From contig JAMWBK010000002.1 of assembly GCA_029953675.1 (NCBI GenBank), positions 2,232,001 through 2,296,000 on the forward strand: a DNA stretch of 64,000 nucleotides, given 5' to 3'. A program made the position numbers and the translations under genes. This stretch comes from Rhodosorus marinus CCMP1338 (lineage: Eukaryota; Plantae; Rhodophyta). The notes beneath the pieces were generated by a model. The model was given only the letters and a program-made list of their open reading frames with translations, had not been told where the DNA came from and made no database searches. The stretch's first letter is position 1; each line of letters opens with the position of its first letter. Shown here piece after piece: positions 1-64,000 of this stretch.

Positions 1-2
1 CC

Positions 3-203
3 TATAGGAACTCTAAGCTCACGGAAGTACTCGAAGACTCCCTGGGCGGAAACTGCAAGACGCTTATGTTCGTAAACGTCTCACCCTCGGAGGCCAGCTT
101 CAGCGAGTCAATGCAATCCTTGCGCTTCGCTTCAAAGGTAAATTCGGTTGAAATTGGCACTGCGAGGAAGCAGCAAAAGATCGACATGGGCCCTTCAACA
201 TGA
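3..203 (+). CDS. Kinesin motor domain, 3' end (C-terminal motor, kinesin-14-like); 5' part lies outside the window
   Basis: Frame 3 reads [52 protein letters not shown]...stop at 201-203. This is the canonical end of a kinesin motor followed by only a short tail. Confidence 0.9.
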
Positions 204-668
204 GTACGGTGACCCAGGCTAGTTGAAGCTGGTTCCGTTCAAACCTCGGCTATAACTACTGTATCTTGTAAATAGCGATATCTAAATCTTTAAACGGAAA
301 CGTTTTGTTCTGCTTGTGGACTTGCATTTTTTGCCATCCAAAACATGCTATACTTTCTGACTAGAGAGTCTGACCTGCTCAGCCCATCTGAACTCTGAGA
401 TGTTCTACAGCTCCAATCAACTACAGCCAGACCCCGAAGAGAATCAATCACCAATACTCAACGAAAGTCGCTGCTGGACTGAACGCCAACATGGCTGTGG
501 TCTCTCAACGGCCTTTTCGCGCTACGCAAGTTGAACAATCTACAAGCTGCTGACATTCCGAAAACAGCGACTTGCACATCAACGATCAAACGTTCAGCTA
601 AACGTACAGGGCAGAGCCGCCCGCCCAACACCGCTACAAATTCAATCCGGATGTGACCAAAACACGGA

Positions 669-882
669 ACAAGACCAGTAGAAACAAAGCCACTGAACTT
701 AATGTACTCTACCGCTCTTCGTGGGGAAGAAAAGGAACAATCGGAAATAGTTCTCTTGGGGGGCCACAGTGCCCACAACGGGCTAGGCACAAGACCAGTA
801 GAAACAAAGCCACAATCACAGTGCAGTCGGAATGCTCTCTTGTGCTCTTCGCGTGGAAAGAAAGGAACAATCAGAAATAATT
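669..882. repeat. Two-copy degenerate tandem repeat, period about 120 bp
   Basis: acaagaccagtagaaacaaagccac is identical at 669-693 and 789-813, followed by similar gctcttc...aaaggaacaatc(g/a)gaaata blocks. Confidence 0.85.
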
Positions 883-2006
883 ATTTTAGGGACACAATAT
901 CCATCGGGCCAGGATCCTACCACACAAGCAGCCTCACACCCACCAAGAACCCTTTCCAGCACTGGTTACACTGCAGTGGAGAGCCCGAAGATGCTGGAGC
1001 GCATTAGCCTAACTGTGGGTCAACTTGGGACCTAGCGTTGTCCTCTAAATAGGCTTCCTTGTGAATAGAATTCACAGTGCGCTATGTAGAACCAAGGAGT
1101 TAGGTGGAAAACAGTAACGCTTTTGAGTGGGGGAATCATATATGTATGATTTCTACTCAAAAACTATACAGTTGTACTCAATAGCAGATGGAACTGTCCG
1201 GAGCCCTATCCCAAAAAACAGAAACCCAAACAATCGAGTACAGCGATCCAATCGGCCCTGTACGCGGAGAAACAAACGTTCCAGATTCGGTGGCTTATCG
1301 CCGAATCCAACGATCGAGCACGAGCAATCCAATCGGTTCTGCACCGCACCAGGTAAAATAAACGCTACAGAAGCAGTGATGCGTCACTGCATCCCAACAA
1401 ATTGAAAACAGCAATCCAATCCCTTAATTGAACCCTAGCAATTAAGAACTTCAACCCGATCAGTTGCACCAGACTGGGCAAAACAAAGATAACAGAACCA
1501 GTGATCCGTCACTGACTCCCGGCAATGCTGCACACTAATGGTAACCCTAGCGAACGAGTAAGGTGGCCCATCGCCTTCTCCACTGGCGGCCCACCACATC
1601 GGGAAGAACAACAAGCTATAGATTGAATAATCAATCATCATCCCGTTTACAATAGTGATTGATTGAATCGATAATACCACTCGGTTGTGTCGAGTTTTTT
1701 TAGTTTTTTCGTAGGTGTCGTCGCTTTATTGAAACTAATTGGTCGGAGGGTGGTAATCTCGCGATCTCTCGATTGGGTATTGGCTCATTTCCACTCCCAG
1801 AGATACTTATCATTGTCGAATCGTGATGCTCAAGGTTATCATGGAACCTAGATAACTTAAGATGGTTGGATATAGCGCGAAAATAGATTGAAACTATCAA
1901 TGAAATAACCAATAGAAAACATATAAGCCTTTTTATTTTATAATTTCATCAATCTCACCGAGAGGAGCTCTTGAAAAGCGGTTTAAAAAATACTTCCACT
2001 TTCGGG

Positions 2007-2074
2007 AGCTGCGACCGACACCTATCAAAAACGGGCACCGCTCCGGGCGTTTTTGATAGGTGTCGGTCGCAGCT
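2007..2074. repeat. Perfect 27-bp inverted repeat with a 14-nt spacer (hairpin or micro-MITE)
   Basis: agctgcgaccgacacctatcaaaaacg (2007-2033) is the exact reverse complement of 2048-2074. Confidence 0.95.
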
Positions 2075-3269
2075 AGGGGGGTTACGTTAGTCTGAGGGGG
2101 GTTCATGGTCATCGATCAGAGACCGGCTTTTTGAGCAAAATTTGAAGCTTTTCGAACTCTTTCAATGCAACTATGCAACGCCATAACCCCTACACACCCA
2201 CCCCCTCCTCCCCGCTTCGTTTCTTCCACCTGCATTTTTCGGATCTGCCTTTTTGGGTTTGCTGGTAGAAAACAAGTCCAGGGTTCTTAATTGTTTATGT
2301 TTTCTTTCTTTTTTTGGAGTGATGAAGTTCGCGTGGTGGCACCCGTCAAGTGGAGTCAGGCACCGCTGCAACAAAACCAAATCAAAAGGCAGACTGTTTC
2401 TCCTCATCCTTTTTTTTTTTTTTTGACCCACAAGAAGAATTGAAGAAAAAATACTTACGAAAAATGGAAAAAATGAAATATCAAAACCAGTCGAGAGTAA
2501 AACGAAACCCTAGAAATAATAACATATTAAGTTCTTATTTACTCCTAACACTGAAGGTAATGCAAGTTCCTTACCCTGTTCTCATATTCATCCCTACATC
2601 GAGCAACTACTCATTTTTAAGCTATACGATAACATTTTGTGGACTGAAAATGATTCCCGCTTGGTAACCAGGGGGGTGGATGGATTGGTTCGGGGGGGGG
2701 GGGGAGGGAGGTTAGGAACCCCAAACCTAACAGACGATCTTCTTTCCATCATGATCTGAAGTCATGGTCGGATACTATCCTAAACAAGAAGAAATATATC
2801 TAGAATTGGGATCTTCCACGCCGAAAATTTCTTGCCCAGCAAGTAAGAACAGGGGGGGGGGAGGGAGAAATTAGTGTATTGACTAAATAGCTGTAATAAG
2901 GGCAATTTAGAACTAAAACACCAATCAACATAATGTGTACATGGCTGCGGAGGGCGGTTGGTTGGAGGGATGTGGAAGATAAAAAATTAAGAAAAAGGAA
3001 ATTGGGAAGGTGGGCTGGAGGCATATTCAGGACGATTGAATTCTTTAATTATGTTGTGATTCAACATGCTTTTTTTTAGCTTGATTTTGGATGGGGTGAC
3101 ACACCAAGACACCCCCCGGGGGTTGCGAACATGTCGGTTGGGGTTCGGAGTCTGTCTTGGACAGGAACGGTTCTTGATCGATGAAGAAGCTAGAATTAAA
3201 CGAGGCCCATTGAGATGTGAGCGTATGCTGTGAAGCGGGTGTCAGGGGAGTGAGTGTTTGTGTGTGTAT

Positions 3270-3305
3270 GAGGGAGAGAGAGAGAGAGGGAGGGAGAGAG
3301 AGAGA
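3270..3305. repeat. (GA)n-rich microsatellite in a G-rich leader
   Basis: gagggagagagagagagagggagggagagagagagag. Confidence 0.8.
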
Positions 3306-3542
3306 GCATACGTAGTTAAAGATAAAGGTGGTAGAGTTTTGCATGCTGTGGGTCCTAGAGTGTTAGGAAGAAGAAGAGGAAGGTTTTCGGTTGGCAGTGA
3401 ATCGAGGGTTTTTGCTCTTCGGTTTTGTTTTTGAGGAGTTAGCTGTGTATGTGGGATAAGAAATTCTGTTAGAGCATTGTTGTGTGTTGAAGGGGGAGGG
3501 GGGTTGGGGCAGGGCGGATCGGTTTGTCGGAGAATCCTGAGC

Positions 3543-4280
3543 ATGATGGAGAGTGATACTTGTGCTCTAGATTCTGCGAGGAGGAGTCGTGTGAGTATGG
3601 AGGGGGTTTGGTCGTCGTTGTTAGCGTTTTTCTCCGGGGTCCCAGTAAGAGTGAATAAGGTCAGGGAGTGGAGACGGTCCTCCGTTTTGTGTACATTGGA
3701 GAGCTCGGGGCAGGGGGGGTCGTCTTCGTTTCGTAGATTGGACGAGAGCTCAATGCGTCATATTGCTGCTCAGTTTTTGGTAAATGGAACCCGAGAATCC
3801 AAACGACCCGCGAGGACTGAGGAGGGAATACAATTTGCGAAGCAGAATCAGCTCGCCGTAGGAAAGGAAGAGATCGCTAACATGCAATCTCAGTCTCTTT
3901 TTGAATGGCCTGAATTGGCCAGTTTCGTCCCCGCGTTGGTACAGCGACTAAAGAGTCAACACGAGGCGGGAAAGGAAGAGAAGGAGGATAAGTTTGACTT
4001 GGAGAGCGTATTGCCGGCGCCTTTATTCCAGTCAATCTCCTTTACATGGGAGGAGCAACCCGATGCCGAGGAGAAATCCTTTGTAGAGAAGGTTTTTGAT
4101 ATTCACCGGAATGTCGTAGAGGGTGTGGAGGACAAATACAAGAAGCTGGTATCCTCCGTTTCACAAGGAAGTCAGCGAAGACTAGAATCTTCGTCACCCA
4201 GCCACAAGGAGGTCCTTACTGTAGAAGACGCGTCGATTATTGCCGTGGGGATGAATATTTTGTCCAGTTTTAAGTCATAA
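3543..4280 (+). CDS. Hypothetical protein, about 245 aa, intronless
   Basis: Long open frame from ATG 3543, preceded by the G-rich leader seen before other genes here and followed by an AT-rich 3' flank. No family recognised. Confidence 0.6.
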   Translation: MMESDTCALDSARRSRVSMEGVWSSLLAFFSGVPVRVNKVREWRRSSVLCTLESSGQGGSSSFRRLDESSMRHIAAQFLVNGTRESKRPARTEEGIQFAKQNQLAVGKEEIANMQSQSLFEWPELASFVPALVQRLKSQHEAGKEEKEDKFDLESVLPAPLFQSISFTWEEQPDAEEKSFVEKVFDIHRNVVEGVEDKYKKLVSSVSQGSQRRLESSSPSHKEVLTVEDASIIAVGMNILSSFKS

Positions 4281-4905
4281 GAAGAAGAAGCAGAAGATAA
4301 GAAAACTTAAGTATTCAAGTAAATAAAAATAGTATCAATTTAGACCAAAAACCAACAAAGTCCCCTCAGACCAACCGCTCTCACTTCCACAACCCTACAA
4401 TTTGAGGTCATCGCAGCCTTGTCTTGCATCCTTCAAATTGTAGTACTTCGCTTCTCTAACGCCGGCTCTATGCTTAAGACCTGCGCAACCTAAAAGCGTA
4501 GAGTTCACCAAAACTGCAAATGTGCGCTTAAAACCGGCTACCTAACAGCTCCAGATCACCACGATCAACGGGCTTAGCATTCACGGATCGTTCTCTCAGC
4601 ACTTAGGATTGAACATCCACGAGATGTTTCTCTTGACGACTGGTCGCCTCTGGGTGCTCTCGATGACATGCTGTTGAGGTTCACCCCATAAAGCTATGAA
4701 GAAGCCTTCATCGTCGCACACCCAAGCCATTCTTCGGCTTCTTCCGGAATTTCGAAGCCGTAGTGTTTTGAGGGAGCCTCAGACATAGCAACCATTGTTC
4801 GTGGGGAAGGTGAGGGCGTTGTTATGTCCTAGGCGCTGATCTGAGAAAAATAAAGGGCCACGCTTTCGTGCTTGTTTTTTATTTTCTTTGGGAGAGGGTT
4901 TAGGT

Positions 4906-5590
4906 ATGTCGCCGAGACAGGAGAGGGCCGCAATAGAGTTTGGCACGGTGAACGAGAAGAACCTTGTTCAATTGCAAAGGCTGAACACTGCGCTGTTCCC
5001 CGTGAAGTACAATGATAAGTTCTATCAAGAGGCTATTCGGGCTCCTGACGGCTTCGTGCGGCTAGGTGAGCTTGTTTCGCATTCTCTACGTTTCGGGTTG
5101 TGTTTTGCTTTTTTGTCTGATACTGACAGTAGTTTGGTCGCTCTCGCAGCTTACTTTCAGACCATCCTGGTGGGAGCAGTCATGGTGAGGTTCGAAAGCA
5201 ATGCAAACGGAAGCTCAAGACTGTACATTATGACACTCGGCGTGCTGGCGCCGTATCGGGAGCGAGGGATCGGAGCGCAACTGCTAGATCATGTTTTTGA
5301 GCTTTTAGCGTCACATCCATTATGTTCAGTAAGACTGCGGCTCTCTTATAAAGGAAATCAACTGATGCTCTACAGTGAAGCTAAAGGTGATTCGTTGTTT
5401 GTGCTACTGCCAGAATGTATCCGAGATCGCTTTGCATGTTCACACAGAGAATACCGAAGCAATAGCGTTTTACAAAAACAGGGGTTTTGAAGTTGTGGAG
5501 CTTATTGAGAAGTACTACAAACGAGGTGTCGATCCACCCGACTGTTATTTACTGTCTAAGAAGGTTGAGCCTCGTGGAAACGGCTCTTAG
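4906..5590 (+). CDS. NAA50: N-alpha-acetyltransferase 50 (NatE catalytic subunit), 3 exons
   Basis: Exons 4906-5065, 5150-5328 and 5414-5590 sum to 172 codons. Motifs LNTALFPVKYNDKFY, LYIMTLGVLAPYRERGIG and IALHVHTENTEAIAFYK...YYKR. Confidence 0.92.
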
Positions 5591-6847
5591 CAGCGTATAA
5601 GAGTTGTTCTAGTCCAAAAGGCTTAGAAAAAATGTGAATAAAGCGAGCATAGGTTTTGGGTCAGGTAGAAATTGGGTAAACCGCAAGCTCCGTACTGGCA
5701 CGGGCGCAACAGTAGGTAGAAAGCAGTTCACCTATCTAATTCTCTTTGTTCCCTTACAAGGAGTGTCTGGTTCGTTTCGTACGACGTGGAGTATTTGACG
5801 AGTAGATTGTAGAGGCTGTGGCAAGTATTGGACCCCACTTACCGTGGGTAGTAAGATCCAGTAACGAGTAACAAGCAGAGAGAAATATGACGAGGAGCAC
5901 GGCGCCATTCCACAAATCGTATTGATGGAGCTTCATCACACATACTGTCGGAAGTGAGCGCTGCCGCCTCTTCAACAGAGCGTCTGCCAGTTGGCTTGAC
6001 CGAGTATTGGGAACTGGGTTGAACCTGCTCAGGGAACAGCTGCTGCGATCGAACCAGGAAAAAGCTATGGATTGAAGGTCTTGCGCTCTCGCATCAGGAC
6101 AGAGCGTGAGATCTTCATTCAACGCTCGTGATATGTAGCAACCATACGTCCGGTTCATGAGCTCCTTCGTACAGTTCCATTCCGAGACTACAATTTTACG
6201 ACTAAACGTATTTAGAACAACTGCAAAACGGTTTCCAACAATCTGAATTTGATTTTTTATTTTTATTTGTGATGTTAGTCAGATATTTAAAAATTTCACA
6301 GTTTTAAAGTGCTCTGTTTTTTCGTGATCATTCCCCATTTAGGCTCTGTTTGTATTAGAAGTTTCCAGATTTAGATATTATAGATGTATAGTTACTTCCA
6401 TACGAATAAAACACGCTATATCTACGAATTACAGGATATCGAGCCATGAACTAGAGCTACAAGTGGCTTGTTGAGTGGATAGGACTAGCTGTGACGCCGT
6501 GAACAGCTAGTTCACGGGGTTTAGGCCATGTAAGGTGACGGCAGTTTCCAGAAATCTTCCTTTTATGTCTAGCCTTGTGCCGCAATTTGATACAGAAATC
6601 AGCTTTACCAGAACTTAAAAATCTGCAAAGCCAGCACATGCAAAAGTCTGAAGTCTATCACAAAAGTACCCAACCCAACGAGTACCTCGTGGTCAGCTCG
6701 CTCCGAGCATGGCGTGACTATCGCCCAAGATCGTCAACTGGGCATCTGAAAGGTTTCTCTCCCAATGCGCGGTGTGAAAAATAAACTGGCTGGCGCCCAT
6801 CGCGCCGACGCAAGCCAGAGTCTGAAAGCATACTCCGGGGTTTTCAT

Positions 6848-8105
6848 TTACTTCGCTCCCGCCTCGACCAGAAGTCCCAACTGCTCCTTCACCCGCTCAT
6901 CCTCCTGATCATGGCTCTCCGTGTACATCAGCGGCGTCCAGCCTCCATCATTGGCAACCTCTACCTGTGCTCCACGTTCAAGCAGATACTTGACCATTTC
7001 TAATCTTACTCTTGCAGCTGCGGCGAGAAGCGGAGTCTGGTTTTGCTTGTGTTCCCACTTCAGGTTGATGTCGAGGCCAGAATCAATCAGAGCCGTGAAT
7101 TTGTCCCAGTCGTCCAGTCTGATCGCTGTCAACAGGTCCAACTTGTCATCATTCACGTACTTAGGAATCATGAAGTGTAACTTTTCCTGGAACTTAGGCT
7201 GCGCCCAGTTCTTCAGAAGGGCCGAAAGCATAAAGGATAGAGATCCCGGTACACTCATCACAGCAACGCATCCTCCGGTGTCCTTATTGTAGAGAGTTTC
7301 TCTGGTAATTAGGGACCACGCACTCACGTCCTCCGGGTTTGATGACGCTTCCCCGCCATAGGACACGGTCCCCGGGAGCACTTCAGCGATCCCGCTTCGA
7401 ACGGAATCAGAGGATGATCCTGAGCGAAAGAGACGTTTCATGAGTTGCAGGACAGATCCTGTGTTGCCTGCCAGTTGGAGTTTTCTCCTTACCAGGTGTG
7501 TGGGAGTACAGCACGAAGGGAACTGAGCCACTAGCGTGGAACTCTGCAAATTCCTGAGCGGCCTGCTTCCCGGCCTCCGCTCCTGAGGACTCAGACATCG
7601 GAACGATTCCAACAACACTTTTCTGGCCATCACTGCTAGCAAGGGTCACGATCTCTAGGACACCCTCAGCTTCGTCCTTCACAATTGTGCGTCCAAGGAA
7701 AGGAACATCCGAAGCGAGTTTTTCACTCAAAATTTCGCGAAGCTTCCCCGCGTCAATATCACTGGTCATTGTTACGTGGACCATTGCGGGGCTACCATCA
7801 ACCGTACTCGTCGCTTTTGTCAAAGCTGCGTCGACCGCAGCTTCCAAGTCACCCTCATGGTTCTTCAAGACCCCCCGCCCAGTCCCAATCTTGACCGTGC
7901 CCGCTGCCCGCGACCCGTCACTGGCCCCTGCCCTCTTCACCTCAAAGAAATTCTGCAGCGCCGGAGGACCCTCGCTGTCCGGACTCTGCAATCGAGACCC
8001 AGCCATCCTCACCTCCCCTCTCGAAGAAGCGCTTCTGGAAGCTACAGCGCCCTTGACGGATCCACCGCTCAGAAAGCTTCCAACGAATCCGCAGGAACCC
8101 TCCAT
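6848..8105 (-). CDS. Putative plastid-targeted FIST-N-like domain protein with C-terminal ankyrin repeats, 2 exons, 394 aa
   Basis: Intron 7492-7420 (gtaagg...ctcag) joins the two ORFs in frame (395 codons). Transit-like N-terminus MEGSCGFVGSF...EVRM; ankyrin motifs QTPLLAAAAR and GWTPLMY; FIST-like segments VPFLGRT and LYSHTPG...GIAEVLPGTVSYGGEAS. Confidence 0.8.
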
Positions 8106-9909
8106 CGCTCGCTCTCACTTTTCCGTTCTACCGAAATAGGATTCGATCCCCGGACGAAAAAAAATTCTGCAAGTTCTTACACAAGAAAACACATCTCACT
8201 AACGGCAAGCCGAAATCCTACACCAACACTCTCGAATCGTCTTAGCACCTCAACCCCCAAACCCCACCCCCCCTACCAGCATATCCCTTGAGCTAAATCT
8301 CCCACACACCCACGCTCCGAACTTTTCCCATCAAAGGTCCCTCAAACCCCCTTTCCCATCCAAAAACGCACTCTTCAACGGCGAGAACAACGCTTAAAAA
8401 AGAACTTAAAAAGGGAAATCAATAACATCTAACCCATCCAAGAAAAATCTCAACCGTATTCGAATACAGTAATTACCCTGTATCATACAGATATAATCAA
8501 TATAATTGTTTTATTTTATTCAATACTGGAAAGGTATTAAACCATGTATCTCGTAGTTATGGATGAACGTCAATCGAGCTGACATGGAGAAAGGGTTGGG
8601 GGGGCAGCTCGGATATTGATTTGTGAGAATATATTGGAGGATCTTGTTGAAATAGAGAAATCTAGCAAGCGGGTGTAAAATCGTGGTGAGAAGCAAAAAC
8701 AAAAAAATAGAAGAAAAACTCTGGCCAGTCTCTCAAACCAATGTTTAGTTTTGGCGGCGAAAGGAAACACTAAAGGATTTTCAAGATGACTAAAAAAAGA
8801 CAACTATGTAGGAATTTAAGGTGAATAAACGTCTTAATCTAGTCCACTTTCTTGGTTGTGATAGAAGTTAAACATGCTTGGCCGGATTTGTAGCGCTCGA
8901 TGTTTCCTAGCTTAGAGCATTGGGTTTATATCTGGCTCATCTCCGTTCAGGTCAAATGACTTGCACGAGATTTAGTGTATAGTTCTCGGATGCGTCTCCT
9001 CCAGCAGGCAATCATCAAAAGAAAGGGTAGTCTTAAACCTCGAGGCAGATAAGAACTTCTCCGCTTTCGTTGTGCTAGGCTTTAATTAACTGATAGAACA
9101 GAGAGAATCCTCAATTGAAGTTGCTAAGAGGACTGCGTCACAGCCGCCATGTTGCAGCCCCTTTTCCACGTCGCACTGGGGATTGAGTGAAAAGGTCAGA
9201 GAATCAGCTAAGCCCTTCGACACCATTCTAACTCGCAGCCTCAGATCAGGTTTTTGCATAGCTTGTCTAAGGCATATGCCGAACAAGCTGGGAATGTCCA
9301 GACTTGAATACCTGTACACAGTTAACGCGATGATTCACAGGCCCTATACGAATCCCTTTACCGGGCGCATCCTTTTTATTGTGCCATTCTCAAATGCACT
9401 TAGCAACTAGAAGCACACTTCTGAAGAAAACTCTTCGCAATCCCAACCACAACACTGCGCACAAAACAGGTTACTGCACGAACCGACCGGAAACAGGACA
9501 ATTAAATGTTCAATATTCAATCTCAATCAATATCCAAGCTATTCATCTACTGATTGATCAATATATGGACAGCTGTATATTTTAAGATTTCTTCACTAAT
9601 CATTGGCCTAAACGAGTGACAGCTGTCTCTCCAAAATTCGAGGCGAGATTAATCTGATGTTTTTTTAGTTCTTTTTTGGTTTTGTCGTAAGCGCTCCAGA
9701 ATGGGACTTTATGGTCTTGGATTGGTTCGTCGACAGTTACTAGTTTGCACTGAGACTGTTGCAATGGAATAGCCGTGGGCGGGGTGGAGAGGGATTCTGA
9801 TGACGCAGTGGAGCACACGTCTAGACAGGGTCTAGTGTGCTCGTTTGGAGTTTTCGGATCTTGTACGTGAGTGTTGTTCAGCTTTTGGGCTTTTTTTTTT
9901 TTCCCTTCT

Positions 9910-12635
9910 ATGGCATTCGCGAACGGACATTTGCGGCTTGAGTTTCGAGGCAGGCGGCTGGCAAACCACAGGAGGAGAAATGGTTTCGTGGTCAGGTCGA
10001 GCGTTTCTAGGGTTGCCTACCTCCCACCAGAGACGCCACCGGCATCTGTAAGCATTGCTTAGTTTTGAAGGATCCCTTAGAATCTAGTCTACACCGTTAC
10101 TGACCTTTTTCGGTGCACTGGTATCAGGCTCCTCTGGAGAAGCATCTTGCACAGTGTCAAAGCATAAACGAGATATGGAAAGGAGTACTGGAGGAGTATG
10201 GAGATAGTATAGCGTTAGTTGATCCTCAGCGAGGAAACGATGAAGGAATTACGTTCGCGCAATTCAAGCAATTGTACAAGAAATGTGCTTCCTCGTTGCG
10301 GAAGCTTGGCCTATCGAAGGGTACGTTAACGAGCTGCTTATTTTTTTCCTATTTTAGTCCTCAAAACCTGAACGGTGTTTGTATTTTTGGCCCGCTAGGT
10401 CAATGCATGTCGGTTTTCTCTGAGAACAGTCTGAACTGGCTCGTTCTCGACCAAGGCCTTCTCAGAAATGGGATGATCAATTCAGTTCGCGGATCTGCTG
10501 CGCCTGTACTGGAGCTCGATTTTATCTTTCAAGACAGTGAAAGCGTAGCCCTAGCTGTACAGGATGCGAAGCTTTTAAAGAAGCTCGAGAGCGCTCTTGT
10601 AAGCCAATCAACGGGTCCAATACCTCGGCAGTAGTTTCTGGAGCTTCTGTATCTCAGTTGAAAGCTTTGCTTGTCCTTTTTGTGTTCCTGTTTCTGCAAT
10701 AGGACTCAGCTGAGGTCAAGTTTGTGATAATCCTGCAAGGTACGAAGACCGCAGAGTCGGCATTTGAAGGATCTGTTCCTGTGTACACCTTCAAAGAACT
10801 TATGGATCTTGGGGAAGAGGACGAAAATCATGACGCGACCGTGAATAAGTCAGACGTAGCGACAATTTTGTATACATCTGGAACAACTGGAAAGCCAAAA
10901 GGTGTACCACTTACTCATGGGAACATTCTCCATCAGGTATAGGTGACCAAAATTCACCTTGCTGACAATCGCGATAATCCCTGCAAATAGTTTGACGTCG
11001 AGCTGTTTTCTCGGTTAGATAGTCAACGTTCGCCTTGGAGAGGCACATCCCCGACCGGAGGGTGTGCTCGTGAGCATTCTTCCGTGCTGGCACATTTTTG
11101 AGAGAACGATTGAGTATATCGCCCTTGCATACGGTACTAAACTGGTGTACAGCAGCATCAAATCCTTTCGGGACGATCTGGCAAAATACCAACCGACACA
11201 CTTGGTCGGAGTTCCGAGACTTTTCGAGAGCCTATACGGGGCTGTTAACTCGAAGTTCACCAGTGGCTCCGCGTTCAAGAAGTCGCTTGTTCAGTATCTC
11301 GTTCAGGCTTCAGGTTCGGGCAAATTGAGAAGTCAATAGATTAAGGGGATATGTAGCTCATTCGCTCTCTTCTGTGCTCACTGTAGAATCGTTTGCTGAG
11401 GCTCGAAGGTATCTACAAGGCAGAGCTCAGGAACCAGTTGATTTGTCTCGAAAGATAGTCTCTCTAGCAACGCTAGCTGCCTTGAAGCCTTTGTATGACA
11501 TTGCCCAGATCCTCGTGTGGGGAAATGTCCGAAGTGGAATCGGAGGAAAGGTAGAGGCTGCTGTTGTTGGAGGCGGATCATTACCAATGTACTTGGAAAA
11601 CTTTTACGATATGGCGGGAATACCTGTCTTCGTTGGCTACGGACTGACGGAGACCTCACCAGTAATTGCTAACAGAGTTCCACGACATAATGTCCCAGGG
11701 AGTTGCGGACTGATTCCAGGATTAACCGATATCAAAATCGTAGATCCAGAGAGTCGGGAAGAAGTGCCGGACGGCCATGAAGGCGTCTTGACTGTCAGAG
11801 GTCCAACAGTTTTCGGCGGATATCACAACCGCCCAGACGCAACCGAGGCATCGTTCGACGCGGATGGATATTTTGATACCGGCGATCTCGCGAAGAAGCT
11901 TGCACAGGGGGATATTGTCCTGACGGGAAGACAGAAGGATCTTATAGTATTGAGTAACGGGGAGAACGTGGCTCCTCAGTCGATCGAAGACGCTATTGCC
12001 GCTTGTCCGTTGATAGAGCAGGTAGGCTTTGTGGCCCATCCCAGACCGGGAGTCTTTGCATTCAAGGACCTTAGCAAGAGCTTGATTTTCGTAGGTCGTC
12101 CTCTGCGGACAGGATGAAAGATTTCTTTCGGCACTAGTAGTCCCAGAATTGAACAATCTAGAAGGTGCGGGCGCAATAGATGCTGAGACGAAGCAAGCTG
12201 CAGAGCAAGCATTTAATAGGTAGGGGTGCCACGAGTTGCAAGCATTCTGAATGGTGCTCGTCACGACGCGAGGCTAAGATAGAACATAAAGCGCTCTTAC
12301 TATCCAGAGTAAGCCGGAACAAGCGTTCTTCAACCGCACACCACTAAGCACAACCCGTTTGTTTCCACAGCGCGAACGCTGACGATTTGACCAAAGCAGA
12401 GGAGGAGTTGCTTTTTAAGACCAAAGACACGTTCCTCCATGCAATTCGAGAAAGAGTTCAGAAGCTTCCCGACTACCAACCCCTGTTCAGAGTGATGAGC
12501 GTTTCCTTGGTGCTGACCCCGTTCTCGGTAGAGAACAACCTAATGACACAAACGTTGAAGATCAGAAAGCAGGAGGTCACAAAGCGATACGTGGAGAAAA
12601 TCAAACACATGTATGAGTCCCATGAGAAAAAGTAA
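9910..12635 (+). CDS. Plastid long-chain acyl-CoA / acyl-ACP synthetase (AAE15/Aas-like AMP-binding enzyme), multi-exon
   Basis: MAF... transit peptide; AMP-binding motif [19 protein letters not shown]; [10 protein letters not shown]; [11 protein letters not shown]; YFDTGD; [17 protein letters not shown]; C-terminal [10 protein letters not shown]. Pieces are separated by GT-AG introns. Confidence 0.9.
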
Positions 12636-13245
12636 TAGCGCAACCGGTTTTTCTTTTTCTTTGAATGCTGCGTGTTTTAATCCACAACCACTCTAACCCA
12701 AACCAAATGAAGTTTTGCACAAGTAAACAAAGAACTTGTATCCCCGAGCTCATTTCGGATAGACGAAGATCAGCAGCGTCGCGTTTCCGATACCAAACTA
12801 GCCACTCTGACATGCACTTACGTATTTCTCAAAAGAAGAAATTGTCTCCAGCCAGTTCAGAGAGTCTGTAACACCAAAGCAAAATCCATTGCCTTCAGCA
12901 CCGATCTCTACGAAATTGAATTTTGTTATAATTTAACACAACGGAAAAGCAAAGTTGAATAATCGAAAATATTTCTCTGTCCATGCTTAAGTATCATCGG
13001 CCGGTGAAGCTGACAGTAATTGAGATGGGATTAAATTAATGAAATACATTTTCATAATGGGAGGTGAAATGGATTGAAGATTTGGATGGTATTTGAGGGA
13101 CTGTTGTCTGAGTGTCTTCGGGATGCGAGGGGAAGGGGGGTGAAGACGAGCTGCTCTGGAGAAAGGAAGGGCATCATATGGTAGAATGTTTTCTTGTTGA
13201 TGAGTAGTCTTGTCGGTACTTTGATTTTGATTTGGAAACATCAGC

Positions 13246-15892
13246 ATGGTGGTTGGAGTGGACGAGATAGGAAGGCCGGCGACTGAGCGAAGATCCAATC
13301 CAGCTGGGCCACGAAATGGAATCGGAAACGATTCTATAGGTCAAAATCTCGCCACCTCTGTCCCGACGCTTTTACAGGGTGAGAAAATGCACCTTTTTTT
13401 TCTGTTCAACTTGCGTGAAGTGTGTTGGTGTGAAGAAGCTGACCTGGCTTTAGTAGTTTTAGGTCTCTCCCCAGACCCTTCGTATGGCAGCGTTGAAGAA
13501 CGTAAAGACGTGGATTTCCAAGAAGAGAACGGGAATGGTGCCAGGACCCAGATGGAATCTGTTGTCGCGAGTATTGCCCAAACCAGAGCGTTGATAAGTA
13601 GGACCCTACAAGCTTGCATTTGCGCGGGGCGGCGTTAAAACGAGTTCTAGTTGCAATGCGAAGATTCGTCACAGGTTTTCAATAGGGAGACGAAGGAAGA
13701 GATCAAGTCATGGCAGGCAAGAAACATGGAAATAACCGCGAGAAACAAGTCACTGCTTCAGGAAATTCATGCCACCCAGTCACAAAGAGCAGAGCGGGAG
13801 AAACGCTTAGAAGCTAAGGAGCAACACCTCGTCGCTCTGAGGAACGAGATTCAAGACCGCACGATGAGCGCTAAGCAATTCAGCATATCCCTAGCGCGTG
13901 CCAAGCAAGCATGTGAAGAGGGTGTCCCTCGAAAATCTTCCTTATCCGACTCACAGAGCATGCTTTGTATTATTCATGGAATTGAATCCGGTTCCTTTCG
14001 ATGCAGTTGATTCCCAGGTCTTGCTCACCGAGAAAGAACTGACGGACGCAACTGGAGAAGTTGAAAACCTCGAGAAAAAGTGTCACTTCATGCTGGAACT
14101 CAAGCGTCTCGTTAGGGCGAGAAAGGAGAAGGGTATGAAGCTCTATCTTGTTCCGCTGAGATTTCTCACTCAAGACATACGCGTCTACAGTTCAATCCGA
14201 AAAAGGGGAAGTCGAGGTGGCCCTCGTCAAAGTCGAAGAAAGTTTCAAGGCAGTAGAGGATGACACCAAGCAGCTTGAGCGCGAATTGGAAAAGCTGAAC
14301 TCGAACAGACGGGATGAGCTGGCCAAGGTGGAATCAAAAGATTTCAATGAAAACACCTCTCATATCTTCCGCTCACTTTTCCTCTCTACTCGGGATAAGT
14401 GTAGGTGGACGATCTCAAGAGGAAGCAAAAGAAACTGGCTGAAGAAAAGGACCAGCTCATGAAAGGAGTCGACAAGTAGGGTTTAAACAGCACGGACACT
14501 AGAGCTAATTGTTGCTTTCCGGGAGATTGGATGATTGTGCTTACTTCAGATGACAGCATGACCACTCAGATTGAGAACTTGAGAAAGGAGAACGCTGCCA
14601 TAGTCAAGCAGGCTCGCGAAGTATCTTGTTTTCTGCTTCACAATTGGTTTGACCGATTTCTGAAGAAAAACCCTCCTCTGTATCAGGGTCGAGACAAGCT
14701 GAGTCTGTATCGCGTAAAGTTTCAGCAGAAAGAGGTTGGTCCAAGCATTAAGTCGGGAAAAGCATTTCACCCCCAACATTCTCAACCGAGGCCTCGTACC
14801 TGCCGAAATAGAGGGATTCGATGCAGCTTGAGAGGCTTCTAGATGAGAAAACGGGCACAATCAAGGTACGCGGCCCAACTTGCGTTACGCAGAGATGACG
14901 CTAATTTGTCGCTGCTTCTTGAACTCAGGAGGTTGAGGAGACGGTGGAAAATTTGAGAATCACGAAGGAGACATTGACCAAACAAGAGATTAACGTCCGG
15001 AAAGAAATCGAGATGACGAGCACATTCCGTCAGTGTGCCATGGGAAACTTCGACAGGCTTCAGGAAACCTTGAAACAGCAGGAGGCTGAACTGCGAGCTC
15101 GCCAAGAGGTTGGGCATGTTTCTACTTCCTTGCACCTTGTAGTCCTCGTCTGAAATAAGTGGTGGCGTAGTCCTTGACGAGGAGTAGAGATCCAGGCATC
15201 GAGAATGGGCTTGGTATGTCGCCGAAGAGGAGGAAATTGCTCAATGATGCAAGGGCTACGATCGCAGCAAACGAGAAGAGGATGAGAGCCATGGAAGACG
15301 AAAACAAATCACTCGACGCCCAGCTTGAGAAGCTTCGCGAGGACAGCGCAGAAAGACAAGCGCTTAGAACTGGTATCGAGGGGAACTGCTCTGACTTGGA
15401 TGTGCTGAAGAGGAAGTATGAAGCAGAGAAGACAAAAAGGGATCTCATGGAAACGGAGCTTCGCGAACTTCAAAACGCTGGTGAGATTCTCCGCCAGTAG
15501 CTTTACTAGGAACACAACGATTCACGCAAATCCGTACCACAGGAGCAATGCACTTCGCAGCGGCCGAAAAGAAGCTGAGGCTGGCGCAGGAGGAGCTGCA
15601 GAAGGAACGCGCTGTGCGGGAGACACTCACGTCTGAAATTCTCAAGGCGAAGGCAAAAATGGAGGAGATGAACAGCAAAACTGCCCAGGATCGCATTACA
15701 CCCTCGCGGCTAAGAGGAGTCGACATAGCCTCCCCTGTAGGCGGAAAGGTATGGTTCCCCACACCCCTCTGAAGACTGATGTTGAAATCCATCATACAGT
15801 GGAAGCCGGATCCAGCTCACAAACCATCTTCTTCCCCCTTGAAGAGCCCTTACACGGAAACAGACTCGGCAGAGTCGAAGTGGCTGGCATGA
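13246..15892 (+). CDS. Long coiled-coil protein of unknown function, many short introns
   Basis: Successive E/K/R/Q/L-rich heptad ORF pieces from 13.65 to 15.75 kb linked by GT-AG introns; NLS-like SPKRRK. Ends at 15772 if unspliced, or at 15892 if intron gtatgg...catacag is used. Exon model is approximate. Confidence 0.65.
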
Positions 15893-15998
15893 ATCCCATG
15901 CTCGTCGCGGATTCACGTTCCAAACCGTCAAATCCAGTCCATGTCCCAGAGATCATTTCGGGCTTCCTCAAATACTATAAACCCGAGCACTCCGAGCT

Positions 15999-16751
15999 TT
16001 AAAGATCCTTTACTTTGTTCGCACCGTTCCATTCACGAAGGACTCGCTTCACAAAGTATACCTGAAGCGCTACATGCGGAATATACACCAACAAGCTGCC
16101 CGCAATGCATTGCCACCGCATGAACTCAAACAACGTCGAATAAACAGTAAGGTGTCGTTGCCATGCGATTGCAAGTACCATATAAATTGGTGGCAGTATT
16201 TGTGCAACGAAGCAAATCAGTGCGATGGCAACGTTCCACATGTTGATGGTCTTCACAGTAAGTAGGCCCGATTTGGACGTTAGCCATCGCATACCCGCCG
16301 GAAGATAGACACAAGCAGATATCAAGAAGATAGAGCTCGGGAAGGCACCTTGTCGTCGTTGGCAACCCGTTATCAATAGGAGGCATGTCACAAAATGATG
16401 GAAAAGCCATCTATCGCGGGACATAAACGAGGGTATAGCCACCAGAGCAGCACTGTCGTACATGTAGTAACCGATAATCACCAGAGAGACATGGTAGTAT
16501 ATTTCCGGGTAAGCGAAAACGTAGTCCTTCTTCACCTCATCGTTGAAGAACAGAATATACACATTGAAGGCCGCCTGTAGCAGATGAAAGGCAATGTTCA
16601 CAATGTAGCAGTTCCAGATTGCGGCGTGTTCCTTTGGCAGACCCTTGTAGACGCCAAATCTCGAACTAACAGCCCTCGAGACAAAGTGACACCATACGAA
16701 GAAGAAAAAACAGCCAACAACAAGCTGGAGCTCATATAAATTCTCCGCCAT
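15999..16751 (-). CDS. TLC (TRAM/LAG1/CLN8) domain membrane protein, 250 aa
   Basis: Intronless ORF with several hydrophobic helices, GYYMYD, and the TLC hallmark WLFHHFV. Confidence 0.8.
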   Translation of the reverse strand: MAENLYELQLVVGCFFFFVWCHFVSRAVSSRFGVYKGLPKEHAAIWNCYIVNIAFHLLQAAFNVYILFFNDEVKKDYVFAYPEIYYHVSLVIIGYYMYDSAALVAIPSFMSRDRWLFHHFVTCLLLITGCQRRQGAFPSSIFLISACVYLPAGMRWLTSKSGLLTVKTINMWNVAIALICFVAQILPPIYMVLAIAWQRHLTVYSTLFEFMRWQCIAGSLLVYIPHVALQVYFVKRVLREWNGANKVKDL

Positions 16752-17708
16752 CCTCTTTTATCGGGAACAACAATACCCACAAGAAGAGTGAAGGGCCGCT
16801 GGTAACGCTCAGTTCAAGACATCGACGAATCTCACTACCAACGAAACAGAAAGCTGGCTCATGGCTCTCACCTTCATCACCAGGGACGTCCATGATGACG
16901 GTTTCTCCATCATCATCTTAACTACCTTTTCTTTTCCTCAAAATCTAAGAAATCAAAGGGACCCCAAAAGAGACGCACGGTGCCAACGAAAAAACGCACT
17001 ACAAAAAAATCAAAAAAAATCATTGTCTCAAGCTCTTAAGAAATTGAGACAAAAGTATAATAGTTTACACAATGTGTAATACACAATGTGTAAATAGAGC
17101 AACAGAGGATATCCCCATCTCACAATATCAAGACTCCCAACGACAACTCTTGCCTGTTGGCTTTCTTCCCCCCTCCCCCGCAAACCAATTCAACGAATAT
17201 CGGTATCTCGACAAAGACCCCGGAACAGAAAGTGGGGATGATGTCAGTTGCGGTAATGAAGATGAAAAAGGAAGCATTCCGTGAGAGAAACGGGGTTTTT
17301 ATTTTTTCAGTGCTTACTGATGAGTAAGCAGTCACGAACTTGGGATTCCACCCGGGGTGTGGGTACGAGGTGCTTAGTTTTCCAACACATACCACCAAGT
17401 GAACGATAAAAAAAACCATACGTTGGCGATTCGGCGTGGCGGCAGGATAGCTATATACTGATCCAACGTAAGATATTGGGTACAGTATCTCTAGTCCATT
17501 TTCCTTGGTAGTCTACGAACCCACACCCCACCCCGAAAGTAAGTACCTCTTCATACGTAAAACCTAATCCCATTTCGTAGCTGAGGGAGGTGTTTTGGGG
17601 AAAACTGCGCAAAAAACAGATCTGGTGGTGAAGTGTCAAAAGGCGGAACTTCATTGCTGTTAACCAAAACAAAAAACGGGGAGCTCCACTGTTTGGGATC
17701 CTACAGCC

Positions 17709-17769
17709 TAGCAGATGAGAGGCAATGTTCACGATGTAGCAGTTCCAGATTGCGGCGTGTTCCTTTGGC
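17709..17769 (-). repeat. 61-bp copy of TLC gene coding sequence (from 16578-16638)
   Basis: 59/61 identity in the same orientation; the copy runs into ORF 17451-17732. Confidence 0.9.
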
Positions 17770-18060
17770 CTTCATGTTTTTGGATTCCTATAAGAGGAGA
17801 TAGGTAAAGGGGTTGGGATACCATGGAGAGTCATTCCAGTTTTCAGAGGTATATGACATCCGAAACCCATGAGATTCATGTTAATGATGACGGAACAGAC
17901 AATAGTGCGCCAGCTGATGAAGAAGTTGATTGATAATGAATACAAATCATGATATTCTTAAATTTGAAAATAAAAAGGCATAAAAACCGTTAGAATAAGA
18001 AAAATTGGATACAATATGAACAATTCAGAAAAGTTAGCGTTTAGCGACGTTGGCTTCTGT

Positions 18061-18230
18061 CTGAGTGACTTACTCACTCTGTTGAGAGTTCAGGGCGTTC
18101 TGGCTTGAACACGACGTTCACGATTGTGAAAAGACGCACTCGCACTCGTCTGAGCGACTTCCTCATTCTATTGAGAGTTGGGGCGTTCTGGCTTGAAGAC
18201 TACGTTCACGATTGTGAAAAGACGCACTCG
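18061..18230. repeat. Two-copy tandem duplication, period 89 bp
   Basis: ttgagagtt..gggcgttctggcttgaa.ac.acgttcacgattgtgaaaagacgcactcg occurs at about 18082 and 18171. Confidence 0.9.
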
Positions 18231-19189
18231 TATTTCCTCTCTTCGTTGAGCGTCTTGGTCCTGTGGTTTATTGGAAAACTAGCAGCCCCCCGGAGGCGGC
18301 TTTCCTCCAGGAAGCAAAGCAGAGTGACAAAGTGTGTGACTACTAATCAGTAAACACTTAAAAGAACTACCAAAAGCTACTGGCACTCTCGTAGCTACGA
18401 AGCTTTGCGCTGTAGCGTTCTAGCTGTAGTAAGTCCTCTCTCTTGTTAAATCCTAGCCTTCTTTTCCTATCAGGATTGTGGTCTCTGAATAGCCGACTTC
18501 AAAGTCATCAGACCAAGTGTCGTTAAAGGACAGATCAGGACTGGAATTACTGCAGCTGCTATGCAACTGCTGGGACGGGTTCAAAGCTATATTGGTGGCA
18601 GCCTCGGTTGCAGTTCCGGGGTTTTCTTTTTTGAGGGGTGAGGGTGGAGTCCTCCTCTTAATTGCCGAAGACATCTGTTCTTGGTCTGGTTGCGACTGTG
18701 ACATAGAAATCACCTGCGACGACAGTCTTGGTCCGATCTGAAGAGAAGCAAAGCGAGTACTCATCGCTTTTAAACCACACCACAATTCGACGAAAAAGTT
18801 TATCTTTTTCGCTTGTACGTTGTTTTTGGTGATCAGTAGCAGAGTCTGGGGAACATAACCCTCTTCATTGGCAATGACAGGAGATGACCGGGGTCGCTTT
18901 TACTGTCTATCCCCTACGGTACAATGTAATTAGCTCTACCGATTACGCTATCGAAGGGGGTATTTTATACTTTGTTTTTACTCGCTTTAAGCACTTAGTT
19001 ATACTTGTATTTGGTACCCCTTCGGATGGGAGTGTCCACCCCGCTCCAAACCATGCCACTCTCTACAAGTCCAAAGCGTGAACGCAAATTTAGAAATGTG
19101 CTCTGTAGAGATCTATCTGCCGAGCTCGCAGACGTAGTCACCTGAGTGGGGGAGATACGCGGGATTGAACAGCATTATCAACAAAATAT

Positions 19190-19510
19190 TTTCAAAGCCC
19201 GAAGGCTTTTGTGAGAATATCTGGTAACATTTTCTACAGTTGGTAGTGTGCACCCAGAGGCCTACTTCCCGCACGTGAGCGATCCAACTGTAAACGGTTG
19301 TTTGACATCCCTCGCTCTAGGCTCGGTGCCAAGGAACTCGGGGAGGAGTCACAGGTGCTTTTGTGGATTTTCCCCGACATCTTCTGGTCCAGGTAAGCTC
19401 ATTCCTCAGAATGAAGTCTCCCAAAAGCTAGGCCGACGGCTAGTACTGTTCAGAGCCGAGGACGCATACCAGAAATTTGAGGCTTGTCTATTGAGAGCAT
19501 ATGTTTTTTT
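19190..19510 (-). mobile_element. Decayed Ty1/copia RNase H fragment
   Basis: Frameshifted pieces appear in the expected order: NFWYASSALNST, NELTWTRR (19403-19380), AHVREV, TLPTVENV (19249-19226), DILTKAFG (from 19221). These resemble copia ELxWLR and PTxENxADILTKAL. Confidence 0.55.
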
Positions 19511-19619
19511 ACGAATTTTTGTTATCATATTTTAGGATTTTAGTCCTCCTCTTCGCCTGGTCGATCCACTCCAAATACGAAAAGAAGTCAGACACTAAGG
19601 CTTGGGTAAAGGGATGGGT

Positions 19620-20190
19620 TAGATGCGCCTTATGGTGCAGAAACCAAGTCCACCCTATCGACATGGGAGTGCAACCTGTTTCCATACCGGATTAGTACCA
19701 TCCGGGTCCTCCTCAGCAGTGGTTTGTAGGCAACCTAGCAGCCGTTCTAGATGTAGCCTCGTCAGAGAGTCCGCCTCGCGTGCTAGTGTGCGTCCAAATT
19801 GAAACGCCATCGTTCGCAGGGCAGCTGCCCAGTAAAGTTTACAGTTACATTAGTCTGGGGTCACGCTTGTCTCGGGCAACGATTGTCTGAGGTTATAGTA
19901 TGCCCCAGAGCCAAGAGGCGGCGAGAATGGCCCGCGGTTTAAACCTCGGATCGAGTCCGTTCCGCATGGACAAGGAATTTGCCTTTAGCGGGCTCCGGAC
20001 TCGGAAGCTTTCTGTCATCAACTCCGGTTTGTTCTCATACGCAAATAGAAAACGGACGAACCACCTATCTCGTTGCGACGCGTAGGATTCCATATAGTGT
20101 GTGATCCCAATGCAACTTGGTGCAAACTGCTCGAGGCAAAAATGAGTTCTTGATGGCGGACACCGGACTCTGAGATCCAATTCTTACTAA
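19620..20190 (-). mobile_element. Decayed non-LTR retrotransposon RT fragment (CRE/R2-like)
   Basis: WISESGVRHQ (GxxQG-like), PRLM*L*TLLGSCP and LERLLG...VWKQVALPCR*GGLGF (19687-19637), the last matching the LPxxxGGLG signature at the end of non-LTR RT. Contains stops and frameshifts. Confidence 0.55.
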
Positions 20191-20848
20191 GCACTAGCTA
20201 TTAATTCAAATGAAACAGTGTCACTTCCCGCAATTTTTCTCAACCGGTCACAGCCGGAGGACTCGAATTTGCTTTAGCCAAACCAAAGCCTCCTGCACCG
20301 CTGAAAATGTACAGTTCGGAATGACGACTGCTGGCCAGTTTTGTGACCTCGTTGTAGTTTGGTTTATTACTGAGCGACTTACACGGGCTTGGCATACATA
20401 GAGTCAACCGGAAGGGCTAGAATCTGTTCAGTACCTATGACCGTGGGGCTAAACCGACACAGGGCACGGCTTTATGCATGGGTCTCTTAGTCTATCGTCT
20501 GCTGCAAAGAATGTAGTAGTGTACAACGCATCCTGAAGGCCTCATCTCCTGTTCGAACGGTTTAGAGCATGCATGGTTTGATGCCGTCCCCACGCCAGCC
20601 GATCAACTAGTACGCTGGGAATAGTCTCGTCTTAGCACTAAGTGGAGTTGTATCGCCTGATGTGCATGGCAGCAGAAATTATGGGACATTTTCAATACAA
20701 CCGTCAGTGGCCACGCGGTAGCACATGAAGTCAAGCATTCGCCGTGCAAGGTTCGCCCTCAAACTCCTCGAACGGCTAGACGCGATCCCAGTCGTGATTT
20801 GATCATGATGTGGCGCGGACGGAGAATCGTTTGCACGTGGATTGCAAA

Positions 20849-22886
20849 TTAAATCCGATCGAGAGTAGGAATTCCGAGCATGTGGAGGCAAATACGTATA
20901 TCCTTGGCAGTGAGGTCGGCCAGAGTTATTCTAGATGAACGGATGTCTTCTGATCCAGCACCAACAATCGAGCAGGTCTCATAGAACTGATTGAACCGCT
21001 GGCTGAGCTCGAAAAGGTAGTCGCAGAGAATATGCGGCATAAGCATGTGATCTACATCCGCGATAACTTCTGGCAACCTGATCAACATTCTCCCAAGCGC
21101 TGCCTCTTGCGGTTCCTCGAGTTTTAGAGGTGAGACTGGTGGTTCCCCTTCAATCCCAAGTTTTCGGAAGATCGCCTATAGAAGGGTAGGAAAGGTAGAC
21201 CAAACAAAGAGTTCATATAGCGCTCTTTTCCACCGGCTTTTCGAGGACAGGAACTCACCTGAATCCTGGAGTAGGCATAAAGCATGTAGGGGGCGGTGTT
21301 TCCATCCAAAGCGAGCATTCTCTCAAATGAGAAGCGGTAGTCTGACGTCCTGTTGGTTCTCAGATCCGCGTACTTGACGGCGGAAAGGCCAATAACCTCC
21401 CCCACGTGCTTTATGTACTCTTCCGTCTCTTCTCTCTTTTCTTCACTCAGTCGGTCTCGGAATTTGCTTTCGGCTGCGGCAATGGAGTCAGTTAGCAAGT
21501 CCTTGAGCTTGATCGTATCTCCCGCTCGTGTTCGAAGCTTCTTCCCGTCCTCTCCGAGTACCAGACCGAATGGAACGTGCTCGAGTGATGCTGTCTCATA
21601 AGGGTACATCTCGCCTCGCCGCGCAACCTGAGGGAGGAGGAAAGGAAATCGAGCGTCAGATTGAGTTGAAAGGGTTCAGGTAGCTTGTGTTCCCTTGCTT
21701 ACCTGAAAGACTTGCTCAAAATGCACGCCTTGACCTGCATCAACTACGTAGAGCACCCTTTCGGCCTTCTCGTCCAGTGTTCTGTTCTGTATTGCCGCCA
21801 GATCTGTCGTCGCATACATATATCCTCCGTCTCTCTTCTGCACAAGCAGCGGCTGGGGGTTTCCATCCCGATTCTTAAATTTCTCTAAGTACACAACCGT
21901 AGCGCCGTCGTCCACGGCAATCAAATTCTTGTCTCGAAGCTCCTCAATCACTCCGGGTAGTTTCGCGTTGTAATAAGATTCACCACGCTCGATCAGGGTG
22001 ACGGACAGCATGTCATAGATCTTCTGGAACTCGATCCTGGACTGATCGCAGAGTAAATTCCAGGCCTTGAGCGATTCCTCATCACCACCTTGCAATTTCA
22101 CCACTTCTTTCCTTGCGTTCTCGTTGAACTCTTCATCCGTTTCGCACCGCTTACTCGCCTTCTTGTAGAACTCAACCAGGTCGCCGAGATCCCTCTGCCC
22201 TCCTTCTGTTAAGGCTTCAGGTGCCACTTCTTTGAGGTAGAGAATAAGCCGGCCGAACTGAGTACCCCAATCGCCCACATGGTTCAGTCTGAGCAGATCA
22301 TAGCCAATGAACTCGAGAGTCCTCGCGAGTGATTCTCCGATCATTGTAGAGCGAAGATGTCCCACGTGCATCTCCTTCGCAATGTTCGGTGATGAGAAAT
22401 CAATAACAATCCGTTTCGCTTCCTTTTTCGGCACGCCAAGTCTGTCTGGATCTGTACATTCCGGTCGTTGAGAAGTGGAAGAAACGTAGCGCTATGATCA
22501 GTTTCGTTTTCCTCTAGTCGAACCCAACGGACGGATTTAGGCGTTGATGAACCCTGCTTCTCCTTTTTACCTTTTGCCATCTGGAGCAGTCGATCCTCAA
22601 TGAACGAATTCTTGAGCTTGATGTTAAGAAACCCAGGCCCCGCAATACTTGGCGTTTCACAGAAGCTGCTCAAGTCGAGGGCATCCAACATCTTCCCGGC
22701 CACATCCCTCGGTTTCTGCTTCAGCTTCTTCGCAAGCCCCATCGCAGCGTTGCACTGATAGTCTCCAAACTCCGCCCTCGTAGCGTTCGTCACCATTGGC
22801 TTCGCCCCCTTCCCAACATCACCAAACGCCTCTCCCAGCGCTTTCACGACAGCCTTCTCAATCCTCGTCTTTATATCCCGACACAT
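20849..22886 (-). CDS. argS: Arginyl-tRNA synthetase, 4 coding exons, 586 aa
   Basis: Exons 22886-22571, 22451-21703, 21627-21259 and 21175-20849 sum to 587 codons. Motifs [58 protein letters not shown]. An extra upstream exon is possible. Confidence 0.95.
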
Positions 22887-22898
22887 CCTGAACGAAAC

Positions 22899-22938
22899 GC
22901 ACACACGCACACACGCACACACGCACACACGCACACAC
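22899..22938. repeat. (GCACACAC)n microsatellite just upstream of ArgRS
   Basis: About five copies of gcacacac. Confidence 0.85.
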
Positions 22939-24891
22939 TCACAAACAATAACGCTACCAAGGAAACAAAAATTTACAATGAAAATCCACACTAGAAAGCC
23001 CAAATAGAACAGAGAGCCGAGCCTAACACCTCCAACGACGCATCACTCCCCACCAAACCCCACCCGCGGCTTCACGAAAAACAAATTTTGCTTATCAACT
23101 AAACTATCATTTAAGCGTCAGTATATATAGACTAGATCAATCTATATTATTTTATATAAGATACTTAAAAATCGTATTCAGTCTATTTATATAGTTATTG
23201 ATTGATAATTTAGATGACTCTTTTTTAAAGCTTAGAAACTTTTGTTTTGATCATCGACGGTGTCGGAAAGCGGGTGAGGATTTGGAATGGTCAACAAATT
23301 TTCGGTTGGATGTGCTAAGTGGACTGTTTCTGATGAAGGAAGAGTAGAAAGGATCTTGAAGGAGCTAGCCCCCGTACTATTTTTTTTTGATGGCAGCTGG
23401 GTTGGTGTTCGAAAGACAGATTGGGTTTTGGGGATTTTGGATGCCTTGTAAGCAGGTCGAGTGATTTTCCAAAGAGTGGCGTTCGTAGCTCCTAGGCTGT
23501 CGGCATAGGTGCGAATTGCGCTTGTCGTTTGGGCGCGTTCCTTGCGAGATCGGAGTTGAGCATTCCAGGGCGTGAAGTACAAGAGTCCCGCTAGACACAA
23601 AGCTGCTAGAGAGAGTGCTTCCCAACAACACCAAACGCCAGCCAATCGAACCACCACTATCAAGGTCTTAGCGCCGCCTCCCATTCGATGGATCGAATCA
23701 GGGCCTTCAGCGCACCTGTGTGCATTCCTCACGACAGGCCTTCAGCGCACCACACTCGCAGATACACTCCAGGCCTTCCAAACAACAACCGACAACAACC
23801 AGTCGCAAAACTTGGTCAGCCGAAAAGGAGGACTCTCACTCTATCTCAGCTGTGGGGTTTGGAGGCCTCCCACCAAGAAACTCGTAGGAACCGAGCTTTC
23901 AAGAGCATATGCTCGCACTCTCCCCATCGTGGTCCGCATAGGCAGCTCCGATATCCCATTGCATGCGGGTGTAGCTGAAAAGCCAACCAACTTCCAGACA
24001 TCGTCTTCCCACTACCACATCGCCTCCCCCCAAGGCCAAGTCAAGAGATCCCGATGGACCCATCGCCAATTTAAAAACAAACAACTAAACACCACATGAC
24101 AAATTAGCCGTCCTATAAAAAGCTAAAATGTCATAATCTAAGAGAATGTATATTCATAATTCTATATTTAGAAGTATATTGGATAGTCATATAGAGTATA
24201 GAATATATTTTATCAAATTAAAGTTTGAGAATATCTAAATAAACCTTAATATGCATAATCTAAAAATATATATAAAAAGTGTATGAAAATATGGTATTTT
24301 AGGTAGCAATAGTCTAGATTTAAGAGCGCAATGATTAAAACCATGAACCTATAATAGGTATTGTTGTTCATAATATACACTTTTCTATGAATATATATAT
24401 ATATTATAACGCATTTTTTGGGATATGCTATTCTATAAATGTGTAAATTATGATATCTTCATGTTATTCGTTTTTGGCGACGTCGGGAGGGAATGTGGGT
24501 AGGATGGATGCACTGAGGAAGGGAAAGGATGCCTTGGGAAGATTGTGTGTATGCGTGAAGGTATAGAGTTGTATGAGAGGGATAAGAGCACGAGATTAGG
24601 AGGCTTATGGAGTGGCTGAAAAAGGTTCATGGATTAGACCTTTGATTTTACTCTGAAGGGGGATTTTTGATTGCCTAGTGGCGGAAAATGGTGTGTTTGA
24701 GAGGGGAGTAGTAGCGCGAGGGGAGGGAAGGGTTTAGCGGGGAGGGGGGAATTCGTGGCCCTTTTTTTATTGTGTTGGGAGTTAGCAAGCTTCATCTTGG
24801 CTTGCAATTGTATTCGGTGAGCCGGAGAATAGTTTTTTTGTTTGGGTTGTATTTGGAGCGTGGAGAGCGTGGGTGAGCAGGGCCAGCCAGA

Positions 24892-26083
24892 ATGGTCCGG
24901 ATGACACCTGAGTTGATTAGCCGATCGGCGCAGTTCACAAACTGTCTTGGAGATCGAGAGCTGGATCTTAGAGGAAATCAGATATCGTTAATTGAGAATT
25001 TGGCCACGTCGAATGATCTGTTCGATGTTCTGGACATCAGCGAAAATTCGATTGCGATTTTGGGGAACATGCCTTACCTGCCCAGACTGAAGGTACGTGT
25101 TTACACTGCAGGTTGATGAACGATGAACATTTCCGATATCATCGTTCTGATTTTGCGTGCCCTGGATCTCGAATACGCTTCTTGCAGACCATTCTGGCTG
25201 GGCTGAACAAGGTTCATCGAGTCGGGAAAGGATTTGCCAAGGCGGTTCCTAACCTTGAGTCCTTAGTTCTTTCTGGCAACCAAATTCGCTCATTGGAGAG
25301 CTTGAGTGATTTGTTTAACTTGAAGAAGCTCGAGAGGCTGACTCTCGTTGACAATCCGGTGACAAAAGAGGGGCACTATAGACAGTACATTATTAAGATG
25401 GTACGCAAGGTCCCCCACAGAATCTGCGGATCGCATATTCGCGTAACCTAAAACATCACTGTGCACAGATTCCTTCCCTTCGAGTACTAGACTACAAAAA
25501 GATCAAGATGGATGAGCGCGAGCATGCGAATGCGTTGTTTTCTGGAGAGGACGGTCAGCTGCTCGAGAAAAAACTTGGCAAGGCGAGCGTTCGCGAATTC
25601 ACACCCGGAAATCTTGGGGACACACCTGCACATAAGCCTACCCCAGACCAAATCGCGGCAGTGAAGCTCAAGATACAGAATGCGAAAAGCGTTGAGGAAA
25701 TTTCTCAATTAGAAAGGGTGAGGATTTCCAGAAGCGATCATTCTTTCAATACAAGCCGGACCGGGACTCCACTCTCTCTGGCCTAATCAGTGTTCGAGAA
25801 AATTCAGCACGGCTTCTAGAAGTGAGCAACCCGTTGGATTTTGCCGCTGGATTCGTAACGGTAGCTATGGGAGCGTGAGGTTTCGTTGCTCAGTCCCTAG
25901 AGAGGCGGAAACGAATCTCTTCGGTGGTTCTTGCGAGAGGCGGATCTACCTGAATCGGGTTCTGTGTACGTCATAGATCTTCTCATTGAACTCAATCCCG
26001 TTTTCTCCATCGATTTTCGTCGTTTCTAGGCTCTAAGAAGTGGCAAAATAGAGGAAGCATTACTGAATGGAACTACTTCGTGA
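24892..26083 (+). CDS. SNRPA1: U2 snRNP protein A' (LRR), 4 exons, 238 aa
   Basis: Exons 24892-25092, 25188-25400, 25469-25717 and 26030-26083 sum to 239 codons. MVRMTPELI...RELDLRGNQI..IENL; NPVTK..HYRQY; LRVLDYKKIK. Confidence 0.95.
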
Positions 26084-26229
26084 AGTAACGGTTAGGTCGG
26101 GGGATGACAAGGAGTATATGTTTTTGGGAATTTCTTCTAATTTTCCGGTTAATTTTTTAAATGTTTGAAAATTTGTGTGTGCAGCTTAACAATTGATTTC
26201 TTCCGCCGGACGAGTGCAAGTGCTTGTGC

Positions 26230-26450
26230 TTTGCAAGAGATTTGCCCATAGACTTATCCACCTTGAAAGAAACGGAAAGAAAGCAGTGCATCCAGAGCAA
26301 CCTGGATCTTCACTATTCACGAACTCCTTCACGCCTTGCTCTTTGCAAGAAATTCGTCCATAGACTCATCAATGTTGAAAGAAACGGAAAGGAGTGCATC
26401 AAGAGCAACCTGGATCTTCGCTTTGGACCAAGTCCTTCACGTCTGTCAAG
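26230..26450 (+). repeat. Two-copy ~111-bp tandem repeat that translates as a 37-aa unit; first copy frameshifted
   Basis: ctttgcaaga...gaaagaaacggaaag...gtgcatc.agagcaacctggatcttc...ccttcacg at 26230 and 26341. Confidence 0.8.
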
Positions 26451-27791
26451 TTTTTTCAATCGCTTGTACTCGTTTGGTTGGGAGGCTGCCCGCGATCAGA
26501 ACCACGCCTGTTCAGGAACAGCAACGAAATAACCACAAATCTGAAACCGATGGTGCAAGGGGATTCGATGCCCATGTGCATTCAGAGACTCACATCATCC
26601 ATCATGAATCAGAAACAAGCAATCTGTTTGTCCAAAGCGGACAAGAAGGTAAAGGGAGGGTACTGCTGACCCAAATGGATAGACTGTAAATTCAGATACA
26701 GTGAAGGAAAAACTCTCAGTCAGCATTGGATCCATCTAGATTCTTATCTTCGACCTGTTGCCCTCGTGTAATACCTTGAGTATGACTTCATCGCCAGGCC
26801 ATATCAAAAAGCCTCAATAACGAGCTAAAAACAAACAACTCTTGTCCACGGGGTAACAAATCAACATATCACAAATTGATCCTATCCAGTATGGGTAGGA
26901 TAGCTCTAACGAAAACGGTCTCAAATTCCTCATATTTATTTCCATTATTCCATATATTTCAAAATTCTCGAATCTAACGGGTTATCTTTCCAAACCCCTT
27001 TTTAGTTGGACCTGCTACGGCAAAGTCAACAGAATTCTGACCCGTAGGGTAAAAGGCGGAAGTTTCATCGTTGAATTGTAATACTGGAAAAACATATATG
27101 ATTGGTTTAACCTCTCGATTTTATCCAATGATATTCGATTTTTCTAAATAATATTACAAATTCAAGTCCCCAATTTCAAAAAAAGTCGGGGTCTCCATAT
27201 TTCTAGAAGAAGAAAAAAGCTCTGTCCCTTATTTTATTTCATAAAAAGTAATTTGAGTGGACGCAAGCAAAAAAAAGGAGAAAAATCGAAACTTTTGGAC
27301 AGCAGGGGCTATTAGAGGCGTCTTCTGTCATGACGAAAACAGAAGAGAGTTGGAAATACTCCTTTTTTTTTTTAAGAATGTAGAGTTCTTGTCCTTGTAT
27401 GATGTAAAAAAACGCCGTCCTTTTCCCGTCTTCAATGGAATATGTGTTTACTTTCTAATTTTTGCTGAGTTTGGCGTTTAGGCCGTCATTGGAAGATGGG
27501 AAACTTTATGCACGGAAAGGCTACTTAAGGACACAAACTTTTGGAATTTCTTTTTCCAGTGGCTTTGGAGAGGAGGATGAGGAGGGTAGGAGAGGGTTTG
27601 GGAGGTTTTCTTGGGGGGGTTTTCATATGGGAAGTTTTACCGTATGACTAGGGCCTGGAGGGTCGAATGTTTTAGGTGTGGAGAGTCTTCGTATTTCCAT
27701 ATTCAAGGCGGGGGGGGAGGGAGGGGTTGTTGTTTTTTTTTTGTCACGGATGATTGTGATATTGCTGTAAAGCGGATCTGCATGGAAAACC

Positions 27792-29360
27792 ATGGTTGAA
27801 ACTTCACACCCGTATTTATCTCCAAAGCGGTCTGCGAGACGGTCGATTGATGAGGAATTGGATGTACCTCCGACTCCCGTTAAGTCGCCTGGTCGGAGGG
27901 TGCTAATGGACTGGTCGGATGACGAGGAAGATGATACTCTTACGCAGAACTTGATGACTGGGGGCCAGCTTCGGGGAAAAAAATTGCCCCCAAGGTTCCC
28001 AGCCACAATCCTGTCCCCGGGGCCGTCCACTCCACCTGCGGATAGATTTGAATCGGCGAGGGCCAAGAATCGGTTCCGAATGAGCTCCTCGCCGGAAGAG
28101 AATTTTGAGAGGAACAGTTTGCGGAGTCCGTCCGATGAACAAAGAAAGGTTTCCACTCCAATGGGGAGACTTCAGGGCAAGAGACGACTGGAAAGTAGCT
28201 CCAGAAATGAATCTATACGTGAAATTCTGAGAAGTCCTTTTCGGCTTACACCGCCACCACCTCCGAATTTCAATCCATTCTCGCCTGTGGGACGAAAACA
28301 TGCGAGGCAGGACAGTCTTTCGCCGAGAGCGGTGGACCCGACTCTGACCGCAGCTGCTACCCGAGCCTCAAACGCCCTCACGAGGTTTGCAAATTCGTCC
28401 CTGTGTGAGACGACCATTGGAAGTTCCTTCACGGATGATGACGGAGAGCTCTCATCCTTGCTGAAACCCTCTCGATACAAGGACGACTTTGAAGAGATTG
28501 CTGAAATTGGGAAAGGCAGCTTTGGGAGGGTGTTCAAGTGCCAAATGAGGCTGGACGGTTTGATGTATGCAGTGAAGTCGACAAAGAGGAAAATACGCGG
28601 AAGAGGAGAGTTGCAAGACGTACTGCGAGAAGTATACGCGCTTGCAGCGATGAGCACCAATCCCTACGTAGTCAGATACTATTCCGCGTGGATTGAGGAT
28701 GACTACCTCTACATTCAGACGGAACTGGTTGAAGGCGGATCCCTCTCTACAAGAGTCTTTTCGGAGAACCACAGTTTTGGTACTGAGGAAGTTAAGGATC
28801 TGCTTCGGCAGCTTGCATCGGGTCTTCAGAACTTCCATGAGCGACGCTTAGTCCATCTAGACTTGAAGCCAGAGAATCTCTACCTCACGAGAGAAGGTAT
28901 CTACAAGATTGGGGATCTTGGATTGACCACGCTCATTGATCACATCGAATCACAGGACGATCTTGTAGAGGGAGACGGACGGTATCTCGCGAGAGAGGTG
29001 ATTGAGGGGACTTCTAGGGACTTGAGGAAGGCCGATATGTTCTCACTAGGTCTGTCTGCATATGAGTTGTGCAGTGGAAAGCAATTGCAGTCCAATGGTG
29101 AAGAGTGGCGCGAAATTCGCCGTTGCAATTTGAAACCAATTGAGGGCTTGGACCCAAACTTGTTCACCCTTATCAAGAGACTAGTAGACCCTGACCCAGA
29201 CCGAAGGCCAACCGCGGCGGAGCTTATGCTGGACCCAATACTGTATAGACCGGGCGACGAGTTCCTCCTTAAGGAATTGGATCATGAGAGATGCCGAAGA
29301 CAAGCAGCTGAGGAAAGGGTGAGGACCCTAGAAGCTGAACTGAAGGCCTTGAAACCCTAG
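27792..29360 (+). CDS. WEE1: Wee1-like CDK-inhibitory kinase, intronless, 522 aa
   Basis: SP/TP-rich N-terminus; IGKGSFGRVFKC..RLDGLMYAVK; HLDLKPENLYL; YKIGDLG; EGDGRYLAREVI; KADMFSLG. Confidence 0.92.
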   Translation: MVETSHPYLSPKRSARRSIDEELDVPPTPVKSPGRRVLMDWSDDEEDDTLTQNLMTGGQLRGKKLPPRFPATILSPGPSTPPADRFESARAKNRFRMSSSPEENFERNSLRSPSDEQRKVSTPMGRLQGKRRLESSSRNESIREILRSPFRLTPPPPPNFNPFSPVGRKHARQDSLSPRAVDPTLTAAATRASNALTRFANSSLCETTIGSSFTDDDGELSSLLKPSRYKDDFEEIAEIGKGSFGRVFKCQMRLDGLMYAVKSTKRKIRGRGELQDVLREVYALAAMSTNPYVVRYYSAWIEDDYLYIQTELVEGGSLSTRVFSENHSFGTEEVKDLLRQLASGLQNFHERRLVHLDLKPENLYLTREGIYKIGDLGLTTLIDHIESQDDLVEGDGRYLAREVIEGTSRDLRKADMFSLGLSAYELCSGKQLQSNGEEWREIRRCNLKPIEGLDPNLFTLIKRLVDPDPDRRPTAAELMLDPILYRPGDEFLLKELDHERCRRQAAEERVRTLEAELKALKP

Positions 29361-30022
29361 TGTTTAGACGTACCCGCCTCGCTTGTGAAACCTAAAAAGG
29401 GGAGTGGGAAGCTTCGCGAATTGGTCGACTTGCCGCGGTGTTCGAGGTTGTGTGAGGCCCAAGAAAGGCTTGTCTGAGTGATGTTGGATGCTCCTCCTTG
29501 TTGGGCGAGCGGACTTCGCCCTGGAGGCATCCATTGGAGTAGCAATTTCGATGCGAACAAGCAGCTTTGTCTCGAGTTAACTATGCACATAGTATAAATT
29601 TAACATTGGTTTTATCAAGAAAGTAGCGATTCGACAATTTAGATTGCAGAATACATCCAGAGTGTGAATGAACATGACTATCATGGTCGCATTCCCGTCT
29701 TCAGACCAGATGCAGGAGTGCGGGAACACGTAGACACGCGCAAGCTCTTGTAGAGCTGCAGCAGCTGTTCTTGCTAGATCCAGTTACATCTTGAGCCTCA
29801 AAAAGCTTGAGCTTGTCCAACGATCCTGTCGTGAAGATCTGGGACATTCCAAGTGTCGCCTGGGACTCGCAATGGATCAATCAGCATGCCGCGATTGAAG
29901 AGCAAAAAAGAAAAGTTGAGTCCACAAACAGACACGGTGTGCACAACGTTTGGTCCAGAGAGACATAATGAACGCTGCTGCATATTGTATAGTTTGTTCA
30001 ATAAATAGACTATGCATGAGAG

Positions 30023-32754
30023 TCACAACAAGTCGGAGACGTCAACCTCTGGTAGTGCCGGCTTCCAGTAGCTGAAGTTACTAAACTCTTGGTACTCCTG
30101 CAAAACAGGACACAAGAACATTTCACCTTTTCAGTCATCACATGCACTTTTGCACTTCGGCTCAGTCGATATGCTCCGGCTCACCAACGCCTCGTTGATT
30201 GACTTTTGCCCATGAAATCCTCTCATGTCTGGGAATACAGATCGGAGGAACTTTTCAAGATCGCTATAGCTCCCGCACGCCTCATAGTTTGCGTTCATAA
30301 CATTCAGCTCGCCTTTAGGGTTGATCGTAAATATACGCTGCGGAGGTATGCCGACCGCTCCATAGCTAATGATGTCACTAGATCTGTTCCCGAACCTGAA
30401 AATCGCGTGAAGTGAGTATTCGGCATAGCATCAACCAGCTCCCAATTCTCGTCAAGCTCTGAATACTGGTCTGCTTACCCAGCATAAAATGGGTTGAAAT
30501 CTGGTGGAAATAATAGCCGAATTTCTCTCAAGACAGCAATCTTGAACTCATGGGGTCTCCGCAGAATGACTTCACGAGTGATGCTCCGAATCATCCTGTC
30601 CGGACTCATGACAACAGGTCCAATTGGTAGCCCAACATCCCCTTGAACCAGGTTCTTCAAATAGGCTCTGGTATTATCAGCCTGTCCAATTGGCCGACTG
30701 GTTAGATATATAATATTGTACCCCAAGGAAATTAGCTCGTGGAACAACTCCGTGACCCCTGAGTGACTCCAATCTCGCCCCATGCGGGGCAGGACGTGAC
30801 CCAAAACGTCCGATTTCGTGATTGTCCCGTCCACGTCCGAAATCACAATTTTTCGGTCCATGGGCCAGAGGAAGATATTTGAATGAACCTCCTGTTGCCC
30901 TTGGAGCGATGAGTAAACCAAAAACCGTACGGTATTTCGTCCAGGCCTTAGGTTTAAATTTTTCAACATTTCGTTTGTTGGTCTTAGCGACTTGCGACCA
31001 TGTTTCTGCCTCTTCTTGGCTGTTGACGGTTTCCGCAGAGCTAGAGCTCCTGGAACAGGCACATTCACAATGTCTTTACTTTCCTTCTTCTTCGTTGTGA
31101 ACCTGAACCAACTATAACGAGGTGATTCGACCTTGTCATGTTCGTTCTGATCGTGAGCTATATATCCTGAGAAGGAGCAAGAAAGTTGTCAGGTACATTC
31201 GCGGCTCTAACTCACGCAAAGCAAAGCTGGACATTGTTACCATCGGCGTCTTCAGGCTTCTCAAGCTTCCCGATGTCGAGAGGCAAGCCAAATGCGAGCA
31301 TGGACACGATCATTGGGGCTGCGATCTCCCAATGGACGAGCCTATCACCCATTCTTATAAGCATGTTTGGATCGTTGAGCGTGCTCGGATTTCGGGAGAA
31401 TTCTTCATATTCGACCCGATTCTCTTCGAAAACTTCGCTGATCTTATCTTCATTCATGTCCGCATTTATCAGGTGCCCACAAAGTGACATGGAGAGGACT
31501 TGCGGTTGTTCCTCAAATTGAACCTCGCCAGAATGCCGGTTTTCTAAATCCGCTGGCTCCTTCTCCACCCTGTTCGACTTTTTGCTCTGCCTATTTTCTG
31601 TACCGGGATATTCTGCTGAACCGGTCCACAACGTTTTATGATTCTCATAAGTACCTTGCGGTAGACTGCACTCGTTAAACCTTCAAGCGTTCTTACCTGA
31701 AGGAATAGGAGGGCTCGATAAATCGACCGCGCCCTCAACTGGCTGATCACCACCTATAGAGGCGAGTTCACCACTGATGCCTGCATCCATGCCGTCAATG
31801 TCCCTAGCAAAGTGCATGAGCAGCCTGAGACAAAAAGCGCACGCCAATATCTGCGCAGGGAGAATTTTTCCCACTTACATTCTAATGTCAGTCTTGGTCA
31901 TGTTCTCCTCGATTGGGATCGCTGGTGGAGGGAGCTCAAGCGCCGCGAGAACCGGAGGTTGTTGCTGGTCCGCACACTCCTCTCCTTCACGCATATCCTT
32001 CAAAATTTGAGCTGTAGCTGCAGTATCGGACTCAATTGCCTCGGCTGTTTCAACATTCGTGTCAACCTTTGATTGCGCACGTGGAACTACGGGGTCTGAA
32101 ACTTTGACCGTGTCTTCGTCTGGAGGCCATTTCGACTCCTCTTGGCTCGAAGAGTGATATGGCCGGCCAATTGCTTCCAACGAGGCTACTCGTACATAGC
32201 TCCTGCTTTTCTTGAGTGAATCAAGTTCAGAATCCGAGAGGTAGCTCACCGCGAGGGTACCTGATCCTTTCTGGCTCTCAGGATCTGCAACATCCTCCTC
32301 CTCAATATCTGGTCCAGCCACTGGTTCATCTTCATAGGCTATCAGCTTAGGAGAAGATGAAAGACTTGAGGGTGACGGACAGACTTCGTCTGGTGGCTTG
32401 ACGTCACACTCCTCAGTGAAGTACGCTTCACCCTCTGATCCAAGCCTCATCCGAATCTCATCGTGAAGCTCTCCGTTGACCTCCACCCGAACCACCTGAG
32501 AGCGTGTGCGACAGAATCACGAATATCTATCAGAGCGGCCCAGATTTAGCCTTGTGACCGTAGATCTCTACACTAACCTTCTGCCTGGACTTGAGCAGGC
32601 GCAGTTTCCCAAACCGAACGTGCCAATTTGTCGAATGCAAATCCCCAGCTTCATCTTGAAAGACAATTATGTCTATAGCGCCCGATAGAGTTGCAGCATT
32701 CAGCTCGAGCGCAGATGAGACGACGCTGAGAACATTTCTCACATACGAAGTCAT
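30023..32754 (-). CDS. PAH1: Lipin / PAH1 Mg-dependent phosphatidate phosphatase, multi-exon
   Basis: N-LIP (NAATLSGAIDIIV, HVRFGKL), middle lipin domain (WEIAAPMIVSMLAFG), catalytic ISDVDGTITKSD, FYAGFGNR and terminal FSYWK; TGA at 30025-30023. Confidence 0.95.
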
Positions 32755-35347
32755 GCTTTAAAAGAACATCCCCCCGAACACAAAAAAAAAAAAAAGACAC
32801 AGCTTCCCAGACTCTCAGTTCGTGAAAATGAGAGGCACGGCTTCTCAGGGTCAGCTACACAGCTACACACTCTGACAAGAACACCAATCTTCTCGAGTAC
32901 CGGTAGCCATAGGGGAGCTAAGCCCGAAGAGTCCGAACTCCAAAAAAAGGGCTGAAACAAAAGACTGTCAGCACCTCTCAATCATCGAAAGCAAAACAAA
33001 TGCCGAGCAAAAAGCCTGGGTTTCGAAAAAACAGATTACTAGCTGAAGAAACCCCTTAAGGTACATATACAAATCACTCGAAGAACAGCTTTATCCACTC
33101 CACAACATCAGTTAACCACCCCGTCCATCCTCAGCCCTAGTCGCGGAACCTCCAGAAAGCCAGGACGCGCCATTCCCGATCGCAGAAGTCGCTCGTTTTC
33201 GCCCATTCTTCTGAGGTCGGACCTGGGACTTCATATTTTCGAAGAAATTTATCGGCCAAAGACAGCTGGCCACTTATCCAGGAACTTTATGTATTTGCAG
33301 AGAACTTTTTCTTGGTATTTAATTGTTTTTATATCCAGATACGTTCTAGATTTAAAACTTTTCAAAGAGGGTATATTTTATAACAAGAGATGAATGTTAC
33401 CCCACAATCCATGAACTTGAGATTTTTTTACTACGAGAAAAAAAAATAGTTGTGACGGAATTCGTGAGTTGAGAATTTCTGGGTAATGAGGGTGCATTAT
33501 TTGGTTCTTATTTCATTAATCAAGTGTACGAGCCCTTAAAAGCTTGCTCGCCTGATTGTCAATGGATGGGCAGGGCCGCTTGGCCGTAGTTTGCTGTGGA
33601 ATCCTCCTGCGCTAGCGTGCTTGTAGTAAATGAAAACATATTTTCGAACACGAACAGTTCTCATATACTGCTCCTCTCAACCCCTAAGAACTGGATTTCC
33701 TCGAGCTGTTGACCATGCCTGCGGCTCCACGCAAACGCCATGGTTCGACATTCGAGCCTCGAGGCTCCAGGATGTTCATCCTCAAACTGCGCTTGTACCA
33801 CACCATGCGTATACTTCATTCATAGTCTTGATTTGCTGTAAACCTGACATGTCCACAAATACTACGAGGAGCTTTAACCGCGTGCCGCTCGCTGAAGAGC
33901 CCCGGTGTCGTGACAAAGCGCAGACGAACAGTTTTACAAAACGCGGTCTTCTTTTTACCCTACCTCTAAAGAAGGAGAGAGCGTGAACCGTATGAAAGCG
34001 CAATCAACAGTTCTCTGAAAGGAAAGAATGCTCAACAGGCTCAACAGGCTCCACCAAGATCTCATCTAGAAAGTCACCCTGAAGATCAACTGTACCCCTT
34101 CAGTTATTCAATCAATTAGTGAGCAGATAATTCATATTTTTAACGGACTTGCGATATTGGTAGAAATTACTACAATTTCATATGAATTTTTTCAAGCAAA
34201 GCTGGAACGGCTATATTAGTTTGGTTTTCGATAGAGGGGTGAGAGGGAAGAGAATGCGTGTGAATATTGTCGGTTAAAATTATACAAAATTAGTTGTATG
34301 CTCGATCGATATTGGCTGGCCAGGGGTGGGGAGATGTGGATTGAGAATTATCAACTGATCGCAGCGACTGAGAGATAGAGGGAATATGTCCGCTCAGTGG
34401 ACGGGACGGAGGACATATGGAGACAGCCGAGTGAGAGAAGTTCATCCTACAGACCAAACGAGCTCCTGATTGTGACGTACGTCCGGAGGGTATAGGGCAG
34501 CTGATTATCATGGGAAGTGTGGAGGTTGGCAAGGCAGTTGCCAGAGATTAGAACTAGGAACTTTTGCAACAAATCAGAAACCGCACATATACGAAGCACG
34601 ACCCGATCCATTCTGTTCACCAAGCCCATGCAGAATCACACGTACACACATACCAAATGGACAGGGATCCAATCCCAGCCCTCTCAGGGCTCCCACACAT
34701 CACCAGTCGGATCATACATAAGGGAATTTGAGATGACACGGGTACAAATACATATCACTACATACTTCTATGATCAGCTAATCGCTCAACAGACACCAGC
34801 CACAGCCAAACAAAGTACAACGCTCAACCAAACACACCAAACAGAACGACCTTTTCATTCCCCCAGAAGAGGGGGGGGGGGTAAATTGATTTTATAAACC
34901 CGAAAGATCAGCTTCTAAAATTAGTTTTAAACATTATTACAAATGACAAATATTGGGATTGAGGGGTATATTTTTTGCCCAACTGGTTAGTATGGGATGT
35001 TTCCAATGCCCACCGGAAAAATGTCAATGGAGAGCTTTGGGGAGGATTTTTGCTGAGGGCGAGATGGTGGGATGGACTTCTCTTGGGCGTGCATAGTTTC
35101 GTCTGAGGTTAGGGCGGGTATGTGATTAGGATTTGGTATGTTAGTTTTAAGAGAAGGAAATTAAGGAACGATGATGGAGTAATATTGAAATCGATGGGAC
35201 GAGGAGAACGGCATTTAGCTGCTTGCTTTTTCTGTGGGGTTTGAGAGTATTTTTCTGTGTTCGGGAGGGCGGGGATTATTGGCTAGTGTTTGGTTTTTTT
35301 GTTTTGAAGTTGTTGTTGTTATTGTTGTTTTGAAAGGATTTTAGAAG

Positions 35348-36242
35348 ATGGCTAGTAAGGATAGATTACCGGTAGTACCTTCACGTCTGTCGCTGCAGCA
35401 GATGAAGACCAAGTATCAGGGTGCATCGAAGGGGCACAGTATGTTGAAGAAGAAGTCGGATGCGTTGATGGTTAGATTTCGGGCGATCCTAAAGGAGGTT
35501 TATGAGAAGAAGTTGGAAGCTGGAGAGGAATCAAGAGAAGCTATGATGGCGCTTGCTCAGGCCAAGTATGCTTTTGGGGGAGAGTTGAAGCATACGGTTA
35601 TGGAGACCGTTAAGGATGCTACGTTGACTTTGAAAACTGTTTCTGATAACGTCGCTGGTGTTCAATTACCTTCGTTCTTCAAATCAGAAGCTGAACCTGG
35701 CGAAGATGGGGGGGGTACCATGATGTTGACTGGACTCGGCAAAGGTACGGGTTCCAACCTCTCCACCCCTCCCCTTCTACCCGTTTGCATGTTTTTTGTT
35801 CACCCTCAAACCTCACACTTTTCGTGTATTCTGAGCAGGTGGTGAGTCGATCAACGATGCTCGAGACGTTTTTACGCACACATTGGAACTGTTGATCCAG
35901 ATCGCTGCCCTACAGACATCTTTTCTCATCCTAGACGAGGCTATCAAGCTGACAAACCGAAGGGTAAACGCCCTGGAGAACGTCGTCAAACCGAGGATCG
36001 AGAACACCAAGAAATTCATTGAGAGCGAGCTCGACGAACTTGAGCGTGAGGAATTTTTCCGGTTGAAGCTGATCCAGAACAAGAAGGAAAGGGAGAGGAA
36101 GAAGGCTGAGGGAGAACAGGCTAAAGTCGCCAACAACGTAGAACTGTTAACGCCTTTCAACCCAGACAAGTTTGCAAACCCAGAAAAGGCTACAGACTTG
36201 ATTGGTGTTGCTGCGGGTGTCGACGAAGACATTTTGTTCTAG
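35348..36242 (+). CDS. ATP6V1D: V-type ATPase V1 subunit D, 2 exons, 266 aa
   Basis: Intron 35745-35838. GHSMLKKKSDAL, DNVAGVQLP, LQTSFLILDEAIKLTNRRVNALENVVKPRIENT, LDELEREEFFRLK. Confidence 0.96.
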
Positions 36243-36364
36243 AGACCCCTCCCTCGCCACCGTCAAACCCACCCTTCCCACCACTTTAGGGAATTGAAAT
36301 GCAACGGACATGGTACCTCCAACTAAAGTGATCAACGGTCTTGACATCTAGACACCCGCGGGAG

Positions 36365-36668
36365 GTGTTCGGAACTGTCAAATTGTACTTTTGAAAGGTT
36401 AATCCGCGGAGAAGGTATTTCTAAACCTCACCGGATTGTAATGATGTTCAAAGATGAAAGTAAACAGATTGTGATATTCGAGTTGCAACGGCCTCAGTCA
36501 ACGGTTCCATCGTCGACTGTGTTCGGAACTGTCAAATTGTACATTTGAAAGGTTAATCCGCTGAGAAGGCATTTCTAAACCTCATCCGATTGTAATGATG
36601 TTCAAAGATGAACGTAAACAGACTGTGATATTCGAGTTGCAACGGCCTCAGTCAACGGTTCCATCGTC
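36365..36668. repeat. Two-copy tandem duplication of a 150-bp unit (period 154, about 95% identity)
   Basis: 36365-36514 versus 36519-36668, about 7 substitutions counted by eye. Confidence 0.95.
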
Positions 36669-37035
36669 CGCACGGACGGAACCAGAGCGATCAACAATCC
36701 ACTGTCCTAGAAAAACGCACAACTCGTATGATAAAACTTCAATCGAGAGTCCTTGTGTCCACGTGGTGAGCATGCACACACAGGCAAGCTGCACGTCTGC
36801 ACTGAAAGCGTAGCTGGTCAAAAGCGATCGGGGAGCACTTCAGCGGCACTTTTAGCTATCAAGACATTACTTTGTTTCTGAGAGTGCGACCAGGAGCAGC
36901 TTTTCAGGTACGAAGAATACTGCAGGTTTCGCCGCATTTCAAAGGAAACCCTCCTTGGAAGGAGTGTTGTGTTCATCTCGCACAGATTGCAAAAGCTAGC
37001 GGAGCGCATCAATTCTTTTGAGGAGCCCAAGGGCT

Positions 37036-39590
37036 CTACACAGGAACTTCACTATCTTCAGGGGCCACGCCTGTCTCGTCAGCGGGAGTATCCTCTTGCG
37101 CTTGTTTTTCTTCTACTTTGCGCGTCATCCTCATTTCGAAGTCGTCCCCATCGAGCTCGTCCTCAGAGGGAATGTATTCCTCACAAATATCTTGGAACGT
37201 CCCCCCGCTTCGAATGATGGCGATTGCACGGATGAACTCATCGATCAGCAAGTCAAGAGAATACTGAGTCACGGCTTTACCCAAATCGTGAGACAAGTCA
37301 AAAGGATCCTCAATTGAGAAACGATGGTCGCTCCTCCAGTTCCTTGTGCGCCCTTCGTTCTTCGTCTTTTCCGAGGTTTCAGCTGTGCTCTCCTCCTCGG
37401 CGACCCTAGGACATGGAACAAGAGCGACAGAATGCAATCGTTCAGTCATCGATTCGGCGCCCACGACGAAGTCCTCAATTCGACCGAGGTTTTCATACTC
37501 CTTGTCCTCGGGCTTCGCGGGTACGGGAACAAAGACTCCGTTCTCTTCAACATAGTCCCAGCTCTTCCCCTCGCGGGACAGAAAACCACCCGTTCTCGGG
37601 CAGAATACCATAGTCTCGTAGTTATGAATAAATGCGTGGTACCAAAAAAATGATAGCAAGAGCTCTCCGACGGATTCCTTGTTCTCGTTAGGATCAGGGT
37701 CTTTAAGCCATTTGAATTCCCTGTCGAAGTAAACGTTCCAGCCTTCTTCTATCCTCCTTTGAACATTACTAGGATCACGAACAGGCCTGCTCTGGTACGA
37801 TTGCTGCAAGCAAGGCAGCACGGGCTTCGGACGCCGGACTAGGAAGTGGATCATCAACAAAGCGTAAGCATAGGAACTGAGTGTACCCCGATATGCCTCG
37901 TTTATCCTCCGGCACTTTGCCCAATATTTCAATGCGAGGACTAGGGGCTTCACTCGCCAGTCAAGACTCACGTACGTAGCAATGAGCTCAGTGTTGTGAC
38001 GGGCGAGCTCGTTGTTGACACACATGTCAACTTTGTATCCAGATACAGGATCAAAGAACTGCACAATTGGAACTCTTGCCCTTCCACGAACCTGAGCAAT
38101 ATTAAGGAGAGCAGGCGAAGAACGAACCGTTTCAGACATTGTCCTGTTGCAAATTCCCTATTCCGTAAAAGCTCGAGGTGTACCTCAATGTCTTGCATTC
38201 TCGCCCTTCTCAGAAGCCTTGACGCCTTCCACACAAGGTTCCTAGTGGTCTGAATGTTTCCATCCTTGTTGGACCTTGCATCCTCAGGAGGAACGATCGC
38301 ACAAACATCGACGTCCCCATTCTTTAGTTCTAGTCCAGTCCCCGAAGACCCAAACAAGATTACCTTGGAGTGTGGCCATTCTTTTCTGCATACTTTCTGC
38401 AGATGTCGCACGAGACTAGCTCGTCGATTCGTATCATTCTCCGGCGGGACTATTTTCTCGTAGACTTCCCTGATGCCCTTCTCCAGCAAGCCGATCGCCG
38501 ATGGGTTTATCCCCCCCGTAATAATCTCCTTCGCGATGTCTGGGTTCCTCACGTATTTACACTGCTGGGCTCTGGCAGTAACTCCCTCGTTTCGATTCGT
38601 GAGAAACGCCTCCTCCTTCTTCGTTTTCGCTGTCAAGGAGTCTGCGTTTTCCGCACCATCGCTGTTAGCTGCCTTGTCAGAGGTAACTGCGGCATCAGTC
38701 GCTTCTACTGGTTCCCCAGCAGGTTCCTCGCCTGCGGGTTTATCTTGTTGAATCTGGTCAAATGCCTGGAGCCTTCCTTTCTCGCTTACGTCTCCAGCAA
38801 GTTCCGGGCTCGGATCGGAGGCTGGGATCGCTCTCGAATGCATTCCTTTCACCTCATGACTTACCCACAATCCATCCGCTGGCGTCAGAGGGATAGCCGA
38901 AGCTGGAAGGCTAAGGTCCGCGGCCGCTTCTTCGAGTTCAAGATTGTTCAGCGACACAAGAGCAGGAGGGCCCTTTGCAGCCGCCTCGGAGGACATGTCT
39001 GCAGGTACGAAAGCAGTACCGATTTCTCCAATGAAAGGATTTTCGGGGGGGACTGTCCACAACCCTGGCCCGGACGGGTGCTGCTCCGTACCCTGCCCAA
39101 TGACACTCGTGCTATTGATATTTGCTACAGGCCCGGGTGGTACCTCATTGTGGGAGGAAGGAAGTGAGATATGGGTTTTTGCGAAGTCCTGACTAAGCCA
39201 CTGATCGCTTGCTTGAAGGGGAGGGTCCTCTGTCATGATTTGCCTAGCAGGCTCCGTGACAACGGTTGAGTCTTGCGGTTCGCTTTTCGACTTTCCATGC
39301 CGGTTCGGGCCCTTCTTTCCACGTCCTCGCCGTGCTGCGGGCTCTGGTGCGGTCCCGAGGAGAAGCTGCTGCTGCCAGTTCATCCCAGCCTGATCCTCCT
39401 TGTTCTGCTGTCCTTGAGGTCCAGGCCCTTGGAGCGCTACTTCCTCATTAGCTGTACCAGTTTCACCACTTGATCCCTGCTTTCTCCTTGCTGGCCTCCT
39501 CGCTGGCCTTCGACGTCTTCTCCTTCCGTCCACTGAACCCCCCGCTGCAACCCCACCATCACCTCGTCCGTAGTCCTCTTCTCCTGCCAT
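37036..39590 (-). CDS. Terminal uridylyltransferase / Cid1-family non-canonical poly(A) polymerase, 2 exons, 820 aa
   Basis: Intron 38183-38092. Catalytic LFGSSGTGLELKNGDVDVC, ARVPIV, KVDMCVNN, GTLSSYAYALLMIHFL; PAP-associated SIEDPFDLSHDLG with His. Confidence 0.9.
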
Positions 39591-40627
39591 TACACTTCGC
39601 CTCTAGCAGTCAGACCATCGTTCACATGAACCACGCATATTACGCACCAGCCCGCGCCCGAACCAACCCTTGTGCCCAAACCCAAACCCCCCCAGTTAGG
39701 ATCGATCGATCCTTCAACCACCCAAAACCGGGGCAGGCCAAAAAACCACAGTCTCAGTCCTCTAATGCCAAATCAGCTAAAAACTAGCACCACGCCTTCA
39801 ACAAACCCAGAGAATAGAAGAAACAAACATCTTCATATCCTTTCTCAAGGGCAACACTCAGACAACCCAAGTCTCCTCCCCGACACTCAAACGAGGCAAT
39901 CAGACCCGACTTTCTTAACGAGGAACAACCCGCATAGAGAGAGACATACAGAGAGAGCGCTAGCTAGATAGATAGATAGACAGAAAGAGACTTCAAAAAG
40001 CTGCTAGTAGCACAGGAAAAAGGGGATTTCTTAGCAGAATTTCATACAAAGACAGCAACAAGAACCTAGTCATCCCGTCGAGGCCTTTAGTCCTCACCCA
40101 AGAACCCGTCCCAGTCAAGCGCTTTCCAACGATCACCAAATCTCCGCCTACTTTGCCATAGCGCCATTATTTTAAGACAAATTCTCTAGATTATTCTTAT
40201 TAAAAAACTTTTTGACATTTGTTTTAGATATGGAGCGGGATTGGATTTAATTAAGAATATTCGTCCTTCTTTGGAAATGATCGGATGAGCATGGTCGGAT
40301 GGTTTGACTGTTTGGTCAGCTTGGGCTGGTGGAGGTTTGTAGTATGAAGAGCTCGTTAGATCTGTGGAAATCTGTCTGTCCCGAGATTTTACCCTACCTC
40401 CGATTCTTCCACGTCCCTTCATAAGACCTCTCGGTTGGATGCGTTGAAGATACGGGCGGAGCGGAGTTGTGGTTTACTTGCTAAACTGGTTGAGAGCTCG
40501 GATCTATTCTCAGTGAGCACTATTTCGTATCTCATGTCTTTGATCTGGGCGTCGGTAAGTATGCAGACCCGGTCCAACGCTCCCCCAAAACTGTTTTGGG
40601 GTTTTTGGCTCTTCGATTGTAAATATT

Positions 40628-41235
40628 TTAGCAAAAGTCGGAGTAAGTGTACAACCATTTGCAAGCGATCTCCAGACGGCGATAGCCCGGATCCCCGGCT
40701 TCTCTCGATATCTTGGTTATCTCCTCTCCATAGATGACTTCGATGTAGTCATCAATGCCTTTGCGGACCACCTCGTCCTCCGGAAGCTGTTCTTCAAGAA
40801 AGCCGCTGGCCTGGTCGTCGCCGACAAAGTTAGGTGGGAAGTCCGCAAACGTCTTCATTCTTTCTAGCGTTGCGGTCGAGCATTTATCTGGACGCCATTC
40901 CTCAGCATGATCATCCCAGACGTATCCCATTGCAGCTACAATGGCGTTGCACACTAAGGCCTCCGGGACGTCTCCTTCGATCGCGCCTTTCATGAACCTG
41001 TGCCTAAAATAAAAAAACGGATACATCCTCTAAGAACCAATAACGCTAGCTAAGCACCTTGCCGGAGACTAGTTTACCTGTCAAACTGATCCATTTCCAG
41101 TGGAAGAGGCACTCTCGGCCATAGACTTGCCCTGGTCAGGTAGTTCTTCGACCGATTCTGTCTCCTACATCTCGCGACGCCTGTCGAGTTTGGTCCAAGA
41201 ACCCTTCCAACTCTGCAAGTATTGCAAAAGGCCAT
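40628..41235 (-). CDS. Plastid-targeted DUF1823-like protein, 2 exons, 177 aa
   Basis: MAFCNTCR... transit peptide; intron 41077-41004 gives 178 codons. MGYVWD...EW, FPPNFV and RRLEIACKWL resemble cyanobacterial DUF1823 as recalled. Gene model is firmer than the family call. Confidence 0.7.
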
Positions 41236-43021
41236 GAATGACTACGCACAAGCAGACGCAATCCAACTTCGAAGCCTTTACCAGACAGCGGTTGTCCCAT
41301 GCCCTCCCGATTGAGGGAGGTGCTCTGTTCAAGAATGTGAGAGATGGGCAGCGACCACTCATGGGTCTGAGATCGTCGCGGATTGCCTATGAGGAAGCCG
41401 CAGCACTGTCAGAACAGCGTATTGCTTGAGCTCGAAGAATCGCATTGAACTAGCTTCAGACCGTTGAAAGAGAACTTTTGTTCTCTTGCGGCAAAAGTTT
41501 CTCTAGTTGGCTCTTTCTGTTCGAAGTATTTGACTCTGCTGAGCCGAGCTTGGCAGGGCAACTGGCTTCCGCCGCCTCTCTTGCGGCTGGGATCCTTGAT
41601 GTTTGGCGTAGCCTGAGTTCATAGATCCTGCTTTCTGCTCAGAAATCGATCGACGCTGCCTGGATCGGATCGACTCCTAGCGGCAGTCGAGTACAGATGA
41701 AGTACATTCTAGAGCAGCTCTTTTTGGAAGAACTGATATTTGTACTGCAAACTACCGGATGAGGACTCGACCGTCTAGAACTACAAGCATATGTTTTCTG
41801 GAATGACCGGAACGCCCATGGACTTCGATAAACTAAGAACATGTGCAAAATCATCAGCTTATACCTTCGGCGTCAGAGCAATAAAACATCAATAAGAGCT
41901 ATGGTTGTCTTGGTTAGAGGCACATTAAAGCTCGTACTTTTCATGTTTGGAGAGCTGCTTTTGAAGGGACAGAGGTCCCACTGCAGTCCAACGATACACC
42001 GTAGCTGGCATATTTTCTTTGAAATCTCCCGGGGGGCAGAGGGCCACGGCAAAGATGTCTCTCTACCTTTCTGGCGCATAAAACCTTTTCTTGATGTTGG
42101 AGACACGGGATTTACGCCTTCATTAGTTTTCGTTTTGTACTCTTGCGCTTGTGGTTTTTCTGGTACTCTCCGAACAAGCTCTTTCAGCAGAGCAGAAGAG
42201 CAAATCGACCAACCGTATATTCTCAAGAATCATGAAAAAAACATTATCTACACTGTCCAATAAAAATTATCTTACCACAATATTATCCAATAAGTTTTCT
42301 TCAACAAAATACCGGCGTATATTAATATAATTAAAACATACTTGTCAAAGAAGACCAATAATACATCTAAAATTACCCCAGGAACCAAAAATAAATTCAA
42401 TACAATTAAGTAGTATAGAGTATTTAACTAATATTTAAAAATATATGATGAATAAGTATTTCGTTCATGCATATGAATGGTTGAATGGATATGGTAAATA
42501 AATACTTTTTTGGGGTATTGGTGGTCGGACGAGATTTTTTTTTTTTCGGGGTGGGGGAGGTTGACGTATGACTTTGGTGACTGGCTAGGACTGTAGGTGA
42601 CGCTTATATGGAAGGACTGACGTTTCGGGATGAAACAAGGTTCAGAACTCTTGAGCATCGTGAGGAAACTTAGGAGGGTATGCTCAGCATAAATGGTCAC
42701 TTCAAACTGATCCTATGTTCGTTTTCGGAGGAGACTTGTTTCCTACCATAGGCCAAAGATTGCGACGGACAAATTTTCAATCCTCTTCCCCCCCGCGGAA
42801 CGTGGTGAACCAGTCAACTTTGTTCACTGGTTAAGAGGAGTATTTAGCTGAGGGTGCCGACGAGGTGGGTGAGGTGAGGTGGAGTGAGGTAGGGCGAGGT
42901 AGGGTTTTGTGAGGGAAGGTTTGAGTGTGGTGGTATAGAAAAATCTATATGAGATCGTTAGTTTCAGTGTCTAGAGGTAGATCGACATATCTTAGGTTCT
43001 GAGTAGAGTTTGTGTGGGAGG

Positions 43022-44387
43022 ATGGCGTGTTTTGTTGGAGGTTTTGGAATTGGGCGGAGCGGTAGGGGGAGGATCGTGTGTCCAAGGGAGCAGAGGTCAA
43101 GGGTTGTAAGCGTTTCTATGAGTCTGGAGTCTTTTATCCCAAAGTTGAAATCTGCGCAGGATCAGTTTGAGGAATTGACTCAGCAGCTGGGGGATCCTGA
43201 TGTGGCATCGAACCCGACCGAGTTGACTAAAGTGACGAAGGCGCGTGCTGCTCTGGAGGATGTTGTTAATGCTTACAATGAGTGGACCGATAATAGGGAG
43301 CAGGCGGAGGAGGCGAAGATGCTTTTTGAAGAAGCTGAGGACCCGGAGATGAAAGAAATGGCACGGGACGAGATGAACGAACTGAACACGGCGGTTGCGG
43401 ATATCGAGGAGAGAATCAGAGTATTGCTTCTGCCTACGGATCCTAATGACGACAAAAACGTGATGCTCGAGATTCGTGCTGGGACTGGAGGTGATGAGGC
43501 TTCAATCTGGGCTGGAGACTTGGTTCGGTAAGTGTGGTTTTCTGAATTTGATGCCGAGCACTGTGCTTTGATCGCGCTCTTCTCTGGAAATTTCTCACGC
43601 CTTTCAATTACTGCCCTCTCCCTTGCGACCAGGGTATACACAAAGTACGCAGAAACAAAGAGCTGGAGGGTGTTTACAGTCTCCGCCAGCGAAAATGAGA
43701 GTGGCGGCTACAAGGAATGCGTTTTGGAGATGCAAGGCGATATGGTATACTCCAGGTTGAAGTATGAAGCTGGCGTGCACCGAGTGCAACGAGTACCAGC
43801 AACTGAGACCCAAGGTCGAGTACACACATCCACCGCGACTGTTGCAATCATGCCCGAAGTGGACGAAGTTGAAGTTCAGATAGACCAAAAAGATATTGAG
43901 TTGAAGACCGCTCGCAGTGGAGGTGCCGGAGGACAGAATGTAAACAAGGTCGAAACTGCAGTTGATCTGCTCCATAAGCCTACTGGTATCCGCGTGTTCT
44001 GCACGGAGGAAAGATCGCAGCTCAAGAACAAGGATCGGGCGTTCCAGATTCTAAGAGCCAAGCTCTACGAGATGGAGCTAGAGGTGCAACAGAAAGCGGT
44101 AAGTCGAGAATCCTTCCTACACACTGCGTTCTGTATTGCAAAGTCGCTGAGCTGGGGAAGAATTTTCACCACAGATTGCTGGCAACCGGCGTAGCCAGGT
44201 AGGCACTGGCGCGAGGTCGGAAAAGATTAGGACCTACAACTACAAGGACTCCAGAGTGTCCGATCATAGGCTAGGGAGGAACTTTCCGCTTCCCACCTTC
44301 CTAGAGGGGAAGATTGAGGATATCATTGATGCCTGCATTTTCGATGATCAGCAGCAGATGCTCCTGGAAATGGCCGACACGGCGTGA
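43022..44387 (+). CDS. prfA: Plastid peptide chain release factor 1, 3 exons, 394 aa
   Basis: Exons 43022-43527, 43633-44098 and 44175-44387. [26 protein letters not shown] (PxT), [22 protein letters not shown]; transit peptide MACFVGG... Confidence 0.95.
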
Positions 44388-44794
44388 AAAACAAGGCAAA
44401 CGCCGACGATCAACCATGGTTTTCAAAAAAAAGAAGTCTTCCCATTATTTAGCTAATTGAGTGTTGATGAAGTTAAGTATTATATGCATGTCAGCTATAC
44501 AAAAGGCACAAGAGTAGAGGCCAAGTAGCGATGGGTTAGAACGCGCTCTCTCTTTGTCTATACACCACCTATACACCGTGCAGAAGCGGCTTGGTTAGCC
44601 AAAGATCTCCTGTGGTTAGGATTGCTTTGCCCCCGTGGCACCCATCAAGAACGTTGAAGTTACGCGCCCATGCGTTGTTTGCGAAATAAATTTGCGCAGG
44701 AGCTTTAGGTTCGAGGGAAAGACTGTTACGAACAAGAGCCGCTGTTTGCTACATCGCCTCATGAGGGCCAACCACCATTTCCAGTTCCGATCTG

Positions 44795-47700
44795 TCAATC
44801 TGCCGAGATTAGCTTCTGAGCAGCTTCGTGCAACCGAATTGGTTGTTCAAGGTCCTCTTTCACATGGTCTTTCACGACTCCAATCGATTCATTGCACGCG
44901 TTCATGAAATCGTCTACTCGGATTGCCGTTTCTGAACCTTTTTCGATGGCGTCCATTTCACTCTTGGCATCTACATCAAGCGCAGGAGGCGGCTCAGTGG
45001 TCATTGCCATAGATGGCTCCAGATACTCCCCCACAATTTCCGAAAATTCTTTAGGGTTGCCAGCGGTCTGAATCCGATCTAGCCATACTTTGCCAACCAC
45101 TGTAGAAACAGTAGACTCCGCAGGGTAGAAGCTCCTCAGACAATGTTGAATAAGTCTCGCAGCCTCTACGACGGGAGTCATGGGGCTGCCTTTCACCAGT
45201 CCACGGACCTCGAAGTCCGTGGCACACAATAGACAAATCGAAAGGGCATCTCTCGAGTAATTCTCGAGACTTAGAAACTGCAGCTTCTCATTCTTCTCCA
45301 AGTCTTCGAAGACTTCAAAAGGCTAAGACATCGGACAATAAAACAAAAACAGGTTTCAAAAAAAAATGTTGCCGTCTCGAATGCCAGGAACGCGTCTCAA
45401 GAAAGTCGTGTTATCGCTTTGGAGTTCTTACCAACGCGGAGTTCTCTCTATACGAACCACGAAGGACGTTCGTCCAAAGTCCAATCGCTTTAGCCCAAGC
45501 TCCAGTTCTGGTCGCCTTGCTCGCGCTTGCCACGAGTGACAGGCGTCTAAGGGCAGCCCTGTACGTTTTCCTAGCGATTTCAAGCGGCTCGATGACTTCA
45601 ATAAAACCCTTTCCGTCAAAAAGCACAGAATATGCACGATCCAGAGTTTCGGGTTCAGACCACGTTCGCTCCAGCTTCCGGGCCTGTAGAATCAGTTTTA
45701 ATGCGTCTATCAAAGTTGGCTTCGGTTGCTCGCTTCCCTCCTTTTCGAGCCGCATGAACAGCGCGCCCCGACACAACTCCAAGAGATCGCAACCGTTGGG
45801 CTGGACAAGCAGTTTGCAGGCTGTGACCAGTGCTTGTATGAGTCCCATTTCAGGGTTTTGCGGGTATATGGCAAGGCAGAAATCCACGATCGATATCAAG
45901 CAATCCGGCTCGCGATTTCGGCCGGCGGACATAAAGTGAGCAGTTGCCCAATCAACGATTTCAGATGCCTCGTGTTCAAAGCTTCTCAGCAGCTGATCTC
46001 TCTCATACTGCGCAACTTTTCGCTCGAACTCATCGTTCGAGGCAAAAAGTTTAGTCAAAACCGACTCAGGGAGCAACGTCATCGCATCCTCCGAGGCTTC
46101 TTGCGTAGAAAATTGGGCTCTTGTGCGCTCGCTCACGTATACGAGTCCATACGCAGATGTAGGTTGAGCACCGCCTCCTTCCGCCTCCTTCCAAACCTCC
46201 CCCACAGTCGCAGTTCGAACTTTCATATCGTCGAACCGAGTCCAGGTCAAATTGCCGTCTACGTTTGTTCCGCTGTCGCCAGTCCCCCCTCCATCCTCCG
46301 CTCTGCTTCTAATGTAAGTCCAGTAATGACCAGAGTTCGCAGCACCTGAATGCACCAATACGGCGAACAGTGCATATTTTTCCGAAACAAGGTTCTGATA
46401 AGCCAAACCTTCCTCCGCGAGCAGCTTGGAGGTTTTCGCTTTCCACTCCTGAGTCCGGCTGTAGTCTTGAGCGAATACATCTTCCAGCACTGCAATGGCC
46501 CTGGAAATTTCGTCGTGCGCAATGTCGACTATTTCGAATGCCTTGTCACTGTTGAGAGAGGACTCCAGCCTCTTCTTGGTTCTCATCAACGCAGTAAGGG
46601 TAGACTCTGCTGGCTCCTTTCCGTCTCCCATCGGATCCTTCAATTTGTGGTACTCGTTGAGGCTCTTTGTAATTGACGCCCTTTCCTTCTGCAGTTCAGC
46701 AATCTTCTTCCTCGCCTGAACTGCTGCATCTCGGTTAGTCTGCATGTATCGATCCAGTGTAAGAACTTCATCAATAGCTAGATAGTCGTCAATCTTCTCT
46801 GCGGAGTTGATCTCCCGATTGTACCGAACCCTTGTAGTGTACAAAGTTACGACAGGGGACAGTCTCGTGAACCATACGTTTTTCTTCCCCGGCTTCATCT
46901 CTGTTAATCCTCCCGATTTCCCAGACCCGTTTTCTTGAGCTTCGCAGTCATCCCTTGGTTCGCTTCTATATTCCACGTCGGCTTGGGCGTACTCGTCCAA
47001 ACCGCAATAAATATCGCTGGTGTCTGATTGTGAAACCCCAATAATTAGCGAAGTCGTTTCCCCTCCACTCTTTTGCTCTACTTTTCCGTCCGAAAGAAGT
47101 TCCTGAACGAACGTCGAAGTAAACATGCTCTTCACAGGATTACGCGTATCATCCTGTCCATTGCCCACGTTCGCAAACGCCCTCTCTACAACGTCGAGAA
47201 TCAGCTGATTGGATTCAGACACGTCCTCCTGTCCTCCGATCTTCAGTTGACCACCACTAACTTTAACCAGTGCGTCGATTAAGCCGCTTGGATCTGCATG
47301 CTTTTGATTGCCCAGAGCAAGGACGGCGAACAAGGTTTGAAGTTCTTCTACGAACTTTATACAAGCTAGAACGTTCTCATCGAGCAACACCTCCCCGTTC
47401 GCTGTTCGTCTTCGAAAGCGAAATATTGTCTTCCGGAAGTCTGGAAGGCTGTAGTACAGCTGGATTAGGGAATTGAGATAACAAGTATTTCCAATGTTAA
47501 CCAATCCTACTGCCTCAGACATGGCGGTCCTACATGACCACGAAACAAGCACAGGAGCACCCTTAGAATTGCGAACCGGCCATGCCAGGAAGGTTCTGCA
47601 CCATACCTCAATACTTCTTTCGGATCGCCACAATCCGGGAGCGCCCAATTCGATTCGTTAGATCTGGCTGCAAATTCAGCGGTCTTGTCGCTGTACTGAG

Positions 47701-48170
47701 TACTGGACGGATCATCCGTTCTTCGCATTTGGGCACTGCTCGGATTTGGAACGCCATCGCCCTGCTTCTGCTGTAATGCCACGTCACCGCTTCTCTTTTC
47801 TGATTAGAGAGCAGAATGGAATAAAGGCAAAATCAGTATCTTAGTTCCTAGGATCGGGAGATTCGTGAAACCAAAGCTGCCCAGAAAGCGAGAACTAGAT
47901 CACACCTCCCGGTTTAGACTCAGATACTGCACCGGAATCTTTCTCTTTCGCTCCCGCTGCCGTCGAGTCGGGGTAGGTAAGCAAGGGGTGCGATTCATTA
48001 ACAAACGTGGAAATGGCCTTCTCCGTAACCTCCGGCGCGCTGTTCGTCCCTCTATCAAAAATGAACGCCACAGCCGCTTCCATCGTATCTATTCCAGCAG
48101 CTATTGCCGCCCCAATCTGATCGGATGTGAACCCCATCCCTTCCAGATTAGATCTAAGGTCCTCACCCAT
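44795..48170 (-). CDS. Ubiquitin C-terminal hydrolase (USP/C19) with N-terminal UBA domain, 4 exons, about 1027 aa
   Basis: Exons 48170-47906, 47799-47607, 47529-45432 and 45322-44795 sum to 1028 codons. UBA LEGMGF...MEAAVAFI; Cys box GLVNIGNTCYLNSLIQ; QEDVSE; His box LVHSGAANSGHYWTY, WTRFDD. Confidence 0.9.
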
Positions 48171-48975
48171 CTCTCCTTACCCTGAAAACCTCCCCAGCTT
48201 CCGGACGATAGAACGGAAAAATCCTTTCCAACACGCGGAAGACCGTCTTTCACAAGAGAACAAAGCAAAAGAAGAAACCTCAAATCCCTACAGTTCCTTC
48301 AATATCCTACATCCACACCACATCCTACAGTTTCCCTTCCAACGATCTGTTCAGAAGTTAGAGCAGCTCTTCACCACCCTCTTCCCTCCCTCGCTTCCCA
48401 TTAACCCCAAACCGACTTGTAGTACCGGACGATCCTCAACATCCTCATCACTAAGCAAAGCCGTGATTCACACAGTGCCTAAATACATTCCAAATTACAG
48501 TCATCACAGTACATTGTTTTAATTTAAATCAATTATTCAAGAATAGTTTCTATATTTAGATACAACAAGTACTTAAAATAGTCCATATCCATGATGATTG
48601 CCGATAGACCGGTTTTGATGGATATCTTTTGTCCCAAGAAAATATAGTGTGAAAGGAGGTTTGTGGTTATCATAGGCCAAATCCGTTGTGGTTGATACAG
48701 GAGTTGGTAGGTTTGATCGCCACTTGCGTGAATACTTGATGAGTTCCGACGACTGTCTCTGGCGGAGACAGAAGCCTTGATTTCAGCAAAAGAAAGGATG
48801 GAAGTTGATTGAGCTCATTTGTGCTCTTTCCATTCCATCCTCTGTTCATTGCACCCGTTTCCCAGTAGCGTGGAATACTGTGTTTTTCCCTCCGAGGAGA
48901 CGAGCTGTTGCTTTCAACAAAAGAAGCCTGAATTTTTTGGACACTCTCCCAAAACAAACCCTCTAATCCCCCATT

Positions 48976-49040
48976 CCTCCTCCCCTTCCTCCTCCCGTCA
49001 CCTCCTCCCCTTCCTCCTCCCGTCACCTCCTCCCCTCCCC
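48976..49040. repeat. C/T-rich 25-bp tandem repeat, two copies
   Basis: ccttcctcctcccgtcacctcctcc repeated twice. Confidence 0.8.
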
Positions 49041-50058
49041 TCGTCTGTATCTGGAAAAATCGAATGAGTAGGGACAAATAAAATGTCTGCGCCAAGCGCT
49101 GTCGTGATCCTCGGCGAAACGAATCGGGAACGGTTGAGCGAAATACGAGAAGCGTTGTAGTGAGCCTTGGCGTACGAATCTGAAAGGGAAGATAGAGCTT
49201 TTTTTTTATCCTCTGGAGATTGGACGATAGTTCTCGAAGGTGCAAAGGGGTTGGCATTCAACGCAGAAATGTTAGGCTCTTCGCGGTTTCGTCCTCGGTG
49301 GATTTGGATGCTCCAGGGAGGTGGAAAATCTCGGATGTGTTCTGCAGAACCATCTGATGACTTCATGATTCTACTAATTTATCCGGTTCTCACATCGTCT
49401 CTTGCTCGAAGTCCTAAACCTGCAAAACCTCTGGTGTGAGTGACCACTAAGAACACGGTTCGTTCCGGGTTTCAAATGGTCTTTGTCCCGTTCGGAAGTG
49501 GGTTTTAGGATGAAGAGGACGTGTTGACGAGTCATGTGAGCCTATCTTGGACGCATAGCAGTCGCAAGAACAGGCATCAAACCATGTTTATGATGCCGGA
49601 TGCTGACCTGCGGTCATCCAGAAGTTGCGCGTAAGGCCAGGTCCGAATTTCCAGCATATGGGTCCACTCCACCGAGGAAGCAGACGCGAAGAGCATGAAC
49701 GCCTTGGACACATTTGGGAACCACCTTGCGCTTTCCTAGCGTCGTTTATTTCGTTTGAAGAATCAGCTTCCCTGATGGTTGCGTTTACCGTTACAACTAT
49801 CAGTGGAATGGGGATGTGTCTGTCCTGTCCGGTCAGTTCAGGCTCCCCTGCAGAGATCCTTGGCATGTCCCACATTGCTTTCTCTGTTGCTGCTCACAAG
49901 CTGGGTGGATTTGTTCGATTTGTTTTTCGGAGAATCCTTGGCTACGTAGTTTCTGAGCACCAGTCTGTTCAGCAAGGAGAGCGCACTCTGTCGCAAAGTT
50001 CTAGCTCCTCCTTGCTGAAAGAGGCGTGCAGAGTTTGATTAGCTATTAAGGACAAACT

Positions 50059-50982
50059 TCACTGCAGGTCTTTGCAGAACAGGAGTTGAGTGCCCGGTAC
50101 GGAGATTACTTGAATTGCCATTCCAGATGAGAGGATTCTCACTGAGTACGCATCTTCGTCTCTCCAGAGGAGACTGTAGCCAAGCTTCTCCTCGTAAAGC
50201 TTCTTCGCGGGTCCGTTTGCGTCCTCAACGATGAGCCAAATATCCTTGAACAATCCTTCATTCCACGTACGGACCTCCTCCTCACAAGCCTCACATAACC
50301 TTTTTCCAAGGCCGAGACCGCGGGCATTTGGCGATACAGCCAGGTTTGACAAAACGGGATGCAGGGAGTACTTTCCTTCCTCTTCCTGCGCATCGAAAAC
50401 TATTGCAGCAACTTCGTGAAGCGGGGACTTCCTCAGCGAATTCCTGACTGGCGCAGACATTGCACCCAGGGTGGAAGAGAATAGTCTCTCCCCTACCTCC
50501 CTTGGCAGCACTTCGTAGGCGCCATTTAATTCCTTGACAACCGCAACTTCGATCCCTACACATCCTAAGATTCCCTGCTCCCCTCTCGCAATGAAGAAGC
50601 TCGTCGACAGCCTTCTCTTCCCAGTTAGTCTTCCATATCTCGAGGACAAATCTTCCTCCTGCTTCGACACAAGTTGCTTATGTGCATCCCCTTTCAGCGA
50701 GGATCCGCCTAGCCCCTCCTTCACATTGTCCGTTGTCGACGCGACCCAGAACGCGTCCACAAAGAAGCTCGCACAGTCCTGCAGCGCACCGTAATCATCA
50801 GTCCTATCAATCACGTACGAATCCGTCACCGATGCCTGTGCCAATACCGGTCTACATCTCCCCCACGATCCAGGACTCCTAAAAACACGAGGCCTAACCC
50901 GACTCACCCGAAACTTCAGCCCGTACCGATTACCCAACCCTAGCCCATAAGCCACAAATCCAATCTTCATCCCCCCGTCCAT
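50059..50982 (-). CDS. Plastid-targeted GNAT-family acetyltransferase, intronless
   Basis: Transit-like MKIGFVAYG..., VLSNLAVSPNARGLGLGKRL (acetyl-CoA binding) and NGPAKKLYE..LGY. Start is ATG 50982 or 50970. Confidence 0.85.
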   Translation of the reverse strand: MDGGMKIGFVAYGLGLGNRYGLKFRVSRVRPRVFRSPGSWGRCRPVLAQASVTDSYVIDRTDDYGALQDCASFFVDAFWVASTTDNVKEGLGGSSLKGDAHKQLVSKQEEDLSSRYGRLTGKRRLSTSFFIARGEQGILGCVGIEVAVVKELNGAYEVLPREVGERLFSSTLGAMSAPVRNSLRKSPLHEVAAIVFDAQEEEGKYSLHPVLSNLAVSPNARGLGLGKRLCEACEEEVRTWNEGLFKDIWLIVEDANGPAKKLYEEKLGYSLLWRDEDAYSVRILSSGMAIQVISVPGTQLLFCKDLQ

Positions 50983-51859
50983 TCCCCCCCTCCCCCCTCC
51001 CACCCCACCACCCCCTCAACACACTCTCAAAACAAAAAAAACAAAACACAGAAACTTTGCACAAAAAGCAAGCCCGAAAAAAAAACAACTTAGTCTCAAT
51101 GTAAAAAATAAATTACTCTCAACTACAATAAACTATTAAGACGCTTATCCAAAAAAACAATGGCCTCAATACTAATCCATAACACACCCTCCCCATCCCC
51201 ACCACCCAACCTCCCCCAAGTCCTCTACACCCTCCTCGTCCACAAAGAAATGAAAACGGCCCAAGTCAGAGATGGTAATCTGCTTGGCATCCGATCTTAC
51301 CATTTTTAACTTCCCTGTTCATCAATAGAATCGATTTAGAAGCTCATCTATTTTTATTTTTAAAACCCTATTTTGAAAAATGGTTTAGGATTCGTAGGCT
51401 CATCTATTTTTATTTTTAAGACCCTACTATGAAAAACGGTTTAGATTGTAATTTTATACGAATTAAAAAATGGAATTGATTTAATTTTAATGTTGGTTTC
51501 ATAGGACATTGCGAAAAGTATTGCAAAAAGAGGATGGGATCCTTTTTGAATGGCTTTTGGGATGGTGGAGACTTCCAATGCGAGTTCGGAGAGAGTGTGT
51601 GTTTGCGGATGGTGTTTTCCTAGAAGGACCCCCCTTTTCGAACTCCTCCCAACAAAGCTTAACCGGCGTTGGAAGTTTGATTTGTTTTATATGACATCAA
51701 CTTGAAACTTGCTAATGGTTTCGAGGATGGTTTCTCTCAGTGGATTTGCATCTCCCACTAACGGACACGAGTCCCGGTCATCGACACACTCCGCTCCTTC
51801 TTCCGCCACGCGAACTTTATGCACAACAGGAAGCAAACCAAGGGGATAGCGGGTTGCGG

Positions 51860-52150
51860 TCTTTCACGGAGGCCAGATCCGGATAAACTTGCTGCGGACG
51901 AGACGACCTAGATACCAAGTCTCTGGTACTCCAAATGCGGATTTCGATCTTTCTGTATATAGCTGGTTGTCCCTGTAGGCGAGCCAGGTTCGGGGAATAG
52001 ATGATGATATCATCGAAAAAGATTTGAGATGAAAACGCCCAATTCCTCAAAGAAAATGTGATTCAGTAAAATCGAGAGAAGACCACAGAGTGGAAGCGCT
52101 AACGCTTTGAGGGAAACTTAACCCGTTCCAACTCAAATCTATCTAAAGAC
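51860..52150 (-). mobile_element. Decayed Ty3/gypsy reverse transcriptase fragment
   Basis: Frameshifted pieces in order: LLNHIFFEELGVF (52069-52031), FFDDIIIYS (52020-51994, YxDD-like), SKSAFGVPETWYLGRLV (about 51950-51900). Confidence 0.75.
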
Positions 52151-52583
52151 GACTGGTCCCTCATTCGATCCGCCACTAAAATCTCCAATAGGTCGAGGCG
52201 TTCACCTTTTAAGGATGAATGGGAGTCGACAGTATCGATTTCAATACTGCACTAAAGCCACGATTGGAAGCAAAGAAAATAACTTGTTTCCAACTCAAAA
52301 GCATCTCATCCCGTTCCTTCTTCATTCTGATACGTTCGGGGCGTGCACCTCCCTCCTGGCGCTCAACTTGAGATATGATAAAAGGTCTCTCGATCTCCTG
52401 CCAATGGGTTAGAAGAGGGAGGGACTGGACTTGGCTTTGGCTTGTTATTTACGTTTGGTTTGAAAACATAAGAAACTTGGATACTGCAATTTAAGTAAAC
52501 AAGGACTAGAAGCGATTTTCTAGTCCTTGTGACAGTGCTTCTTCTTTTTTTTTTGAAAGAGGAGTTGTTGGGAATCTAGAAAG

Positions 52584-54283
52584 ATGGAGGAAGAACTACC
52601 GGAGGTGCAAGAACCTCGAGCCTCGAGTTTCTTGCCGGGGTCCATTGGACTTCCTACAGAGTTTAAGCTTACTGGATACTCTCGCCTGAAAGGGTGAGGG
52701 TGCAAGATTCCGCAGGTAGCCGGGCCGAAGAGTTGTCTTTGCCTCTTGACTTCGCGTTGGATTTCAAGCTTTGTTCTCCCAGGAATTAATCGTTGGTTTC
52801 TCCTTCTTTCGTTCACTGTTTTTTAAATACCCACTCCGCGGCTCGATGACAGGCGGATTTGACTCGCCTGTTGGATCGTTCTGGGATCTCTCAGAACAGA
52901 AAGATGATGGATACATCTGTGATTGAAATCAGAGGCCTACCCAACTATCAACTCGTCTCTACAACGGACTTCTTTTTCCCACTCGTTGATGATCCTTTCC
53001 TCATGGGAAGAATCGCCTGCGCTAATGTTCTCTCGGACATGTACTCGGAGGGCGTCACTGAGGTCGACAATCTCCTCATGGTCCTCGCCGCGTCTCTCGA
53101 TATGCCTCCAAGCTGTCGAGATCTAGTCACCTGGAAAATGATCGAGGGCTTCAGGAGCCTTGCCGAGGAGGCTGGTTCATCGGTTACTGGTGGTCAGTCT
53201 ATCTACAACCCATGGCCTATTATCGGTGGAACAGCTCTGAGCGTAGTTCCAAAGGAGGTGAGAATTTAGGCTGTGAAATCACACTTGAGAGTATGGCCAC
53301 GGACCGTACTCACTCCGTGAATGTGGTGTGGAGCCTATGCTATGGCTCTGGAGCGAAGGTACCCCCCCGTGTATGCACTAAACTCTGAACTAATTCTGTT
53401 CGGGTTTGCTTTTTATTTGTTCGTAGAGGGTTTTAATGCCTACTGGAGCAATTGAAGGGGACACTCTTGTCCTCACCAAACCGATTGGAACTCAAGTTGC
53501 AGTGAATACCTTTCAGTGGATCAACATAGAGGAGAGATGGTCAAGGATTTCGGACGTTATCAGTCGGGAACAGTTAGAGGTGAGTCTTGGAACAGCTCTT
53601 CTTCTCCCTCAGCCAACCCCCCCCACCCGCAACCCTCTTCCTGAAGCCACGTTGCGTTGCCGCTTCTGCTTGTGTTTTCTCGACAGCGCGCTTTCGATAT
53701 CTCCGCGATGAGCATGGAGAGACTAAATCGGAAAGCCGCGGAACTAATGTGGAAACATGGAGCTCATGCGGCCACGGACATAACTGGATTCGGAATTCTC
53801 GGACATGCTGAAGCGCTAGTTCGTAATCAAAGGTACATCCTCTACATTAGCAATCCTCTCATTTAGATTCGAAGCGGGAGCTAACCGCGGGTTTCTGCCT
53901 GCTTGTCCCTCCGCACCAGCGAGTCTGTCTCGTTCGTTATCCACACATTGCCGGTGATACGGTGCATGGCTAGCGTCGACGCCACGCTGCAAAACCTGTT
54001 CAGTCTAGTGAAGGGGCGCTCCGCTGAGACCAGCGGTGGACTATTGATCTGTCTTCCGAAGGAGAATGTGGCGGCGTTCTGCTCCGAGATTTACGAGGCC
54101 GAGGGATGGCCAGCGTTTGTTGTTGGGTAAGCAGGTTGACCAGCACTGGGAAACGCCGTACTGGGAACGGGGAGTATTGACCTTTTCGCGCTTTTTTCGT
54201 TGCTTTGGTGCTTTGGCAGGACGGTGATAAGCGGTGATAGGTCGGCATCTATTGCCGCTGATGTGGAAATCAAAGAAGTTTAA
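52584..54283 (+). CDS. SEPHS2: Selenophosphate synthetase 2, a selenoprotein (Sec38 encoded by TGA 52695-52697), 6 exons, 368 aa
   Basis: Exons 52584-52715, 52853-53257, 53427-53579, 53687-53832, 53920-54126 and 54220-54283 sum to 369 codons. [64 protein letters not shown]. Confidence 0.95.
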
Positions 54284-54291
54284 CACTGAGG

Positions 54292-54390
54292 GTGAGTTTG
54301 TCCTCAATAACGGTTGGTCCTCATGAAGTCCGTTGTTGATGTTCGGCTCAAGCTGCTAGTGTGGACGTCCTGTTTGTTGTTTAACTGTAG
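54292..54390 (+). other. Probable 99-nt intron in the SPS2 3' UTR
   Basis: Donor gtgagt 8 nt after the stop; T-rich tract with ttaactgtag acceptor; length matches other introns in the window. Confidence 0.65.
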
Positions 54391-54412
54391 GTTGCTTCTG
54401 GAACGTGCAGAG

Positions 54413-54481
54413 GTGCATACTATGACGCGTGGCTTCGCAAACCCGGGAGGGGGAAGCCAGAGCTGATCGCTTCTTGTGTAC
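54413..54481 (+). promoter_or_regulatory. Eukaryotic SECIS element, type II
   Basis: Helix I GUGCAU/GUGUAC; core AUGAC...UGAU; helix II GC..GGCUUC/GAAGCC..GC; apical AAA followed by CCC/GGG mini-stem; located downstream of a UGA-containing SPS2. Confidence 0.88.
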
Positions 54482-54846
54482 GGGGCAGGAGCAGTCCTTG
54501 TCCGCCGACCCTTGGGGGGTTCCTCTTTTCCTTTGAGTAGGGTACGTGATCGTTTTTTGTTTTCTTTGTTAGTTGTAACGAACGATGCATGCTCCACAAA
54601 GTCTAGACAAGTTTGTTCTAGGAGAGGTTAAAACCACTGCCGCAAAAGTCGGCCAGGTCTGAATATGAAAAAATCAATAACATAACATACTATTCACAGT
54701 TCCAATAAGCAAGCATTGGAAGACTATTCACAATTCACGGTAGCAAGCTGGTAGGCGTCGGTTTCCTGGGTCAAAGAACAACCTTGACATAGCAGTCGCT
54801 CCCCATCGCGTCAACGATCTTTTCAAGTTTTCGATAAGCGCTGGGG

Positions 54847-57000
54847 CTACAGCGCGGAGGCTTGGCTGTTTTTGTACCTTGGGTCGGTGAAGGCAAAGTA
54901 TTTTCTTGACATGTCGCCGGTTTCCGTCTGTACATCAGCAACTGAGATCCCGTCCACTCCAATTGTCCCCTCCATTGCGGAGACACTGTATCCAAACGAT
55001 TTTAGAGAAGTGCAGACTTCCTCCCAGTAGCTAAACGGTGCGCCGCTGGACCTTCGGAATATTGCCGTCGTCGCACAATCTTCCGGGTGAATGCCCTCCA
55101 TATAGACCGTTGAATTTGAAAGCTCAAACGTCATCCTCGGAGCAGCAATGGCCGTTGCCAGGTCGTCACCATATTCTACTGCGTTCAAGATCGTTTCAAT
55201 CATCGTTTGGGTCGAAGCTGCACCTCCAGCTGATCCGAAAGCAAACTGAACGCGCTTGAAATCCTCGATAACGACAGGGGCCATCCCACTGATCGGGCGA
55301 TTTTTGGGTTTCAATTCGGCGTTGGAGTCAATCGCAAGGAACAACTCGTTGTTCAGTAGGATTCCCGTCAAATTTGAATACAAACCATCGGCAAACTCTG
55401 AGCCAAGCGTCGCCGTGAAAGACACGGCACTGCCTCCGCTGTCGGTAGCAGCGATATGAGTCCCAGCGTAGTTTCGAGCGATCTCTGGTAGAGCCGCCGC
55501 TCTCAAGTTCGAGGGTAAGGTCTCCACTTCCTTTCTCGAAGCAATCTTGAGATTCAAGCCAGCCCGATTAGCCTGAGCATTGTCCTTGTCCAGCATCTTC
55601 TTAATGTTCTCGCTCGACTTATTAGCGTCCGATGTGGGGTCGAACATCATCTCCCAATCTTCAAAGGCAAGCTTCGACGCCTCAATAACGAGATGATAAG
55701 CTAGACCGTTTCTCCCTCTTCTTCGGAGTCGGTAACCTTCCAGTATCGAGAGCGCTTTCGCGAGAATGGCCCCGGATGAGGGCGGTGGTGAGGTCCAGAT
55801 CTTATAGCCATCGATATAGAACGATATAGGGTCGTACTTTCTGGCCTCGTAAGTTTTGAAATCCGATTCGTTCATCTTTCCCCCCGCGGTGTTGATCTCT
55901 TCGCTCAGCTGTTTCGATAAGTTATCGTAAAGTGACTTACTTCCATGCTTGGCAATATCTTTCAATGTCGATGCCAGCTCCGGCGTCGAAGCATTTTCTC
56001 CGGCCTTGAGGACCACGAGCTTGTTCAAGACGATATCGTCGACCTCAGGAATCAACTCATCATTCTCAAAAGGCCTCGTAAAGTACTGCTTGAGCACGTC
56101 ATGCTCGAGAATGTAGTCTGACTTTGTCCGTAACACTTCCGCAAAATGCGGGCTAACCTCCCACTCCTCCGCCAGTTTGGAGACCTCTAGGACGAGAGAT
56201 TTCCACGCTAGTTTCCCATGGGCCTTGTGGAATGTCTCAAGAGCCCGGAGAAACCCTGGTACTCCGACATTTGCTCCTCGAGCGTCCTCTTTCCCAACAC
56301 TAGATTTATCAAAGCCATCGGGAACGTTGACCAGGCCGTCGTAGACCACGGTCTCCTTTTTACCCGCATCGTAGTACAGGATCAACGCGCTTCCGCCTAG
56401 TCCACTTGTATGAGGATGCATCACACCCTGACAAAGAGCTGCTACAACGACCGCGTCAGCTACGCTTCCTCCGCTACTGGTGGCTACTTTGGTGCCCATC
56501 TCAGAACAATGAGAATTATCCGCAGCGACGGCCGCCTGATACCCGCTCTGAGCGGAGACTTCAAGACCCGGGTCGGACGAAGCTCCGGGCGCAACAAGCT
56601 GGGTAGGCGCTATAAGGTTTAAAAGGCTCGGCAGTGCCAGTACGAGCGCCGCAATAATCAGCAGAGAAACCACTCTGAGGAGGTGAGACCAAACCGTATG
56701 GGGATCTGACTCTCCACTCCAGTTCTCAGGTAGATTTCTGTTCCAGAATCGGCGAAATCTGTAATACGCCCTCCCGAGAAGTCCAGGCCTGGTGAGTCTC
56801 TGTGACTGCTGATCCCCGTCAACAGAGTCGTCCGCGGAATACGCGCTAAAGTTCATGCTATCCCTGTCTGTACTTCCCATCCGGACTAAATCCGGCTGGA
56901 TCTCGTCCACCTCCGGATCATCGTTCACAACGACCTCGTACTTCCCCATCAAAATCTTCCCGTTTTCGTCCGTCTCCAAAGCTACCCGAAATACTTCAAC
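54847..57000 (-). CDS. Gamma-glutamyltranspeptidase-like type II membrane protein; catalytic Thr appears replaced
   Basis: TM helix followed by AAVAADN..CSEMG, GVMHPHTSGLGGS, VGVPGFL..L...HGKL.W, TSPPPSSG, IEASKLAF, GILLNNE, PKNRPISGMAP, DPR. Start uncertain: the T-rich ORF start 57093-57001 looks like an intron, and ATG 56949 is a candidate. Confidence 0.85.
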   Translation of the reverse strand, partial: VEVFRVALETDENGKILMGKYEVVVNDDPEVDEIQPDLVRMGSTDRDSMNFSAYSADDSVDGDQQSQRLTRPGLLGRAYYRFRRFWNRNLPENWSGESDPHTVWSHLLRVVSLLIIAALVLALPSLLNLIAPTQLVAPGASSDPGLEVSAQSGYQAAVAADNSHCSEMGTKVATSSGGSVADAVVVAALCQGVMHPHTSGLGGSALILYYDAGKKETVVYDGLVNVPDGFDKSSVGKEDARGANVGVPGFLRALETFHKAHGKLAWKSLVLEVSKLAEEWEVSPHFAEVLRTKSDYILEHDVLKQYFTRPFENDELIPEVDDIVLNKLVVLKAGENASTPELASTLKDIAKHGSKSLYDNLSKQLSEEINTAGGKMNESDFKTYEARKYDPISFYIDGYKIWTSPPPSSGAILAKALSILEGYRLRRRGRNGLAYHLVIEASKLAFEDWEMMFDPTSDANKSSENIKKMLDKDNAQANRAGLNLKIASRKEVETLPSNLRAAALPEIARNYAGTHIAATDSGGSAVSFTATLGSEFADGLYSNLTGILLNNELFLAIDSNAELKPKNRPISGMAPVVIEDFKRVQFAFGSAGGAASTQTMIETILNAVEYGDDLATAIAAPRMTFELSNSTVYMEGIHPEDCATTAIFRRSSGAPFSYWEEVCTSLKSFGYSVSAMEGTIGVDGISVADVQTETGDMSRKYFAFTDPRYKNSQASAL

Positions 57001-58270
57001 CTGTTGCGGACTCGCAACAAACCAGAAAAAAATTGTCACCGCGACGAAAACAAAACAAAAACAAAGAAAGAACCAGAAACAAAAACCTCTCACGTTCGAG
57101 GAAGAATCAAATCCATTCTACAACTGTTCGCGCCTCTGCGAGCTCAGACAATGACCTCGCGCAGGGAGAAAGCACACCTCTCCAACAGCGGGTAAACAAA
57201 ACCAACTCGGAAAAGAGCGCAAGCTTTCCAACATCCGATCTCCAACGCAAAATAGCCCTGTCTCCCACGCTCTCAACAAAAATTGTCAACGGTATTAACA
57301 ACGGTCCGTGGGGACAGCGATGGTTGCGACTTTGCGGCTTCAACCAAAGCAAACAGCACCAAATGAATGTACTTCAACAAGGTCTTATAGATTCCAGGCT
57401 TTGCTCCCCAAGAAGAAACTTCGATCTCTACGCTTACACTTTGCCTGGGCTTCCGCATTAGACTGAAGGAGAGGCTGAAGTGGATCAGACACTTTCTAGT
57501 GAACCGTCGTTGAGAAGGTTGTAACCTAAAACAAAGGATCTGAGCTGATACTGCTTCCTTCTCAGACTGCATTTTGCTGTAGTGCAGAAGGCAACTCCGG
57601 GAAGTGCCTTGATGGACCGAGTGCGATGGATCGCGATGGATCGCAATGAATCGCTTGCTTGCGCTCTCACTGGTTGGTGACATTCCTGCTCAACCATGGA
57701 TTGGCTTTCTGGTGCAACCTTCGCAACGTGCTTATGCGTGAATCGCTGTCTTGTTGGTTCCTTGAGAGTGCTTGTAGACAACGGCTCTCAGTCGAGGCCT
57801 AGATTGATGCATTCCGACCTCTCTAGTCTGATCAACCTCTGATAATGTTCGCCTACCTGAAGAAGATGGACTCTTTTTTCACATGCTTGAAAACGGGCGG
57901 TACACGAGTTCTCCCATGGTATTGATGGACGCATGTTTGTGTTGCTTAGAAGCACCGATTAGCTTTATCGTATGCAAGTGCCTGGAACGAACCGAGAGCG
58001 TTGAGCTGATCTACCCCGCGCGGGCATGTCCGCTCTGAAGCCTTGAACGGCGCCTCGTCCGTCTTGAGGATGGCATATATGTGCCTCCTGCCTCGTTCAC
58101 GGGTGGATGAATCCTCGTGAGCTGGGGACAACTCTTGAGTTGTGTACTGTTGACGGTTTCGCCACCGTCTGTTGTTGACGCACCAGCTTCATCTGCAGAC
58201 GTATGCCTTCGACACTCTTCAAGTACGAAAAACTGATGTTTTAATCCACTTTTCGAAATCGTGCTCAATT

Positions 58271-61200
58271 CTACACTTGCGGTCTAGCCTGGACGATGTA
58301 ATACTGTCCTTCGCGAAAACATCCCTCAATATCCTGGGGGAACCCTCCCATCGTGTCCTCGACAGCCTTACCGATTGCTCCGACTTTGCCCATCAGCTCC
58401 TCTCTAAACTTATCATCGTTCATGATCTTGTCCTTGGAATAATCAACGTCGATCTTCTTCGGGCTCTGCAACGAGATGGAGTCATGTAGCCCTGCGCCGG
58501 CAAATCCTTCCAGGTCCTCAGCGTTTGAGTCAGATCGGAAGATGAACGCCCCGCCCTTGAGGGCATATGACTTTGAAGGATAGGCCTTGATCATCGGAGG
58601 GTTCCCAGGATTCTTCTTCGATGTTACAAAACTCAGGGCCTGTCCGGGAGAGTTGGAGACCAATGTCTCACCTAACCCAACTACTACCTCGCCATATATT
58701 TCGTCCTCGTTGGAGTTGACTGGGTTCGTCGTATGGATAACAAAAGCGTAGTCTGCATCAACAACTTTCTGGCACAGAACAGCCATATCGACGTCTTCTA
58801 CCTCCAGCATGAGCTTGCGTCTTGCGAGGTGAGCTCTCTCGTTCCATATCGATGCCCATACACCTTTAACTGCTTCCCAAGCAGCAGGCATGGACTCGTC
58901 GATTTCTTCACATCCTAGCTCATCGAGGATTCCTCGAAGCGAATCCGCAAGTCCCCCAGGGGTGCTCAGCCTCATGACACACTGTCTCAACTGCGGGCAA
59001 AGAGAAACGTCATTGGCCTTTGCCTTCGCCAGCAAACGACGGAGCTCAACGTACTCCTTGTAGACCTTGACGTTCTCCGGCGCTCGAAAAGCTTTCTTCA
59101 TAGCTCCGTTGGGGATGGTAATGGATTTCGGCACTTGGATCCAATCCGGAAGTCCAAGGGCAAGCAGCTTCTGGAGATTAAGCGATTTTGAACCTACAAC
59201 CTCCGTGTCGTACTCGGAAGGTCGAATCGCCCATGCTGCCGATGCAAGTCGCTCCGGGAGGACGGAGGCCTTTCGGGCAACACCGGATACTGAGAGCAGC
59301 GACTGCGAGGAAGTTTTCCTCAGCAGGGCTGCTTCGCCTGGGGTGTCAGTGCTCTCTGTCAAGCCCGAAGGCGGTGCGTGTAGCCCAGAAGGAGGCGTAA
59401 TGAGTCCCTTCGACTTGACGCGTTTCATTCCCATCTTGAGATCGTTCATGGACATCGACTGAGACTTCTTCAGCGACTCCTGCAGCACTTCAATTTTGAA
59501 CGTTTCGCCCTCCAGTTTCGCTTTCACAAGGCACGCTTCATTGGTTTTCAGCTCAGTCAACTCGTCAGCGTCCAGACAAGCGATAAGACCGTGGTGTTCG
59601 TTCCTTGCCCTCACGGCAACATGGGAAAGTACGTCTACGGTGCTTCCGATGATAACGTACCTCGTCCCGTCCGGTACATCTTCATCACCGTCGCAAAAGT
59701 CAGCGATAATCACCGCTCCTTTCTCTATCGTCTGGCCCATCGATTCCCTTAGATGCTCATAGCAATACACCCTCCCAGTCGTCTCCTTGTCATACGGTGA
59801 AATCACTTGATAAGGTCCCATTCTTGCGATTCGCCTCACTCCTGGGGATGCCTTGCGGATGAGCGTCGATAGGGAGTACGCAGGCCCACCACGGACTGCC
59901 TCTTCAACAAATATCTTTACTACGTGGCGGTCAGCTTGAAACGCTCTGCCAAGAGCTTCCGCTGGGTTTCCAAAACACGTCTTGTAGCGGTCCACAACAG
60001 TCGTGAGGCAAGTTCTCGCGTGATTTAGAGCAGCAGCGGCTCTCAAACCAACATCTTCCGATTCTCCATAGAAGCCAATGCGTTCGATGGCTTGCCGCAT
60101 CTCGTTCTCCACGTTGTGCAGGACGGCTGCCGAAGGTAGATCCCCTTCGGACATCGCGAGACCAGTGGCAGCAGCCCTGATGGCGGAGAGATGAGCCCAG
60201 AGCGACCCATCTAGATCACCACCCTCGACGACTCTGCGGGTGTCCGACTCCAGGGCTAGATCCAAAAAGATGGCGTCCCTTCGCTCATCGTCCGGAATGT
60301 ACGGATTCTCTAGGTGTTTATGCAGATCTCTCCGCGCGTGCGCAGACGCGCGGATCATGTCTATCAGCGGCCTGTTCTCGTTTCGTATGTGCATGTAGTG
60401 GTTCACCTTGTCCTTTGCTTCCTGACTTAAGCAGTGGTGGACCTTTCCCAGGATAGTGTTCAGATCAGTCCCGAGGTGAACCGCTCTGAGAATTGCACCA
60501 TATTGGTTGAGCTCATGAATCATTGTGCCCTTCAAATGCCCGGGGAAGTCCGGCTCAGAAGTTATCGGCTGTTCATACCCAGCCATTCTCTCCCTGGTCA
60601 CACTATTTTCACCTAGCACTCTCCAGTACTCATGGATGTTCCCGTTTGAGTGCCAGAAAGCCAGGAGTGCATCGCATATGACCACATCGTCCGGGTTCGT
60701 ATTGTTGTGCAGCTTCTGATGCCACTGCTCCATCATGCTGCCGTGGCCCCACCCTCGATTGTGCCTAAGGATCACCAGAATGTCATCCCTAATTCTCTGA
60801 CCCAGGTCGCCCGATCCACCGCGTCCAACACAGGACATTACTAGACGAATAATCCACCGGAGTTTTGGGAGTTCCTTATACTTTGCCGCCATTGTCGTGA
60901 CGAAGTTCATTTGAGCTGAGGATAATTCTCTTGGTTTGGTGTTGAAGTTCCGTTGCCAGTCCAACACCCGCAACTGCGAATAACGCATCCAGACGTACAT
61001 TAACGCCCACGCGGCCTCGTCCGCCCCAATCACTTCCCTCGCAAAGTAGCTTCCGGTATTGTAGCGGTGCATCAGTGTCCATGAGCCATACTCCATTTCC
61101 TTTTCGACAATATCTTCAGCCAGCCTCTTCGCAGCTTCAGAAATTTTCTTGTCAAGGCCGGGGAGCGCCGCAGTCTGCTTCAAGCTGATGAACATGTCTC

Positions 61201-62194
61201 CCCCTCCGGGACGATTCAGCCATTTAGAATCCACCGGCATGTACAAGACGAACATTAATCCGTTGCAGTCATTAGGTAAACTCTCTAGCTTGAGTGCCCT
61301 GACGTAATCTGTCGCATCACTGAATTCCGTTTGAACCGCCCTCTTGTCTCCTTTTGGTGTAGTCTGTGGAGGCCAGCACTCCTTCGGGGGTTCCGCCCAG
61401 CTGCCCTTCCTGCCCACTTTGATACCCCAGTGGAGGATCAGGGGATCGCCTGCGATCTTAATATTTGTGACCAGGAGGACGTTTGCAGGTGGCGGGTCGT
61501 CAGACTCGGGCGCATTTGCGGGTCCGTAAGAGCAGTAGACGATGTCACCAAAGTCTCCGAAGGAATAGGTTTTCCGTTCCTTCACGCTAAACCTCTTGAG
61601 TTCTTTGTCCATGTACTCTTCGCAGAGCTTCTTCCTCTTCTCTCGCTCTTCCTTTTCCTTCTGAAGCTTCTCCTCCTTTATCCTTCGCTCTTCTGCTAGC
61701 TTCTTCTCACGAGCTTCCTTTTCCTGTTTGGCTTTCTGCTCCGCCTCGAACCGCTCCTTCGCGCGTCTCTTCTTCTCGGCTTCGCTAAAAGCCGATTGAA
61801 GATCGAAATAGAAGTTCCCACCTCTTTCGGCCTTGAACCACTGCTCGCGGGTTCCGGTGCTCGCCTCGATGTAGATCAGGAACACAATGCCGCTTGGGGC
61901 CTTCTTCTCGTCCACGTCGATAAAAACAGTACCGTCCTCGAACGGTGTACGGACGGATTCCTTTCCTTCTCTGTACGGAGTACCTTCCGGAAGCATTTCT
62001 GGGATCGGCTTTATGTATGTGGTTTGATCACCTCTAGTCATCCCCCAATGCATGACGTAATGCTCCGCCTCATGCTGCACCGGATCCGACACAATGCTCA
62101 AAGTCACGTGAATCATCCCATCCTCGTTTCTCAGTGTTTGGCAAAACGAGAGCGGCCCAGAATGAACGTAAGATTCGTCGTCCTCAGCACCCAT
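58271..62194 (-). CDS. GWD: Alpha-glucan, water dikinase (GWD/R1), intronless, about 1307 aa
   Basis: Two CBM45-like modules (VMHWG, LILHWG), WTLMHRYN, EQWHQKLHNNTNPDDVVIC, phospho-His DVLSHVAVRARN, AIKGVWAS-like/NER motif, FRSDSNAEDLEGFAGAGL, QDIEG...IVQARPQV. Confidence 0.96.
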   Translation of the reverse strand: MGAEDDESYVHSGPLSFCQTLRNEDGMIHVTLSIVSDPVQHEAEHYVMHWGMTRGDQTTYIKPIPEMLPEGTPYREGKESVRTPFEDGTVFIDVDEKKAPSGIVFLIYIEASTGTREQWFKAERGGNFYFDLQSAFSEAEKKRRAKERFEAEQKAKQEKEAREKKLAEERRIKEEKLQKEKEEREKRKKLCEEYMDKELKRFSVKERKTYSFGDFGDIVYCSYGPANAPESDDPPPANVLLVTNIKIAGDPLILHWGIKVGRKGSWAEPPKECWPPQTTPKGDKRAVQTEFSDATDYVRALKLESLPNDCNGLMFVLYMPVDSKWLNRPGGGDMFISLKQTAALPGLDKKISEAAKRLAEDIVEKEMEYGSWTLMHRYNTGSYFAREVIGADEAAWALMYVWMRYSQLRVLDWQRNFNTKPRELSSAQMNFVTTMAAKYKELPKLRWIIRLVMSCVGRGGSGDLGQRIRDDILVILRHNRGWGHGSMMEQWHQKLHNNTNPDDVVICDALLAFWHSNGNIHEYWRVLGENSVTRERMAGYEQPITSEPDFPGHLKGTMIHELNQYGAILRAVHLGTDLNTILGKVHHCLSQEAKDKVNHYMHIRNENRPLIDMIRASAHARRDLHKHLENPYIPDDERRDAIFLDLALESDTRRVVEGGDLDGSLWAHLSAIRAAATGLAMSEGDLPSAAVLHNVENEMRQAIERIGFYGESEDVGLRAAAALNHARTCLTTVVDRYKTCFGNPAEALGRAFQADRHVVKIFVEEAVRGGPAYSLSTLIRKASPGVRRIARMGPYQVISPYDKETTGRVYCYEHLRESMGQTIEKGAVIIADFCDGDEDVPDGTRYVIIGSTVDVLSHVAVRARNEHHGLIACLDADELTELKTNEACLVKAKLEGETFKIEVLQESLKKSQSMSMNDLKMGMKRVKSKGLITPPSGLHAPPSGLTESTDTPGEAALLRKTSSQSLLSVSGVARKASVLPERLASAAWAIRPSEYDTEVVGSKSLNLQKLLALGLPDWIQVPKSITIPNGAMKKAFRAPENVKVYKEYVELRRLLAKAKANDVSLCPQLRQCVMRLSTPGGLADSLRGILDELGCEEIDESMPAAWEAVKGVWASIWNERAHLARRKLMLEVEDVDMAVLCQKVVDADYAFVIHTTNPVNSNEDEIYGEVVVGLGETLVSNSPGQALSFVTSKKNPGNPPMIKAYPSKSYALKGGAFIFRSDSNAEDLEGFAGAGLHDSISLQSPKKIDVDYSKDKIMNDDKFREELMGKVGAIGKAVEDTMGGFPQDIEGCFREGQYYIVQARPQV

Positions 62195-63079
62195 CCTGAA
62201 CCCTCTCCCCCTTCTCGCCCTCCTACCCCCCAACCGCAAAATCTTCCACCCAACAAACCCCCCTACGGCCCACCCCACCACCTCTAAAGCCAGCGCGTTG
62301 TTTCACCCTTCTACTACTCCGATCTCGGCTCTCCTCTTCTGTAGTACAGACCCCTTTAATACCCCTTAACAACTCTACCACAACTCTTCCAAGGCCCCGA
62401 AATCCCGAACTACACCCACCCCCACCCCCACATTCGTTCTCACCTTCTCCCAGACGTCTCATCATCAATAGAAGAAAAAAAAAAACACAAAGACTACTTC
62501 TCGTCAACTTGTTTTCCTCCATTTCCAGGGTATCATTGGCCATCATCATGGCCCCGGCATGGCCCCACAAAAATCTTCATATTTTCAATTAGAGCAGAAC
62601 AAACTACGGATTTTCATAATCCAGCTCACATTCCTTTATGAAAAGGAGGGGAAAGATATCTAAGCCCAACCCATAAACATATAATTTCGTAATATTATAG
62701 GCTTGATTAGTATTTTGGTTGTGTGCTTTTCTATTGGGAACTTATTTTTGAGTACGTATCTGATTTGAGAAGTAGTTTTTCTTTGGCTTCGTCTATCGAA
62801 TACGTTCTGAATATATCTAAATTTATCTCTATTTATTACTTATACGGTATTTAAAAATGGATTATATGGTAGAGGCGGTTTTGCGGGGAGCTTGATAACG
62901 GACTTGAAAAAATAAATGTTTCTTAATTAATGTAAAATGAGTTGTTTTTTTTTCCTCAGATCTTTGTATGGTGTTTTGATTGATTTTCTTCGAATTAGGA
63001 TTGATTTGGCTGCCTCCGTGCTCATCGGTGGCAAGTGCTCCGATGAGGATGTCTTGCTACAGTAGGCACGAGGTGAAGT

Positions 63080-63490
63080 CCTCAGCAGAGTCCATATGGG
63101 AGGTTCAGTGAGGATTTTAAGTGAACACCTCGCGTGTTTCCAGGGAATTTCACTGTTTTGATCTGAAAGCATTCCTGAGTTGAACTCTCCTCGTTCCCTT
63201 CGGTTGCTGGCCGGGTCGTCATATCAAAAGTGATATGGCTTCTGCCCTCGCGTTTGGAATTACCGTAGGAGTTGACTCCTCGAATGGCTGCGAAGCTCCG
63301 ACACAAGAGCCGATCCGTCAAGACGAGGCGACCGCCGAACCTTTTCCCTCATGTACGACTGGCCGCGAGTGGGCTTCTGGACTGCTTTTGACAGCTTCAA
63401 GCAGTGCCAGTACTTCTGCGAGGGATACCATTGACATGAAGCTGCAAGTCCTGTTAAGAACTGGATCAAGGCCGGGGAATGTTGACCCAC
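63080..63490 (-). mobile_element. Possible highly decayed copia RT-end/RNase H fragment
   Basis: LKLSKAVQKPT...KVRR then VNSYGNS and FQIKTV loosely follow the copia LSR..P..KRV.RY, YSDAD and KKQ.TV order. Resemblance is weak. Confidence 0.25.
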
Positions 63491-64000
63491 TTTTTGGAAT
63501 GTCGGGACCTGATTTAATGAATCCTGTGAAATGATTTCTGTGAATGTAGCTGGATCGATTAGGGCCTCGCTTTTATCCAGAATCCGCCTCTAATCAACCA
63601 CTATCGAACCCTTCACCTCTGTGAAACCACTGCTCAGCAAGATCAGACGACACATAGAATTAGGCTATTTCAAAACCTTCCAGTCCAATCATTTGAAGGA
63701 ACCAAAAATCTAACCAATAATACTCTATATTACCAATTCTACAAAATGATTCGTTAGATAATAAGCTTATAACGATCTATGCGCTCTCATTGGTTGAACT
63801 ATGTTCAATGGGGCTGATGGACAGCCTTGGGCCGCGGAGGGTTTCTGGTACAGTCACAAAGCTCCAAGGTCGTTCGTTAATGCTCCGAGCTCCAATTGCT
63901 TAAGATCAAACCCCTGCGTGAAAAAGCTGGAAACTCTCCAGAGCAACGGGGATGCCGACGGCACCCCTGCCGACGGCACCCACAGGGGAATCTCTCACAA

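Follow-up and report, generated by a model that had tools for sequence, protein, structure and literature searches.

A probable selenocysteine-containing selenophosphate synthetase 2 in the red alga Rhodosorus marinus

Selenophosphate synthetases and selenocysteine use in red algae

Selenophosphate is the selenium donor for Sec-tRNA synthesis, so a selenophosphate synthetase which itself carries selenocysteine (Sec) depends on its own product. This self-dependence is a known feature of the Sec-type enzyme SPS2, which is a textbook selenoprotein; SPS2 or SEPHS2, as the name of the Sec-containing selenophosphate synthetase 2, is reportedly the nomenclature of Mariotti et al. 2015. Here we studied a gene which lies in a 64-kb stretch of Rhodosorus marinus CCMP1338 DNA (the window) and compared it with the closest described systems. 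It resembles the eukaryotic SPS2/SEPHS2 in the AIRS plus AIRS_C fold, in a predicted Sec within an LKG-U-GCK loop, in a predicted SECIS element in the 3'UTR and in a stop codon other than UGA, and its product would likewise be both the selenium donor enzyme of the Sec pathway and a selenoprotein. The two differ solely in lineage, the alga being a member of the Stylonematophyceae, and in gene structure, with six coding exons and a probable 3'UTR intron upstream of the SECIS in R. marinus. As far as the sequence can tell, no functional difference is visible. Human SEPHS1 (SPS1; PDB 3fd5, 9hjt) can be aligned with the R. marinus protein over residues 14-362 and has all of the ATP/metal-binding motifs in common with it, but SEPHS1 carries Thr where the algal protein has the predicted Sec, and the algal protein is without the 10-15 residue insertion which follows the catalytic loop of the human one. 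SEPHS1 is regarded as not making selenophosphate. The closest full-length annotated proteins among the matches listed are the Cys-type SPS of oomycetes (Phytophthora, P0005) and Leishmania (PDB 5l16), which are unfused and about 51% identical to the R. marinus protein. Unlike the latter, they have Cys (LKGCGCK / LKGCSCK) and not Sec in the loop, so that neither a SECIS nor recoding is needed.

Red algal SPS were described by Liang et al. 2019 (PMC6627142), who placed the proteins of three rhodophytes, of the same unfused AIRS plus AIRS_C type as the one studied here, in their clade III, which groups with archaeal and other eukaryotic SPS. The same study found the Sec machinery to be complete in some red algae outside Bangiophyceae and Florideophyceae and fully lost in Porphyra, Pyropia and Chondrus; Rhodosorus was absent from the six rhodophyte genomes studied. 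Jiang et al. 2020 found red algal selenoproteomes to be very small, and a 2026 review describes Sec retention in rhodophytes as largely confined to early-branching extremophiles (PMC13578239). The class Stylonematophyceae is outside the cited red algal Sec surveys, and in the literature searched we found no mention of Rhodosorus with selenocysteine or selenoproteins. The initial annotation of the locus had implied that Sec use in such an organism would be a rarity, which was overstated given that red algal Sec machinery was published in 2019 (PMC6627142). Since Sec use in such red algae has been published, the gene is of a known kind, and what is new is a member from this class and the correction of its annotation.

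The R. marinus gene and its in-frame UGA

In the translation of the window, the reading frame which starts with ATG at 52584 on the plus strand has a TGA at 52695-52697 as its codon 38. Exon 1 (52584-52715, plus strand) comprises 44 codons and has a 3' boundary of CAG followed by gtagcc, and the complete spliced SPS2/SelD model consists of six exons of 1107 nt in total, which comprise 368 codons and the final TAA, codon 38 being the sole in-frame stop before it. The introns, all of them GT-AG, are 137, 169, 107, 87 and 93 nt long. The initial annotation had given the position of the TGA in exon 1 and its codon number exactly, as the translation confirms, and its joining of six exons in frame to 368 amino acids was equally exact according to both the splice model and a transcript (L002, described below) collinear with it over 1107 nt. 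The features of the locus are:

52584-52715, plus strand: exon 1, codons 1-44, with the ATG and the catalytic loop LKG-U-GCK, from translation and splice model; the ATG is common to the GenBank model P0121 and the L002 transcript
52695-52697, plus strand: putative Sec codon TGA, codon 38, aligned with Cys17 of E. coli SelD; kept in L002, L001, L008, L003/L004, L005 and L006
52605-52706, plus strand: GenBank pseudo-intron, really coding, 102 nt or 34 codons with a chance GT..AG; in the L002 mRNA, its peptide conserved across taxa
52853-53257, plus strand: exon 2, 135 codons, AIRS N-terminal domain with Asp64, Asp83 and Asp106
53427-53579, plus strand: exon 3, 51 codons
53687-53832, plus strand: exon 4, 146 nt, phase 2 end, ATDITGFG motif inside
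53920-54126, plus strand: exon 5, 207 nt
54220-54283, plus strand: coding part of exon 6, stop TAA at 54281-54283
54292-54390, plus strand: probable 3'UTR intron, 99 nt, gtgagt...ag, deduced from L002
54404-54491, plus strand: predicted type 2 SECIS, with core ATGAC at 54422-54426, AAA at 54439-54441 and core TGAT at 54464-54467

The encoded protein has the two Pfam domains PF00586 (AIRS, residues 65-176) and PF02769 (AIRS_C, residues 189-357), both above the gathering score. It also matched the NCBIfam equivalog TIGR00476 selD with 229.8 bits against a cut-off of 125, and its scores with two bacterial PRK SelD models were under their stricter cut-offs, as is expected for a eukaryotic sequence. 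Among solved structures the best match was human SEPHS1 (E = 5e-106), followed by the Leishmania selenophosphate synthetase (E = 8e-88) and then by E. coli and Aquifex SelD; the values for SEPHS1 and TIGR00476 rule out a chance ORF. No Pyr_redox_2 or NifS-like domain is fused to the protein, and this unfused architecture assigns it to the archaeal/eukaryotic type, which is clade III of Liang et al. (PMC6627142). The residue at codon 38 corresponds to Cys in the SPS of Leishmania and the oomycete Phytophthora and to Thr in human SEPHS1, and in every functional relative aligned this column contains U or C. In a HMMER alignment to 3u0o, codon 38 fell on Cys17 and Lys41 on Lys20 of E. coli SelD, two residues which, following the SelD literature, we take to be catalytic. 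The initial annotation had put the UGA at the catalytic Sec position of SPS2 (LKGUGCK) and proposed an alignment to SPS2/SelD orthologues as a check; in these alignments codon 38 is indeed the catalytic column. Four Asp residues are shared without change with human SEPHS1, Leishmania and E. coli SelD, namely Asp64 (MDTS), Asp83 (TTDFF), Asp106 (LSDMY) and the one within ATDITGFG (residues 259-266); their role in the ATP/metal site is taken from the SelD literature.

Is the UGA also present in the mature mRNA? L002 is a 4552-nt spliced transcript contig from another R. marinus strain (JGI 3300017118), 93% identical in protein, and it contains a 1107-nt frame which is collinear with the spliced model without a gap and has TGA at codon 38. 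This collinearity confirms all five junctions, a check which had also been suggested at the outset, and it places the 52605-52706 segment in the mature mRNA. In codons 1-60 there are eight base differences between the model and L002, which change five codons synonymously and three non-synonymously and never affect a second position, and in codons 61-368 the differences are at third positions in 47 of 67 cases; judged from these substitutions, the pattern upstream of Met62 is one of coding constraint. L001 (JGI 3300016877), a transcript contig free of introns from a taxon with 61% identity in SPS2, reads MLPPLTSRASAFDPTSLGLPKEFRLTSFSELKG-TGA-GCKIPQADLL... in frame with its called ORF, and L008, a transcript whose product falls in the same 90% cluster as the Compsopogon caeruleus protein, reads ...FTVLKG-TGA-GCKIPQ. 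The in-frame UGA is retained in the mature mRNA of the sister strain and likewise in these two. Three independent environmental contigs (L003/L004, L005 and L006), which were picked solely for an ORF size of about 305-314 aa, each show TGA at LKG*GCK shortly upstream of the called ORF, and the same in-frame TGA was found in all of the SPS2 relatives tested. At the protein level residues 13-61 are conserved, with the frame continuing through the UGA, in taxa which are 52-67% identical. Two further R. marinus isoforms from MMETSP, P0128, which runs from exon 3 into intron 3, and P0124, which ends at the exon 5/intron 5 boundary (...FVVG), are by their sequences intron-retaining transcripts of the SPS2 gene in the transcriptome assembly.

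The public gene models depart from this structure. The R. marinus CCMP1338 genome was annotated with BRAKER 2.1.5 (Lee et al. 2023, PMC10250338), and the GenBank protein KAJ8907890.1 (P0121, NDN08_007993; 334 aa) equals our model minus residues 8-41 (VQEP...LKGUGCK) and is otherwise identical to it, which means that the deposited intron is at 52605-52706 and takes out both the UGA and the catalytic loop. The best database match among those listed is from Rhodosorus marinus, and its 90% cluster includes KAJ8907890.1; identity with this protein outside the skipped segment agrees with the earlier assignment of the DNA to a probable red alga. The MMETSP/UniProt entries P0001 and P0122 (307 aa) start at Met62, which is the first Met downstream of the UGA. 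Both kinds of public model are without the catalytic loop, and we regard the GenBank and transcriptome models as artefacts which arose because the UGA was taken as a stop. The initial annotation had expected automated annotation to truncate the gene or call it a pseudogene. The gene has indeed been mishandled, and truncation at Met62 is what is seen in the transcriptome ORFs, but GenBank errs by a false intron. In all of the SPS homologues of about 305-314 aa which we examined (four independent sequences plus L001 and L002), TGA at LKG*GCK lies just ahead of the called start, and for this reason many of the matches which cover about 83% of the query are probably truncated entries of Sec-type SPS2. 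With the catalytic loop missing from KAJ8907890.1 and the first 61 residues from the UniProt/MMETSP entries, surveys based on these records would score the enzyme as inactive or miss the selenoprotein. As a separate observation, the Galdieria phlegrea model P0038 (383 aa) is a full-length SPS match in which the catalytic loop, SxLKG[U/C]GCKxPQ in relatives, is replaced by SRLKEQCFTGYSTT…; from its sequence, P0038 may likewise be a model distorted so as to avoid an in-frame UGA.

A predicted SECIS element and the decoding of UGA-38

A 3'UTR SECIS had not been reported in the initial annotation and was the key piece that was missing. The candidate in the SPS2 3'UTR has the sequence ATGAC (54422-54426)-GCGTGGCTTCGC-AAA-CCCGGGAGGGG-GAAGCCAGAGC-TGAT (54464-54467). 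When the ends of its upper part were forced to pair, it folded at -15.3 kcal/mol with a helix II of about 9-10 bp, the AAA unpaired and a 3-bp CCC/GGG mini-stem, and the flanks formed helix I at -11 to -14 kcal/mol. An earlier scanner with ungapped helices was too strict and missed the candidate; in its place we used an ad hoc scan which combined a motif (ATGA, AA 9-13 nt past the core, NGAN) with constrained folding, and whose energy thresholds were those of the weakest of three examples, set after these examples had been seen. On both strands of the 64 kb (128 kb in all) the sole match was 54422-54467, compared with 0.067 matches per window in 30 dinucleotide shuffles, and it was still the one match in the window with looser thresholds and GTGA allowed. 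The scan made errors on L006, where it missed the AT-rich element and gave one match inside the coding region. No Rfam family matched the whole window at gathering score, and the SECIS families had no match at E <= 10 in 52000-55200 either. By folding energy alone the element was no better than shuffles (z = 0.04), so that it is motif, architecture and conservation which support the call. In L002 there are two substitutions in the core span, one in the loop of the mini-stem and the other at an N of NGAN; L001 shares ATGACGC...GCTGATC and differs in helix II and the mini-stem, and the elements of L008 (GTGA type) and L006 share the architecture but not the helix sequences, which are unrelated. 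RNAalifold recovered helix II from a MAFFT alignment of three SECIS; its pair counts are unusable as covariation evidence because MAFFT misaligned the distant sequence. The motif, the fold and the relatives point to a canonical type-2 SECIS in the SPS2 3'UTR, predicted and conserved. Positions 54292-54390 are missing from the L002 transcript, in which both flanks align, and are probably a 3'UTR intron, or else a strain indel. With this intron removed, the SECIS core would be about 40 nt past the stop codon in the mRNA.

On this evidence the R. marinus gene is very probably a genuine Sec-decoded SPS2/SelD, nuclear, single, unfused and of the eukaryotic type. Could GenBank nevertheless be right that 52605-52706 is a true intron and that the product is a SelD-like protein of 334 aa without the catalytic loop? 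The segment has GT/AG bounds and a length which is a multiple of three, and the model comes from an RNA-seq-trained BRAKER run. However, the segment is present in L002, where all five real introns are spliced, and the intronless mRNAs of L001 and L008 have the matching segment with its TGA; it also codes for the N-terminal motif that is most conserved in the family, and splicing it out deletes the residues aligned with E. coli Cys17 and Lys20. We consider such an intron extremely improbable. Another possibility is that UGA-38 is a true stop, that codons 1-37 are a short upstream ORF and that the enzyme begins at Met62. Met62-Met63 are present and the 307-aa ORF is the one found in the MMETSP and UniProt entries, yet its product would be without the Sec/Cys-Gly-Cys-Lys loop which is aligned with the catalytic residues of E. 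coli SelD, and the conserved SECIS would be without a role. The conservation of residues 13-61 as protein across the UGA argues in the same direction, and a start at Met62 appears very unlikely.

Is it possible that UGA-38 is decoded, but as an ordinary amino acid? Sec at residue 38 is deduced, and readthrough by a near-cognate or suppressor tRNA has been proposed for SECIS-less insect SPS1-UGA genes. The R. marinus gene, in contrast, has a predicted canonical SECIS in its 3'UTR, conserved in relatives, and the homologous residue in UGA-free relatives is Cys, the usual exchange partner of Sec; moreover, red algae of the related SCRP group (Stylonematophyceae, Compsopogonophyceae, Rhodellophyceae, Porphyridiophyceae) have been reported with Sec machinery. 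We give readthrough of this kind as little probability as the start at Met62. An in-frame stop inside an otherwise intact gene might also be the mark of a pseudogene, or the TGA might be an assembly error. Against both stands the identical TGA in transcripts assembled independently from another strain and from other taxa, and elsewhere the gene is free of defects, its differences from L002 being mostly at third positions in codons 61-368, as given above; to this explanation we attach almost no weight at all. Reassignment of UGA was considered as well: in the window, TGA terminates three ORFs with Pfam support, which is weakly informative because these ends may be exon ends.

For the Sec-decoded SPS2 which we favour, we hypothesize that SBP2 bound to the SECIS would recruit eEFSec with Sec-tRNA(Sec), as in established eukaryotic Sec decoding, and that UGA-38 would be decoded as selenocysteine and not as a stop, giving the enzyme of 368 aa. 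By analogy with the SelD family, Sec38 and Lys41 would be situated in a flexible glycine-rich N-terminal loop and, with the conserved Asp residues holding ATP and Mg, would make selenophosphate from selenide and ATP. This selenophosphate would then be supplied to SepSecS as the selenium donor for Sec-tRNA synthesis. ARAGORN found no tRNA in the 64-kb window, hence no tRNA-Sec there, and none of the Sec machinery genes PSTK, SepSecS, eEFSec and SBP2 is within it. We infer that R. marinus probably has an active Sec pathway. The Sec-type SPS2 and its conserved SECIS are good, if indirect, evidence for Sec use in a mesophilic marine red alga of the Stylonematophyceae, and the transcript from the Compsopogon cluster (L008) is equal evidence for the Compsopogonophyceae. 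Both are additions to what is known of the patchy retention and loss of Sec among red algae, and they leave the picture of Sec decoding and SPS2 function unchanged.

Neighbouring genes and other features of the window

A gamma-glutamyltranspeptidase gene (54847-57093, minus strand; PF01019, E = 4e-87) lies tail to tail with SPS2 (52584-54283, plus strand), with 563 nt between them. The same convergent pair is found on L002 (590-1513 and 1987-4089) and on L001 (300-1226 and 1493-3118), and the merging of both genes in one transcript contig suggests overlapping or abutting 3' ends. Could the SPS2/gamma-glutamyltranspeptidase pair be a conserved functional unit, and do mesophilic marine red algae outside Bangiophyceae and Florideophyceae generally keep a Sec-dependent SPS2? 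We regard this proposal as unlikely. If it were true, the breakdown of glutathione conjugates (e.g. selenodiglutathione) would be coupled, via shared or overlapping 3' ends, to the supply of selenide for selenophosphate, and a general retention of Sec-SPS2 in such mesophiles would contradict the view which largely confines it to early-branching extremophiles (PMC13578239).

On the other side of the gene, about 55 nt upstream of the SPS2 start, there is a perfect 12-bp inverted repeat, CAAGGACTAGAA / TTCTAGTCCTTG, with a 6-nt loop (52500-52529), and a T-rich run follows at 52540-52554. The 3' arm of the repeat has two mismatches in the L002 strain. This 5' hairpin and the T-run account for weak chance matches to Rfam at E <= 10 in 52000-55200.

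Other genes in the window, none of which belongs to the Sec pathway, are:

58271-62281, minus strand: alpha-glucan water dikinase, one ORF of 1336 aa
45411-47648, minus strand: ubiquitin carboxyl-terminal hydrolase
27792-29360, plus strand: protein kinase
50059-51003, minus strand: GNAT acetyltransferase
21676-22434, minus strand: arginyl-tRNA synthetase exon

Lastly, a Cid1/TUTase-like nucleotidyltransferase at 37036-39590 on the minus strand is split over two overlapping ORFs, with the palm in 37968-39590 and the rest of the palm plus PAP_assoc in 37036-38139. The two ORFs are presumably one gene with an intron or a frame change.

Follow-up and report, generated by a model that had tools for sequence, protein, structure and literature searches.

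Red-alga selenoproteomes are very small (PMC7539508). The selenocysteine (Sec) machinery is complete in some red algae, and its total loss was reported for the three Bangiophyceae-Florideophyceae species examined (PMC6627142). A Sec-containing SPS was predicted with Selenoprofiles in the red alga Porphyridium purpureum, which belongs to neither Bangiophyceae nor Florideophyceae and carries Sec in the motif ...SKLKG-U-ACKLPQ (supplement of PMC6627142). Rhodosorus is placed in the Stylonematophyceae (PMC10250338). Our literature search found no paper linking Rhodosorus with selenoproteins. Here we analyzed a 64,000-nt stretch of the Rhodosorus marinus assembly GCA_029953675.1 (contig JAMWBK010000002.1), referred to as the window. 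Downstream of an SPS2 gene, a hairpin at about 54404-54482 on the plus strand is, judged from its sequence, in all likelihood a form-2 SECIS element of the R. marinus SPS2 mRNA. An earlier note had claimed a SECIS element of type II layout in the SPS2 3′ UTR, and the claim is borne out by the position on the sense strand, by spliced transcript contigs and by a syntenic ortholog. The hairpin is thus very probably a genuine 3′ UTR SECIS element and an ordinary case of a long-known RNA signal. The type of element is thoroughly known; what is new is the Rhodosorus SPS2 SECIS, which was unannotated until now.

We compared the locus with the described systems. Like the eukaryotic elements of Rfam SECIS_1 (RF00031), the Rhodosorus hairpin belongs to the 3′ UTR of an mRNA that contains a UGA; it likewise has an AUGA...GA quartet, about 10 bp of helix II, an AAA that is unpaired and stands 13 nt away from the core, and a mini-stem on top of the AAA, with helix I beneath an internal loop. 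Unlike that family, it is GC-rich (57%), scores 17 bits against a threshold of 35, and has a helix II interrupted by one 1x2 internal loop and one bulged G. Its 5′ internal loop is probably long (9–12 nt) if the distal helix I described below is used, and its AUGA is unusually near the stop codon, at 39 nt past the TAA in the spliced mRNA (138 nt in the genome). With the SECIS elements of protist SPS2 genes, taken from our calibration set of 80 eukaryotic SPS loci on environmental contigs (L006-L085), it shares the gene, the UGA position and the form-2 design; many of these elements have AUGA, 11–13 nt, AAA and a mini-stem of 3–7 bp, whereas their primary sequence is unalignable outside the motifs. 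A second red-alga element (L001) has AUGACGC...GCUGAUC in common with the Rhodosorus element and displays compensatory changes. The Porphyridium SPS shows the same AIRS + AIRS_C clade III architecture but comes from a different red-alga class, and was compared by protein, not by SECIS.

The SPS2/SelD gene spans 52584-54283 (+) in six exons, with five coding introns of 87–169 nt that are all GT..AG. It encodes 368 residues, and the reading frame contains a single TGA, at codon 38. The protein scored 229.8 bits against TIGR00476 (selD equivalog, cut-off 125), matched both PF00586 (AIRS) and PF02769 (AIRS_C), and was similar to human SPS1 structures (3fd5) with E=5e-106. In alignments, the UGA falls on the Thr of LKG-T-GCKVPQ in human SPS1 and on the Cys of LKG-C-GCKLPQ in a Phytophthora protein. 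By these alignments it occupies the classical Sec/Cys position of the catalytic N-terminal glycine-rich loop. The motif could be located in 62 SPS loci, and 61 of them have TGA at this position (59 of 60 when the two related algae L001 and L002 are excluded). Upstream of SPS2, a GNAT-family acetyltransferase ORF of 314 aa (PF00583) is present at 50059-51003 (-).

A single-protein SPS2 query of metagenomes found no relatives, and the Rhodosorus transcript contigs were reached through protein-cluster members. One of them (L002) is a contig from a cultured-alga transcriptome of a strain closely related to the R. marinus of the window. It contains the fully spliced SPS2 coding sequence, collinear with our gene model across all 1107 nt and with the UGA kept. 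The 37 codons before the UGA differ between the window and L002 by 4 synonymous to 1 non-synonymous changes, and this region is therefore coding. L001 is the syntenic ortholog of a more distant alga, with 61% identity in SPS2 and 47% in the convergent GGT gene, and reads ELKG-U-GCKIPQ; the in-frame UGA is conserved in both contigs.

The best protein match of SPS2 is itself from Rhodosorus marinus, at 93% identity, and is a 307-aa ORF beginning at the Met past the UGA. The deposited model KAJ8907890.1 (JAMWBK010000002.1; L003 3001-4700) represents the same locus, as the 589 nt that were compared are identical to the window. It encodes 334 aa with the junction MEEELPE|IPQADL, so that 34 residues with the UGA and the catalytic loop are spliced out, and because of this SPS2 has gone unannotated as a selenoprotein. 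One could therefore argue that the hairpin is a chance look-alike and that the UGA is never decoded, being either spliced around as in KAJ8907890.1 or bypassed by a start at the later Met. The omission of the UGA stretch from the deposited model, the 307-aa product given by ORF callers on transcriptomes and the sub-threshold Rfam score of the SPS2 element all point in this direction. However, the spliced contigs of the two related algae keep the UGA stretch in frame with protein conservation on both sides, and the deposited splice would remove the conserved loop GLPxEFxLTxxSxLKG-U-GCK, which can be aligned to solved SPS structures. The SPS2 SECIS is also conserved in the orthologs, which argues against a look-alike, and an equally strong motif is hardly expected by chance (see below). 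We consider this reading very unlikely. The deposited model is wrong, since the UGA-bearing stretch is retained in the transcript contigs of related algae, and our gene model corrects the public one, in which the catalytic Sec loop had been deleted to avoid the UGA. In Galdieria phlegrea, the SPS model (P0038, alignment columns 40-60) is also without the G-U/C-GCKxPQ stretch (FSRLK------EQ), and a UGA may be spliced around there too.

The features of the SPS2 gene and its SECIS element are listed in Table 1. The 69 nt at 54413-54481 (GUGCAUACUAUGACGCGUGGCUUCGCAAACCCGGGAGGGGGAAGCCAGAGCUGAUCGCUUCUUGUGUAC) are the span that the earlier note had assigned to the element, and all motifs it had described (AUGA, helix II, AAA, CCC/GGG, UGAU, GUGCAU and GUGUAC) are present where it had placed them. 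The 5′ AUGA at 54422-54425 is followed by C, is matched to the AUGA of Rfam SECIS_1 and stands, at the sequence level, opposite the 3′ GA of the quartet. Helix II is composed of 2 + 7 + 1 bp (about 10 bp) with one 1x2 loop and one bulge. Its outer pairs are G54427-C54463 and C54428-G54462, followed by the 1x2 internal loop; further inside, U54430-C54436 pairs with G54453-A54459, and C54438 with G54452. This length agrees with the spacing range of roughly 9–12 bp of SECISearch-type descriptors. In the mini-stem CCC 54442-54444 pairs with GGG 54449-54451, and together with the AAR in the bulge this extra mini-stem corresponds to form 2. With RNAfold, the MFE and centroid structures each contained helix II as well as the mini-stem. 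The folding energy of the isolated 86-mer was no better than that of its shuffles (z = +0.28). The mRNA carries UGA at a known Sec position, and the element occupies the sense strand of its 3′ UTR.

Table 1. Positions of the SPS2 gene features and of the parts of the predicted SECIS element, counted from the first nucleotide of the window.
Feature	Position	Strand	Evidence
SPS2 exon 1 (Met1 to Gln44), carries the Sec codon	52584..52715	+	gene model; L002 collinear
Sec codon TGA, residue 38, SRLKG-U-GCKIPQ	52695..52697	+	gene model, alignments
SPS2 exon 2	52853..53257	+	gene model; L002 collinear
SPS2 exon 3	53427..53579	+	gene model; L002 collinear
SPS2 exon 4	53687..53832	+	gene model; L002 collinear
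SPS2 exon 5	53920..54126	+	gene model; L002 collinear
SPS2 exon 6: CDS end 54283, TAA 54281-54283, and first 8 nt of 3′ UTR	54220..54291	+	
3′ UTR intron, 99 nt, GTGAGT...TGTAG	54292..54390	+	absent from L002 and L005; GT..AG; size typical for the gene
Whole SECIS element (probable extent)	54404..54482	+	SECIS_1 match, descriptor, pair probabilities, structural alignment
Helix I 5′ strand, preferred register (CGUGCA..AG)	54404..54412	+	pairs with 54474-54482; first four pairs 0.99-1.0
Alternative helix I 5′ strand GUGCAUA, more likely 5′ side of the internal loop	54413..54419	+	pair probability ~0
AUGA, 5′ half of non-Watson-Crick quartet (predicted SBP2/kink-turn core)	54422..54425	+	invariant in window, L002 and L001
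Helix II 5′ strand: GC, unpaired G, UGGCUUC, bulged G, C	54427..54438	+	pair probabilities 0.6-1.0
AAA, unpaired, 13 nt past AUGA	54439..54441	+	conserved in L002; AAAA in L001
Mini-stem (helix III) CCC/GGG with GGGA loop, form-2 feature	54442..54451	+	pair probability 0.59-0.68
Helix II 3′ strand: G, GAAGCCA, unpaired GA, GC	54452..54463	+	folding, structural alignment
UGAU, 3′ half of quartet, GA at 54465-54466	54464..54467	+	SECIS_1 match; CGAU in L002
Helix I 3′ strand (UUGUGUACG)	54474..54482	+	descriptor, alignment, pair probabilities
Predicted outer stem, 3′ strand, 14 bp	54486..54499	+	pairs with 54288-54291 + 54391-54400; MFE and centroid of spliced UTR

The register of helix I is ambiguous. 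GUGCA is present twice (54405-54409 and 54413-54417), and either copy can pair with GUGUAC at 54476-54481. The two registers are mutually exclusive with a common 3′ strand, and helix I lies below the internal loop. For the helix I proposed originally, GUGCAU/GUGUAC, both strands are present and complementary, and seven consecutive pairs are possible in the 54413-54419 register, but pairing with the upstream GUGCA copy is more likely. When the partition function was calculated in the spliced UTR context, the distal register reached 0.99–1.0 and the 54413-54418 register about 0. In L002, the substitution 54407 G>A changes a G.U into an A-U pair of the distal helix I, and 54476 G>U changes a G.G mismatch into G.U, after which the distal helix I has 8 contiguous pairs. 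Taken together with 54413 G>C, these substitutions break two pairs of the 54413-54418 helix. These models suggest that helix I is probably formed by 54404-54412 with 54474-54482 rather than by 54413-54418 with 54476-54481. As the distal register is favoured both by thermodynamics and by the L002 substitutions, we placed the element at about 54404-54482; the span claimed before falls within it, but the likely extent is wider.

To estimate how often such a motif arises by chance, both strands of the window (128 kb) were scanned with a descriptor that combines AUGA, spacing, AA, GA, an anchored helix II and helix I. It matched the SPS2 site and one weak site only. The latter, 16584-16642 (+), reads ATGA...AA...GA with a helix II of -9.1 kcal/mol and is at chance level. 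Forty dinucleotide shuffles gave a mean of 1.45 descriptor matches per window and 0.05 as strong as the SPS2 site. Scaled to the 564-nt stretch past the gene, about 2e-4 equally strong motifs are expected by chance, in disagreement with the look-alike reading. The descriptor is specific but not sensitive, because it recovered a SECIS in 16 of 47 independent Sec-SPS2 3′ UTRs.

At the Rfam gathering score no SECIS match was found in the whole window, and in an E-value scan of 301 nt SECIS_1 was not listed, having been dropped by filters. On the 79-nt stretch SECIS_1 was the best among 4227 families, with 17.0 bits and E=0.33 (2 strands). The alignment of 54414-54480 covers the model at full length (1-64/64), and AUGA, AAA, the mini-stem and UGAU all coincide with their counterparts in it. 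After rescaling to a single family, the E-value becomes about 0.06 for the whole window and about 3e-4 for the 564-nt stretch past the gene. The score remains below the gathering threshold of 35 bits. Among 20 independent protist Sec-SPS2 SECIS elements, however, none reached 35 bits with SECIS_1; the best had 31.1 bits and at least 9 were below about 21. The Rfam threshold is therefore uninformative for the protist SPS2 group. Failure to score with covariance models had been named in the earlier note as grounds for giving up the SECIS, and it is non-discriminating here because the threshold misses 20 of 20 protist elements. Four of these 20 protist SPS2 3′ UTR elements were listed under SECIS_5 (RF01991), not SECIS_1.

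We also built small covariance models of our own. R1 (7 sequences) and R2 (15 sequences) were derived from AU-rich protist SPS2 SECIS elements. In a form-2 seed of 7 environmental sequences, 94% of helix II was paired and 8 of 10 pairs covaried. On the window, R1 and R2 left the SPS2 site unranked (10.4 bits locally), with chance matches elsewhere scoring higher. Neither L001 nor several SECIS elements that the descriptor had detected were found by these models, and we therefore attribute their result at the SPS2 site to low sensitivity and do not count it against the SPS2 SECIS. Their top matches in the window were 13027-13092 (+), with 15–16 bits and E of about 1, and also 4732-4763 (-). The former is an AU-rich SECIS-like sequence (AAUGAA...UGAA) about 900 nt past an AMP-binding-enzyme ORF (11374-12117); no in-frame TGA gene was identified there, and the match is probably due to chance. 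A third model, R3, was built from the red-alga elements. It detected no second SECIS in the window, where its next best match had 13.5 bits, and nothing in the 80 foreign SPS loci. Hence the suggestion that the element could seed a lineage-specific model holds in part: such a model can be built, but it can only be used within close relatives. We read these results as a failure of the small SECIS covariance models to carry over from one lineage to another, whichever way they were applied, and counted them as not supporting the SECIS call. For such organisms, a descriptor used together with gene context is preferable to a cut-off on covariance-model scores.

Next, we compared the element between the related algae. 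Identity between the window and L002 is 95.7% in the SECIS core (54422-54467) and 92.2% over the whole element, and 83% with indels in the UTR further downstream. The three substitutions within 54420-54475 fall in the internal loop, in the apical loop (54446 G>U) and at the N of NGAN, and the paired nucleotides of helix II and the mini-stem are all unchanged. In L001 the element begins 72 nt past the stop codon (AUGAC-GCA-A-UGUUUC-G-AAAA-GCAC-ACAUA-GUGC-G-GAGACA-A-UGC-UGAU) and scores 14.6 bits with SECIS_1. Relative to L001, two pairs of helix II differ, one through a compensatory double change and the other through a single substitution after which pairing is still possible. In a structural alignment of the window, L002 and L001, which was hand-fitted to the structure, N-padded (A10) and comprises three sequences of which two are near-identical, 98.4% of cells pair and 8 pairs have both partners replaced; 5 of these are in helix I, 2 in the mini-stem, which is GCAC/GUGC in L001, and 1 in helix II. 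On this hand-fitted three-sequence alignment, the structure is kept in the orthologs with compensatory changes. MAFFT alignments of the window with L001 (A4, A6) had helix II out of register and were discarded.

The conservation could also reflect another function of the hairpin, as a kink-turn site for an L7Ae protein, as a 3′-end or stability element, or as a buffer of the overlap between SPS2 and the convergent GGT gene. The whole SPS2-GGT intergenic region is indeed fairly conserved (83–92%), contigs joining SPS2 and GGT cover the hairpin region, and the hairpin is predicted to be enclosed by a long outer stem. In contrast, the SECIS signature (AUGA, 12–13 nt, AAA, mini-stem, GA) is kept in the 61%-identity ortholog while the paired sequence changes, the mRNA that carries the hairpin also has a conserved in-frame UGA, and no Rfam family fits the hairpin better. 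Such a function in place of Sec recoding is therefore highly improbable, and we retain the reading of the hairpin as a SECIS element.

The region between the stop codon and the SECIS contains a 99-nt intron. The segment 54292-54390 is spliced out in L002 and L005 and kept in an isoform (L004) from the same sample of the related strain. This is a genuine 3′ UTR intron, spliced in the sense orientation 8 nt past the stop. The SECIS-bearing exon starts at 54391, 13 nt ahead of the element, and the L002 and L005 contigs continue through the SECIS. This exon start argues against polyadenylation upstream of the element, the event that the earlier note had named as incompatible with its claim; the spliced contigs do carry the element, but they are unstranded assemblies that read on into the convergent GGT gene and leave the poly(A) end undefined. 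The predicted outer stem that would enclose the SECIS spans the exon junction, can form only after intron removal and is less perfect in L002. It seems unlikely that retention or splicing of the 99-nt intron is regulatory. If it were, splicing would bring the SECIS to about 20–40 nt from the stop and allow the 14-bp outer stem across the junction, and the intron could tune the Sec-insertion efficiency or the mRNA surveillance of SPS2, which produces the selenium donor, according to selenium supply.

Based on the established eukaryotic Sec pathway, we infer how the element would act. Once the five coding introns and the 3′ UTR intron are removed, it would lie about 20–40 nt past the TAA and about 1 kb past the UGA. 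The AUGA/UGAU tandem G.A core would fold as a kink-turn and bind SBP2, which would bring in eEFSec with Sec-tRNA(Sec). By analogy, the UGA in SRLKG-U-GCKIPQ would then be decoded as selenocysteine, and the enzyme of 368 residues would carry Sec in its N-terminal catalytic loop.

R. marinus expresses SecS (O-phosphoseryl-tRNA(Sec) selenium transferase; P0131, E=5e-148). A tRNA gene search within the window detected none, hence no tRNA-Sec. Least probable of all is a relic, in which UGA and SECIS were inherited while Sec decoding is being or has already been lost in this strain and the gene is effectively inactive: red algae do have very small selenoproteomes with the machinery lost in some clades (PMC6627142, PMC7539508), but there is purifying selection both before and after the UGA, the two strains share a conserved SECIS core, SecS is expressed, and the SPS2 introns and reading frames are all intact. 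With a functional SECIS as the preferred reading, Rhodosorus, a member of the Stylonematophyceae, is predicted to be a Sec user, which fits a total loss of the machinery confined to Bangiophyceae-Florideophyceae. The SPS2 SECIS is one anchor from which the few other selenoproteins encoded by the R. marinus genome can be sought.

The gene on the other side of the element encodes GGT (gamma-glutamyltranspeptidase, PF01019). It lies at 54847-57093 (-) and converges on SPS2, with the two stop codons 564 nt apart. A SECIS that forms part of this convergent gene was rejected, as the element is on the wrong strand and the GGT ORF of 748 codons is uninterrupted. Transcript assemblies fuse SPS2 and GGT, which suggests that their 3′ ends overlap. 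The convergent arrangement is also present in L001 (GGT at 1493-3118 (-)), despite the 61% identity of its SPS2.
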